Of a DNA stretch of 49,672 nt, positions 1 through 49,672 are shown one piece after another. Where the stretch lies: positions 1-49,672 of the forward strand of contig CAVVNQ010000019.1 of the NCBI GenBank assembly GCA_963749705.1. Reading direction: 5' to 3'. The notes under the pieces were generated by a model, which saw only the letters and a list, made by a program, of their open reading frames with translations, ran no database searches and was not told the origin of the DNA. The translations under genes were made by a program, and so were the position numbers. Numbering within the stretch: the stretch's first letter is position 1; the number at the start of each line of letters is the position of its first letter. This DNA comes from an uncultured Chloroflexia bacterium (GTDB lineage Bacteria; Chloroflexota; Limnocylindria; Limnocylindrales; CSP1-4).

Positions 1-16
1 TATGAGCGCCCGGGTG

Positions 17-45
17 TTGTCGGAATCAAGCGCATTTGATATCCT
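17..45 (+). promoter_or_regulatory. Sigma70-type promoter for infA-rpmJ-alpha operon
   Basis: TTGTCG (17-22), 17-nt spacer, TG-n extended -10 TATCCT (40-45), about 60 nt upstream of infA. Confidence 0.6.
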
Positions 46-107
46 CACCGTTCGTGTGTCGGCCCGGCCGGGCCGACACTCGTGCTGAGAAGGACCAGGG
101 AGCAAGG

Positions 108-326
108 TTGGCGAAGAAGGACGCGATCGAAGTTGAAGGGACCGTCATCGAACCGCTGCCGAACACGATGTTCGCGGTGGAGCTCGAGAACGGCCACCGC
201 GTCCTCGCGCACATCAGCGGCAAGCTCCGGATGAACTTCATCCGGATCCTGCCCGGCGACCGGGTCCGCGTCGAGCTTTCTCCATACGACCTCACCCGGG
301 GTCGGATCACGTACCGCCTGAAGTAA
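108..326 (+). CDS. infA: Translation initiation factor IF-1
   Basis: TTG start after GGGAG; [19 protein letters not shown]...[36 protein letters not shown] is canonical 72-aa IF-1. Confidence 0.98.
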
Positions 327-338
327 TCGAGGAACCTG

Positions 339-452
339 GTGAAGGTCAGAGCGTCCGTCAAGACGCGGTGTGACAACTGCAAGATCATCCGCCGCCACGG
401 CACCGTGATGGTCATCTGCACCAACCCCAAGCACAAGCAGCGGCAGGGCTGA
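339..452 (+). CDS. rpmJ: 50S ribosomal protein L36 (zinc-binding form); missed by ORF track
   Basis: GTG start; [37 protein letters not shown], 37 aa with CxxC...C...H. Confidence 0.97.
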
Positions 453-456
453 CGAA

Positions 457-831
457 ATGGCACGTATCGCCGGCATCGACATCCCGCGCGAGAAGCGCGT
501 GGAGATCTCCCTGACCTATGTGTATGGCGTTGGGCTGTCCACCAGCCAGAAGATCCTGAAGCAGACCAACATCAACCCGGACACCCGGGTCCGTGACCTC
601 ACCGAAGACCAGGTCAACCGGCTTCGCGAGGTGATCGACCGGACCTACAAGGTCGAGGGAGACCTCCGTCGCGAGGTGGCGCTCAATGTCAAGCGCCTGA
701 TCGAGATCGGGTCCTACCGCGGCCTGCGACACCGCCGCAACCTCCCGGTACGGGGGCAGCGCACCAAGACGAACGCGCGCCAGCGCCGGGGACCGAAGAA
801 GACGGTCGGCTCCCGCAAGAAGTTGAAGTGA
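457..831 (+). CDS. rpsM: 30S ribosomal protein S13
   Basis: [26 protein letters not shown]...[22 protein letters not shown]. Confidence 0.98.
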
Positions 832-848
832 CGAGGAACCGCTAAGGC

Positions 849-1244
849 ATGGCCGATCGCAAGCGCGCCGTCAAGCAGCGGCGCAGGGAGCGCAAGAACG
901 TTCCGCAAGGACACGTCCATATCCAGGCGACCTTCAACAACACGATCGTGACGATCACGGACCAGACCGGGAACGTCATCTCGTGGGGCTCTGCGGGCAT
1001 CGCCGGGTTCAAGGGCTCCCGGAAGAGCACGCCGTATGCCGCCGCCCTCGCCGCCGAGGGGGCCGCACGCCGCGCCATGGAGCACGGCATGCGCCAGGTC
1101 GAGGTCTACGTGAAGGGTCCCGGCGCCGGTCGCGAGCAGGCCATCAGGTCGCTCCAGGCCGCCGGTCTCGAGGTGAGTGCGATCACCGACGTCACGCCCA
1201 TCCCGCACAACGGATGCCGCCCGCCCAAGCGGCGCCGCGTCTGA
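849..1244 (+). CDS. rpsK: 30S ribosomal protein S11
   Basis: [46 protein letters not shown]. Confidence 0.98.
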
Positions 1245-1257
1245 GCACCGAGAGACC

Positions 1258-1884
1258 ATGGCCCGCTACACCGATCCCGTTTGCCGCCTGTGCCGTCGCG
1301 AAGGGCTCAAGCTCTACCTGAAGGGCACCCGCTGCTATTCCAAGAAGTGCTCCTTCGAGCGGCGCCCGTCGCCGCCCGGCCAGCACGGCGTCCGTCGCCG
1401 CAAGGTCGGCGACTACGGGCTGCAGCTTCGCGAGAAGCAGAAGGTCCGCCGCGTCTACGGCGTGCTCGAGAAGCAGTTCCGGAACTACTTCGTCGAGGCC
1501 GCCCGGCACTCGGGCGTCACCGGCGAGTACCTGCTCCGGTCGCTCGAGATGCGCCTGGACAACGTCGTGTACCGCCTCGGGTTCGCCCCGTCGCGCGCCG
1601 CCGCCCGCCAGATGGTTGCCCACGGGCACTTCGCGGTCAACGGCGTCCCCACCAACATCCCCTCCTACCGCCTCAAGATCGGCGACAAGGTCGAGGTGCG
1701 CCAGTCGCACCACGAGCGCGAGCTGTTCAAGGTGGCCAAGGAAGGCCTCCGCTCCCACCAGGCGCCTGATTGGCTGAGCCTGGACGCGGCGAACCTCGCC
1801 GGGTCCATTCTCGCCCTGCCGCGCCGCGACCAGATGCCGCTCGACTTCAACGAGCAGCTCGTGGTCGAGTACTACTCGAGGTAG
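1258..1884 (+). CDS. rpsD: 30S ribosomal protein S4 (Cys-containing N-terminus)
   Basis: ATG 1258; [53 protein letters not shown]. Confidence 0.98.
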
Positions 1885-1893
1885 CCGCCCTCC

Positions 1894-2889
1894 ATGATCG
1901 AACTCGAGACCCCGCAGATCGAGCCCGTTGCCGAAGCCGGCACCTACGCCAAGTACGAGGCCGGACCGCTCCAGGCGGGCTACGGCGTCACGCTGGGCAA
2001 CGCGCTGCGTCGCGTGCTGCTGTCGTCCCTCGAGGGCGCGGCCGTCACGTCGATCCAGGTCCGCGACGTGTACCAGGAGTTCTCCACGATCCCCGGGGTC
2101 AAGGAGGACGTCACCCAGATCGTGCTCAACGTCAAGAAGCTCCGGCTCAAGAGCTTCGCCACCCATCCGGTCCAGCTCCGGCTCATCAAGAGCGGCGCCG
2201 GACCCGTGATCGCGGCCGACATCGCAGAGTCCGCGGACATCGAGATCGTCAGCCCGGAGCTGGTCCTGATGACGATCGACTCCGATGACGTCACGATCGA
2301 GATGGACCTCACCGTCGAGCGCGGCGTCGGCTATCTGGCCGCGGAGCGGTCCGAGGCCCTGCCGATCGGCGTGATCGCGGTCGACGCGATCTTCACGCCC
2401 GTGCGCAAGGTCAACTACTGGGTCGAGAGCACGCGCGTCGGCCAGATGACCAACTTCGACAAGCTGACGCTCGAGATCGAGACCGACGGCACCATCACCC
2501 CCGAGGAGGCGCTGTCGCGCTCCGCGGACATCCTGGTCCGCCAGTTCCAGCCGTTCGTGACGATCGGGGTCGAGGCCCCCGCCCCGGACCGGGCCGTGGC
2601 CGGCGTGCCGCAGCTTCCGCCGAACATGCTGGACATGCCCATCGAGGAGCTCGACCTCCCGATGCGCGCCTACAACTCGCTCAAGCGCAACAACATCGTC
2701 AAGGTCGGCCAGCTGCTCCAGCTCAAGGACGACGATCTCCTCCGGATGCGCAACTTCGGCAAGAAGTCGCTGGACGAGATGAAGGAGCGGCTCCGGATGC
2801 GCGGCTTCATCCTCCCGGAGACGGAGCCGGATGACGTGCTGGAGACCGACGACGAGGGCTCGCTGGTCGACGACGAAGGGGAAGGCTGA
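1894..2889 (+). CDS. rpoA: DNA-directed RNA polymerase subunit alpha
   Basis: GYGVTLGNALRRVLLSSLEGAAVT, EFSTIPGVKEDV, alpha-CTD RAYNSLKR...NFGKKSLDE. Confidence 0.98.
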   Translation: MIELETPQIEPVAEAGTYAKYEAGPLQAGYGVTLGNALRRVLLSSLEGAAVTSIQVRDVYQEFSTIPGVKEDVTQIVLNVKKLRLKSFATHPVQLRLIKSGAGPVIAADIAESADIEIVSPELVLMTIDSDDVTIEMDLTVERGVGYLAAERSEALPIGVIAVDAIFTPVRKVNYWVESTRVGQMTNFDKLTLEIETDGTITPEEALSRSADILVRQFQPFVTIGVEAPAPDRAVAGVPQLPPNMLDMPIEELDLPMRAYNSLKRNNIVKVGQLLQLKDDDLLRMRNFGKKSLDEMKERLRMRGFILPETEPDDVLETDDEGSLVDDEGEG

Positions 2890-2892
2890 GCG

Positions 2893-3246
2893 ATGGCCCA
2901 TCGCATCGACGGGCGCAAGCTGTCGCGCAAGCGCGGTCCGCGGCTCGCCCTGTACAAGAACCTCATGGTCTCGGTGCTGCGCTACGAGCGAATCCAGACC
3001 ACGGAGGCCAAGGCCAAGGAGATCCGCGGCCAGGTCGAGCAGATGATCACGCTCGCCAAGCGCGGCGACCTGTCCGCTCGCCGGGCAGTCGTCTCCCAGC
3101 TCCCCAACGAGCCACTCGTGGTGAGCAAGCTGTTCGACGTCATCGCACCCAAGTACGCCGATCGCCAGTCCGGGTTCACCCGGCTGGTCCACATCGGCCA
3201 GCGCAAGGGCGATGCCGCCGAGATCGTCCAGATCGAGCTGGTATAG
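2893..3246 (+). CDS. rplQ: 50S ribosomal protein L17
   Basis: GRKLSR, ERIQTTEAKAKE, YADRQSGFTR...RKGDAAE. Confidence 0.97.
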   Translation: MAHRIDGRKLSRKRGPRLALYKNLMVSVLRYERIQTTEAKAKEIRGQVEQMITLAKRGDLSARRAVVSQLPNEPLVVSKLFDVIAPKYADRQSGFTRLVHIGQRKGDAAEIVQIELV

Positions 3247-3319
3247 ACATACGCCGTCAGTGAGTCGCCGCTCCGCCGGATGCAGGGCAACGTAGCAGTG
3301 CGCCGGCGCAGGGCGACCG

Positions 3320-4123
3320 ATGAATGACGGGAACGGACAAGGCGCTCGAGAGGGCGCACCGGGGCGCTACCGCGCAACGGTTGAATACGATGGCACGGAC
3401 TTCCTGGGGTTCCAGTTCCAACCGGGCAGCAGGACGGTCCAGGGAGAGCTCGAGACGGCGCTCGCAAGCCTCAACGGAGGGGAGCGGGTGGTCGTCGACG
3501 GAGCAGGACGCACCGACACCGGGGTGCACGCGACCGGGCAGGTGATCGGGTTCACCTACACGGGGCGGCTCTCGGAGCCGGAGCTCCAGCGGGCGGTCAA
3601 CGCCCAGCTCCCGCAGGATGTCGCGATCCGCGACCTCCGGCGGGTCCCCGACGGGTTCCACCCACGCTATGCGGCGCGGTACCGGGAGTATCGCTACACC
3701 GTCTGGAACGGGCCGCGAAGCCCCCTTCGCGAGCGCACCGCGCTCGGGATCAGGGCCCCGCTGGATGTCGCCGCGATGGCGAGCGCCGGGTCGGCCTTCG
3801 AGGGCCGGCACGACTTCTCGGCATTCGGCGGCGCGGGCAGGTCGCCGGTCCGGACCGTTCACGCGGTCCGGGTCCGGAGGGCAGGTCGCCTGGTGACGAT
3901 CGACGTCAGGGCACATGCCTTCCTCCGGGGCCAGGTCCGGAGAATGGTCGCCGGCCTCCTGGAGGTCGGCCTGGGCAAGATGGATGCGGATGGCCTTCGG
4001 GCGGCACTGGCCGGTCGGGAGCCAGCCCTCAACGGGGCAGCCGCCCCGGCCAAGGGGCTCTGCCTCCGGCACGTCGCTCTCGGGCGACGAAGGCCGGTGG
4101 ACGACGAGGAAGACGAGGAATGA
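3320..4123 (+). CDS. truA: tRNA pseudouridine(38-40) synthase TruA (start approximate)
   Basis: [29 protein letters not shown] catalytic motif, [17 protein letters not shown]. Confidence 0.95.
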
Positions 4124-4551
4124 GCGCGAAGACCTATACGCCTCGAGAGAGCGAGATCGAGCGACGCTGGTACGTCGTCGACGCGACGGACGAGACGCTC
4201 GGCCGGCTCGCGACGCGGATCGCGCGTGTCCTCGAAGGAAAGAACAAGCCCACCTATGCCGCCCACATGGACACCGGGGATCACATCATCGTGCTCAACG
4301 CGGCACGGATCACGGTGACCCGCGACAAGCTCGAATCAAAGTTGTATGCCCGCCACAGCGGCTATCCCGGGGGCTTCAAGGAGGAGACGCTGGGTCACCT
4401 CCTGGCCCGCCGGCCGGAGGAGGTCATCCGCCGTGCCGTCAAGGGGATGCTGCCGCACAACCGGCTGGGAACCCAGATGCTTCGGAAGCTGAAGGTCTAT
4501 GCGGGGAACGATCATCCGCACCAGGCCCAGAAGCCCGAGCCGCTTGCCTGA
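4120..4551 (+). CDS. rplM: 50S ribosomal protein L13
   Basis: WYVVDA...LGRLATRIA...GKNKPTY...[23 protein letters not shown]. Confidence 0.98.
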
Positions 4552-4564
4552 TCGAGGAGCCCTG

Positions 4565-4963
4565 ATGTCGACGCCTGCGTTCTACTGGGGCACCGGCCGC
4601 CGCAAGACGGCGGTGGCCCGCGTTCGCCTTCTCCCCGGTGAGGGGCAGATGGTCGTGAACGGCCGCACCCCCGAGGAGCACTTCGGTGGCGTGTTCGCCG
4701 AGTCCGAGCTGTTCCTCCCGTTCCGGGTCACCGGGACCGAGGGCCGCTTCAACGCGATGATCAAGGTCGAGGGCGGAGGCGTGACCGGCCAGGCCGGCGC
4801 CATCCGCCACGGCATCGCGCGGGCGCTGCTCCAGGTCGACCCGGAGGCGAACCGCCTGCCGCTTCGCCAGGCCGGTCTCCTGACCCGCGATCCGCGGATG
4901 AAGGAGCGCAAGAAGTACGGCCTCAAGCGTGCCAGGAAGGCGCCCCAGTACACGAAGCGCTAG
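4565..4963 (+). CDS. rpsI: 30S ribosomal protein S9
   Basis: ATG 4565 after GAGGAG; [49 protein letters not shown]. Confidence 0.98.
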
Positions 4964-5096
4964 CCGCCGCCGACTGACGGCCGATGCGTGCGTTGGCCGC
5001 TCCGCGCGCTCGCTCACGCACCTTCAGGTGCGCTCGCTCTCGTGCTCGCAGCCGCCTTCGCCTGGGCCGCCATCCGGCGGCGTGGGTCGGGTCCTG

Positions 5097-5102
5097 TAGG
5101 CT
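5097..5102 (+). promoter_or_regulatory. -10 hexamer, probable leaderless argF transcript
   Basis: TAGGCT 6 nt before ATG 5109, no SD. Confidence 0.45.
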
Positions 5103-5108
5103 GCGGCG

Positions 5109-6050
5109 ATGAGCGCCCCCTCGCTCCTCGGCCGGGATCTCGTGTCGGCCGCCGATCTGAGCGCCGAGGAGATCGGCGTGCTGTTCGCGCGGGCGAAGGA
5201 GCTCAAGGCGGAGTACGCGGCGGACCGCCGGCACGCGACGCCGCCGCTCGAGCGGCGGACGCTCGCGATGCTGTTCCAGAAGCCGAGCCTGCGGACGCGC
5301 GTCACGTTCGAGGCCGGCATGACGCAGCTGGGCGGGCACGCGATCTACCTGACCGAGGGCGTGGTCCTGGGCGGTCGCGAGACCGTGGGCGATGTCGCCC
5401 GCAACCTCGAGCGGTTCGTGGACGGGATCATGGCCCGGACCGGCCCGCACGAGGTGGTCGTCGAGCTCGCCGCGCAGGCTTCGATCCCGGTCATCAACGG
5501 GCTCACGATCCGCGAGCATCCGTGCCAGGCGCTGGCCGACCTGTTCACGCTCCACGAGCGGTTCGGCGACCTGCGCGGGCTCCCGCTGGCGTTCGTCGGC
5601 GACGGCAACAACGTGTACCACTCGCTCGCGCTGATGGGCGCGACCCTGGGCATGGAGGTGCGGCTCGCACATCCGCCCGGGTATGGACCCAGCGAGCGGA
5701 TCGTCGAGCGCGCACGGGAGCTCGCTGCGGCGAGCGGTGGCAGGCTCGTGTTCGGGGACGATGCACGGGCGATCGTCGATGGGGTCGCCGCGGTGTACAC
5801 GGATGCCTGGACCTCGATGGGCCAGGAGGCCGAGGCCGAGGAGCGCCGGGATGCGTTCGCGCCCTTCCAGGTGAACGCCGCGCTGCTGACCGCCGCCCCC
5901 GAGGCCCTGGTCATGCACTGCCTGCCCGCCCACCGCGGCGAGGAGATCACCTCGGAGGTGATGGACGGCGGGCAGAGCATCGTGTTCGACCAGTCGGAGA
6001 ACCGGCTGCACGCGCAGAAGGCGCTGCTCGTCGAGCTCCTGGCGGGATGA
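5109..6050 (+). CDS. argF: Ornithine carbamoyltransferase
   Basis: FQKPSLRTRVTFE, HPCQALAD, GDGNNV, YTDAWTSMGQE, HCLPAHRGEE, ENRLHAQKA. Confidence 0.96.
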   Translation: MSAPSLLGRDLVSAADLSAEEIGVLFARAKELKAEYAADRRHATPPLERRTLAMLFQKPSLRTRVTFEAGMTQLGGHAIYLTEGVVLGGRETVGDVARNLERFVDGIMARTGPHEVVVELAAQASIPVINGLTIREHPCQALADLFTLHERFGDLRGLPLAFVGDGNNVYHSLALMGATLGMEVRLAHPPGYGPSERIVERARELAAASGGRLVFGDDARAIVDGVAAVYTDAWTSMGQEAEAEERRDAFAPFQVNAALLTAAPEALVMHCLPAHRGEEITSEVMDGGQSIVFDQSENRLHAQKALLVELLAG

Positions 6051-6081
6051 CGGCATCGATGCGCGGGGTGGAGGCAGGCAG

Positions 6082-7104
6082 GTGAGCGGCGAGGCGATCT
6101 ACGAGCGCTACAAGTCGGCGCTCAAGCGCGGGCACATCGCCGCCCTCCACGGGCGGCTGGACGAGGCGCTCGCCGCGTACGCCGACGCGGCGTCGATCGC
6201 TCCGGAGCGGTCCACCCCTCACACGAGCGCCGGGTCCGCGCTCCTGCGGGCCGGTCGGGGCGCCGATGCGCTGGGCCGGTATGGAGCGGCGCTCGCGCTC
6301 GCCCCACGGGACGAGGCGGCGCTGCTGGGCCGCGCCCGGGCGCTCGATCTGCTGGGGCGTCGCCGCGAGGCGGCCGAGGCGTTCGACGTCGTCGCGGAGG
6401 TCCACGCGCAGGCAGGCCGCCCGACCGAGGCGGTCGATGCTGCGCGCCGGGCCCTCGAGCTCGCCGAGGGGCGGGAGCGCCGCCGGACGCTGCAGCGGCT
6501 CCTCGAGCCGCTGCGGGCCTCGGAGCTTGACGGGCCCGCCCGTGAAGCGCTGGACAGGGCCCTCGGGATCCTGGATGACGTGACCGTCGCCCGTGGCGGT
6601 GCGTTCTCGCCGGCGGACGGGTCGTCTGCGGCAAGCGCGGACCAGCAGACCGACACCGGCGAGGCGACGGTGCCCGTCGCGGAGCCGGAGCCGCCCGCCC
6701 CGGTCGTCCGCGCCGCGCTCGACCGCGACCTCCCGGCGGACGCGGACGCCGAGGCGCTGGAGCGAGCCGTCGACGACGCGATCGACCAGGGTCAGCTCGA
6801 CGGTGCACGCGAGCGAATCCTCGACGCCGCCGCCGTCCATCGAGGGGCTGGGGACATCGATGCCGCGCTCGACGCGTGCTATCGCGGCCTGTCGCTGTCA
6901 CCGGACGACGTGGATCTCCATCTCGCGCTCGTGGTGCTGTACCGGGACCAGGGCTGGTCCGAGCTCGCGACCGAGAAGCTGGGCCTGCTCGACCGGCTGG
7001 CCACCATCGACGGCAACGACGACGCGCTGACTCGGGTTGCGGCCGCTCGGTCGGATGCCGCCCCAGGGACGGGGGACGAGGCTCGAGGGGCCGCCGCGCC
7101 CTGA
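6082..7104 (+). CDS. Tetratricopeptide-repeat protein
   Basis: GTG after GGAGG; repeated helical TPR-like units (ALAAYADAASIAPE, ALGRYGAALALAPRD, ALDACYRGLSLSPDD). Confidence 0.75.
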   Translation: MSGEAIYERYKSALKRGHIAALHGRLDEALAAYADAASIAPERSTPHTSAGSALLRAGRGADALGRYGAALALAPRDEAALLGRARALDLLGRRREAAEAFDVVAEVHAQAGRPTEAVDAARRALELAEGRERRRTLQRLLEPLRASELDGPAREALDRALGILDDVTVARGGAFSPADGSSAASADQQTDTGEATVPVAEPEPPAPVVRAALDRDLPADADAEALERAVDDAIDQGQLDGARERILDAAAVHRGAGDIDAALDACYRGLSLSPDDVDLHLALVVLYRDQGWSELATEKLGLLDRLATIDGNDDALTRVAAARSDAAPGTGDEARGAAAP

Positions 7105-7190
7105 CGGCCTGGATGTGTGGGGTGCGGGCAGCCCGCCGGTGCATGCTGTGGCCCGGACGCTGTCGGACGGCCTGATCGGCCGGAACCCGG

Positions 7191-7199
7191 TGCTACACT
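7191..7199 (+). promoter_or_regulatory. Extended -10 promoter for cdaA operon
   Basis: TGcTACACT 9 nt before ATG 7209. Confidence 0.55.
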
Positions 7200-7208
7200 C
7201 CACGGAAG

Positions 7209-8138
7209 ATGCCCCAGATCGTCGAGCCGCTCGTCCGACAGATCACGCCGACGACGCTGCTGGACATTGCGATCACCGCGCTGTTCATCTACTGGCTGTT
7301 CAGCCTGATCCGCGGGACCCGCGCCGTCACGCTCGTCATCGGGGTCACCATCGTGCTGGGCGTCTACGGGCTTGCCCAGCTGCTCGAGCTGCGCCTGTTC
7401 ACCCAGCTGCTCCAGACCGGCGCCGTCGTCGGGCTGTTCGCGCTCGTGGTCGTGTTCCAGCCCGAGCTCCGGCGGGCCCTCGAGCGGATCGGCCGGGTTG
7501 GGACGTTCAGCTGGCTGCTGGCCCCGGCCGCCCAGCGACAGACCGACCACGTCGCCACGGAGGTTGCCAGGGCCTGCTGGCAGCTGTCTCGGACGGGCCA
7601 GGGCGCCCTGATCGTGCTCGAGCGCGAGACCGGGCTCGAGGAGATCGCGGAGACCGGGGTCATGCTCCACGCCGACCTGTCGATGGAGCTGCTGTGCACG
7701 ATCTTCTGGCCCAAGACCGCGCTCCATGACGGTGCGGTCATCATTCGCGGCGATGCGATCGTCGCGGCGGCCGCGCTCCTGCCGCTGACCGACATGAACC
7801 TGAGCGAGCGGTACGGGACGCGCCACCGTGCGGCGCTGGGGATCACCGAGGATACCGACGCGGTCGCCGTCGTCGTGTCCGAGGAGAACGGTCACATGAG
7901 CGTGGTCGAGCGGGCCCGCATCGTCCGGGTACCGAACCAGGCGCAGCTCGAGCAGGCGATCCGGGCGCTGATGGCCGTCCCGTCCGTTCCGGCGAGCATT
8001 CGCCGTCGGCGTCTGCCCGGCCGGCCGGGCGTCGGCGCGGCCATGCGGCTGGCACGGCGCGAGGCGGGTCGGCCTGATCAGGCCATCCCCGATCCTCCCG
8101 CCACCGGGGAGGACGGCAGCGCGGTGGGCTCGCCGTGA
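7209..8138 (+). CDS. cdaA: Diadenylate cyclase CdaA/DacA
   Basis: 3 N-terminal TM helices, FQPELRRALE, catalytic LHDGAV and GTRHRAALG, VVSEE. Confidence 0.95.
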   Translation: MPQIVEPLVRQITPTTLLDIAITALFIYWLFSLIRGTRAVTLVIGVTIVLGVYGLAQLLELRLFTQLLQTGAVVGLFALVVVFQPELRRALERIGRVGTFSWLLAPAAQRQTDHVATEVARACWQLSRTGQGALIVLERETGLEEIAETGVMLHADLSMELLCTIFWPKTALHDGAVIIRGDAIVAAAALLPLTDMNLSERYGTRHRAALGITEDTDAVAVVVSEENGHMSVVERARIVRVPNQAQLEQAIRALMAVPSVPASIRRRRLPGRPGVGAAMRLARREAGRPDQAIPDPPATGEDGSAVGSP

Positions 8139-9430
8139 TCGCGTTCCGGCGCACCCTGCGGCGCGCGGTGGCGTTCGTGGTCCACAACTGGCCGCTCAAG
8201 CTCGCGGCGATCGTGGTCGCGACGATGCTCTATTTCGGCGTCGTCGTGTCCAGCGACAGCAGCACCTATCCCGGTCCCATCCGGATCACCCCGGTCAACC
8301 AGCCCGCCGGGACCGTGATCACCAACGCCAACGACATCAAGGACGTCGAGCAGGTGCGCTACCTCGCGCCGTCGGGCGCCGGCCCCCTGACGGCCCAGGA
8401 CTTCCGCGCCACGGTGGATCTCTCGGACGTCAAGCCGGACGGCGTGCCCGTCAACGTGCGCGTGGACCTCGAGGCGATCGATCCCCGGGTGACCATCCTC
8501 GAGGTCCGGCCCCGGACGATCCAGATCGTGCTCGACCAGCTGATCACCAAGACCGTCGAGGTCAAGGTGGATCGCGGCACGCCGCCGCCGGGCCTCGACA
8601 TCGGCGAGACCGTCATCGATCCGCCGCAGGTCTCGGTCAGCGGCGCCGCCGGCCTGGTCAACCGGGTGGTGTCCGTCAGGGCCAGCACGCCCATCGACGC
8701 CAGCGGCGTGGACATCGATCGCGAGGTCCAGCCGGTGCCCATCGACGCCTCGGGCGAGATCGTGACCGGCGTCGAGATCGAGCCCCGCACCGTCCACGTC
8801 ACGATCCCGATCTACACCAACAAGGATTCGCGGACGCTGCCCGTCAACCCGATCATCACCGGCACGCCGGCCGCGGGGTTCCGGATCGCCGCCGTCGAGA
8901 CCACGCCACTGACGGTCTCGGTGGAGGGTGATCAGGACCAGCTGGTCGCGCTGATCCGGGCCGACACAGCGCCGGTGCCCGTGTTCGGGGCCACCAGCGA
9001 TGTCTCGATGGACGTCGCACTTGCCCTGCCGACCGGTGTCATGCCCCTGAGCGTGACCACGATCACGGTCAGGGTCCGGATCGAGCCCGTGACGGAGACC
9101 CGGACGTTCTCGGCCGGCCTGCGGCTCGACGGGCGGCAGGCGGGGTTCGAGTACGACGTCGCGCAGGACCGGGTGCTGCTCACGCTGTACGGGTCCGTGG
9201 TCTCCCTCGACCGGCTCAGCGCGGCGCCGATCGTCGTCGGGCTCAACGTCGCGACCCTCGGGCCGGGGACGCACGACGTGGCCGTGATCCCGTCACTGCC
9301 CTCGGGCGTGACCGTCGCCGACATCTCGCCCCAGACGGTGACCGTCACCGTCGCCGCCCCCGCGACCCCGACGCCGCCGCCGGCGACGCCATCGCCCGCG
9401 CCGTCCGCGACGCCACCGGCCGCACCCTGA
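8135..9430 (+). CDS. cdaR: CdaR/YbbR-like regulator of diadenylate cyclase
   Basis: N-terminal TM (NWPLKLAAIVVATMLY), repeated YbbR-like beta domains (P..V.VSG), position between cdaA and glmM. Confidence 0.88.
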   Translation: MIAFRRTLRRAVAFVVHNWPLKLAAIVVATMLYFGVVVSSDSSTYPGPIRITPVNQPAGTVITNANDIKDVEQVRYLAPSGAGPLTAQDFRATVDLSDVKPDGVPVNVRVDLEAIDPRVTILEVRPRTIQIVLDQLITKTVEVKVDRGTPPPGLDIGETVIDPPQVSVSGAAGLVNRVVSVRASTPIDASGVDIDREVQPVPIDASGEIVTGVEIEPRTVHVTIPIYTNKDSRTLPVNPIITGTPAAGFRIAAVETTPLTVSVEGDQDQLVALIRADTAPVPVFGATSDVSMDVALALPTGVMPLSVTTITVRVRIEPVTETRTFSAGLRLDGRQAGFEYDVAQDRVLLTLYGSVVSLDRLSAAPIVVGLNVATLGPGTHDVAVIPSLPSGVTVADISPQTVTVTVAAPATPTPPPATPSPAPSATPPAAP

Positions 9431-9463
9431 CCCCTCCTTCGGATCCCAGCAGCTAGGAGCACC

Positions 9464-10798
9464 ATGAGCCGCCTGTTCGGCACGGATGGAATTCGCGGCG
9501 TCGCCAACGTCGACCTGCGCCCATCGCTCGCCGTCGCCCTCGGACGGGCCACCGCGCACCACGTGGTGGGCGCCGGTGGCTCGCTGGTGGTCGGCCAGGA
9601 CACGCGCCGCTCCGGCGACATGTTCGTGGCCGCGATCACGGCCGGCGCGACGAGCATGGGTGTCGACGTCCACGTGGTCGGCGTGGTGCCGACCCCCGCG
9701 CTGGCCTACCTCGCGGCAACCGGCGATTTCGGGGCCGGGATCATGGTCTCGGCGTCGCACAACCCGGCCGAGGACAACGGTCTCAAGGTGCTCGACCCAC
9801 GCGGCCTCAAGCTCGACGACGACGTCGAGGAGGACCTCGAGACGGAGATCCTGCGCGCCGACGAGCTGCCGTCCGTCGAGCCGTCGCTGGTCGGCCGAGC
9901 GGTGGCCGCGGGCGCGCTCCTCGATCGCTACGTCGCGCACCGGCAGGGCCTCGCGAGCGCCGTCGAGGCGTCCGGCCTGCACGTGGTCCTGGACACGGCC
10001 AACGGCGCGGCGCACCGTGTCGGCCCCGAGGTGCTGCGCGCGACCGGTGCCCGGGTCACGGTCATCCACGACCGGCCGGACGGCGACAACATCAACGTCC
10101 AGTGCGGGGCGACCGAGCCGGGTTCGCTCGCGCGCGCCGTCGTGGAGCACGGGGCCGACGTCGGGTTCGCGCTCGACGGCGACGCCGACCGATGCGTCGC
10201 GGTGGACGCGAGCGGTGAGCTCGTCGACGGCGACCAGGTCCTGGGCATCCTCGCGCTGGAGCGGCTGGCGCGCGGGGTGCTCGCCGACGGCAGCCTGGTC
10301 GTCTCGGTCCTGTCCAACGGCGGCCTCCAGGGTGCCATCGAGGCCGCGGGCGGTCACCTGGTGCGAACACCGGTCGGCGACAAGCACATCCTCGCGGCGA
10401 TGCTGGTGTCGGGTGCGGAGCTGGGTGGCGAGAAGAGCGGACACGTGATCATCCGCGAGCACACCACCTCGGGCGACGGAATCGTGACCGCGCTCGAGCT
10501 GCTGCGCGTGATGACGGCTGCGGGTGCGGGGCTCGCGGACCTGGCACGCGCGATCCCGCTCCTGCCGCAGCAGCAGCGGGCGATCCGCGTCCATCACCGC
10601 GACCAGTGGGAGAACGACGACGTCCTGCGCGGGGCCATCGCCGCGGCAGAGGAACGGCTGGGGCCGAGCGGGCGGGTCCTGGTCCGGCCATCCGGCACCG
10701 AGCCCCTGCTGCGGGTGATGGTCGAAGGCGACGACGCGGACGTCGTGCTCGAGCTGGCCGACACGATCGCGGCCCTCGCAGGGGAGCGACTACACTAG
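9464..10798 (+). CDS. glmM: Phosphoglucosamine mutase
   Basis: LFGTDGIRG, SASHNP, DGDADR, GGEKSGH, VRPSGTEP. Confidence 0.96.
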   Translation: MSRLFGTDGIRGVANVDLRPSLAVALGRATAHHVVGAGGSLVVGQDTRRSGDMFVAAITAGATSMGVDVHVVGVVPTPALAYLAATGDFGAGIMVSASHNPAEDNGLKVLDPRGLKLDDDVEEDLETEILRADELPSVEPSLVGRAVAAGALLDRYVAHRQGLASAVEASGLHVVLDTANGAAHRVGPEVLRATGARVTVIHDRPDGDNINVQCGATEPGSLARAVVEHGADVGFALDGDADRCVAVDASGELVDGDQVLGILALERLARGVLADGSLVVSVLSNGGLQGAIEAAGGHLVRTPVGDKHILAAMLVSGAELGGEKSGHVIIREHTTSGDGIVTALELLRVMTAAGAGLADLARAIPLLPQQQRAIRVHHRDQWENDDVLRGAIAAAEERLGPSGRVLVRPSGTEPLLRVMVEGDDADVVLELADTIAALAGERLH

Positions 10799-10861
10799 GC
10801 CGTCCCGTCCGGCCGCGCCGGCGCCCGGCGGTGATCGCGACCCACGGAGACCCCCAGCTGC

Positions 10862-12691
<1,830 letters not shown>

Positions 12692-12694
12692 CCC

Positions 12695-13414
12695 ATGGCA
12701 CGCCCGGACCGTCCCGACACCGCACCCGCCCGCCGCCGTAGCGAGGCAACCGGCCCGTCGGCGGACGCCGTCCTGCCGCCCGGCATCGTGCCCGACGGGA
12801 CGACGGAGCTGGGCATCGACATCATCAAGGTCCAGCGGATCCGCGAAACGCTGGCCCGGTTCGGCGACCGCTTCTCACGCCGGGTGCTGACGCCGGCAGA
12901 GCGTCGCTACGTGCGCGACCGGCCCGAGACGTTCGCCGGTCGATGGGCGGCCAAGGAGGCCGTGTCCAAGGTCCTCGGGCTGGGCGTGCGCGGGATCGGC
13001 TGGCGCGATATCGAGGTCGAGCGGCTGCCCACGGGCCAGCCGGCCGTCAGGCTCCACGGACGGGCGGCGGAGCGCGCCGTCCAGCTGGGCATGGGCCGGA
13101 TCGCGCTGTCGATCACGCACGAGGCCGAGTACGCGGTGGCGATCGCGTTCGGGGTCCGGACGGCCGGCGGACGCTACGTCTTCCCGCTCGACATCGACGA
13201 GCGCATCGACGACCGGGAGCGGCGCCTGCTCGCGAGGTTCGAGCGCATGCGGGAGCTCGACCGGGCGACCCGGGAGCTCGGCACGGACCGGGACCCGGCG
13301 GGCGGCGACGGGGCCGGCGACGACGGAGCCGGCGCCGATGGAGCCGGCGCTGTGGGGGACGGGGCGGGCCGGCCACGCTCGGCACCCGGCGACGGCGACG
13401 GAGCGCCCCGATGA
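12695..13414 (+). CDS. acpS: Holo-[acyl-carrier-protein] synthase with N- and C-terminal extensions
   Basis: LGIDII, FAGRWAAKEAVSK, LSITHE. Confidence 0.9.
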   Translation: MARPDRPDTAPARRRSEATGPSADAVLPPGIVPDGTTELGIDIIKVQRIRETLARFGDRFSRRVLTPAERRYVRDRPETFAGRWAAKEAVSKVLGLGVRGIGWRDIEVERLPTGQPAVRLHGRAAERAVQLGMGRIALSITHEAEYAVAIAFGVRTAGGRYVFPLDIDERIDDRERRLLARFERMRELDRATRELGTDRDPAGGDGAGDDGAGADGAGAVGDGAGRPRSAPGDGDGAPR

Positions 13415-14622
13415 CGGATCGACGGCCGCTGGGCTTCGGACGCCACCCCGACGAGGCGTCGTCGGTGACGGGCGCCGCGATCCCGGCGGGCTCCACGCTG
13501 CTCGACGACGACGCGATGGCGGGCCTGATCCCGGATCGCGCGGCGCGCGGCCACAAGGGCACGTTCGGCAAGCTGCTGGTCGTCGCCGGCTCGCTCGACT
13601 ACGCGGGCGCGGCGCTCCTCGTCTGTCGAGCGGCCGGGCGCGCCGGTGCGGGGCTGGTCACGCTGGCGGTCCCGGAGTCGCTCCAGCCGCTGTTCGCCGC
13701 CAAGGTCGTCGAGGCGACCACGATGGCGCTGCCCGAGGACGACGTCGAGGAGGTGGACCCGGAGCCGGCGTTCGCCAAGATCCTCGATCACGACCACGAT
13801 GCGCTGGTCATCGGGCCGGGGCTGCGACCGGCGCTCGCGATGGCCGACCTGCTGCGGCTGCTGCTCACCCTCCCCGGCGAGCCCTCCGGTGCGCCGGTCG
13901 TGCTCGACGCGGAGGCGCTGCGGACGCTCGCTGCCGCCGATGGCTGGTGGACGTCGGTGACCCGTCCATGCGTGCTGACGCCGCACGCCGGCGAGTTCGC
14001 CCGGTTGCGCGCCGGCTCGGGCCGTGATCCGGCCGACGACGGTGACCTCGGGGCCGACGACGAGGCGCGGGTCAGGGCCGCAACGGCCGCCGCCGCGGAC
14101 TGGCGCCAGGTCGTCGTGCTCAAGGGCGCGAAGACCGTCGTGGCCGGCCCCGACGGACAGGTCTCGGTCGCCCCGTTCGAGAACCCGGCCATGGCCTCGG
14201 GCGGGACCGGCGACGTGCTCGCCGGCACGATCGGGGCGCTGCTCGCGCAGGGCCTGCCCCCGTACGATGCCGCCCGCCTCGGCGTGTACCTCCACGGGCT
14301 GGCGGGCGAGGCGATCCGCGATCGGATCGGAGACGCCGGGCTGCTGGCCGGCGACCTGCCCGACGCGCTGCCGCTCGTCCGCAAGCGCCTGGCCCGGATC
14401 GCGGAGCGGCAGCGCTCGGGCCGGCGGCTCGGGTTCGGGTTCGCCGCCCGCGACACGGCGGGGGATCGCGCCGGGGGCGACGACGCTCCGGATCGCGCGG
14501 CGACGGGCGACGACGGCGGACCCGACCATGCGACGGGCGACGACGGCGGACCCGACCAGGCAACCGGCGACGACGCCGGTACCGGCTCGCCCGACGCCGC
14601 TCCCGGCGGAGCGGCAGGCTGA
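13411..14622 (+). CDS. nnrD: ADP-dependent NAD(P)H-hydrate dehydratase (stand-alone, no epimerase domain)
   Basis: ATG 13411 overlapping acpS stop; HKGTFGKLLVVAGS..YAGA, IGPGL, VLDAEAL, LTPHAGEF, LKGAKT, SGGTGDVLAG. Confidence 0.92.
   Translation: MTDRRPLGFGRHPDEASSVTGAAIPAGSTLLDDDAMAGLIPDRAARGHKGTFGKLLVVAGSLDYAGAALLVCRAAGRAGAGLVTLAVPESLQPLFAAKVVEATTMALPEDDVEEVDPEPAFAKILDHDHDALVIGPGLRPALAMADLLRLLLTLPGEPSGAPVVLDAEALRTLAAADGWWTSVTRPCVLTPHAGEFARLRAGSGRDPADDGDLGADDEARVRAATAAAADWRQVVVLKGAKTVVAGPDGQVSVAPFENPAMASGGTGDVLAGTIGALLAQGLPPYDAARLGVYLHGLAGEAIRDRIGDAGLLAGDLPDALPLVRKRLARIAERQRSGRRLGFGFAARDTAGDRAGGDDAPDRAATGDDGGPDHATGDDGGPDQATGDDAGTGSPDAAPGGAAG
14500..14577 (+). repeat. 30-bp in-frame tandem repeat (~2.6 copies) in nnrD tail
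   Basis: gcgacgggcgacgacggcggacccgacca(t/g) repeated, encodes ATGDDGGPD(H/Q). Confidence 0.85.
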
Positions 14623-15923
14623 GCGCGTCGTCCGGGCGCCCGGCACCCGGGACCCGGCCGTCCCCGCCGACGGAGCCGATCGAGGCGCGCCTCGTGCGCG
14701 CCGGCCTGCCGCCCCTGCCCCGGCTCGCCTGGCTCGAGATCGACCTCGACGCGCTGCGCGGAAACCTGGCGCTCGTGCGCGGGATCGTCGGCCCGGACGT
14801 CCGGGTGGAGCCGGTCGTCAAGGCCGACGCCTACGGGCACGGTGCGGTCGACGTTGCCCGCGCGCTCGAGGACGCCGGCGCCGACGGCTTCTCGGTCGCC
14901 ACGCTCGACGAGGCGCTCGAGCTCCGCGAGGGCGGCGTGACCGCGCCCGTCCTCGTGCTGTACCCGATCCCTGCCGAGCTCGTCGGCGATGCCGCGCGCC
15001 ACGGCATCGCGGTGAGCGTCGGCGACGGGATCCCGCTCGATCGGCTGCTCGACGCCGCAGCCGCGGCCGCATCGGCCCCCACGGACGCGCCCAGGCTCGA
15101 GCTCCACCTCGAGATCGAGACCGGGCTCGGTCGCGGCGGCGCGCTGCCCGATGCCGTCGAGGGGATCGTGGACCGGCTCCGGGCCGCGCCGGGCATCCGG
15201 CTGGCCGGGCTGTGGACGCACCTCGCCGCCGCGGACGACGCAGCGAACGCCCTCGCGCAGGATGCCGCCTTCGACCGGGCGGTCACCCGGATCGGCGACG
15301 CGGTGTCCTGGGGACCCGAGGCGACGCGCCGCCACATCTCGGGCAGCGGCGGCGTGCTCGGTGCGGGCGTGCGCCGCTGGGAGTCGGTCCGCGCCGGCCT
15401 CGCGGTGTACGGGCTGGTGCCCGATGCGATGACCCCGCCCGCGGCCACGGCGGCGGCCGCCGACGCGCTCCGCCCCGCGATGTCGCTCCACGCCCGTCCG
15501 GTGCGCGTCGCGGACCTGCCCGCGGGTCACGGGGTCAGCTACGGACCGACGTTCACGACCACGCGCCGTTCGCGGATCGCGACGCTCCCGCTGGGCTACG
15601 GCGACGGATGGCGGCGCGTGCTGTCCGACCGCGCCTCGGCCCTCGTCCGCGGCGTGCGCGTGCCACTGATCGGCCGGGTCTCGATGGACGCCGTCATGGC
15701 CGACGTCACCGACGTCCCCGGCCCGCCGGTGACCGAGGCCGACGAGGTCGTGCTGCTGGGCGCCCAGCACGGGACCGAGATCACGGCGTTCGAGCTCGCC
15801 TCGCTGGCCGGAACGATCAGCTACGAGGTCGTCACCGGCATGGCTCGGCGCCTGCCCCGGGTGTACCATGCCGCCGGTTCACCCGTGGGGATCCGGACGC
15901 TCGCGGGCGGGAGGTCCGAGTGA
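14619..15923 (+). CDS. alr: Alanine racemase (probable CTG start at 14619; ORF track starts at GTG 14694)
   Basis: WLEIDLDALRGNL, PLP lysine VVKADAYGHG, ETGLGRGG, VSYG, LGYGDG, GRVSMD, GTISYEVV. Confidence 0.93.
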   Translation: MSASSGRPAPGTRPSPPTEPIEARLVRAGLPPLPRLAWLEIDLDALRGNLALVRGIVGPDVRVEPVVKADAYGHGAVDVARALEDAGADGFSVATLDEALELREGGVTAPVLVLYPIPAELVGDAARHGIAVSVGDGIPLDRLLDAAAAAASAPTDAPRLELHLEIETGLGRGGALPDAVEGIVDRLRAAPGIRLAGLWTHLAAADDAANALAQDAAFDRAVTRIGDAVSWGPEATRRHISGSGGVLGAGVRRWESVRAGLAVYGLVPDAMTPPAATAAAADALRPAMSLHARPVRVADLPAGHGVSYGPTFTTTRRSRIATLPLGYGDGWRRVLSDRASALVRGVRVPLIGRVSMDAVMADVTDVPGPPVTEADEVVLLGAQHGTEITAFELASLAGTISYEVVTGMARRLPRVYHAAGSPVGIRTLAGGRSE

Positions 15924-16579
15924 CGCGCATCGAGCTCTGGAATGGGGACATCTGCGACCTCGAGGTCGACGCGATCGTGAGCCCCGCCACCACGTCCCTG
16001 TGGATGTCGTCGGGCACGGCCGGCGAGATCAAGCGGGCCGGTGGCGACGAGATCGAGTTCGCCGCGGTCCGACAGGGCCCGGTCGCCGTCGGCGAGGCCG
16101 TGGTCACCCCGGCCGGACGGCTCGCCGCGAAGGTCGTCATCCACGCCGTCTCGATCGAACGGGATCGCAGGACGAGCGCCGTGGCCATCGACCGCGCCGC
16201 GCGGAGCGCCATCGCGCGCGTCCGCGAGCTCGGCCTGGCCAGCGTGGCGATCCCGGCGCTCGGGACCGGCGTGGGCGGCTTCCCGCTGCCGGAGGCGGCA
16301 CGCCTGGCGGTCGACGCCGTCCACGATGAGCTCCTGACGCCGTCATCCATCGAGCACGTCGTGTTCGCGCTCCGCGGGGCGGCCGCCTACCAGGCGTTTG
16401 CCGATGCGCTGTCCGCGACCAGGACCGGATCGTCCGGACCGTCGAGCGACACCACCAGGTGGCAGGCGGTCGGGCCCGGACCGGCCGTCGACGGCCCGGC
16501 CGACGACCAGGCGCGGGACCCGGTCGCGGCCCCGGTGCCTCGCGCTGCGGAGCCCGCGATGCCCGAGGACGGGTCGTGA
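15920..16579 (+). CDS. Macro domain (Appr-1-p processing family) protein, degenerate active-site motif
   Basis: GTGA overlap with alr; GDICDLEVDAIV, GEAVVTPAGRLAAKVVIHAV, AIPALGTGVGGFP. Confidence 0.88.
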   Translation: MTRIELWNGDICDLEVDAIVSPATTSLWMSSGTAGEIKRAGGDEIEFAAVRQGPVAVGEAVVTPAGRLAAKVVIHAVSIERDRRTSAVAIDRAARSAIARVRELGLASVAIPALGTGVGGFPLPEAARLAVDAVHDELLTPSSIEHVVFALRGAAAYQAFADALSATRTGSSGPSSDTTRWQAVGPGPAVDGPADDQARDPVAAPVPRAAEPAMPEDGS

Positions 16580-16866
16580 GCTTTCCGGCCGAGCCGCTCG
16601 ACGAACGGCGCGATGCGCTGGTCGAGACGGTCGCCCGCGAGATCCGGCTGCGCGGCCTGACCGGCCCGGCCGTGCACTTCCTCGAGGCGAGCCGTCCGTA
16701 CCGACCGCTGGGCGCGCCGGCGATGCTGTTCTTCGATCCGGTGCTCCGCGAGCTGTTCGGTGGCGAGACGCCCTCCGCCAGCGAGCTGCTCGAGGACGAC
16801 CTGGGCATCGAGGCCCTGATCGACCGTCTCGAGGAGCTGGACGAGGCCGACGGCTGGGACGCCTGA
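16576..16866 (+). CDS. Small conserved hypothetical helical protein (96 aa)
   Basis: GTGA overlap; GLTGPAVHFLEASRPYRPLG...LLEDDLGIEALIDRLEE; normal GC3 codon bias. Confidence 0.75.
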   Translation: MSFPAEPLDERRDALVETVAREIRLRGLTGPAVHFLEASRPYRPLGAPAMLFFDPVLRELFGGETPSASELLEDDLGIEALIDRLEELDEADGWDA

Positions 16867-16907
16867 CCGCGACGGTGCCGGCGGCCCTCGGCCGATGGCC
16901 GCGCCGC

Positions 16908-16916
16908 TGGTAGGAT
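16908..16916 (+). promoter_or_regulatory. Extended -10 promoter, probable leaderless transcript
   Basis: TGgTAGGAT 7 nt before GTG 16924. Confidence 0.55.
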
Positions 16917-16923
16917 CGAGCGG

Positions 16924-18534
16924 GTGAGCAGCGAACCGCCGGCATTCGTCACCATCGACCACGGCACCGCGACGGTCGCGGCGGCGCTGGTCGGTCGCGT
17001 TGACGCCCGGTGGCGCCTGCTCGGCGCGACGGCCGCACCCGCGAGCGTGGGGGCCGATCCGCTCGTCGCACGCCTCCGGTCGCGGCTCGAGGCATCGGAT
17101 CCGGCGCTGGCCCGGGCCTGCGGGCTGGCCGGCTACCCGCGTGACGGCGACCTGCCGAGGGTCGAGACCCGGACCTCGCCCCCGCCCGTGATGGTCGTCC
17201 TGGGAGCGACGATCCGCGCCGTCGGGCCGCTGGCCGCCGCCGCGTCGACCGCCGGCTGGCGCGTGCGCTCGATGGCGATCGAGGGGGCGGACATCCTCGA
17301 GGTGGCCACGGCAATTGCGGACCCTTCGGTGGCGGCGGTGCTCGCCGGTTGCTCGGACCCGCCGGGCGGCGACGAGCGGCCCCTCGTCGCGGCGCTCGCG
17401 GCCCTGGTCGCGGCGGCGACCCAGCGTCGTCCGGACCTGACGCTCATCCTCGCCGGGCCGGTCGGCGAGCCGGGCAGCGGGGCGGATGCCGTCACGCCGT
17501 CGGAGCGTTCCGGCGCCACGATCCTTGCCCCCGCGCCCGCCCTCGCGGACGGCGCCCGGCTGCGGGCCCTGCTCGACGGCGTTCGCGGCGACGAGCCGGA
17601 CGGCCACCGGGCGCTGGCGCGATCGGTGGTGACCCTCGCCGACGTCCTGCAGCGACGCGTCGAGGTCGTCGAGATCGGCCACTCGGCCGGCGCCCGCGTG
17701 TCGGCGACGTGGTCGCCCGACGGCGTCGTCGGCCCGGCCGAATCCTCGTTCGTGCCGGCCGCCGCGCTGGTGCCCTGGGGTGAGGACGACTCGATCGTGG
17801 ACGAGGTCGGCGGCTGGCTCGCCGTGCCGATCGACCGCCTCCGGCTCCGTGACCGGCTTCGCGACCTCGCCGTCGTCCCGTGGGGCGACGCGGCCGGCGA
17901 CGGCGCCCAGCTGCGCATGGCGGCCGCGCGCGCCGCGGTCGCCCGCCTCGTCGCCGCGACGCCCGCACACGACGAGCTTCCGACGCCGGACCTGGTCGTC
18001 GCCGCCGGCGGCGTGTGGTCGGTGGCGCCGGGTCCGGCGGTCGCGCTGGCGCTCGCCGACGTCCTGCGGCGCCCGGGCGCCCGGGCGCTTGGCCTCGATC
18101 ACGCACGGCTCCTGGGACCACTGGGCATGATCGAGGACCCGGTCGAGCGGCGGCAGGTGATGGCCGACCTCCGCGACGAGCTGCTCGTGCCGCTGGGCAC
18201 CGTGCTGATGCCGGCGGGCCTGCGGTCCGGCCGGTCGATCGGCCGTCTGGGCGTGCGCGGAGAAGGCGCGCCCATCGAGCTCGACCTCGTGCCCGGCGGG
18301 ATCGAGCTGGTGGACCTGCCGCCCGGTGGGCAGGCCGTGCTCGATGCGACATTCCGGGAGACCGTGGATCTCGGTCACCGCACCCGCCGGGTCGCGCTCG
18401 AGGTCGCCGGCGGCCTGGGCGGCCTGCTCGTCGACCTGCGCGACATCCCGCTCCGACTGCCGGACCGGGTCGAGCGCCGCCGGGAGCTGATGCTCGCCTG
18501 GCAGGCCGCTCTGTGGGCGGGTCTCGAGGGATGA
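16924..18534 (+). CDS. GlmL/MutL-like (glutamate mutase reactivase-like) ASKHA-fold protein, divergent
   Basis: N-terminal FVTIDHGTATV resembles D-x-G-S-T-x-T phosphate motif; second VVEIGHS; C-terminal GGLGGLLVDLRDIPLRLP typical of this family (recognised from memory). Confidence 0.6.
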   Translation: MSSEPPAFVTIDHGTATVAAALVGRVDARWRLLGATAAPASVGADPLVARLRSRLEASDPALARACGLAGYPRDGDLPRVETRTSPPPVMVVLGATIRAVGPLAAAASTAGWRVRSMAIEGADILEVATAIADPSVAAVLAGCSDPPGGDERPLVAALAALVAAATQRRPDLTLILAGPVGEPGSGADAVTPSERSGATILAPAPALADGARLRALLDGVRGDEPDGHRALARSVVTLADVLQRRVEVVEIGHSAGARVSATWSPDGVVGPAESSFVPAAALVPWGEDDSIVDEVGGWLAVPIDRLRLRDRLRDLAVVPWGDAAGDGAQLRMAAARAAVARLVAATPAHDELPTPDLVVAAGGVWSVAPGPAVALALADVLRRPGARALGLDHARLLGPLGMIEDPVERRQVMADLRDELLVPLGTVLMPAGLRSGRSIGRLGVRGEGAPIELDLVPGGIELVDLPPGGQAVLDATFRETVDLGHRTRRVALEVAGGLGGLLVDLRDIPLRLPDRVERRRELMLAWQAALWAGLEG

Positions 18535-19556
18535 CGACGACGGTCCGGCTCGACGAGGTGCCCTCGCGCCCGTTCCTCGAGGTCGGGATCGAGACGCATC
18601 TGCCGCTGCCGCCGGGCGATCGTCCGCTGGTCGAGATGGGGGCGGAGATCTCGCCCGGCGACCCGCTCGTCGAGCACCTGCGTGACCCGCGCGTCGACGA
18701 GGTCTCGATCAATCCCTCCGCCGAACGCACCCCGCCGGTCGCGGGCAGCCGGTGGTCGCCCCAGCTGGCGATCCGGCGCCGCCGTCGCGGTCGTGCCGAT
18801 CTCGACGCGGAGCTGCTGGCCGCGCTCGCGCCGCAGCGAGATCGCTGGCGCGTGGTCACGGGCGATCACCGCGACGTCGTCGCGTCACCGGTCGGCGGGC
18901 GGGTGTCCGTGATCCGGCCCGGGGCGGAGGTGCGGATCGCGGTCGCGGGCCGGGCGCTGCGCGCCGCGTTTGCCGCCGGCTCGCCCGCCCGCGGACGCCT
19001 CGCGCTGGCGACCGATCCGTTCGGCGAGCTGCGACCCGGCGGGATCGATGTCGGGCGGGCCGGCAGCATCCTCGTGGTCGGGTCCCGGATCGATGCCGAG
19101 GCGCTCACCCGTGCGCGGGCCATGGGCGTTCGCGGGATCGTCGTGGGATCGCTGCCGGGCAAGGAGCTGCGCGACTTCATGGCCTCCGAGCGCCGCCAGC
19201 ACGCGGCGCTCCACCCGATGCCGCCGTTCGGGGTGCTCGTGCTGGGCGGTGCCGCGCGCCGTCCGATCCCGAGCCCGATGCTGGGGCTGTTCGACCGCCT
19301 CGCCGGCCTGGAGGTCTCGATCCTGGTCGACCCGCCGACGCTGGTGTTCGACCACCCCGACGTCGAGCCGCCGCCGATCGAGCCGGACTGGGTCTGGATC
19401 CGCAGCGGTCCCAACGCCGGCGCCGAGGGTCGCGTGGTGTCCATCGCCGGACGGCAGCGGTTCGCGGCCAACGTCACCCTCGACAGCGCGTGCGTCTCGA
19501 TCGACGGCGATCCCGCGATCGAGGTCGCCCTCGGGGATCTCGAGCGCTTCGCCTGA
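18531..19556 (+). CDS. Conserved hypothetical partner of GlmL-like protein
   Basis: ATGA overlap; ISPGDPL and SPVGGRV barrel-sandwich-like motifs, ARAMGVRGIVVGS, KOW-like C-terminus IRSGPNAGAEGRV. Confidence 0.7.
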   Translation: MTTTVRLDEVPSRPFLEVGIETHLPLPPGDRPLVEMGAEISPGDPLVEHLRDPRVDEVSINPSAERTPPVAGSRWSPQLAIRRRRRGRADLDAELLAALAPQRDRWRVVTGDHRDVVASPVGGRVSVIRPGAEVRIAVAGRALRAAFAAGSPARGRLALATDPFGELRPGGIDVGRAGSILVVGSRIDAEALTRARAMGVRGIVVGSLPGKELRDFMASERRQHAALHPMPPFGVLVLGGAARRPIPSPMLGLFDRLAGLEVSILVDPPTLVFDHPDVEPPPIEPDWVWIRSGPNAGAEGRVVSIAGRQRFAANVTLDSACVSIDGDPAIEVALGDLERFA

Positions 19557-19624
19557 GCCGGACCGAGCCTGCGGCGCGGGGTCGCGGCCGGCCCCGGGCA
19601 GCCGCGCCGGGCCACCGCTTCGGC

Positions 19625-19630
19625 TACCCT
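19625..19630 (+). promoter_or_regulatory. -10 hexamer, probable leaderless tsaE operon transcript
   Basis: TACCCT 7 nt before ATG 19638, no SD. Confidence 0.5.
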
Positions 19631-19637
19631 CGGACCG

Positions 19638-20111
19638 ATGTCAGCTGCCACCGGCTTCGAGCGAACCCTCGTGACCCGCGATGCGATCGCGACCCGCGCG
19701 CTTGCCGCGAACCTCGCGACCGTGGCGCGGCCGGGTGACCTGGTCTGCCTGGTGGGCGACCTCGGCGCGGGCAAGACGCAGTTCGCCAAGGGGTTTGCCG
19801 TCGGGCTGGGGATCACGGACACCGTGAGCTCGCCCACGTTCGTGCTGATGACCGAGTACGCGGGCAGGCTGCCGTTGTTCCATCTCGATCTCTACCGCCT
19901 CGACGATGCGGCCGATGCGCTCGCCGGCGGGCTGATCGACGAGCGCCAGCTCGCCGGCGTCGTGCTCGTCGAATGGGCCGAGCGGCTCGGTGCCGCGCTG
20001 CCCTCCGGCCGCCTCGACGTCCACCTCGACGGCACGGGCGACGACCCGCGGCGGATCACGCTGCGCGCGATCGAGCCCGACTACCGGCGATACCTGGAGG
20101 CCGCCGCGTGA
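19638..20111 (+). CDS. tsaE: tRNA threonylcarbamoyladenosine biosynthesis ATPase TsaE
   Basis: GDLGAGKT, VSSPTFVL, HLDLYRL, VEWAE. Confidence 0.96.
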   Translation: MSAATGFERTLVTRDAIATRALAANLATVARPGDLVCLVGDLGAGKTQFAKGFAVGLGITDTVSSPTFVLMTEYAGRLPLFHLDLYRLDDAADALAGGLIDERQLAGVVLVEWAERLGAALPSGRLDVHLDGTGDDPRRITLRAIEPDYRRYLEAAA

Positions 20112-20815
20112 CGACCGGCGGTCCGCTGCTCCTCGTCGACACGGCGACCACGAACGCGGTGATCGCGCTCGGGTCGCCCGACGGGACGCCGATCGACACG
20201 CGGACCTGGATCGCGGGCTACCGCCACGGGGAGGAGCTGCTGGCGCATGTCGAGGCCCTGCTGGGCGATCGCGCCGTCGCCCCGGCCGGCCTGGGCGGGA
20301 TCGTGGTCGGCACGGGACCCGGTGCGTTCACCGGGCTGCGCGTCGGCCTGGCCACGGTCAAGGCGCTGGCCCACGCACTCGGCCTGCCGGTCGCCGGCGT
20401 GGCCACCGGGCGGTCGCTGATCGATGCGGCGGCCCGCGCGGCCGGCATCCCGCCGACCGCGATCGTGCTGATCCAGCCGGCCGGGCTGTCCGATCGGGTG
20501 CTGTCGCGCTGGGCCGAGCCGCCGCGGATCCTGCCCGGCGGCACGGACCCGGATGTCGGTCCCGGTGAGCAGCTGGTCGCGGTCGATCTCGCCGGACGCG
20601 CGCCGGCCGATGCGATCGGGCACGGCGATGCGGCGATGGCGGGTCTTGCCGCGGCGCTGCTCGACGCCGGCGCTCGCAGGCTGGCGACGGGCGACGGCGA
20701 CGACCTCGCGCGCCTCGTCCCCGAGTACGTCACGCTCCCGCGCGGGGTCAGCTCCGGCCCGCCCGAAGGCGGCGTGGCGCTGACCGGCGGGGCGGGCGAG
20801 GTGCGACCGGCATGA
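20108..20815 (+). CDS. tsaB: tRNA threonylcarbamoyladenosine biosynthesis protein TsaB
   Basis: GTG 20108; LLVDTAT, HGEELL, GTGPGAFTGLRVGLATVKAL, LVPEY. Confidence 0.92.
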   Translation: MTTGGPLLLVDTATTNAVIALGSPDGTPIDTRTWIAGYRHGEELLAHVEALLGDRAVAPAGLGGIVVGTGPGAFTGLRVGLATVKALAHALGLPVAGVATGRSLIDAAARAAGIPPTAIVLIQPAGLSDRVLSRWAEPPRILPGGTDPDVGPGEQLVAVDLAGRAPADAIGHGDAAMAGLAAALLDAGARRLATGDGDDLARLVPEYVTLPRGVSSGPPEGGVALTGGAGEVRPA

Positions 20816-21513
20816 GCGACGCCCCGATCCTGCTGATCCGGCCGATGGGGATCCCGGACCTGCCGATGGTCCATCAGATCGAGCGGGCCAGCTTCACCAC
20901 ACCGTGGCCGCCGCAGGCGTACCGCCAGGAGCTCGAGACCAACCGGCTCGCGCACTACCTCGTCGCCCAGCTGGGTGACGAGATCGTCGCGTACGCCGGC
21001 ATCTGGCTGATGGTCGACGAGGCGCACGTCACGACCTTCGCCGTGCATCCCCGCCACCGCCGGCGCCGGATCGGCGAGCGGCTGCTGCTCGCGCTGCTCG
21101 ACCTGGCCCGAGACCGGCATGCCCGCGAGGCCACGCTCGAGGTCCGCCTGTCGAACCTGGCGGCGCGACGGCTGTACGAGAAGTACGGCTTCCGTCCGGT
21201 CGGGATCCGGCCCCGCTACTACAGCGACAACCAGGAAGACGCCCTGATCATGACGACGGAGCCCCTTGCGGAGCCCGCGATGCGTGACCGGGTCGAACGC
21301 CTCCGCGCCGCCATCGATGCCTCGCCGCCGCTCGACGTGGCCGCGATGACCGGCGGGCAGGAGGCATCCGCGGCAGGATCCGGCGCGTCCGCCGACGCAG
21401 GACCCGGTGAGCGACCCGGCGGCCGCGCGCCCGGGAGCCTGACGCGCGGCGGCGATATGCCCGGCGCGCAGCCCGTCCCGCAGGCCGGGATGCCGGGCGG
21501 GGGCGGAACGTGA
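20812..21513 (+). CDS. rimI: Ribosomal-protein-alanine N-acetyltransferase with low-complexity tail
   Basis: IERASFTTPW, DEAHVTTFAVHP, LEVRLSNLAARRLYEKYGF...RPRYYSDNQEDALIM. Confidence 0.92.
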   Translation: MSDAPILLIRPMGIPDLPMVHQIERASFTTPWPPQAYRQELETNRLAHYLVAQLGDEIVAYAGIWLMVDEAHVTTFAVHPRHRRRRIGERLLLALLDLARDRHAREATLEVRLSNLAARRLYEKYGFRPVGIRPRYYSDNQEDALIMTTEPLAEPAMRDRVERLRAAIDASPPLDVAAMTGGQEASAAGSGASADAGPGERPGGRAPGSLTRGGDMPGAQPVPQAGMPGGGGT

Positions 21514-22574
21514 CCGGCCCCCTCGTGCTCGCCGTCGAGTCCAGCTGCGACGAGACCGGGATCGCCGTGATCGAGGACGGCCGGCGGATCCACGCCAACG
21601 TCGTGGCCAGCCAGGTCGCGCTCCACGCACCGACCGGGGGGATCGTCCCCGAGGTCGCCGCGCGGGCCCACCTGCGCTGGATCGTGCCCGTGCTCGACGA
21701 GGCGCTCCAGACCGCCGGCGTGACGCCGCGGGACCTGGATGCCGTCGCGGTGACCTACGGGCCCGGCCTCGCCGGGTCGCTGCTGGTGGGGATCAACTTC
21801 GCCAAGACCCTCGCCTGGGCGCACGGCAAGCCGCTGGTCGCGGTCAACCACCTCGAGGGACACGTCTACGCGGGCTGGCTGCTCGACCCGGGGGAGGACG
21901 AGCGCGAGGCGCCGCCGTTCCCGCTGGTCGCGCTGGTCGTCTCCGGCGGGCACACCTTCCTGGCCGAGATGCGCGACCACCTCACCTACCGGCTGCTCGG
22001 CCAGACCGTCGACGACGCCGCCGGCGAGGCGTTCGACAAGGTCGGCCGGCTGCTCGGGCTGGGCTACCCGGGCGGGCCGGCCATCTCGCGTGCGGCGGAG
22101 GGTGCGGTCGCCCGTGACCGGGTGTTCCCACGGGCCTGGATGCGGGACACGTTCGACCTCAGCTTCTCGGGGCTCAAGACGGCGGCTCGCCGGATCATCG
22201 CGAGCGCCCGTGCCGACGAGGGCCTGCCGGCCGACGAACGGGAGGGCGAGCTCCCTGCGGCCGTGACCGCCGAGCTCGCCTGGGGCTTTCAGGACTCGGT
22301 CGTCGACGTGCTCGCGACCAAGACGATCCGCGCCGCCGAGGCGATCGGCGCCCGGGGCATCGTGCTCGGCGGCGGCGTCGCGGCCAACGCGGAGCTGCGG
22401 GCCCGGATCTCGGGCGAGGCGGCGGCGCGCGGGCTCGCGCTGGTGATCCCGCGCCCGGGCCTGTGCACCGACAACGGGGCGATGATCGGTGCCGCCGGTG
22501 CGCGGCGGTTCGCGGCCGGTGCCCGCGCGGGACTCGACCTCGACGCCCGGCCATCGCTGCCGCTCGCCCGATGA
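21510..22574 (+). CDS. tsaD: tRNA N6-adenosine threonylcarbamoyltransferase TsaD
   Basis: ESSCDETG, GGIVPEVAARAH, NHLEGH, VSGGHT, DDAAGEAFDK, CTDNGAMI. Confidence 0.97.
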   Translation: MTGPLVLAVESSCDETGIAVIEDGRRIHANVVASQVALHAPTGGIVPEVAARAHLRWIVPVLDEALQTAGVTPRDLDAVAVTYGPGLAGSLLVGINFAKTLAWAHGKPLVAVNHLEGHVYAGWLLDPGEDEREAPPFPLVALVVSGGHTFLAEMRDHLTYRLLGQTVDDAAGEAFDKVGRLLGLGYPGGPAISRAAEGAVARDRVFPRAWMRDTFDLSFSGLKTAARRIIASARADEGLPADEREGELPAAVTAELAWGFQDSVVDVLATKTIRAAEAIGARGIVLGGGVAANAELRARISGEAAARGLALVIPRPGLCTDNGAMIGAAGARRFAAGARAGLDLDARPSLPLAR

Positions 22575-23452
22575 CCACGGGTCACGGCGCCGGCGCGCTG
22601 CGGCTCGATCCGCTCCACGTGCGCCGGACGCTGCGCGAGGCCGGCCTCCGGGCGCGCCACAACCTGAGCCAGAACTTCCTGGCCGATGTCGACGTGCTCG
22701 AGGGGATCCTCGCGGAAGCCGACCCGGATCCCGCTCGCGGCGTGCTCGAGATCGGGCCGGGGCTGGGGTTCCTGACCGGTGGCCTGCTCGCCGCGGGGGC
22801 GCGGGTCACGGCCGTCGAGCTCGATCGGGGCCTGGTCGCGATCCTCCGCGAGCGGCTCGACCCCGAGCTCGCGTCGGGTGCGCTCCGGATCGTCGAAGGC
22901 GACGCGCTCGACCAGGACCTCGTCAACCTCGTGCCACCGCCGTACGACGTGGTCGCGAACCTGCCATACCACATCACCAGCCCGATCCTGCACCGGCTGC
23001 TGGGCAGCCCGCCCCGAGCCGAGCGGCTCGTGCTCATGGTCCAGCGCGAGGTCGCCGAGCGGATCTCCGCTGCGCCGGGCGGGATGTCCTACCTGTCGGT
23101 GTTCGTCCAGTACCACGCCAAGGCGCGGATCGCGTTCCGCGTCCCGCCCGAGGCGTTCGAGCCCGCCCCCAAGGTGGGCTCGGCCGTGCTCGTGCTCGAG
23201 CCGTACGCGATGGACGACCGGCTCGATCCGGCCGCCGAGGATCACCTGTGGCGCGTCGTCCAGGCCGCCTTCCGAGAGCGCCGCAAGATGCTCCACAACG
23301 TGCTCGTCCGCCAGCTGCCCATCCCGCCCGAGCGAGTGCACGCGGCCCTCGAGGCCGTCGGGATCGCCGGCGACCGGCGTCCGCAGACCGTGGCGGTCGG
23401 GGAGTGGATCGCGCTCGCCGAGGCCCTGGGTCCCATCGCGGGCGACCGATGA
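22571..23452 (+). CDS. rsmA: 16S rRNA (adenine1518/1519-N6)-dimethyltransferase
   Basis: ATG 22571; [42 protein letters not shown]. Confidence 0.95.
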
Positions 23453-24492
23453 GCGTGGAGCCGCCCGACCCGGCCGGTCACCCCGACCCGGCGCGCCGCC
23501 TTGCTCCGGCGATCCGGCTCGCACCCGCCAAGGTCAACCTGACCCTGGCCGTCCTGGGTCGCCGCGCCGACGGCTACCACGACCTGCACAGCGTGATGGT
23601 CCCGGTCGACCTCGCGGATCGGCTGTCGGTGTCGATCCTGCCGCCCGGCGCATCGGACACCCTGCACGTGACCGGGTTCGACCCGGGTCCGGTGACCGAC
23701 AACCTCGTGCTGCGGGCGATCGCCGCGGCGCGCCGCGCCGCGCGCCCCGCGTGGGGCCGGCCGGACCCGCCGCCGGCGCTGGCGGCGCTGCTGGACAAGC
23801 GGATCCCGGTCGCTGCCGGGCTCGCCGGCGGCTCGTCAGACGCGGCGGCCGCGATCGAGGCCGCGCTCGATGCCTGGTCCGTGGAGCTGGACGGCGACGG
23901 GCGCCGCCGGCTCGCGCTCGAGATCGGTTCGGACGTCCCGTTCTTCCTGGCCGCCGGGCCGGCGCTGGTCGAGGGACGCGGCGAACGGGTCACGCCGCTG
24001 GCCTGGCTGCGCGATCACGATGGAAGCCCGGACCGGCCCGGGCTGCTGCTCGTCACGCCGGCGGTTGCGATCGCGACGCCCGCGGTGTTCGCGGCATGGG
24101 ACGCCGGGGCACGGGTCGCGGGCGGCGCTGCGCGCCTCGCGTCCGCGCACCTCGCCGAGGAGCTCCGGACCGGTCTCCGCGTGCCGGACCTGCTGGTCCG
24201 CGCATCCGTGCTCGCGGCATCCAACGACCTCGCGCCGGCCGCGTCGGTGATCGCGCCCGAGCTGGTGCCGTTCCGGCGGGCGCTGCTGCGGCTGCTGTCG
24301 CGGCCTGTCGGCGTGTCGGGGTCGGGGCCGACCCACTGGGCGCTCTATCCTTCACATGCCGAGGCGGCGGCGGCGGCCGAGCAGGTGCGCACGTCGATCG
24401 CCGCCGGCGACCTGCCCGGCCCGGGCACGCAGGCGGCGTTCGTGGCAGCCGTCCGGATCCTCGCCCACGACCACACGCGGAGGAACCAATGA
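23449..24492 (+). CDS. ispE: 4-diphosphocytidyl-2-C-methyl-D-erythritol kinase
   Basis: ATG 23449; APAKVNLTL...[40 protein letters not shown]. Confidence 0.93.
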
Positions 24493-24875
24493 ACCCCCAG
24501 GCAATCTCCACGGCCGGCGCCCCCGCCGCCATCGGTCCCTACAGCCAGGCGATCGCGAGCGGCGACCTCCTGTTCTGCAGTGGCCAGCTGGGCCTCGACC
24601 CCGGGACGGGCGAGCTCGCGGACGGCGTCGAGGCGCAGGCCGACCGCGCGATGCGCAACCTCGTGGCCGTGCTCGATGCCGGCGGCGCCACGCTCGCCGA
24701 CGTGGTCAAGACCACGATCTTCCTGGCCGACATCGCGGACTTTGCGGCCGTGAACGCCGTGTACGGCCGGTATGTCCCGGATCCGCCGCCGGCTCGCTCG
24801 ACGGTCCAGGTCGCGGCGTTGCCCAAGGGAGGCCGGGTCGAGATCGAGGCGATCGCGCGTCGGCCGGGACGTTGA
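24489..24875 (+). CDS. ridA: RidA/YjgF family imine deaminase
   Basis: ATG 24489; [46 protein letters not shown]. Confidence 0.93.
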
Positions 24876-24903
24876 TCGCGATTCCCGCGCGGGCGTCCGT
24901 CGG

Positions 24904-24933
24904 TTGACACCCGCGCACGACCGCCCGCAGAAT
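24904..24933 (+). promoter_or_regulatory. Sigma70-type promoter upstream of glmU
   Basis: TTGACA (24904-24909), 18-nt spacer, CAGAAT (24928-24933). Confidence 0.5.
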
Positions 24934-25031
24934 CGGCCGCGCCACCTCATGACGACCACGGACGCACTCTCGGACACCGCCGCCGCACCACCTGCGGTCG
25001 GCCCCGTGCGGCTGGCCCGGCGCCGCACCCC

Positions 25032-26488
25032 GTGACCCCCGCGAGTCCGAAGCCGCCCGAGGGGCGGATCGTCGCCGTTGTCATGGCCGCGGGCCTCGGG
25101 ACCCGGATGCGGTCGGACCTGCCCAAGGTGCTCCACGCGATCTGCGGCCGTCCGATGATCGACTACGTCCTCGATGCGGCCATCGCGGCGACCGGTGGAC
25201 GCCCGCTGGTTGTCGGTCCCCCGAGCGGCGACGCCGTGGCCCGCGCGGTCGCCTCGCGGGCGGACACCGCCGTGCAGGCCGAGCCACGCGGGACCGGGGA
25301 CGCGCTGCGGGCCGGCGCTCGCCGAGCGTGCCCGACTCGGTCGACCAGATCCTCGTCCTGTCGGGTGACGTGCCGCTCGTGCGCGCGGAGCTCCTGTCAG
25401 GGCTGCTCGAGGCGCGGGCGCTCGATCACGCGGCGATCGCCCTGGTCGCGGTCGATGCGATCGACCCCACGGGCCTGGGCCGGGTCGTCCGCAACGAGGG
25501 GGGCACCGTGGAGCGCGTGGTCGAGGACAAGGACGCCTCGGACGAGGAGCGCCAGATCACCGAGATCAACGCCGGGCTGTACGCGTTTGACGCGACGTGG
25601 CTCCGGCGACGGATCGGGGACCTCCAGCCGTCGGCCGCGACGGGTGAGCTGTACCTGACCGACCTCGTGGGGCTCGCGCGCGAGGACGGCCGCCTCGTTG
25701 CCGCGCTCGACGTCGACGACGACGGGCGGCTGATGGGGATCAACGACCGGTCGCAGCTTGCCCGCGCGGAATGGGACATGCGGGTCGACCTCAACGATCG
25801 CTGGATGCGTGCCGGGGTGACCATGACCGACCCGTCCACCGTGTACATCGACCACGCGGTGGAGCTCGCCCGGGACGTCGTCCTCGAGCCCAACGTGATC
25901 CTTCGCGGCGCGACGCGAGTGGGGGAGCGGACGCGGATCGCCGCCGGCTCGCAGGTCTTCGAATCGGTCATCGGATCGGATTGCGTGATCTGGGCCAGCG
26001 TCATCGAGCGGTCCGTGGTCGAGGACGAGGTGACCATCGGGCCCTTCTCGCATCTCCGGCCCGGCGCGCACGTCGGACGGCGCTCGGAGATCGGCAACTA
26101 CGCGGAGATCAAGAACAGCCGCCTCGGCGAGCACGTGCGCCAGCATCACAACAGCTACCTGGGCGATGCCGATGTCGGCGCGGAGACCAACGTCGGCGCG
26201 GGCACGATCACCGCCAACTACGACGGCACGCACAAGCACCGGACGACGATCGGCGAGGGCGTGTTCCTGGGCGTCGACACCATGCTCCGGGCGCCGGTGA
26301 CGCTGGGCGACGGCTCGAAGACCGGCGCCGGGGCCGTGGTCACCCGGGACGTCCCGCCCGGCAAGCTCGCCGTCGGGGTGCCCGCGAGGGTCCGGGAGCC
26401 GCGTCCGACGGCTGCGCCCGAGCCGGGCTCGTCCGATGGTTCGGGTGACGTGGCGCCCGGTGGCACACCGGATGGTGGGGCCCGTTGA
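25032..26488 (+). pseudogene. glmU: Bifunctional GlmU, split by an apparent frameshift at ~25314-25324 (probably sequencing error)
   Basis: Frame from 25032 gives [18 protein letters not shown]...[10 protein letters not shown]; frame from 25328 gives [22 protein letters not shown], hexapeptide repeats, GAGTITANYDG. Confidence 0.9.
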
Positions 26489-27822
26489 GCTTCCCCGCCG
26501 GCGAGATCCTGTTCCTGGTCGTCCTGACCCTGCTCGAGGGCTTCTTCGTCGCGGCCGAGATCGCCCTCGTGTCGCTCCGCCGAAGCCGGATCGAGCAGCT
26601 CGTCGAGGAGGGCCAGCCCGGCGCGCGGCGCGTCCGTCGGCTGGTCCAGGACCTCGGCCGGTCGCTCGCCGTGATCCAGCTTGGTCTGACGTTCATCGGC
26701 TTCCTGGCCTCGGCCTATGCCGCGATCAGCCTGAGCGAGGGGCTCTCGCGGCTGCTGGTCTCGGCCGGCATCGACAAGGGGACGGCCGAACCCGTCGCGC
26801 TGCTGGTCGTGACGGTCATCCTCGCCCTGTTCACGATCGTGTTCGCGGAGCTCGTTCCCAAGACCCTCGCGCTCGCCCATCCCGAGCGGTTCGCGCTCGT
26901 GCTGGCGGGGCCGCTCGACCTCATGGGACGCGTGCTCGGGCCCGTCGTGGCCCTGCTGACCGGGATCACCCGGGCCGTGACCCGGACGCTGGGCGAGGAT
27001 GTCAACGCCGAGGCCCAGATCACCGCGGAGGAGCTGCGGCTGATCGTGGTACGGGGCGGAGAGCAGGGGATCCTCGAGGCCGAGGAGGAGCAGATGATCA
27101 ACGCGGTCATCGAGCTCGGCGACCGGCGGATCCACGAGGTCATGGTTCCCCGCACCGCCATCCTCGGCCTGCGTGCCGAGGCGACCTTCGACGACGCGAT
27201 CGACCTGATCGTCGAGGGCGGCCACTCGCGGGTCCCGGTCTACGAGGACTCGATCGACGAGGTCATCGGGATCCTGTACGCGAAGGACCTGCTGCCGTTC
27301 CTCAAGACGAGCAGTGACGCACGGCCCAATCTTCGCGGAATGCTCCGGACCCCGGTGTTCGTCCCCGAGTCGATGTCGATCGATGACCTGCTTCGCGAGT
27401 TCCAGCGGCGAAAGGTGCACATCGCGATCGTGCTCGACGAGTACGGCGGCGTTGCGGGCCTGGTCACGATCGAGGACCTGCTCGAGGAGATCGTGGGCGA
27501 GATCCAGGACGAGTACGACGTCGAGGAGCCGCTGGTCGAGCGCATCGACGACGACCGGGCGCGGATCGACGGGCGTGCCTCGATCGACGACATGCTCGAC
27601 CTGTTCGAGCTCAAGCTCCAGCTCGAGGACGAGGACGAGTACGACACCGTCGGCGGGCTTGTGTACCACCGGGTCGGCGGCGTGCCGCAGCCGGGTGACG
27701 AGGTCCAGATCGACGGGCTGCGGCTGACGGTCGAGACCACCGATGGGCGGCGCGTGGGCAAGGTGCTGGTGGTCATCGACCGGCACGTCGACGACGAGTC
27801 CGCGGAAGACGGCGAGGAGTAG
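26485..27822 (+). CDS. Hemolysin/CNNM family transporter (DUF21-CBS-CBS-CorC)
   Basis: TTG start; GFFVAAEIAL, IVFAELVPK, MVPRT, HSRVPVY, VLDEYGG..GLVTIEDLLEEIVGEIQDEYD. Confidence 0.93.
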   Translation: MSFPAGEILFLVVLTLLEGFFVAAEIALVSLRRSRIEQLVEEGQPGARRVRRLVQDLGRSLAVIQLGLTFIGFLASAYAAISLSEGLSRLLVSAGIDKGTAEPVALLVVTVILALFTIVFAELVPKTLALAHPERFALVLAGPLDLMGRVLGPVVALLTGITRAVTRTLGEDVNAEAQITAEELRLIVVRGGEQGILEAEEEQMINAVIELGDRRIHEVMVPRTAILGLRAEATFDDAIDLIVEGGHSRVPVYEDSIDEVIGILYAKDLLPFLKTSSDARPNLRGMLRTPVFVPESMSIDDLLREFQRRKVHIAIVLDEYGGVAGLVTIEDLLEEIVGEIQDEYDVEEPLVERIDDDRARIDGRASIDDMLDLFELKLQLEDEDEYDTVGGLVYHRVGGVPQPGDEVQIDGLRLTVETTDGRRVGKVLVVIDRHVDDESAEDGEE

Positions 27823-27843
27823 CCCGCGCGCTCGTTGGTGGTC

Positions 27844-27903
27844 GTCAGGCGCGAGTGCGCCGTCAGGCGGCGTGCGCGGTCAGGCGGCGTGCGGGGTCAG
27901 GCG
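27844..27903. repeat. Four-copy 17-18-bp tandem repeat spanning the polyprenyl synthase stop codon
   Basis: gtcaggcg core at 27844, 27862, 27879, 27896; last copy contains the minus-strand TGA. Confidence 0.8.
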
Positions 27904-28919
27904 CTGATCACCGACACGATGATCTGGTGGAGGCGGTCCCTGGCCGCGGACTCGATCACGTCGAGGCCGTCCAGCTCGGCCAGGGCCTCGTCCCGGTGGC
28001 GGTGCGCCTCGGAGCGCGTGAAGGTCTCGGCTCCCGCGCGATCCAGGATGGCCACGATCTCGGCAACCTCCGCCGCGCCCGGATCGTCGGTCCGGTACAG
28101 CACGCCCAGCCTCGCCCGATCGGCCGGATCCGCGTGCTCGAACGCGTACAGCACGGGCAGCGTCTTCTTGTGCCGCGCCACGTCGGTCGGCTCCTTGCCC
28201 GTCGCCCGCTCCTCGCCCCAGATCCCCAGCAGGTCGTCGTTGAGCTGGAACGCCAGCCCCAGCGCCCACCCGAACCGGCGATAGGCGCCGATCACCTGCT
28301 CGTCGTCAGTCGCCAGCAGCGCGCCGGCCTCGATCGATGCCGAGATCAGCGCCGCCGTCTTGCGCCCGATCATGTCGAAGTAGAGCTCGACCGTCATCGG
28401 CTCGGCCGCGGCCGAGGTGGCGATGTCGATGTACTGCCCCTCGCACAGCAGGACGCACGTCTCGTCGTACAGGCGCATCAGCCGCAGGACCTTGGTGTCG
28501 CTGAACCCGAGGTCCGTGAGGCGGTGGAGCGCGACCCGCGACAGGCTGAAGATGAGGTCCCCGGTGTTGATCGCCTGCGGGATGCCATGGAGCGACCACA
28601 GCGTGGCGCGGTGTCGGCGCTCGACATCGCCGTCCTCGATGTCGTCGTGGACGAGGCTGAAGTTGTGGCCCAGCTCCACGGCCGCCGCGCCGGGCAGCGC
28701 CGCCGCATGGTCGCCGGCGATCGAGGCGTATGCCAGCAGGCCGAGCAGGGGGCGCATCCGCTTGCCGCGTGGACCGTCGGATCCGTCCAGGCCCAGGTGG
28801 TAGCGGATCATCTCGTACACGCCGACCGTTGATGGATCCCGGTCCCGGACGACGCGCAGGATCTCCGACTCGGTGTCGGCCAGCAGGACGGAGAGGTCGA
28901 TATCGTTGGAGACCGTCAT
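27897..28919 (-). CDS. Polyprenyl (GGPP-type) diphosphate synthase
   Basis: ATG 28919; GKRMRP, first motif HNFSLVHDDIED...RR, GQYID, KTAAL, FQLNDD, KKTLP. Confidence 0.93.
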   Translation of the reverse strand: MTVSNDIDLSVLLADTESEILRVVRDRDPSTVGVYEMIRYHLGLDGSDGPRGKRMRPLLGLLAYASIAGDHAAALPGAAAVELGHNFSLVHDDIEDGDVERRHRATLWSLHGIPQAINTGDLIFSLSRVALHRLTDLGFSDTKVLRLMRLYDETCVLLCEGQYIDIATSAAAEPMTVELYFDMIGRKTAALISASIEAGALLATDDEQVIGAYRRFGWALGLAFQLNDDLLGIWGEERATGKEPTDVARHKKTLPVLYAFEHADPADRARLGVLYRTDDPGAAEVAEIVAILDRAGAETFTRSEAHRHRDEALAELDGLDVIESAARDRLHQIIVSVISA

Positions 28920-28928
28920 GTGCCGTGA

Positions 28929-28934
28929 AGTGTA
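28929..28934 (-). promoter_or_regulatory. -10 hexamer for polyprenyl synthase
   Basis: TACACT on minus strand 9 nt before ATG. Confidence 0.5.
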
Positions 28935-29375
28935 GCGGCTTCGGACGCAAACGTGTTCGTCGAAGGTAGCCTGTTGGATGCGTCGGCCGCCGGGGGTGCC
29001 GGGCGTGCGGCGCCGGGCGTTGGCGGCGTGCGTGGCCACGGGCGCTACCTCCGCCCCGGGGTGCCGGGCGCTGGCCGCGGGCGCTGTCTCCCGGCAGGCA
29101 TCACCCCGGTCGCCGTGGCGTCGGACCGATGCTCCGAGGGCGACAGCACGACCGAAATGGACCCGCAACCAGGCCGTCCTTGGGCCTCATGACGACCACC
29201 GGGCATCGGGAACGCGGCCAGTCGCGGTTTCTGACGCTCACGAGCGATCGGGCGCGAGGGCGCGAGGGCGCGATGGACGGGCGATCGGGCGCGAGGGCGA
29301 GCGGACCGCCGGGCAGAGGCGGGACTCCGGCCGGCTTCCCGCGCGGGGACGCGAAGGGACGCCGTGCTCCGGGAG

Positions 29376-29384
29376 TGCTAGCGT
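29376..29384 (+). promoter_or_regulatory. Extended -10, probable leaderless recO
   Basis: TGcTAGCGT 6 nt before GTG 29391. Confidence 0.45.
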
Positions 29385-29390
29385 GATCGC

Positions 29391-30176
29391 GTGCCCGTGC
29401 CCCGCCGCTATGTGACCGACGCCATCGTCCTGTCGCGCTTCGACCTTGGCGAGGCTGACCGCGTCCTGACGCTGATCACGCCCCAGCACGGCAAGCTCAA
29501 GGCCATCGCGAAGGGCATCCGGCGGCCCACCTCGCGTCTCGGGGGCTCGCTCGAGCCGTTCGCCGAGCTGACCGTCGTCCTGGCCCGCGGCCGGACGTTC
29601 GACGTGGTCACCGAGGTCCGCGTCGGCCACGCGTGGCTGGGTCTTCGCGATCGCCTCGAGAGCACCGCGACCGCGTGGTACCTGGCTGAGCTCGCCGACC
29701 GGTCGCTCGAGGAGCGCCACGAGGCGGAGCCGCTGTACGCCCTCCTCCGCCGCGCGTACGAGCTGCTCGACGCCGGCATGGCGCCGGGCCGCGTCGCGCG
29801 CTGGTACGAGATGTACCTCGCCGACGAGCTCGGCCAGCGGCCCGAGGTGGATCGCTGCGTCGAGTGCGACCGGATGCTCGAGACGTCCGAGACGTTCCGC
29901 TGGGTGCCGCCGCTGGGCGGCGTGCTGTGTGCTCGCTGCCCGGGTCCGCCGGCGGACCGGACCCGCCTGACGCTCGAGGCGCTCAAGGTGCTCAAGGCGT
30001 ACCAGCGGCTGGACGTCGAGGCGATCGCCGGGATCCGGCTGCCGGACGATGTCGAGCGCGAGGTCGAGGGCGCGATGCGCGAGTTCATCCGCGTTGCCCT
30101 GGAGCGAGACGCCCGCTCACTGGCGTTCCTGGACGAGGTACGGTCGCGGTCGGCCGCAAGGCCGGCGCCGGCCTGA
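29391..30176 (+). CDS. recO: DNA repair protein RecO
   Basis: AIVLSRFDLGEADRVLTL...GKLKAIAKGIRRPTSRLGGSLEPF; Zn finger CVEC...CARC. Confidence 0.95.
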   Translation: MPVPRRYVTDAIVLSRFDLGEADRVLTLITPQHGKLKAIAKGIRRPTSRLGGSLEPFAELTVVLARGRTFDVVTEVRVGHAWLGLRDRLESTATAWYLAELADRSLEERHEAEPLYALLRRAYELLDAGMAPGRVARWYEMYLADELGQRPEVDRCVECDRMLETSETFRWVPPLGGVLCARCPGPPADRTRLTLEALKVLKAYQRLDVEAIAGIRLPDDVEREVEGAMREFIRVALERDARSLAFLDEVRSRSAARPAPA

Positions 30177-30195
30177 ACGAGAAGGAGCCCACAAC

Positions 30196-30621
30196 GTGGT
30201 ATTCGATTCCGGCAGCGAGGCCGATGCGCACGCCCTGGAGCGCCTCCGGTCGGACATGATCGGCTGGCTCACCACCGTGACGCCCGATGGCCAGCCCCAG
30301 ACGTTTCCCATCTGGTTCCTGTGGGAGGACGGGGAGGCCCTGATCTTCAGCGATCGGCGCGCCAAGCGTCTGGTCAACATCCGGGCGAACCCGCGCGTCA
30401 GCCTTCACCTGGGTGACGACCGCAAGGGTGGGGACGTGGTCATCGTCGAGGGCGAGGCCAGGATCGACGACGCGACGCCGCCGCTCCCGGAGCACACCGC
30501 CTACCTCGCGAAGTACGGCGAGTGGATCACTGAGCAGCTGGGGTCGGCGGAGGAGATGGCGACGATCTACAACGTGCCGCTGCGCATCCGGCCGACCCGC
30601 GGTCTCGCGTTCGGCGCGTGA
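30196..30621 (+). CDS. PPOX-class F420-dependent oxidoreductase (Rv3369/TIGR03667-like)
   Basis: GTG after AAGGAG; IGWLTTVTPDGQPQ..PIWF, NIRANPRVSLH, GGDVVIVEGEA, YLAKY. Confidence 0.85.
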   Translation: MVFDSGSEADAHALERLRSDMIGWLTTVTPDGQPQTFPIWFLWEDGEALIFSDRRAKRLVNIRANPRVSLHLGDDRKGGDVVIVEGEARIDDATPPLPEHTAYLAKYGEWITEQLGSAEEMATIYNVPLRIRPTRGLAFGA

Positions 30622-30688
30622 GCCAGGTCACGCGTCGGGGCGGGGCTTCGCGCCCGCGCCGGATGGCGCGCAGCGACCCGGCGCCAGG

Positions 30689-31873
30689 ATGAGCGCGAGG
30701 ACCCGGGCGATGCTCGCCGGCGCGGTCGCCGGGGCCGGTGCGCTGTCCGTCGCCCGGCCGGTCCTGGACGCGCTGTTCGGCCAGGTCGACGGGCGCCTGA
30801 ACCGGGTGCATCCGTCCCGGGATGCCGTGGTGTCCGATCGAGCCCGCGCGCTCCACGGGACCCTGCGCGTCGCCGACCTCCACGCCGACTCGCTGCTGTG
30901 GGGCCGCGACCTCAACGTGTGGGGCGATCGCGGCCACGCCGACGTCCCGCGGCTCGCCGCCGGAGGGGTTGCGCTCCAGGTGCTGTCGGCGGCGGTCAAG
31001 GCTCCCGTGCGCCTGCGCCTCGAGGGGAACGACGGCCGGAGCGACGCCGTCCTCGCGCTCGCGCTGGCCAGGCGCTGGCCCCGCGCGACGTGGCGCAGCC
31101 TGCTCGCCCGCGCCTACCTCCTCGCCCTCCGTGCGGACGCCTTCGCCGCCGCGTCGGGCGGCGCCTTTCGCCTCGTCCGGACTCGCGACGATCTTGCGGC
31201 GTTCCTCGAGGACCGGGCCACGAACCCCGCGCTGGTCGCCGGGCTGCTGTCGATCGAGGGGGCGCACGCCCTCGACGGCGACCCGGACAACCTCGACCAC
31301 CTGGTCGACCTCGGCTACCGGATGCTGTCGCCCGCGCATTTCTTCGACACCGCGTTCGGCGGCTCGGCCCACGGGATCGGCGGCGGGCTCACGGCCGTCG
31401 GGCGCGAGCTGGTGGGGCGGATGGAGGCGCGCGGGGTCATCCTCGACCTGGCCCACTGCTCGGCGGCCACGATCGACGATGCGCTGGCCGTCTCGACCCG
31501 CCCCGTCATCGCGTCGCACACCGGCGTCCGGGGCGTCGCCGACAACGTCCGGAACCTGCCCGACGCGCAGCTGGCCGGGATCGCCGCCACCGGCGGGCTG
31601 GTGGGCATCGGCTTCTGGCGCACGGCGTGCGGCGGAGACGACGCCGCGTCCATCGCGCGGTCGATCGCCTACGCGGTGGACCGGATCGGCGCCGATCACG
31701 TGGCCCTCGGATCCGACTGGGACGGTGCGGTCGCGGTCCCGTTCGATGCGGCGGGCACGATCCTGCTCACCGACGCGCTGCTCGAGGCCGGCCTCGACGA
31801 GGCGACGATCCGGGCCGTGATGGGCGAGAACGTCCTGCGCTTCCTGGCCGGCGCGCTGCCGGCTGCCGCCTGA
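30689..31873 (+). CDS. Membrane dipeptidase (peptidase M19)
   Basis: DLHADSL, SIEGAH, DLAHCS, ASHTG, RNL, LGSDWDG, MGENVLRF; hydrophobic N-terminus. Confidence 0.9.
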   Translation: MSARTRAMLAGAVAGAGALSVARPVLDALFGQVDGRLNRVHPSRDAVVSDRARALHGTLRVADLHADSLLWGRDLNVWGDRGHADVPRLAAGGVALQVLSAAVKAPVRLRLEGNDGRSDAVLALALARRWPRATWRSLLARAYLLALRADAFAAASGGAFRLVRTRDDLAAFLEDRATNPALVAGLLSIEGAHALDGDPDNLDHLVDLGYRMLSPAHFFDTAFGGSAHGIGGGLTAVGRELVGRMEARGVILDLAHCSAATIDDALAVSTRPVIASHTGVRGVADNVRNLPDAQLAGIAATGGLVGIGFWRTACGGDDAASIARSIAYAVDRIGADHVALGSDWDGAVAVPFDAAGTILLTDALLEAGLDEATIRAVMGENVLRFLAGALPAAA

Positions 31874-31902
31874 CCCCCGGTCGACCCCCGGTCGAGCGCG
31901 GC

Positions 31903-31911
31903 TGCTAGGAT
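31903..31911 (+). promoter_or_regulatory. Extended -10 promoter for glyQS
   Basis: TGcTAGGAT 50 nt upstream of start. Confidence 0.5.
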
Positions 31912-31960
31912 CAGGTTCCCGCGCGGCCATGCCACGGTCGCGTATCAGCGGAGAGACCCC

Positions 31961-33370
31961 GTGACCACCCCTGACCTCGATCCCGACGCCGTCGCGCCCG
32001 CCGTCGCCAATCTCGAGACCATCGTCTCGCTGAGCAAGCGGCGCGGCTTCATCTTCCCCTCGTCCGAGATCTACGGCGGGATCAACGCCGTGTGGGACTA
32101 CGGGCCCCTGGGCGTCGAGCTCAAGAACAACGTCAAGCGCGCCTGGTGGCGGTCGATGGTCCAGGACCGCAACGACATCGTGGGTCTGGACGCCGGGATC
32201 CTGATGCACCCCCAGGTGTGGGTCACGTCCGGGCACGTCGGCTCGTTCAGCGACCCGCTGGTCGAGTGCGGGACCTGCCGCCGTCGCTACCGCCTGGACG
32301 AGCTGCCGGGGGCGGAGGACGTGTCCGCGACGGACCTCCAGGACGAGACCATCGTGGAGCGGCTGGGCCTCGTGTGCCCCAACGACGGCGGGCCGCTGTC
32401 GCCGCCGCGCCGGTTCAACCTCATGTTCACCTCGCACATGGGGCCGGTCGAGGACGACGGGTCGATCGTGTACTTCCGGCCCGAGACCGCCCAAGGGTCG
32501 TACGTCAACTTCAAGAACGTCCAGCAGAGCTCGCGCAAGAAGATCCCGTTCGGGATCGCGCAGATCGGCAAGAGCTTCCGCAACGAGATCAGCCCCGGCA
32601 ACTTCGTGTTCCGGATGCGCGAGTTCGAGCAGATGGAGATGCAGTACTTCGTGCGCCCCGAGGAGGCCGCCTCGGCCGCGTTCGAGGACTGGCTGCCGCG
32701 GCGGATGGCCTGGTACGTGGGGTACGGCGTGGCCGCCGAGCGCCTCCGCTTCCGCGAGCACGCGCCGGACGAGCTCGCGCACTATGCGAAGAAGGCGATC
32801 GACGTCGAGTACCGCTTCCCGTTCGGCTGGAAGGAGCTCGAGGGGGTCCACAACCGCGGTGACTTCGATCTCGGCAACCACGCCCGGGCGTCGGGCGAGA
32901 ACCTGGAGTACTTCGACCAGGCGACCGAGGAGCACTTCATCCCCTGGATCGTCGAGACGGCCGCCGGTGCGGACCGGGCGGCGTTCACGTTCCTGATCGA
33001 CGCCTACCGCGAGGAGGAGGTCCGGGGCGAGAAGCGCGTGGTCCTGGGCCTCCACCCGGAGCTCGCGCCGTACAAGGTCGCGGTCCTGCCGCTGCTCAAG
33101 AAGCGGCCCGAGATCGTCGAGATGTGCCACCGCCTGCTCGCCGACCTCAAGCGCGACCTGATGGCCGTGTACGACGACACGGCCGCGATCGGCAAGCTGT
33201 ACCGCCGCCAGGACGAGATCGGCACGCCGTGGTGCGTGACGGTGGACGTCGACTCGCTCGATGACGGCGCGGTCACCATTCGCGATCGCGACTCGATGAC
33301 CCAGGAGCGGGTGCCGCTCGAGGGCGTCAAGCGCCTGATCCTCGATCGGATGGCTGCCGTCCGGCCATAG
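31961..33370 (+). CDS. glyQS: Glycine--tRNA ligase, homodimeric (alpha2) type
   Basis: [58 protein letters not shown]. Confidence 0.97.
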
Positions 33371-33430
33371 CCACTGGCGCTCGTCCGGCCATAGCCACCG
33401 GCGCTGGTCCGGCCGTAGCCGCCGGCAATG
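33359..33430 (+). repeat. Three-copy 24-bp tandem repeat containing the glyQS stop codon
   Basis: gtccggccatagccactggcgctc / gtccggccatagccaccggcgctg / gtccggccgtagccgccggcaatg. Confidence 0.88.
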
Positions 33431-33641
33431 AGCGGGCGCCGGCTCGAGCCGGCGCGGCGGTGCACCGAACGTCCGTCCGGTGACCGCCCGCACCACCCGG
33501 GACGACCGGCCTATGGTGGCTGCGATCGGGCCCCGTGACCATGGCGGCAGGGACGCGGTTGTCGTGCGTGAGTGCTGATGGCCGCGTCCGTCCACGTCGG
33601 GGACCGGCGGTGACGGCGCCCTGGCGGGGATCCTCGCGGCG

Positions 33642-33677
33642 GCCGCTCAGCCGCTCAGCCGCTCAGCCGCTCAGCCG
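33642..33677. repeat. 8-bp tandem repeat (gccgctca x4) containing the nfnB stop codon
   Basis: Exact copies at 33642, 33650, 33658, 33666. Confidence 0.9.
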
Positions 33678-35212
33678 GTCGCGGCGGCCGCCTTTGCCTT
33701 CGTCGTGTCGCCCGCGGCGTCGTCGCCATCGGTGCTCGGCGGCCAGTCGCCCCGCAGCCAGGCGTCGATCGCCGTCGCGGACCGCTTGCCGTCGCCCATG
33801 GCCAGGATGACCGTGGCCGCGCCGCGCACGATGTCGCCGCCGGCGAACACGCCCGGCATGCTCGTCATGCCGAACTCGTCGGTGACCAGGTATCCCCACT
33901 CGTTGACGGTGAGCTCGGGTGCGCTGCCCGTGAGCAGCGGGTTGGCCTTGGTCCCGATCGCGACGACCACGAGGTCGCAGTCGATCACGAACTCGGAGCC
34001 CTTGATCGGCGTGGGCCGGCGCCGGCCGCTGGCATCGGGCTCGCCCAGCTCCATCCGGATGCACCGCAGGCCCGTGACCCAGCGATTCTCGTCGGCGAGG
34101 ACCTCGAGCGGCGCGGCGAGGAACTCGAACCGGACCCCTTCGGCCTCGGCGTGGTGGACCTCCTCCTTGCGCGCCGGCAGCTCGTCGGCGGATCGCCGGT
34201 AGACGATCGTTGCCTCGGCGGCGCCCAGCCGGCGGGCGGTCCGAACGGAGTCCATGGCCACGTTGCCGCCGCCGACGACGACGACCCGCTGGCCGTGGAG
34301 GACCGGCGTCTGCGAGTCCGCGTTCCAGGCGCCCATGAGGTTGACCCGGGTGAGGTACTCGTTGGCCGAGTAGACGCCCTTGAAGTTCTCGCCGGGCACG
34401 TTCATGAACACCGGCAGGCCCGCGCCGACCGCCAGGAACAGCGCGTCGTACTCCTCGCGCAGCTCGGGGATCGTGTAGGTGCGCCCGATGATCGAGTCGA
34501 CCTCGATCTTGACGCCGTCGGCGACCAGGCGGTCGACCTCGGCCTGGACGATGTCCTTGGGCAGCCGGAACTCCGGGATGCCGTAGATCAGGACGCCGCC
34601 CGGGGCGTGGAACGCCTCGAACACCGTGACGTCGTGGCCCTTCTTGCGCAGCTCGCCGGCGGCGGTGAGACCGGCCGGGCCGGAGCCCACGATGCCGACC
34701 TTCCGGCCCGTGTCGTGCGGGTCGCGGGCGGGCAGCGCGTCGGGGTTCTGCTGCGCCCAGTCCGCGACGTACCGCTCGAGGTAGCCGATCGCGACCGGGT
34801 TGCCCTTCTTGGCGCGGACGCACACGCCCTCGCACTGGGTCTCCTGGGGGCACACCCGGCCGGTCACGCACGGCAGCGCGTTGTCGTCGAGCAGGCTCTC
34901 GGCGGCGGCCGGCAGGTCGCCTTCGCGGAGATGCTTGATGAACTTGGGGATGTTGACGCGGACCGGGCAGCCCTCGACGCAGAATGGCTTGGGGCACTGG
35001 ATGCAGCGCTCCGCCTCGAGCATCGCGAGCTGGTAGGTCAGCCCGAGGTTGACCTCACGGAAGTTGGCGGCCCGGATGTCGCCTTCCTGCTCGGGCATGG
35101 CAACACGCTCGATCGCCATCCGCTCCTTGTTGCTGAGGATTGGCTTGTCGGCGGGGTCGGGGGTGGCCGCCGCCGGCGTGCCGGCGGTCTCGTGGGACGC
35201 TGATTCGGTCAT
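33671..35212 (-). CDS. nfnB: NfnB/SudA large subunit of electron-bifurcating NADH-dependent ferredoxin:NADP+ oxidoreductase (GltD-like)
   Basis: ATG 35212; EAERCIQCPKPFCVEGCPV, GRVCPQETQCEG, GSGPAG, YGIPEFRLPK, GGGNVAMD, YRRS, GGDIVRGAATVILAMGDG; coupled to nfnA. Confidence 0.88.
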   Translation of the reverse strand: MTESASHETAGTPAAATPDPADKPILSNKERMAIERVAMPEQEGDIRAANFREVNLGLTYQLAMLEAERCIQCPKPFCVEGCPVRVNIPKFIKHLREGDLPAAAESLLDDNALPCVTGRVCPQETQCEGVCVRAKKGNPVAIGYLERYVADWAQQNPDALPARDPHDTGRKVGIVGSGPAGLTAAGELRKKGHDVTVFEAFHAPGGVLIYGIPEFRLPKDIVQAEVDRLVADGVKIEVDSIIGRTYTIPELREEYDALFLAVGAGLPVFMNVPGENFKGVYSANEYLTRVNLMGAWNADSQTPVLHGQRVVVVGGGNVAMDSVRTARRLGAAEATIVYRRSADELPARKEEVHHAEAEGVRFEFLAAPLEVLADENRWVTGLRCIRMELGEPDASGRRRPTPIKGSEFVIDCDLVVVAIGTKANPLLTGSAPELTVNEWGYLVTDEFGMTSMPGVFAGGDIVRGAATVILAMGDGKRSATAIDAWLRGDWPPSTDGDDAAGDTTKAKAAAATG

Positions 35213-36048
35213 GCCTTGACCTCGGTGGTGGCGCAGGCACCTCGTTGATCGAGGGCCCGCTGTTCGAACTCGCGGTAGGTGGTGAGCCGGTCGGCCAGCT
35301 CCTGGAAGTTGACGAGGTGGGCGTCGAACTCGGGACCGTCGACGCACGCGTACTTCGTCTCGCCGCCGATGCTCACCCGGCAGCCGCCGCACATCCCGGT
35401 GCCGTCGACCATGATCGCGTTGAGCGAGGCCATGGTGTGGACGCCGTACGGCCGGGTCAGCTCGGCCACGGCCTTCATCATCGGCACCGGGCCGACCGCG
35501 TAGACGGCGTCGATGCCGCCCTCGTCGAGCAGGTCCTTGAGCGCCTGGGTCACGAACCCGTGACGGCCGTAGCTGCCGTCGTCGGTGCATGGGACGACCT
35601 CGCCCGCCTCACGCAGCTCGGGCTCGAGGATGACCCACTCCTTCGACCGGCCGCCGATGACGCTGGTCACCTTCACGCCGCGGCGAGCGAGCTCGCGGGC
35701 GATGGGCAGGATGACCGCCGTTCCCACGCCGCCCCCCACGCACACGGCGTGGCCGGTCTCGATCAGGTCGGTCGGGCTGCCCAGCGGACCGGCAACGTCC
35801 TGGATCTGGTCACCGGCCTGCATCTCGCACAGGTCGGTGGTGCTGACGCCGATGGCCTGGATCATGAGCGTGATCGTGCCGGCCTCGGCATCGGTATCGG
35901 CGATCGTCAGCGGGATGCGCTCGGCGCCCGGGGCCTTCCGGACGATGACGAACTGGCCGGGACGCCGGACCTTGGCGATCCGAGGGGCCTCGACGACGAG
36001 GCGGACGACGTTCGGGGAGAGCTGCTCACGCTCAACGACGGGATGCAT
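35209..36048 (-). CDS. nfnA: NfnA/SudB small subunit (FAD/NAD-binding, 2Fe-2S)
   Basis: PGQFVI...ERIPLTIAD, GPLG, GGGVG, TDDGSYG, GPVPMM, MVDGTGMCGGCRV...ACVDGPEFDAH. Confidence 0.9.
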   Translation of the reverse strand: MHPVVEREQLSPNVVRLVVEAPRIAKVRRPGQFVIVRKAPGAERIPLTIADTDAEAGTITLMIQAIGVSTTDLCEMQAGDQIQDVAGPLGSPTDLIETGHAVCVGGGVGTAVILPIARELARRGVKVTSVIGGRSKEWVILEPELREAGEVVPCTDDGSYGRHGFVTQALKDLLDEGGIDAVYAVGPVPMMKAVAELTRPYGVHTMASLNAIMVDGTGMCGGCRVSIGGETKYACVDGPEFDAHLVNFQELADRLTTYREFEQRALDQRGACATTEVKA

Positions 36049-36211
36049 GCGACCTCACGATGGTAGTTGACACCTGCCCTGATCGTCGCCCAGGTGCCCG
36101 GATCGCGTTACGGGCCGTCGGCACGCTGCTGGGGGCCAGAGGTCACGCACGGGGGGTGCCGTCCGGCGGGAGGTTCCTGCGGCACGGGCCCCGTCGTGTC
36201 CCGCTCCTGCG

Positions 36212-36482
36212 GTCCCGCTCGGCTCCTCGGCGGCTCCCGCTCGCACTCGGCCACCTACGCACCGTACGCGTGCTCGGCCGACGGCACCTGGCCCAGCACG
36301 CACCCCATCGGTGGGTGGCGAGACCGTCGGCCTCCCCGGCACGTACCACGCGCCTGATCGTTGGCTGGCCAGGTGGCGCGCACCGTGCGTGGATACGACG
36401 CCCCGGATCGGTACGTGGCCAGGTCGGGGAAGCGGGGGAGCGGGAGCGGGCCCGACGGCCGCCGGCCGGGGGTCGCCGCGTC
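36212..36482. repeat. Direct repeat copy 1 (271 bp, non-coding, self-complementary)
   Basis: Near-identical to 38818-39203 apart from a 115-bp indel and about five single-base differences. Confidence 0.93.
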
Positions 36483-36490
36483 ACACACAG

Positions 36491-36509
36491 TAGACTCCGC
36501 CCAAGGAGG
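36491..36509 (+). promoter_or_regulatory. -10 hexamer and SD for Mo-enzyme gene
   Basis: TAGACT (36491-36496), AAGGAGG (36503-36509), ATG 36515. Confidence 0.6.
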
Positions 36510-36514
36510 ATCCC

Positions 36515-38809
36515 ATGCCCGAGCCGATGCGCTACGTCGGCGTTCGCCGACCGCGTGCCGACGGGCGCGACAAGGTTCGGGGCGCCACCCGCTACGCGGC
36601 CGACGTGGCCATTCCCGGGGTCCTCCACGCGCGGATCGTGCCGGCCGTGTATGCGCACGCGCGCATCCGCTCGATCGATGCGACGGACGCGCTCGCGATG
36701 CCGGGCGTGCTGGCCGTCCTCACCGCCGCGGACCTGCCCATCGTGGGGCGGGGTCCGGAGCGCCACCTCGAGCCGCTCGCCCGCGACGAGGTCGTCTTCG
36801 CCGGCCAGCCCGTGGCGCTCGTGGTCGCGGAAAGCGAGGCGGCCGCCGCGGATGCCGTGCCCATGGTCGCCGTCGACCTGGAGGCCCTGGAGCCCGTCAT
36901 CGACGTGGTCGCCGCCGCCCTGGACGGGTCGCCGCTCGCCCGGCTCGAGCGTCGGGCTGGGGAGGGTCCGGCGGTCGGCGCCGAGCATCGTGGAGCGGAT
37001 CCGGACGAGGACGCCCGCGAGGCCGCGGCAGGCAACGTGTTCGCGACCGTTCACGAGCGCCGGGGAGACGTCGAGGCCGCGTTCGCCCGCAGCGCGGCCA
37101 TCGTCGAGGGGCGATTTCGTGCCGCCTGGGCGCACCAGGCACCGATCGAGCCGCAGGCCGCCGCCGCGTGGCTCGAGCTCGACAGCTCGCTGACCGTCCT
37201 GGCGAGCATGCAGGGCATCTTCTACACGCGCGACGAGCTGGCCCGGGCCTTTGGCCTTCCGGTCGCCCGCGTCCGCGTGATCGCGGCGCCCAGCGGCGGG
37301 GCGTTCGGGGTCAAGCAGCTGCTGCTCGAGCCGCTGGTCGCCGGCGCGACCCTCTGCCTTCGCCGCCCGGTCCGTCTTGTCCTCGACCGGCTCGATGACT
37401 TCGCCGTGTCCAGCCCCTCGCAGGGCCTGGACCTCGACGTGCGCATCGGTGCCCACGGGGACGGGAAGCTCCAGGCGATCGAGGCCCGGATCACCTACGA
37501 CGGCGGGGCGTTCGTCGAGGACTCGTGGCACTGGTTCGCTCCCCGCCTGGTCACCGGCCCATATCGCTGGCCGACGTTCGACGTGACCGCGTTCGGCGTC
37601 CAGACCAACCGGTTCGGCGCCGGCAACTACCGTGCACCGTCGGGACCGCCGGGCGTGTTCGCGCTCGAGACGCTGCTCGACGAGCTGGCGGAACGCCTGG
37701 GCATCGATCCCATCGACCTTCGGAGCGTGAACCTCGCCCAGCCCGGCGATCCGATGGCGAACGGGACGCCCTGGCCGGAGATGGGGGGCGAGGTCTGCCT
37801 CGAACGGCTGCGGACGCACCCCACGTGGATGCGGCGGCTCGAGCTGCCGCCCGGGGAGGGGGTCGGCGTCGCCGTCGGTGTGTGGCCAGGATCCGCGCAG
37901 CCTGCCGCAGCCTCGTGTCGCCTCGAGCCCGATGGGACCCTGACCGTGGTCACCGGCATCGTGGACATCTCGGGAGCCGGGACCGGGCTCGCGACGATCG
38001 CAGCCGAGACGTTCGGCATCCCGGTCGAGTCGGTGACCGTCATCGCAGCCGACAGCGGGACGGCGCCGCGCACGCCGTCGAGCAACGCGAGCGCGATCAC
38101 ATACGCGGTGGGACCGGCCGTCCAGGCGGCCGTCGCCGAGGCCCGCGAGCGACTCCTGCGGGTTGCCGCCGACGAGCTGGAGATCGAGCCGGCCGACCTG
38201 GAGATCGTCGACGGTGTCGTCCGGCCGCGCGGCAGCCCCGGGGTCGGCATCTCGGTGGCCGACCTTGCGCGCGACCTGAGCGAGACGTTCGATTCTCCGC
38301 ATCCCCCGGTGGAGGGCCATGGCGCAACTGCGCATTCGGAGCGGGCACCGTCGGTCGCCGCGCATCTCGCCCATGTCCGCGTGGACGAGGGGACCGGGGC
38401 GGTCGAGGTGCTCGGATATGCGATCGTCCAGGACGTCGGGCGCGCGCTCAACCCGACGCTGGTCGAGGGCCAGATGACCGGCGCGGTCGCCCAGTCCATC
38501 GGACGCGCGCTGACCGAGGAGCTGATCCACGACGACCATGGCCAGCTGGTGACCGGCACGTTCATGGACTACGGGTTGCCGCGCGCCCCGATGGTGCCGA
38601 TGATCGAGACGCAGATCGTGGAGGTCCCGGCGCCGGAAGGGCCGTTCGGGGCGCGGGGGATCGGCGAGGCGCCGGTCGTGGCGGGTCCCGCGGCGATCGC
38701 CAATGCGATCGCGGCGGCTGTCGGCGTCCGCGTGCAGGAGCTGCCGATGACGGCGCCGCGGGTGTGGGCTGCGCTGCAGGAGGGCCGCCGGGCGGCGCGG
38801 TCGAGCTAG
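36515..38809 (+). CDS. Xanthine dehydrogenase family molybdopterin-binding (large) subunit
   Basis: DGRDKVRGATRYAAD, GGAFGVK, NYRAPSG, DVGRALNPTLVEGQMTG, GARGIGE, IANAI...ELPMT. Confidence 0.93.
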   Translation: MPEPMRYVGVRRPRADGRDKVRGATRYAADVAIPGVLHARIVPAVYAHARIRSIDATDALAMPGVLAVLTAADLPIVGRGPERHLEPLARDEVVFAGQPVALVVAESEAAAADAVPMVAVDLEALEPVIDVVAAALDGSPLARLERRAGEGPAVGAEHRGADPDEDAREAAAGNVFATVHERRGDVEAAFARSAAIVEGRFRAAWAHQAPIEPQAAAAWLELDSSLTVLASMQGIFYTRDELARAFGLPVARVRVIAAPSGGAFGVKQLLLEPLVAGATLCLRRPVRLVLDRLDDFAVSSPSQGLDLDVRIGAHGDGKLQAIEARITYDGGAFVEDSWHWFAPRLVTGPYRWPTFDVTAFGVQTNRFGAGNYRAPSGPPGVFALETLLDELAERLGIDPIDLRSVNLAQPGDPMANGTPWPEMGGEVCLERLRTHPTWMRRLELPPGEGVGVAVGVWPGSAQPAAASCRLEPDGTLTVVTGIVDISGAGTGLATIAAETFGIPVESVTVIAADSGTAPRTPSSNASAITYAVGPAVQAAVAEARERLLRVAADELEIEPADLEIVDGVVRPRGSPGVGISVADLARDLSETFDSPHPPVEGHGATAHSERAPSVAAHLAHVRVDEGTGAVEVLGYAIVQDVGRALNPTLVEGQMTGAVAQSIGRALTEELIHDDHGQLVTGTFMDYGLPRAPMVPMIETQIVEVPAPEGPFGARGIGEAPVVAGPAAIANAIAAAVGVRVQELPMTAPRVWAALQEGRRAARSS

Positions 38810-38817
38810 AGGCCGCA

Positions 38818-39203
38818 GTCCCGCTCGGCTCCTCGGCGGCTCCCGCCCGCACTCGGCCACCTACCGATCCGGCGCGTGGAACGACGGGATCCGGCCAGGG
38901 TCTGCCGTCGCGGCGCCGAGCGCGACGGACCCAGCCCGCAGGAGCGACCGGTGACCCGGGCGCGATCCCGGCCACCGACGCACCGTGCGCGTGCTCGGCC
39001 GACTGCACCTGGCCCAGCACGCACCCCATCGGTGGGTGGCGAGACCGTCGGGCCTCCCCGGCACGTACCACGCGCCTGATCGTTGGCTGGCCAGGTGGCG
39101 CGCACCGTGCGTGGATACGACGCCCCGGATCGGTACGTGGCCAGGTCGGGGAAGCGGGGAGCGGGAGCGGGCCCGACGGCCGCCGGCCGGGGGTCGCCGC
39201 GTC
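38818..39203. repeat. Direct repeat copy 2 (386 bp, includes 115-bp extra segment)
   Basis: Starts 9 nt after Mo-subunit stop; same sequence as 36212-36482. Confidence 0.93.
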
Positions 39204-39216
39204 GCCGCGTCGCCGT

Positions 39217-39294
39217 CTCGGCCGGGCGGCGTCCAGTCCGCCTCGGCCGGCGGTCAGCCCGCCTCGGCCGGCGGTCAGCCCGTCTCGGCCGGCG
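39217..39294. repeat. 21-bp tandem repeat spanning the FNR stop codon
   Basis: ctcggccggcggtcagcccg at 39242 and 39263, partial at 39284 and degenerate at 39217. Confidence 0.82.
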
Positions 39295-40093
39295 CCGGAA
39301 CGGGGGCCTTGCCCTTCGGCCAGTAGAGCTCCTTCTTGACGTGGAACTCCGGGAACTCGCGGGCCATCAGCTGGCGCTCCACGTTGAGGATCATGTCCGG
39401 GTTGCCGCAGATGTACACGACCGTCCGGTCCGGGCGCAGGCCGAACTCGCGGCACACGTCGTCGATCACCTGCTCGGCGCGACCGACGTGGCCCGCCCAG
39501 CCGGCATTCCGCGGATCGTTCGGCCGCGAGATCGTGGGCACGTAGGTGAGACGGTACGCGGGGTCCCGCTCCCAGGCTTCCAGCTCCGCGCGGTAGCCGA
39601 GCTCGTCCTCGAACGAACACCCGTTGAGCAGGATCGTCTTCCTGGGATGGCCCTGGGCGACGGTCTCGCGGATCATCGAGATGAACGGCGCGATCCCGGT
39701 GCCGGTGGACACGTACAGGTGCGTCCGCGTGTCATCGGGCTCGAGCATGAACTTGCCCTTGGGCCCGATCATCCGCATCCGGTGCCCGATCGGCAGCCGC
39801 CACATCGCGGTGGTGAAGCGGATGATGGGGACCAGGCGCACGAAGAACTCGTAGCCCTCGGTCCCCGCCACGACCGGCGCCGATGCCACCGAATACGGCC
39901 GCTGGAGCATCCTGCCATCGGTGATGACGCCCGTGGTCATGTACTGGCCGGACTCGAACGGGGTGGGCTCGCCGTCGAACTTGACCCAGAAGTAGGCGAG
40001 GTCGTGGGTGAGGTCGACGCGCCGGACGAGCGTGGCGTTGTAGGCGTCGGCATCGGGCTCGATGACGCGCGTGTCCACGTACTGGTCGTTCAC
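39275..40093 (-). CDS. Ferredoxin--NADP+ reductase (bacterial FPR type)
   Basis: GTG 40093 after AGGAG; FESGQY, QRPYSVAS, GPKGKF, STGTGIAPF, YICGNPDM, ELYW. Confidence 0.88.
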   Translation of the reverse strand: MNDQYVDTRVIEPDADAYNATLVRRVDLTHDLAYFWVKFDGEPTPFESGQYMTTGVITDGRMLQRPYSVASAPVVAGTEGYEFFVRLVPIIRFTTAMWRLPIGHRMRMIGPKGKFMLEPDDTRTHLYVSTGTGIAPFISMIRETVAQGHPRKTILLNGCSFEDELGYRAELEAWERDPAYRLTYVPTISRPNDPRNAGWAGHVGRAEQVIDDVCREFGLRPDRTVVYICGNPDMILNVERQLMAREFPEFHVKKELYWPKGKAPVPAPAETG

Positions 40094-40160
40094 GGGCTCG
40101 GGCTCCTGCAGGACAGTCGAGGCCGCCGGGGACACCGAATCCGGCCGGCCGGGCAGGGTC

Positions 40161-40282
40161 AGTGTAGCCCGCGACCAGCCACGGAGCCCGCGATCCAGTC
40201 GCGACCGCGAGCACGAGCCGCATGAATCCGGGTGTCCGCAACCCAGTCGCAACCGGGTTCGGCCGGGACGGCGGCGTACAAT
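40161..40282. promoter_or_regulatory. Divergent -10 hexamers for FNR (minus, TACACT) and ppdK (plus, TACAAT)
   Basis: agtgta at 40161-40166; TACAAT at 40277-40282. Confidence 0.5.
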
Positions 40283-40360
40283 CGGGGCATTCCACGTGTG
40301 GTGAACCCGCGGGCCGCGCCATGCGCCTGCCCGCCCTTCCAGTCAAGGAGCCCAGCCACG

Positions 40361-43141
40361 ATGGCCACCAGCCCTGCCACGACCCCCGATCGTCCCCACA
40401 CCGCCGACAAGCGCTACATCTACGCCTGGGGCGGCGGCACCGCCGAAGGCCACGGGAAGATGAAGGACCTGCTGGGCGGCAAGGGCGCGGGCCTGGCGGA
40501 GATGACGCTGGCCGGTCTGCCCACCCCGCCCGGCTTCACCATCACCACCGAGGCGTGCAACGACTACTTCGCGGCCGGCAAGCAGCTGCCCGCGGGCCTG
40601 TGGGACGACGTCCTGGGCGCGATGAAGGAGGTCGAGCAGCGATCGGGCAAGGGGTTCGGCGATCCGAAGAACCCGCTGCTCGTCTCCGTCCGCTCGGGGG
40701 CCAAGTTCTCGATGCCGGGCATGATGGACACGGTCCTCAACCTCGGCCTCAACGAGCAGACGCTCCAGGGCCTGGTCGCCCTCACCGGCAACGAGCGCTT
40801 CGGCTGGGATGCGTACCGGCGGTTCATCGCGATGTTCGGGCGGATCGTGATGGGCGTCGACGGCGCCCGGTTCGACGAGCCGCTCGAGGCGGCCAAGGAG
40901 CGCCACGGTCACGACGCGAAGGACACCGACCTGACCGTCGACGACCTCAAGGGCCTGGTCGAGGCATACAAGGGGGTCGTCCGCGAGGACACCGGCCGCG
41001 ACTTCCCGACCGACCCGTACGAGCAGCTGGACCTGGCCATCAAGGCCGTGTTCGCCTCGTGGTTCGGCAAGCGCGCCAACGACTACCGCAACAGCCAGAA
41101 GATCGCCCACGACCTGGGCACCGCGGTCAACGTCGTGACCATGGTGTTCGGCAACATGGGCGACGACTCGGGCACCGGCGTGGCGTTCACCCGCGACCCC
41201 AACACCGGCGAGAAGGTGCTCTATGGCGAGTACCTGACCAATGCCCAGGGCGAGGATGTCGTGGCCGGCATCCGGACCGCGCCCAAGATCGCGCAGATGG
41301 CCGACGAGATGCCGGCCGTGTACGCGGAGTTCCAGCGCATCGGCCAGCAGCTCGAGCAGCACTACCGCAACGTGCAGGACCTCGAGTTCACGATCGAGAA
41401 GGGCCGCCTGTACATGCTCCAGACCCGCGACGCGAAGCGAACCGCCGCGGCGGCCGTGAAGATCGCGGTGGACATGGTCGGCGAGGGCCTGATCTCGAAG
41501 GAGGAGGCCGTCTCGCGGATCGAGCCCGCCCAGGTGGACCAGCTCCTGCGCGCCCAGTTCGACCCCGGTGCCCGCCAGGGCGCGAAGCGGATCGCCAAGG
41601 GCCTCAACGCATCGCCGGGCGCGGCCGTCGGTCGCGCGGTGTTCAACGCGGACGCCGCGGTCGAGTGGGCTGCCCGGGGCGAGAAGGTCGTCCTGGTGCG
41701 GATCGAGACGTCGCCCGACGACTTCCACGGGATGGCCGTCGCCGAGGGCATCCTGACCGCCCGCGGCGGAGCGACCTCGCACGCCGCGGTCGTCGCCCGC
41801 CAGATCGGCAAGCCGTGCGTGGCCGGCTGCGCGGAGCTGGTCGTGGACTACGGCAGCAGCTCGGCGCGCAGCAACCTGTCCGACCTCGCGTTCAAGGAGG
41901 GTGACTGGATCAGCGTCGACGGCTCGACCGGCGAGGTGTTCCTCGATGCGCTGCCGACGGTCGCGGCCAGGTTCGAGGACCAGCCGGAGCTCCAGCAGGT
42001 CCTCGGCTGGGCCGACGGGATCCGGCGCATGGGCGTGTGGGCCAACGCCGACAAGCCCGAGGAGGCCGCCCAGGCGCTGGGCTACGGTGCCCAGGGCATC
42101 GGGCTGTGCCGCACCGAGCACATGTTCCGCGAGGGCGAGCGCCTGGAGATCGTGCGCGGCGCCATCCTCGTGGCCAACGTCGCCACCCGGGCCAAGGCCA
42201 AGGCCGCGGCCGGCGGTTCCCTCGAGGCGGACGAGCAGGCCGCGGTCGCGACGTTCGACGCGGCGATGGCCAAGCTCGAGACGCTCCAGCAGGGCGACTT
42301 CGAGGGCATCTTCAAGGCGATGGACGGCCTGCCGGTCGTCGTTCGCCTGATCGACCCGCCCCTCCACGAGTTCCTGCCCAACCTCGAGGAGCAGCTGGTC
42401 AAGGTGACCCGCGCGGAGGAGCACGGCGGCGCGTCCGACGAGGACAAGGAGCTGCTCGCGACCATCAAGTCGATGCACGAGCAGAACCCGATGCTGGGGC
42501 TCCGCGGCTGCCGGCTGGGGCTGATGATCCCGGACTTCGTCAAGATCCAGACCCGCGCGATCCTCAACGCGCAGATCGCCGTGCGCAAGGCGGGTGGCCA
42601 CCCGATCGCCAAGATCATGATCCCGCTCGTGGGCCACGTGAACGAGCTGTCCGCGACCCGGGCGCTGCTCGAGGCGGAGGCCGAGGCGGTCCGCGAGGCG
42701 GCCGGCGGCATCGAGGTCGACTACAAGTTCGGGACCATGATCGAGGTCCCGCGCGGAGCGCTCACGGCGGACGAGATCGCGAAGCACGCCAGCTTCTTCA
42801 GCTTCGGCACCAACGACCTCACCCAGATGACGTTCGGGTACAGCCGGGATGACGCCGAGGGTGGCTTCCTGCTCAAGTACGTCGAGGACGGCATCCTGCC
42901 GGTCAACCCGTTCCAGACCCTGGACGACGCGGTGGCCGGGCTGATGAAGATCGCCGTCGACAAGGGTCGCAGCGCGCGGCCGGACATCGAGCTCGGCATC
43001 TGCGGCGAGCACGGCGGCGACCCCGAGTCGATCCACAAGTGCGAGCGGATCGGGCTGGACTACGTGTCCTGCTCACCGTTCCGGGTCCCGGTCGCCCGGC
43101 TGGCTGCCGCCCAGGCAGCCCTCGCCGCTCGCCAGGGCTGA
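40361..43141 (+). CDS. ppdK: Pyruvate, phosphate dikinase
   Basis: ATG after AAGGAG; LLGGKGAGLAEM, PLLVSVRSGA..SMPGMMDT, GGATSHAAVVAR, GLCRTEHMF, SFGTNDLTQ, GICGEHGGDP. Confidence 0.98.
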   Translation: MATSPATTPDRPHTADKRYIYAWGGGTAEGHGKMKDLLGGKGAGLAEMTLAGLPTPPGFTITTEACNDYFAAGKQLPAGLWDDVLGAMKEVEQRSGKGFGDPKNPLLVSVRSGAKFSMPGMMDTVLNLGLNEQTLQGLVALTGNERFGWDAYRRFIAMFGRIVMGVDGARFDEPLEAAKERHGHDAKDTDLTVDDLKGLVEAYKGVVREDTGRDFPTDPYEQLDLAIKAVFASWFGKRANDYRNSQKIAHDLGTAVNVVTMVFGNMGDDSGTGVAFTRDPNTGEKVLYGEYLTNAQGEDVVAGIRTAPKIAQMADEMPAVYAEFQRIGQQLEQHYRNVQDLEFTIEKGRLYMLQTRDAKRTAAAAVKIAVDMVGEGLISKEEAVSRIEPAQVDQLLRAQFDPGARQGAKRIAKGLNASPGAAVGRAVFNADAAVEWAARGEKVVLVRIETSPDDFHGMAVAEGILTARGGATSHAAVVARQIGKPCVAGCAELVVDYGSSSARSNLSDLAFKEGDWISVDGSTGEVFLDALPTVAARFEDQPELQQVLGWADGIRRMGVWANADKPEEAAQALGYGAQGIGLCRTEHMFREGERLEIVRGAILVANVATRAKAKAAAGGSLEADEQAAVATFDAAMAKLETLQQGDFEGIFKAMDGLPVVVRLIDPPLHEFLPNLEEQLVKVTRAEEHGGASDEDKELLATIKSMHEQNPMLGLRGCRLGLMIPDFVKIQTRAILNAQIAVRKAGGHPIAKIMIPLVGHVNELSATRALLEAEAEAVREAAGGIEVDYKFGTMIEVPRGALTADEIAKHASFFSFGTNDLTQMTFGYSRDDAEGGFLLKYVEDGILPVNPFQTLDDAVAGLMKIAVDKGRSARPDIELGICGEHGGDPESIHKCERIGLDYVSCSPFRVPVARLAAAQAALAARQG

Positions 43142-43171
43142 CGCGGAACCCATCGAGGCGCCAGATCGCAC

Positions 43172-43201
43172 GAAGCCCGGTGGAGCGATCCACCGGGCTT
43201 C
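43172..43201. terminator. Hairpin terminator between convergent ppdK and downstream gene
   Basis: gaagcccggtgga-GCGA-tccaccgggcttc, perfect 13-bp stem with GNRA loop, pyrimidine-rich tail. Confidence 0.8.
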
Positions 43202-43249
43202 CTCGTCTCCTGGCCCGGGCGCCGCACGACCGTCGTGCCTCCCCCGGTC

Positions 43250-44665
43250 TCAGGGAGTCGGCGAGGAGAGGACCCAGTTGACGTTCCAGTCGATGGCGCT
43301 CACGAACACCTGGTCGCGCAGCGACGTGCCGGGCGGGGTCGTGGCCGCCGCGACCGGGTCCATGCCGGACGGCAGCCGGTACAGCAGGTCGAACAGCTGC
43401 TTGGCGAACGCCGCGTCGACGACGAACCGCCGCGTCTCCGATCCATCGGCCGTGTCCACGACCGCGTACACGTAGCCGGGCGGGTTCGCGAGCAGCGGGC
43501 CGAGATCGATCACCGCCCGCTCCGTCGCGCCCTCCTCGCCGACCACCAGCTGGCGCCACGGGAAGTCACGCTGCGCCGCGAGGACGACCGGCAGCGTGTT
43601 CGCGGTGCTGAGCAGCCTTGTGCTGGCGATGCCGGCACCCGAGTACGGGTTCTGGAGCTCGGTCACGATCGTGCGCACGGTGTCCTTGGCCGCGTCGCGG
43701 CAGGATGCGTCGTTGGTGGGACAGCGGATCTCGAGGCCGTTGCCCAGCTGGACCTTGTCGCCGGTGATCGAGAGCGTGAAGTCACCGAGCTCGAGCGGCT
43801 TGGGGCTCGGCGACGGGGTGACCGCAGCCTCGGACGATGTCGCGGACGCCGACGGTGCCTCGGTCGGAGCCCCCGCCGTCGGTGATGCGGTCGCCTGGGC
43901 GATCGGCGACGGGGTCGCGTCCGGCTTGAACGGGCCGGCGCCGAACGCGTACGCGGCCCCGCCAAGCAGGACCGCCGCAAGCACGAGGCCACCGAGCGGC
44001 GGCAGCCAACCGGGCAGCATGGCCCGCTGGCTGAGCGTCGCGCGCAGCCGGATGGGCGCCTGTCGACCGGGTTCCACGATCACCTGGAACGGCCGTGGTC
44101 GCGCGGAGCCGAACGGGAACGGATCGTCGACCCGGACGTCGACGCCGAAGGCAGCCCGCTCCTCAGGGGGGATCACCACGCGGGCCGGCGTCACGGCGAG
44201 CGACAATCGCCGGTCCGGATCGACCGCGGTGACGGCGACCTCGACGGGCGCGTTGCCATGGTTGTCCACCAGCACCTGGTGGTGACCGCGGCGGCTGCCG
44301 CGCGAGGTCTGCGGCGCGACATCGGCCGCGGTGACCGTGAACGGCGTGACCGTCACCCGCCCTTCCTCGACCGTCGACCCACGCGGATCGGCGGCCGGGC
44401 GGACGCGGACGCCAAACGGGAAGGTGCCGGCACGCGGGACGCTCGCCCGCGGCGGTGCGAACACGATCGACGCGGTCTCCTCGGCGCCCGGGAACAGGGA
44501 CAGCGCCCGCGGCTCGACCCGCGCCCAGCCGGCGGCGGGGCCGACGACGTCGATGTCGAAGCGATCGACGATCGACCCGGTGTTGCGGACCCGGATCGTC
44601 GCGGTCGCCTGCGACCCGGGATCGACCGAGAGCTCGGTGGCGGAGAGGGTGGCGATCGCGCTCAT
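43250..44665 (-). CDS. Bitopic membrane protein with two N-terminal Ig-like (COG1470/NEW3-like) domains; resembles Streptomyces CIS-associated 'hydrolytic proteins'
   Basis: ATG 44665; SVDPGSQATATIRVRNTGSIVDRF...W.RVEP..LSLFPG...FAPPR...AG..PF.VRV.P...STVEEG.VTVTPF...VDNHGN...Q..MLP.W then TM, S/T/P linker, unknown C-terminal domain. Confidence 0.7.
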   Translation of the reverse strand: MSAIATLSATELSVDPGSQATATIRVRNTGSIVDRFDIDVVGPAAGWARVEPRALSLFPGAEETASIVFAPPRASVPRAGTFPFGVRVRPAADPRGSTVEEGRVTVTPFTVTAADVAPQTSRGSRRGHHQVLVDNHGNAPVEVAVTAVDPDRRLSLAVTPARVVIPPEERAAFGVDVRVDDPFPFGSARPRPFQVIVEPGRQAPIRLRATLSQRAMLPGWLPPLGGLVLAAVLLGGAAYAFGAGPFKPDATPSPIAQATASPTAGAPTEAPSASATSSEAAVTPSPSPKPLELGDFTLSITGDKVQLGNGLEIRCPTNDASCRDAAKDTVRTIVTELQNPYSGAGIASTRLLSTANTLPVVLAAQRDFPWRQLVVGEEGATERAVIDLGPLLANPPGYVYAVVDTADGSETRRFVVDAAFAKQLFDLLYRLPSGMDPVAAATTPPGTSLRDQVFVSAIDWNVNWVLSSPTP

Positions 44666-44672
44666 CGGGCGC

Positions 44673-44753
44673 AGTCTAATCGGCGCGGCACCTCGAGCGG
44701 AACCCATCTGTCGATGATCGGACAGCGTGCCCCTTGGCGGCCACCGCTAGACT
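44673..44753. promoter_or_regulatory. Divergent promoter pair with central imperfect palindrome
   Basis: TAGACT on minus (44673-44678) and plus (44748-44753); CTGTC-gatgatcg-GACAG at 44708-44725. Confidence 0.55.
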
Positions 44754-44799
44754 GGCGAGCCGGAACACCGGATGGCGCACGGCTGGAGGTAGGGCACGC

Positions 44800-46212
44800 G
44801 TGATCATCTGCAAGGTCTGCGGAACCCAGAACGAGGCGGGGGCCAGCTTCTGTGGATCGTGCGGGAGCTATCTCGAGTGGAGCGGCGAGGCCTACGACCC
44901 GGACGGGTCCGCCAAGTCGACCCCGGAGCCGCCGGCCGGGACGGCCCCCGGGCAGCCTGCGGGGACGGCCCCCGGGCAGTCGGCCGCGACCCCTCCCACC
45001 CCGGCGGGACCGTCGGCGCCGCCCGCGGTCGACCCGACGCCCCCGTCGGCCGCCGCCGGCTCGATCGTGTGCCCCAACTGCGGTGAGGCGAACGACCCGA
45101 CCCGGGTCTTCTGCCGCCGATGCGCGACCGAGCTGGCCCCTCCTTCTGCCGTGGTCGCGCCGGTGGTGGCCGGTCCGCCGCGCCGGCGGTCTGGTCCGCC
45201 CATCGCCATCCTCGGCGGCGTCGCGGCCATCGCCGTGGTGGCGGTCGTCGCCGCCCTGATCGTCCTGCCTCGGGGCACGCCGACGGCGTCGTCGTCGACC
45301 GGGACGAGCGCCCCCTCCACATCGGCGTCGGGTGCACCCGCGGCAAGCGCCGACGGGAGCCCGGTGACGCCCTCGGATTCACCCGTCGCCGCGTCTCCGA
45401 CACCGGCGGCGCCGACCGGGGTGATCGTGTTCTCGGCCGGCAACGACGGCGAGTACAACCTGTTCACCTGGGACGCGGCCACCGGGGAGGTGTCACCGCT
45501 GTTCGAAGCGCCCGGGACCCTGATCGATCCATCGTGGTCGCCGGACCGCTCGAAGGTGGTCTATCGCGACCCGTCCGGGCTGCGCATCATCACGGCCGAT
45601 GGCAAGCCCGCGAGCCCGCCGGACTTCACCCATCACGCGCAGGATCGGCACCCCGCCTGGTCCCCGGACGGGAAGACGATCGTGTTCGCGACCAACCGGT
45701 CGCCGCTGACCAGCCTCGACATCTATGCGCGTCCGGCCGATGACAACCAGGTCACGATCAGGTCGCTGGCCAACAGCAAGGGGGATGACTGGGATCCGGC
45801 CTGGTCGCCCGACAGCACCCGGATCGTGTTCGCGACGCGCCGCCTGGGTGACGCCCGCCTGTTCATGATGAACGCCGATGGCAGCAACGAGAAGGTCATC
45901 GACCTGGGTCCGGGGATCTACGACGATCCGACGATCTCGCCCGACGGACAGTGGCTGGCGTTCACCCGGCGCGACAACAAGAACGCCAACAAGGCGCTGT
46001 ACATCGCGCATCTCGACGGGTCGGCGATGCGTCGGATGACGAACGTCGACGTCAACGAGAACGACATGAGCTGGTCGCCCGACGGCCGGTACCTCGCCGT
46101 GGTTCGCGGCAACGCGGGATCGCGGATCGTGGTGATCGAGGTGGCGACCGGCACCGAGGTGACCAGCTTCGGCATCAACGGGGCCACGGTGTACACGCCG
46201 GACTGGCGTTGA
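44800..46212 (+). CDS. Double zinc-ribbon, single-TM protein with extracytoplasmic TolB/PD40 beta-propeller (CisA-like architecture)
   Basis: GTG after GGAGGT; CKVCGTQN...FCGSCGSYLEW, CPNCGEAN...FCRRCATEL, TM IAILGGVAAIAVVAVVAALIVL, repeated P.WSPDG. Confidence 0.8.
   Translation: MIICKVCGTQNEAGASFCGSCGSYLEWSGEAYDPDGSAKSTPEPPAGTAPGQPAGTAPGQSAATPPTPAGPSAPPAVDPTPPSAAAGSIVCPNCGEANDPTRVFCRRCATELAPPSAVVAPVVAGPPRRRSGPPIAILGGVAAIAVVAVVAALIVLPRGTPTASSSTGTSAPSTSASGAPAASADGSPVTPSDSPVAASPTPAAPTGVIVFSAGNDGEYNLFTWDAATGEVSPLFEAPGTLIDPSWSPDRSKVVYRDPSGLRIITADGKPASPPDFTHHAQDRHPAWSPDGKTIVFATNRSPLTSLDIYARPADDNQVTIRSLANSKGDDWDPAWSPDSTRIVFATRRLGDARLFMMNADGSNEKVIDLGPGIYDDPTISPDGQWLAFTRRDNKNANKALYIAHLDGSAMRRMTNVDVNENDMSWSPDGRYLAVVRGNAGSRIVVIEVATGTEVTSFGINGATVYTPDWR
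44932..44979 (+). repeat. 24-bp in-frame duplication in linker
   Basis: Encodes PAGTAPGQ twice. Confidence 0.8.
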
Positions 46213-46343
46213 CGCACCGTACGATCGGGCTGGTCCGGATAGGGCAGATCGCCACCCTCCGAAGGGGTGGACCCGACCGCCTCCGGGTGGCAGGATAGGC
46301 GTCCGGCCCGCTGACGCGGCAACCGGCACGGGGAGGGCGGCGA

Positions 46344-49322
46344 TTGCGAGAGCCAGGCGCGGGCACGCGTGCCGAGCGTGAACGTGGAGGCGAAGCTCGG
46401 CCGCTCGTCGTCCCGGCGAAGATCCGGGTTCCGACGCCCCAGGCGCTGGCGCGCGAACGCCTTGAGGCACGATTGGCCGAGGCGCCCAACCGACGCCTGA
46501 CGCTCGTGATCGCGCCGGCCGGCTCGGGCAAGACGACCCTCGTCGCGCGCTTCGCCGCAACGTGCGGCATCCCGGTGGGCTGGTACCGGGCGGAGGCCCT
46601 GGACGCCGACGAGGCCTCGTTCGTCCGCCACGTGGAAGCCGCGCTCGCGGCCGTGATCCCCGGCCTGCCGGGTGGTTGGTCGAGCATCGACGAGGCCGCG
46701 CGCAGCCTCGAGGCGTGCGCCCCGTCCGGCCGCACGCTGCTCGTGATCGACGACTTCTACGCGCTCGAGGACACGGTCGCGGAAGCCGCGTTCGGCCGCC
46801 TTGTCGGCTATGCGCCGCCGTGGCTGTCGATCATCGTCGCCTCGAGGGTGGCGCCCGGCGTGAACCTGACCCGGCTCCGGGTCGCGGGCGAGCTGCTGGA
46901 GCTCGGCGCCGACGACCTGCGGTTCCGTGCGTGGGAGGTGGAGCAGCTGTTCCGCGACGTCTACCACGACCCGGTGCTGCCGGGCGATCTCGCGGTGCTG
47001 GCACGGCGGACGGAGGGCTGGGCCGCGGGGCTCCAGCTGTACCACCTGGCCACGCGGGGAAAGTCGGTCGAGGAGCGGCGCCGGGTCCTGACCGGGGCCG
47101 GCTCGAGCGTCCGCCTCGTCCGCGAGTACCTGGCCAGCAACGTGCTCTCCGGGCTGCCGGAGGACCTTCGGACGTTCCTGCTCGACACGTGCGTGCTCGG
47201 CCGCCTGTCAGGCCCGCTGTGCGACACGCTCCGCGGCAGCCGCGGCAGTGCCGCGATGCTCGAGGAGCTCGCACGTCGCGGCGTGTTCACCGTGCCCGTC
47301 GAGGACGAGGACGACGCCTACCGCTATCACGCGGTGCTGCGGCAGTACCTGGACCGGATCCTCGTCGACGAGGTCGGCGAGGCGAGCGCCCGGGACCGGC
47401 ACGCGGCCGCCGGCCGGCTGCTCGAGGACGCGGGCGCGCTCCCCGATGCCCTGCGCGCGTTCTGTCGCGCCGAGGACTGGGACGCCGTGCGACGCCTGCT
47501 GGGCGGGCAGGGCGAGCGCCTGGTGGCGAGCGACGGAGGATCATGGATCGAGGCGCTGCCGCCGGCGATCGAGCGCCATGACCCGTGGGTGGCGCTCGCG
47601 GCCGCGAGGCGTGCCCGCAACGACGGGCGCTGGACGGCGGCGATGGACGCCTACGCCCGCGCGGCCACGGGGTTCGGGGCCGCGCCGGCCGCGGACGTCG
47701 CGCGCCGGGAGCGGCGGGCGCTGGCCACCTGGCTCGACCCGGCGGCGATCCAGCCAGCGACCGTGGCCGGCCTGCTGCGCGGCGGGCTGACCCGGGAGCC
47801 CGCGGCCGCGGCCCGCGAGGCGTCCCGCCTGGACGACCGGGCCGTTCCCGTCGTTCGCGGCCTGCTTGCCCTGGCTGCCGGCGAGGTGCTGAGCGCTCGA
47901 CGGCAGCTCGTCGAGGCGGCGAGCTCCGGCGAGGCGGGCCCCATCCTCAGCGCGGGGGCGCGGCTGGGCGCCGCCGTGGCCGCGGCGCTTGCCGGCGACC
48001 GGGTCGATCCGCGCGAGATCGACCGGGCCGTCGATGAGGCAGAGCGAGCCGGCGTGCCATGGCTGGCGCGGCTCGGTCGCGCGATCGGAACCCAGCTCGG
48101 TGCCGAGCCTGATGACGCCGCCGCCGGGAACGGTCGATCCCCGCACGGCTCGATGGCGGACGATCCATGGGGTGCCGCCCTGGTCGCGCTCGCGGCGGCC
48201 TGGTCCGACGACGCCGATCCAGAGGAGCGCCTGCTGGCCGCGGACACCGCGTCGTCGGCATTCCGGCGGCTGGGCTCGGGCGTGCTCGAGGCGTGGGCCC
48301 GCGGCCTGGCTGCCGTTGCGTTCGCCGAGTCCGGCGCACCCGACGCGAAGGACAGCGCGCTGGCGGCGGAGAGCCTCGGACGGGCCACGGGCACGCCCGC
48401 CGCCCGGCTGCTCGCCTACGCGGCGATCGCGGGTGCGGATCCGGAGCGCCGGGCCGAGTTCGCGCTGCTCGCGGACACCCTGGCCTCGGACATCGGTCTG
48501 GTCGTCCAGCGCGTGGCGGCCCCCGGCGAGCATCTTCCGGCTGTCGACGCGGCCGATGGTGGTTCGGCCGGGACGCGCGCAGGCCCGGGCACGATCCGCG
48601 TCCGGGCGTTCGGCGGGTTCGGGCTGGAGGTGGACGGCCGCCGGGTCTCGCTCGACGGCGCCAAGCCGCGGGTTCGCGCGCTGCTGCGGCTGCTCGCCAT
48701 GCGCGGCGGCGCGCCGGTCCATCGCGACGTGATCCAGGAGGCGCTGTGGCCCGAGGCCGATGCAGCGGCCGGTTCGCGCAGCCTCCACGTGGCCGTGTCC
48801 GCCCTGCGGCGCCTGCTCGACGATGTCGCCGCGCCGTACGGTGGCCGGCTGGTGGCCCGCGACGGCGACGCCTACCGGCTCGATGTCCCGCCGGAGGAGA
48901 TCGACGTCCGCGCGTTCGATCGCGCGATCGCCGAGGGTCGCGCGGCCCGGGCCCGGAACCAGGGCTCCGCGGCTGCGTTCGGGCGCGCGCTCGAGCTCTA
49001 TGCGGGCGACCTGTTGCCCGAGGACGGTCCGGCCGATTGGGTACAGGACGACCGGGATCGATACCGGCTCCAGGTCCTCGAAGCCTGCCAGGCGCTGGCG
49101 GAGGAGGCGCTGCTCGGGGGCGACTACTCGGAGGCCGTTCGAGCGTGCAGGTTCGGTCTGGCCGTCGATCGCTATCAGGACGCCCTGTGGCGCGTGCTGA
49201 TCGAGGCCCGCGACCGGGCGGGCGATGCCGGCGCCGCTGCGCGTGACCGGCAGGACTATGCGCAGGTGCTCGAGGGCCTCGGGGTCAAGGGTCCCGCCGC
49301 GATCGCCTTCGGCACCAACTGA
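46344..49322 (+). CDS. MalT-like STAND ATPase fused to C-terminal winged-helix and BTAD (SARP-type) activator domain
   Basis: TTG after GGAGG; Walker A APAGSGKTT, Walker B LVIDDF, DLRF, TEGWAAGLQL, YRYHAVLR; C-terminal VRAFGGF.LEVDG, LWPE, SLHVAVSALRRLL, LELYAGDLL..W. Confidence 0.9.
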   Translation: MREPGAGTRAERERGGEARPLVVPAKIRVPTPQALARERLEARLAEAPNRRLTLVIAPAGSGKTTLVARFAATCGIPVGWYRAEALDADEASFVRHVEAALAAVIPGLPGGWSSIDEAARSLEACAPSGRTLLVIDDFYALEDTVAEAAFGRLVGYAPPWLSIIVASRVAPGVNLTRLRVAGELLELGADDLRFRAWEVEQLFRDVYHDPVLPGDLAVLARRTEGWAAGLQLYHLATRGKSVEERRRVLTGAGSSVRLVREYLASNVLSGLPEDLRTFLLDTCVLGRLSGPLCDTLRGSRGSAAMLEELARRGVFTVPVEDEDDAYRYHAVLRQYLDRILVDEVGEASARDRHAAAGRLLEDAGALPDALRAFCRAEDWDAVRRLLGGQGERLVASDGGSWIEALPPAIERHDPWVALAAARRARNDGRWTAAMDAYARAATGFGAAPAADVARRERRALATWLDPAAIQPATVAGLLRGGLTREPAAAAREASRLDDRAVPVVRGLLALAAGEVLSARRQLVEAASSGEAGPILSAGARLGAAVAAALAGDRVDPREIDRAVDEAERAGVPWLARLGRAIGTQLGAEPDDAAAGNGRSPHGSMADDPWGAALVALAAAWSDDADPEERLLAADTASSAFRRLGSGVLEAWARGLAAVAFAESGAPDAKDSALAAESLGRATGTPAARLLAYAAIAGADPERRAEFALLADTLASDIGLVVQRVAAPGEHLPAVDAADGGSAGTRAGPGTIRVRAFGGFGLEVDGRRVSLDGAKPRVRALLRLLAMRGGAPVHRDVIQEALWPEADAAAGSRSLHVAVSALRRLLDDVAAPYGGRLVARDGDAYRLDVPPEEIDVRAFDRAIAEGRAARARNQGSAAAFGRALELYAGDLLPEDGPADWVQDDRDRYRLQVLEACQALAEEALLGGDYSEAVRACRFGLAVDRYQDALWRVLIEARDRAGDAGAAARDRQDYAQVLEGLGVKGPAAIAFGTN

Positions 49323-49672
49323 CGGTCGCTCCGGCGACCTGGCCGCGGGGACGCCTCGGGCGCCTCGGGCGCCTCGGCTCAGCCGCCTCGTCCCGGCTAC
49401 CACGCGGCGCCTCGTCGCGTCGGCCGGCCACCCCGCCGCGTCCGCCACGTGGGCTGGCAGGCCACGATCTCGGGCCGAGGTCGCAACGGGGGCGTCGTCG
49501 GACGGCATTCGTGGCGCCGTGGACCTCGAAAGCTCCGGCGAGACCGGGAATGGGCTGATCTGCGCCCCGCGACGGCGATGTCGTGGCCTGTGGCGCCACG
49601 GCCGAGGCGAAGAGGAGCGCCGTGCCTCGGTCTTCGGCCGTGTCGTCCGCAATGGCAGCCGGCGAACCGCGT

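Follow-up and report, generated by a model that had tools for sequence, protein, structure and literature searches.

How a contractile injection system (CIS) that lies free in the cytoplasm finds the membrane, and which cue then makes it fire, is an open question for Streptomyces-type systems, in which CisA is the only known factor. The locus described here raises the same question in a Chloroflexota genome. In the window, by which we mean the whole 49,672-nt stretch of DNA that was analysed, three genes (A, B and C) follow ppdK, and an original prediction had taken them for the edge of a Streptomyces-type CIS locus with two membrane proteins and a large regulator as its accessories. We therefore asked whether a CIS cluster continues past the window, what A, B and C are, and how they could be connected to the machine.

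The three-gene block borders a CIS cluster

The A-B-C block lies right after ppdK (40232-43141, +), which was identified by profile search (PEP-utilizers_C, E 5.5e-79; PPDK_N, E 8.2e-51), and all elements ascribed to the block in the original prediction were recovered at the positions summarized in Table 1. The convergent ppdK and A are separated by a hairpin with a folding energy of -35.6 kcal/mol (z = -6.4; 0 of 200 shuffles fold as well). It was missed by a consensus terminator scan of this boundary because it has no T tail; what had been called a strong terminator is thus a strong hairpin only, which we describe as a terminator-like boundary of the island.

Table 1. Coordinates of the features at the island's left edge. 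Positions are those of the window unless preceded by C20 (the overlapping contig).
Feature	Position	Strand	Remarks
Hairpin, perfect 13-bp, G+C-rich	43172..43201		between convergent ppdK and gene A
Gene A, Sco4256-58-type bitopic protein (probable)	43250..44665	-	471 aa from M15; longest ORF runs to 44707
A, C-terminal domain	about 43253-43810	-	two invariant Cys, no clear PDB match
A, TM helix	about 43946-44005	-	AlphaFold model
A, tandem PapD/ASH-like Ig domains	about 44027-44665	-	Cep192_D3 + AlphaFold model
A/B control region, divergent	44666..44799		alignment of 7 orthologous intergenic regions
TAGACT box, A side	44673-44678	-	7 nt from A's ATG
TAGACT box, B side	44748-44753	+	inverted relative to A-side box
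GGAGG	44785-44789	+	ahead of B's GTG at 44800
Gene B, CisA-like paralogue (probable)	44800..46212	+	470 aa from GTG 44800; longest ORF starts 44734
B, ZnR1	44809-44862	+	
B, ZnR2	45070-45123	+	
B, TM	about 45190-45285	+	residues about 153-184
B, TolB-like PD40 propeller	about 45415-46209	+	PD40 E 3.6e-29
Gene C, cluster-situated regulator	46344..49322	+	992 aa
C, MalT-like STAND NTPase	about 46410-47522	+	residues 23-393
C, winged helix (Trans_reg_C)	about 48666-48827	+	residues 775-828
C, BTAD	about 48900-49283	+	residues 853-980
Convergent spacer between C and X1	49323..49672		X1 stop codon begins at the window's last base (C20:3497 = window 49672)
X1, positional CisA orthologue	C20:3497-5380	-	just outside window
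CIS structural genes	C20:5705-19289 = window-equivalent 51880-65464		ORFs + Pfam matches

As had been stated, the window itself contains no CIS structural gene; the CIS genes start about 2 kb past its end, on a contig (C20) whose positions 1580-3497 match the last 1918 nt of the window at 99.74% identity. In this draft assembly the two contigs were joined on the basis of the 1.9-kb overlap and of synteny in relatives, and the join is corroborated by two same-genus genomes that carry ppdK-A-B-C-...-cis12...sheath on one contig. With a third contig, C15, the joins run C19 (the contig of the window)-C20-C15, over overlaps of 1.9 kb and 6.6 kb. The sheath, tube, VgrG, baseplate, DUF4255, AAA ATPase and DUF4157 genes expected just past the right end were all found on C20. 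The first part of the cluster runs in the order Tail_P2_I, Baseplate_J, gp25, VgrG, CIS_tube+LysM, gp19, a 734-aa tape-measure-like ORF, a gp19 tube and the sheath; Pvc16_N/DUF4255, WHD+AAA and eCIS_core/DUF4157 follow, divergent from the sheath side. Sheath, tube, gp25, Baseplate_J, P2_I wedge and VgrG spike all score above their Pfam cut-offs within a single cluster (C20:5705-16342), and the eCIS hallmarks are all present (Pvc16_N, E 2.9e-38; WHD+AAA; eCIS_core, E 5.8e-32). Sheath and Pvc16_N are each matched only once in the genome.

The best solved relative of the sheath is that of the Streptomyces CIS (8bky/9gtp, E 3.5e-201), and Cis11 matches only the Streptomyces chain 9gtp_1K (E 1.9e-236, 1-647/1-649), so that both proteins align end to end with solved Streptomyces chains. 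The label lineage IId is taken from papers, the closest characterised relatives being Streptomyces CIS proteins as judged by structure matches. More specifically, the cluster shares with CIS-Sc of Streptomyces coelicolor/venezuelae (SCO4242-4263; lineage IId; PDB 8BKY, 8BL4, 9GTP, 9GTS) the structural gene set and a similar order (cis12-cis11-cis9-cis8-cis7-tube-TMP-tube-sheath, divergent from cis16-cis15), as well as a CisA-type gene in the fibre slot and Sco4256-type genes beside the cluster. It differs in its Limnocylindrales-like Chloroflexota host, in a sheath about 56-62% identical to those of named Streptomyces loci, in its accessory genes (three CisA-like ones, whose ectodomains differ, and two Sco4256-like ones) and in a regulator with SARP output; the function of the machine here is predicted. 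A PAAR gene, also among those looked for, was not found in this genome (88% complete), which is a further difference from CIS-Sc. The Chloroflexota host is supported indirectly by named relatives: those closest to A are labelled 'Candidatus Limnocylindrales bacterium', and the closest named sheath loci come from 'uncultured Chloroflexia' and 'Ca. Limnocylindrales' MAGs (73-86% identity). As a whole, the A-B-C block very probably forms the left edge of a roughly 45-kb island with one Streptomyces-type (lineage IId) CIS in a member of the Limnocylindrales, Chloroflexota.

X1 occupies the cisA position

Besides B, two CisA-like genes lie in the island: X1, which takes up the cisA position, and B2. 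A further Sco4256-like gene, A2, is also present. The C-terminal domain of X1 is 38% identical to that of a Streptomyces cisA-position protein (E 2e-18), and by position and C-terminal sequence X1 is the counterpart of CisA. In this assembly it appears frameshifted between ZnR1 and the (PE)n spacer, which may be a draft error, since the overlapping contig ends differ at 0.3% of positions. A query with the ZnR2-TM-CTD part of X1 found a match in one of five other Chloroflexota genomes with sheath relatives, and none in the four of these whose sheaths are only 38-58% identical. The cytoplasmic CIS clade of Roseiflexus and other Chloroflexota and Deinococcota (Gaisin et al. 2026, ISME J) resembles the present system in its Chloroflexota host, lineage IId and proposed cytoplasmic action. 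No close cisA homologue is reported there for Roseiflexus, from which our locus differs by the clear homologue X1.

X1 also bears on whether the machine could act outside the cell. Pvc16_N, the AAA ATPase and eCIS_core/DUF4157 make up the classical eCIS set, and Vladimirov et al. at first took Sco4242 to be a fibre and Sco4256 to be a toxin. Both would suit an extracellular CIS, set free by lysis to inject other cells, with A-type proteins as toxin cargo for foreign targets and the Zn-ribbon/TM proteins serving in assembly, release or immunity instead of docking the machine to the membrane to kill its own cell. We consider this quite unlikely: the cluster has no tail-fibre gene, because the fibre slot holds the CisA orthologue X1; proteins anchored by a TM helix would be awkward as tube cargo; and the closest characterised machines (Streptomyces; Roseiflexus/Deinococcota) were reportedly seen only inside cells.

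Gene A encodes a probable Sco4256-58-type membrane protein

Translation of A probably starts at M15 (44665), because nearly all of the 150 representatives listed begin (residue 1) opposite query residue 15. The protein matches Cep192_D3 in a profile search (E 1.2e-09). Its AlphaFold model consists of two beta-sandwiches (residues 1-213), a TM helix (221-240), a disordered linker rich in Pro/Ser/Thr/Ala and a folded C-terminal domain; hydropathy peaks at 238-256.

Related CIS loci were collected with a sheath alignment, and the Streptomyces proteins used for comparison come from other Streptomyces CIS loci, tied to Sco4242 and Sco4256 by published descriptions. Of 80 named CIS loci, 30 encode a match to the N-domain of A; 16 of these are among the 26 Streptomyces loci, where matches were defined by tblastn (E < 1e-10) within 10 kb of the sheath. 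Residues 14-276 are 40% identical to a protein of one Streptomyces CIS locus (E 9e-41), and the paralogue A2 on the other flank of the cluster shares 39% identity over N-domain and TM and has a different C-terminus. Conserved N-domain, one TM after it, variable C-terminal domain and association with a IId CIS locus correspond to the architecture published for Sco4256-58 (PMC10066040, PMC10020575) and bear out the proposed SCO4256-4258-type assignment. Furthermore, the PapD/ASH-like Ig tandem fits the HHpred likeness to pilus chaperones given there, and homologues of Sco4256 in Chloroflexi were noted already in 2023 (Vladimirov 2023). On these grounds A very likely belongs to the Sco4256-58 family, as a protein with a conserved tandem Ig N-domain, one TM and a variable C-terminal domain.

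The C-terminal domain of A differs from those of Sco4256-58 in being neither a ricin-type lectin nor a recognisable toxin. Its model is confident (pLDDT 87.9, pTM 0.85). Foldseek against the PDB returned 0 matches at E <= 0.001 (best 0.16), and the ESM Atlas gave no usable match. VIA-align against 48,161 chains yielded one chain with Z >= 5, YycH (2fgt_A, Z 5.9, rmsd 3.9, 119 aligned); models without a true match typically reach a higher best Z than this, and we rejected giving the domain a fold name.

Gene B joins a CisA-like Zn-ribbon arm to a propeller

B probably starts at GTG 44800, given the GGAGG in front of it. Two Zn ribbons (CxxC...CxxC) precede a single TM helix, and their 8 Cys are all invariant in six orthologues. 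A Ser/Pro/Thr linker leads from the TM to the propeller, which scores 116.1 bits against the TolB equivalog TIGR02800, far below the cut-off of 343.15; the likeness to TolB is therefore one of propeller fold only.

CisA (Sco4242) is a membrane protein required for firing of CIS-Sc (Casu 2025, eLife; Vladimirov 2023), with a Cys-rich, probably Zn-binding segment before its TM, as described in Vladimirov 2023. B has this segment too, in an N-in topology that we infer, and resembles CisA in its N-terminal Zn ribbon with an FCxxCGxxLxW signature, a disordered linker, a second Zn ribbon before the single TM and an outward C-terminal domain. ZnR1 aligns with Streptomyces cisA-position proteins, encoded after cis12, at an hhalign probability of 99.4% (E 4e-21, 34 columns), and both ZnR1 and ZnR2 match a Streptomyces cisA-position protein; the likeness is confined to some 34 to 70 residues, and modules of this kind are short and common. 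In 12 of 20 named loci a ZnR1-like match follows cis12 by no more than 400 nt, and a further match of B's ZnR1 is the paralogue B2 (38% identity over 145 aa, E 1e-18).

The two proteins differ in the ectodomain, a PD40 propeller in B versus a roughly 150-residue discoidin/NADase_transloc-like domain in CisA. The C-terminal domain of the Streptomyces cisA-position protein found no counterpart in B. CisA and B also differ in gene position: cisA directly follows the baseplate genes, after cis12, and B sits on the far side of the regulator, with X1 and C between it and cis12. Of the proposed CisA-type adaptor, the shared cytoplasmic Zn-ribbon module thus stands, and the C-terminal domain and gene position do not. 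We rejected B as the CisA orthologue, since neither of these fits and X1 fits, and call B a CisA-like paralogue because its ectodomain is a propeller. Our reading, which we hold with high confidence on sequence grounds, is that B is a CisA-family double-Zn-ribbon and TM module in which a TolB-like propeller replaces the discoidin-like ectodomain. A propeller protein encoded on the other flank (PD40_711) was rejected as the source of this domain, to which it bears only a weak likeness (29% identity, E 8e-4).

A and B are both predicted to be oriented N-in/C-out, because neither has a signal peptide, the Zn ribbons of B need the cytoplasm and the only two Cys of A are in the outer domain. The pairing of the two genes raises the question whether A-type proteins are effectors at all. 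Genes of the A type lie next to, or very close to, genes of the B type on either flank of the present cluster, and likewise in relatives and in one actinomycete locus. Homologues of A and B share equal-sized metagenome contigs in four cases, and the conserved part of the A family, the cytoplasmic Ig tandem, looks like a binding module. Each of these points would suit membrane receptors or co-adaptors, with A and B, and A2 and B2, forming a docking or trigger site. Against this stands S. coelicolor, where Sco4256-58 are needed for cell death, where their loss empties the tube lumen and where the proteins, which are toxic in E. coli, are read by the authors as effectors (Casu 2023; putative toxin in Vladimirov 2023). 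Contact between A and B is hypothetical here; a complex prediction with the B propeller (alignment residues 205-473) and the A C-terminal domain scored 0.00 in two runs without controls, with no verdict for or against. We regard such a role as unlikely.

Between the two genes, the AGTCTA adjoining the start of A is invariant in all seven orthologous intergenic regions, and the second TAGACT box is found in three, those of the same-genus genomes. The distance of the first box to the ATG suggests a leaderless A mRNA, and both boxes are putative promoters of A and B. A consensus promoter scan of the spacer found nothing, and no SARP-type direct repeats were evident by eye in the orthologue alignment.

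Gene C is a STAND regulator with SARP output

Residues 23-393 of C match NF003420 (E 4.9e-57; 193.6 bits, below the cut-off of 537), the region between NTPase and winged helix is helical, and the C-terminal part scores above the cut-offs for Trans_reg_C (29.1 bits; cut-off 26.2) and BTAD (43 bits; cut-off 22.1), the combination that defines a SARP output. No GerE domain was found at the C-terminus by profile search. In MalT/LAL proteins the C-terminal domain is a LuxR HTH, and in AfsR-type proteins the SARP domain stands at the N-terminus. C resembles both types as a large NTPase-containing, cluster-situated activator with about 370 MalT-like N-terminal residues and a SARP winged helix and BTAD as output, and differs from both in its domain order (NTPase-helical repeats-SARP). 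A large STAND regulator is also exemplified by sco4263, the cluster regulator named in Vladimirov 2023. Orthologues of C (45-63% identity) flank the CIS cluster in all ten relatives for which that flank is available (G038, G062, G119, G125, G304, G338, G336, G261, G285 and G240). C is very probably the conserved regulator of the island.

The A/B pair is a variable cassette linked to the CIS

A-family genes occur in 7 and Pvc16_N in 8 of the 121 genomes of a class sample; all 7 A-positive genomes are Pvc16_N-positive, and in 6 of them a single contig carries both genes, at a distance of 4-15 kb. Among 251 family genomes, 9 contain the A C-domain. Of its 8 foreign matches, 6 genomes from three genera were examined, and all 6 have the arrangement A(-)<>B(+)-C(+)-...cis12...sheath, with full-length A and B at the CIS edge; the neighbourhoods of homologues thus agree with the predicted CIS linkage.

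CIS-positive relatives such as G062, G038, G119 and G125 lack A and B and keep C, so that the machine does not require the pair, and the slot between ppdK and C is empty in G062 and holds a PAS/EAL gene in G125. This variability and dispensability, together with the fact that PD40 propellers and Zn ribbons are common modules, would be expected if A and B were a CIS-independent envelope module, a TolB-like membrane sensor and its partner, that happens to sit in a variable slot between ppdK and the regulator. The constant company of Pvc16_N and of the CIS edge speaks against it, as do the paralogues of both A and B on the other flank and the matches of both N-modules to proteins encoded inside Streptomyces CIS clusters, and we judge it very unlikely. 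A and B are far more probably a divergent cassette of the CIS island, present or absent by relative and always located between C and the island border; our confidence in this is high.

Proposed mechanism

The combination of locus and mechanism set out here is, in our judgement, the likely explanation of the data; the mechanism taken by itself is more tentative, and somewhat short of an even chance, being modelled on Streptomyces (Casu 2023; Casu 2025; Vladimirov 2023). C would act as an NTP-dependent, signal-sensing switch that activates the CIS operons and probably also the A/B pair, and CIS particles would form as free cytoplasmic structures. X1, B and B2 would each extend a Zn-ribbon arm into the cytoplasm and thereby draw the baseplate to the membrane; CisA of Streptomyces is predicted to contact Cis11 (Casu 2025). 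This would give the membrane-tethered CIS of the original prediction. The adaptor ectodomains, in B the propeller, could gate recruitment, each by a different envelope cue, and firing together with the A-type membrane proteins would kill the producing cell.

A more speculative extension, to which we assign a low probability, is one cytoplasmic machine with several independent trigger channels. X1, B2 and B would pair a common Zn-ribbon arm that docks the baseplate with different extracytoplasmic sensors (discoidin-like in X1; discoidin-like plus a secreted propeller in B2; a fused TolB-like propeller in B) and with cognate Sco4256-type partners (A-B, A2-B2), and the A/B cassette would add a new death input, exchanged between genomes like effector/immunity modules.

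Implications

Streptomyces uses such a phage-tail-like machine to kill its own cells, as described in Casu 2023, and CisA was reported as confined to actinomycetes and missing from Roseiflexus. The locus extends the CisA family into Chloroflexota. Its practical value is limited, as the lineage (soil and freshwater, little studied) is known mainly from metagenome-assembled genomes. It offers natural paired variants (A/B and A2/B2) together with a conserved regulator. The conserved part of the CisA family appears to be the cytoplasmic Zn-ribbon arm, and the outer domain appears to be swappable, here for a TolB-like propeller, as expected of a sensor. The system is thus of a known kind with a new accessory variant, in which a known membrane-adaptor module is joined to a new outward-facing, sensor-like domain.

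A contractile injection cluster beyond the right end of the window

The Limnocylindrales genome under study (G000) comprises 22 contigs (3.6 Mb, 88% complete), with the window as contig C19. The last 1918 nt of the window (47755-49672) recur at C20:1580-3497 with 5 mismatches; adding 46175 to a C20 position gives the window-equivalent coordinate. The right end of C20 (C20:21643-28260) in turn matches C15:1773-8389, so that C19, C20 and C15 form a chain of overlapping ends (99.7% identity) that was left unmerged. C20 opens with a 1575-nt tandem near-copy (97%) of C20:1595-3119, a stretch inside gene C; this copy looks like a contig-end artefact. Together with the end overlaps, it probably reflects assembly artefacts at repeat-rich ends. 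The break between C20 and C15 falls within almost identical ~270-nt repeats in a gene for an fn3x3 and CWB2 cell-wall-binding protein (C15:1-2400 on the second contig).

Genes for sheath, tube, VgrG, baseplate, DUF4255 and AAA-ATPase, which the original prediction placed just past the right end, are all found on C20, where gp19, gp25, Baseplate_J and DUF4157 were recovered as well; only PAAR was not found in this 88% complete genome. The whole genome holds one sheath match and one Pvc16_N match. The best solved match of the sheath is 8bky/9gtp (E 3.5e-201, residues 23-520), and Cis11 has 9gtp_1K as its sole solved match (E 1.9e-236, end to end); the entries are described as the Streptomyces contractile injection system (CIS) models of Casu 2023 and Casu 2025.

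Features of the A/B/C block and of the CIS cluster
Feature	Location	Strand	Content or basis
Gene A	window 43250-44707 (longest ORF)	minus	ORF listing, Pfam/NCBIfam scans
Gene B			two CxxC...CxxC ribbons (8 Cys), hydrophobic segment 153-184, Ser/Pro/Thr linker, PD40 propeller; Pfam/NCBIfam, sequence reading
Gene C			MalT-like NTPase (residues 23-393), C-terminal SARP output (winged helix + BTAD); Pfam/NCBIfam
X1	C20:3497-5380	minus	directly after cis12; stop codon starts at last base of window
Tail_P2_I	C20:5705-6328	minus	Pfam
Baseplate_J	C20:6328-8274	minus	Pfam
gp25	C20:8277-8675	minus	Pfam
VgrG	C20:8744-10432	minus	Pfam
CIS_tube+LysM	C20:10442-11179	minus	Pfam
gp19 (first)	C20:11190-11675	minus	Pfam
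734-aa ORF, tape-measure position	C20, between gp19 genes	minus	without Pfam match
170-aa ORF	C20, between 734-aa ORF and gp19 tube	minus	ORF
gp19 tube	C20:14294-14728	minus	Pfam
Sheath	C20:14765-16342	minus	Pfam
Pvc16_N/DUF4255	C20, to 17178	divergent from sheath	Pfam
WHD+AAA	C20:17175-19289	divergent from sheath	Pfam
eCIS_core/DUF4157	C20, to 20149	divergent from sheath	Pfam
fn3x3-CWB2 protein	C20:20292-22286		after eCIS_core/DUF4157, before GerE regulator
GerE regulator, 250 aa	C20:22413-23165		adjoins A2-type gene
A2	C20, beyond GerE regulator		paralogue of A
Secreted PD40 protein (PD40_711)	C20:24465-26600		adjoins A2
B2	beyond secreted PD40 gene		double-Zn-ribbon/TM/discoidin-like protein

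Of the 80 named CIS loci, 37 carry a match to the GerE/LuxR-type gene at E < 1e-10, and many of these 37 are from Streptomyces; the gene encodes a second regulator with wider conservation than C. The last ~100 residues of PD40_711 share 34-43% identity with short ORFs close to the gene for the AAA ATPase in four Streptomyces and Stackebrandtia CIS loci (L067, L079, L103, L068). Past B2 and an SH3-like ORF, C15:9121-17564 encodes a 635-aa ORF without Pfam match, an XRE-type HTH protein and a 1861-aa GAF-histidine kinase, which may be part of the island; housekeeping genes (ammonium transporter, Na/H exchanger) follow.

Architecture of the A/B/C block

The three-gene block is present to the right of ppdK as proposed. 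The strong terminator assigned to the ppdK/A spacer stands as a 13-bp perfect hairpin (-35.6 kcal/mol, z -6.4), but it lacks a T tail. The Ig-like signal of A is weak to moderate in the Pfam scan (Cep192_D3, E 1.2e-09; ASH below cut-off). With residues 1-241 as query, 4623 of 1.84 billion representatives matched at E <= 0.001, 468 of them at E <= 1e-30. Because residue 1 of nearly all of the 150 relatives among the matches listed stands opposite query residue 15, the likely start of A is M15 at 44665.

The AlphaFold2 model of A, built on an alignment of 41 full-length orthologues (mean pLDDT 82.9), consists of two beta-sandwiches (residues 1-213), a single TM helix (221-240), a disordered Pro/Ser/Thr/Ala linker (246-285) and a folded alpha/beta C-terminal domain. 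Foldseek neighbours of the N-terminal tandem are ASH/PapD-like Ig domains, including hydin-type axonemal proteins, the CEP192 SPD-2 domain (7ptb, E 1.7e-10) and the FimC chaperone (3bwu_C, E 4.7e-09). The only two Cys of A lie in the C-terminal domain and are invariant across the 41 orthologues.

The segment of B at residues 153-184 is its only strongly hydrophobic one, and all 8 Cys are invariant among six orthologues. A conserved GGAGG ends 10 nt ahead of the GTG at 44800, the likely start of B. Both A and B are predicted to be N-in/C-out, since they lack signal peptides, Zn ribbons are expected on the cytoplasmic side, the post-TM linkers are Pro/Ser/Thr-rich and the two Cys of A sit in the outer domain. 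The A/B spacer contains inverted TAGACT boxes. The A-proximal box, invariant in 7/7 orthologous spacers, lies 7 nt from the ATG of A, which suggests a leaderless transcript; the second is restricted to the 3 genomes of the same genus.

The gene in the cisA position

X1 encodes an acidic (PE)n repeat spacer of ~230 residues with a Pro-rich stretch, followed by a Zn ribbon, a basic PWWRR motif, a TM segment and a C-terminal domain of ~130 residues ending in ELEFF. Its first ribbon, ZnR1 (VIVCGNCG...FCGNCGQFLEW), is coded just upstream in a different frame from the remainder, and the gene is therefore apparently frameshifted in the draft near C20:5400-5440. The whole region (C20:3497-5700, minus strand) corresponds to window-equivalent 49672-51875. 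In the nearest named MAG, one 972-aa ORF encodes the whole X1 orthologue, both ribbons included.

Recurrence in relatives

Of 121 sampled genomes of the class, 7 carry an A-family gene and 8 carry Pvc16_N; all of these belong to family f1, and every A-positive genome also has Pvc16_N. In 6 of the 7, both genes share a contig at a distance of 4-15 kb, and the seventh is a 180-contig assembly. G092, the eighth genome with Pvc16_N, carries a more distantly related CIS and gave no match to A. By tblastn, five relatives share the order B2, PD40, A2, GerE, DUF4157, AAA and cis16, divergent from sheath to cis12, X1 and, on the opposite strand, C, which was seen in the 3/5 whose contigs extend to its side.

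The C-terminal domain of A is present in 9/251 family genomes, including G000. Neighbourhoods were inspected in 6 of the 8 others (G177 and G321 left out): G304 and G338 (same genus), G336 and G261 (genus g8), and G285 and G240 (genus g6). All six show A divergent from B and C, followed by the cis12-to-sheath operon, in line with the predicted linkage of A homologues to CIS genes. ppdK adjoins A in four, and a ZnR1 or X1 match lies between C and cis12 in five. Metagenome homologues of A and B fall on contigs of exactly equal length in four cases (3830, 8678, 18921 and 19873 nt). This recurrence therefore identifies A/B/C as a real block, with C as the island constant and A/B as an optional cassette at the island border.

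The slot between ppdK and C is variable, holding A and B in G000 (43250-46212) and, in the nearest named Chloroflexia MAG, G125 (L108:8931-11957), a 1008-aa gene whose product looks on visual inspection like a PAS/EAL signalling protein. It is empty in the same-genus G062, where ppdK and then the FNR gene come straight after C. ppdK in G261 (C2:1057841-1060490) and C in G336 (C6:872141-875242) are split into several frames; as both assemblies are 83% complete, the probable cause is draft-quality sequence, not decay of the genes.

Comparison with Streptomyces and other loci

A sheath-alignment scan of named genomes returned 604 relatives. Among the best 80 of 604, sheath identity is 73-86% for Chloroflexia and Limnocylindrales MAGs and 56-71% for Actinomycetota, including 26 Streptomyces loci. 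One contig labelled as a Verrucomicrobiia MAG (L027) has a 79% identical sheath and the cis order of Limnocylindrales loci, and is probably mis-binned or recently transferred. N-domain matches of A (E < 1e-10, <10 kb from the sheath) occur in 30/80 loci, with 16/26 labelled Streptomyces and only 1/8 Chloroflexota, most of the latter being short contigs or having A2 outside the 10-kb flank, as in G125.

Of the 20 loci that include cis12 with 150 nt or more beyond it, 12 have a ribbon matching ZnR1 of B at the start of the next ORF; 4 of these 12 are Streptomyces. Three Streptomyces loci were extended for comparison. The cisA-position protein of one named locus, L105 (416 aa), reads ZnR1, disordered stretch, ZnR2, PWWRR, TM and C-terminal domain, the last matching that of X1 at 38% identity (E 2e-18). 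The original prediction of B as a CisA-type adaptor holds for its ribbons, which match ZnR1 (36% over 70 aa, E 1e-8) and ZnR2 (48% over 27 aa) of this protein, but no match was found outside them, and X1 fills the slot. A profile built from six B orthologues aligned with one from five cisA-position proteins at 99.4% probability (E 4e-21, 34 columns).

These architectures agree with published descriptions (PMC10020575, PMC10066040, PMC12237407). Sco4242 (CisA), encoded downstream of the baseplate genes, is described as having an unstructured cytoplasmic N-terminus, a Cys-rich, probably Zn-binding segment ahead of the TM, and a ~150-residue C-terminal domain; Sco4256-58 are described as sharing a pilus chaperone-like N-domain, one TM and a variable C-terminus, with homologues in Chloroflexi.

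Sheath relatives (E <= 1e-20) occur in 61/301 sampled Chloroflexota genomes (G544 included). Of five further CIS-bearing genomes, the ZnR2-TM-CTD query of X1 matched only G356 (sheath 77% identical), ~10 kb from the sheath. It found no match in G603, G584, G441 and G547 (sheaths 56, 58, 58 and 38% identical), consistent with Gaisin et al. 2026, who note that close homologues of cisA are missing from Roseiflexus.

Proposed mechanism and significance

The observation is thus confirmed and the inference drawn from it supported: homology, architecture and linkage tie A, B and C to the CIS. If the Streptomyces system is taken as the model, C would activate the CIS operons and the particles would form free in the cytoplasm; X1, B and B2 would then use their Zn-ribbon arms to bring the baseplate to the membrane. 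The corresponding CisA-Cis11 contact is presented in its source as an in silico prediction that its authors could not confirm (Casu 2025, PMC12237407). Firing, together with the A-type proteins, would lead to death of the producer, and the propeller of B may act as an outward-facing input domain.

Lineage IId CIS in Chloroflexota, Sco4256 homologues in Chloroflexi and the Streptomyces roles of CisA and Sco4256-58 are reported in print. Our literature search found no paper tying Limnocylindria to contractile injection, and none combining contractile injection, zinc ribbon and transmembrane. The system is of a known kind with a different accessory set, its function being predicted by analogy. 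New are the recurrent optional A/B cassette and, judged from sequence, a clear CisA orthologue in the Limnocylindrales lineage, one island with three CisA-like genes differing in ectodomain, and a MalT-like protein with SARP output as the island's constant regulator.
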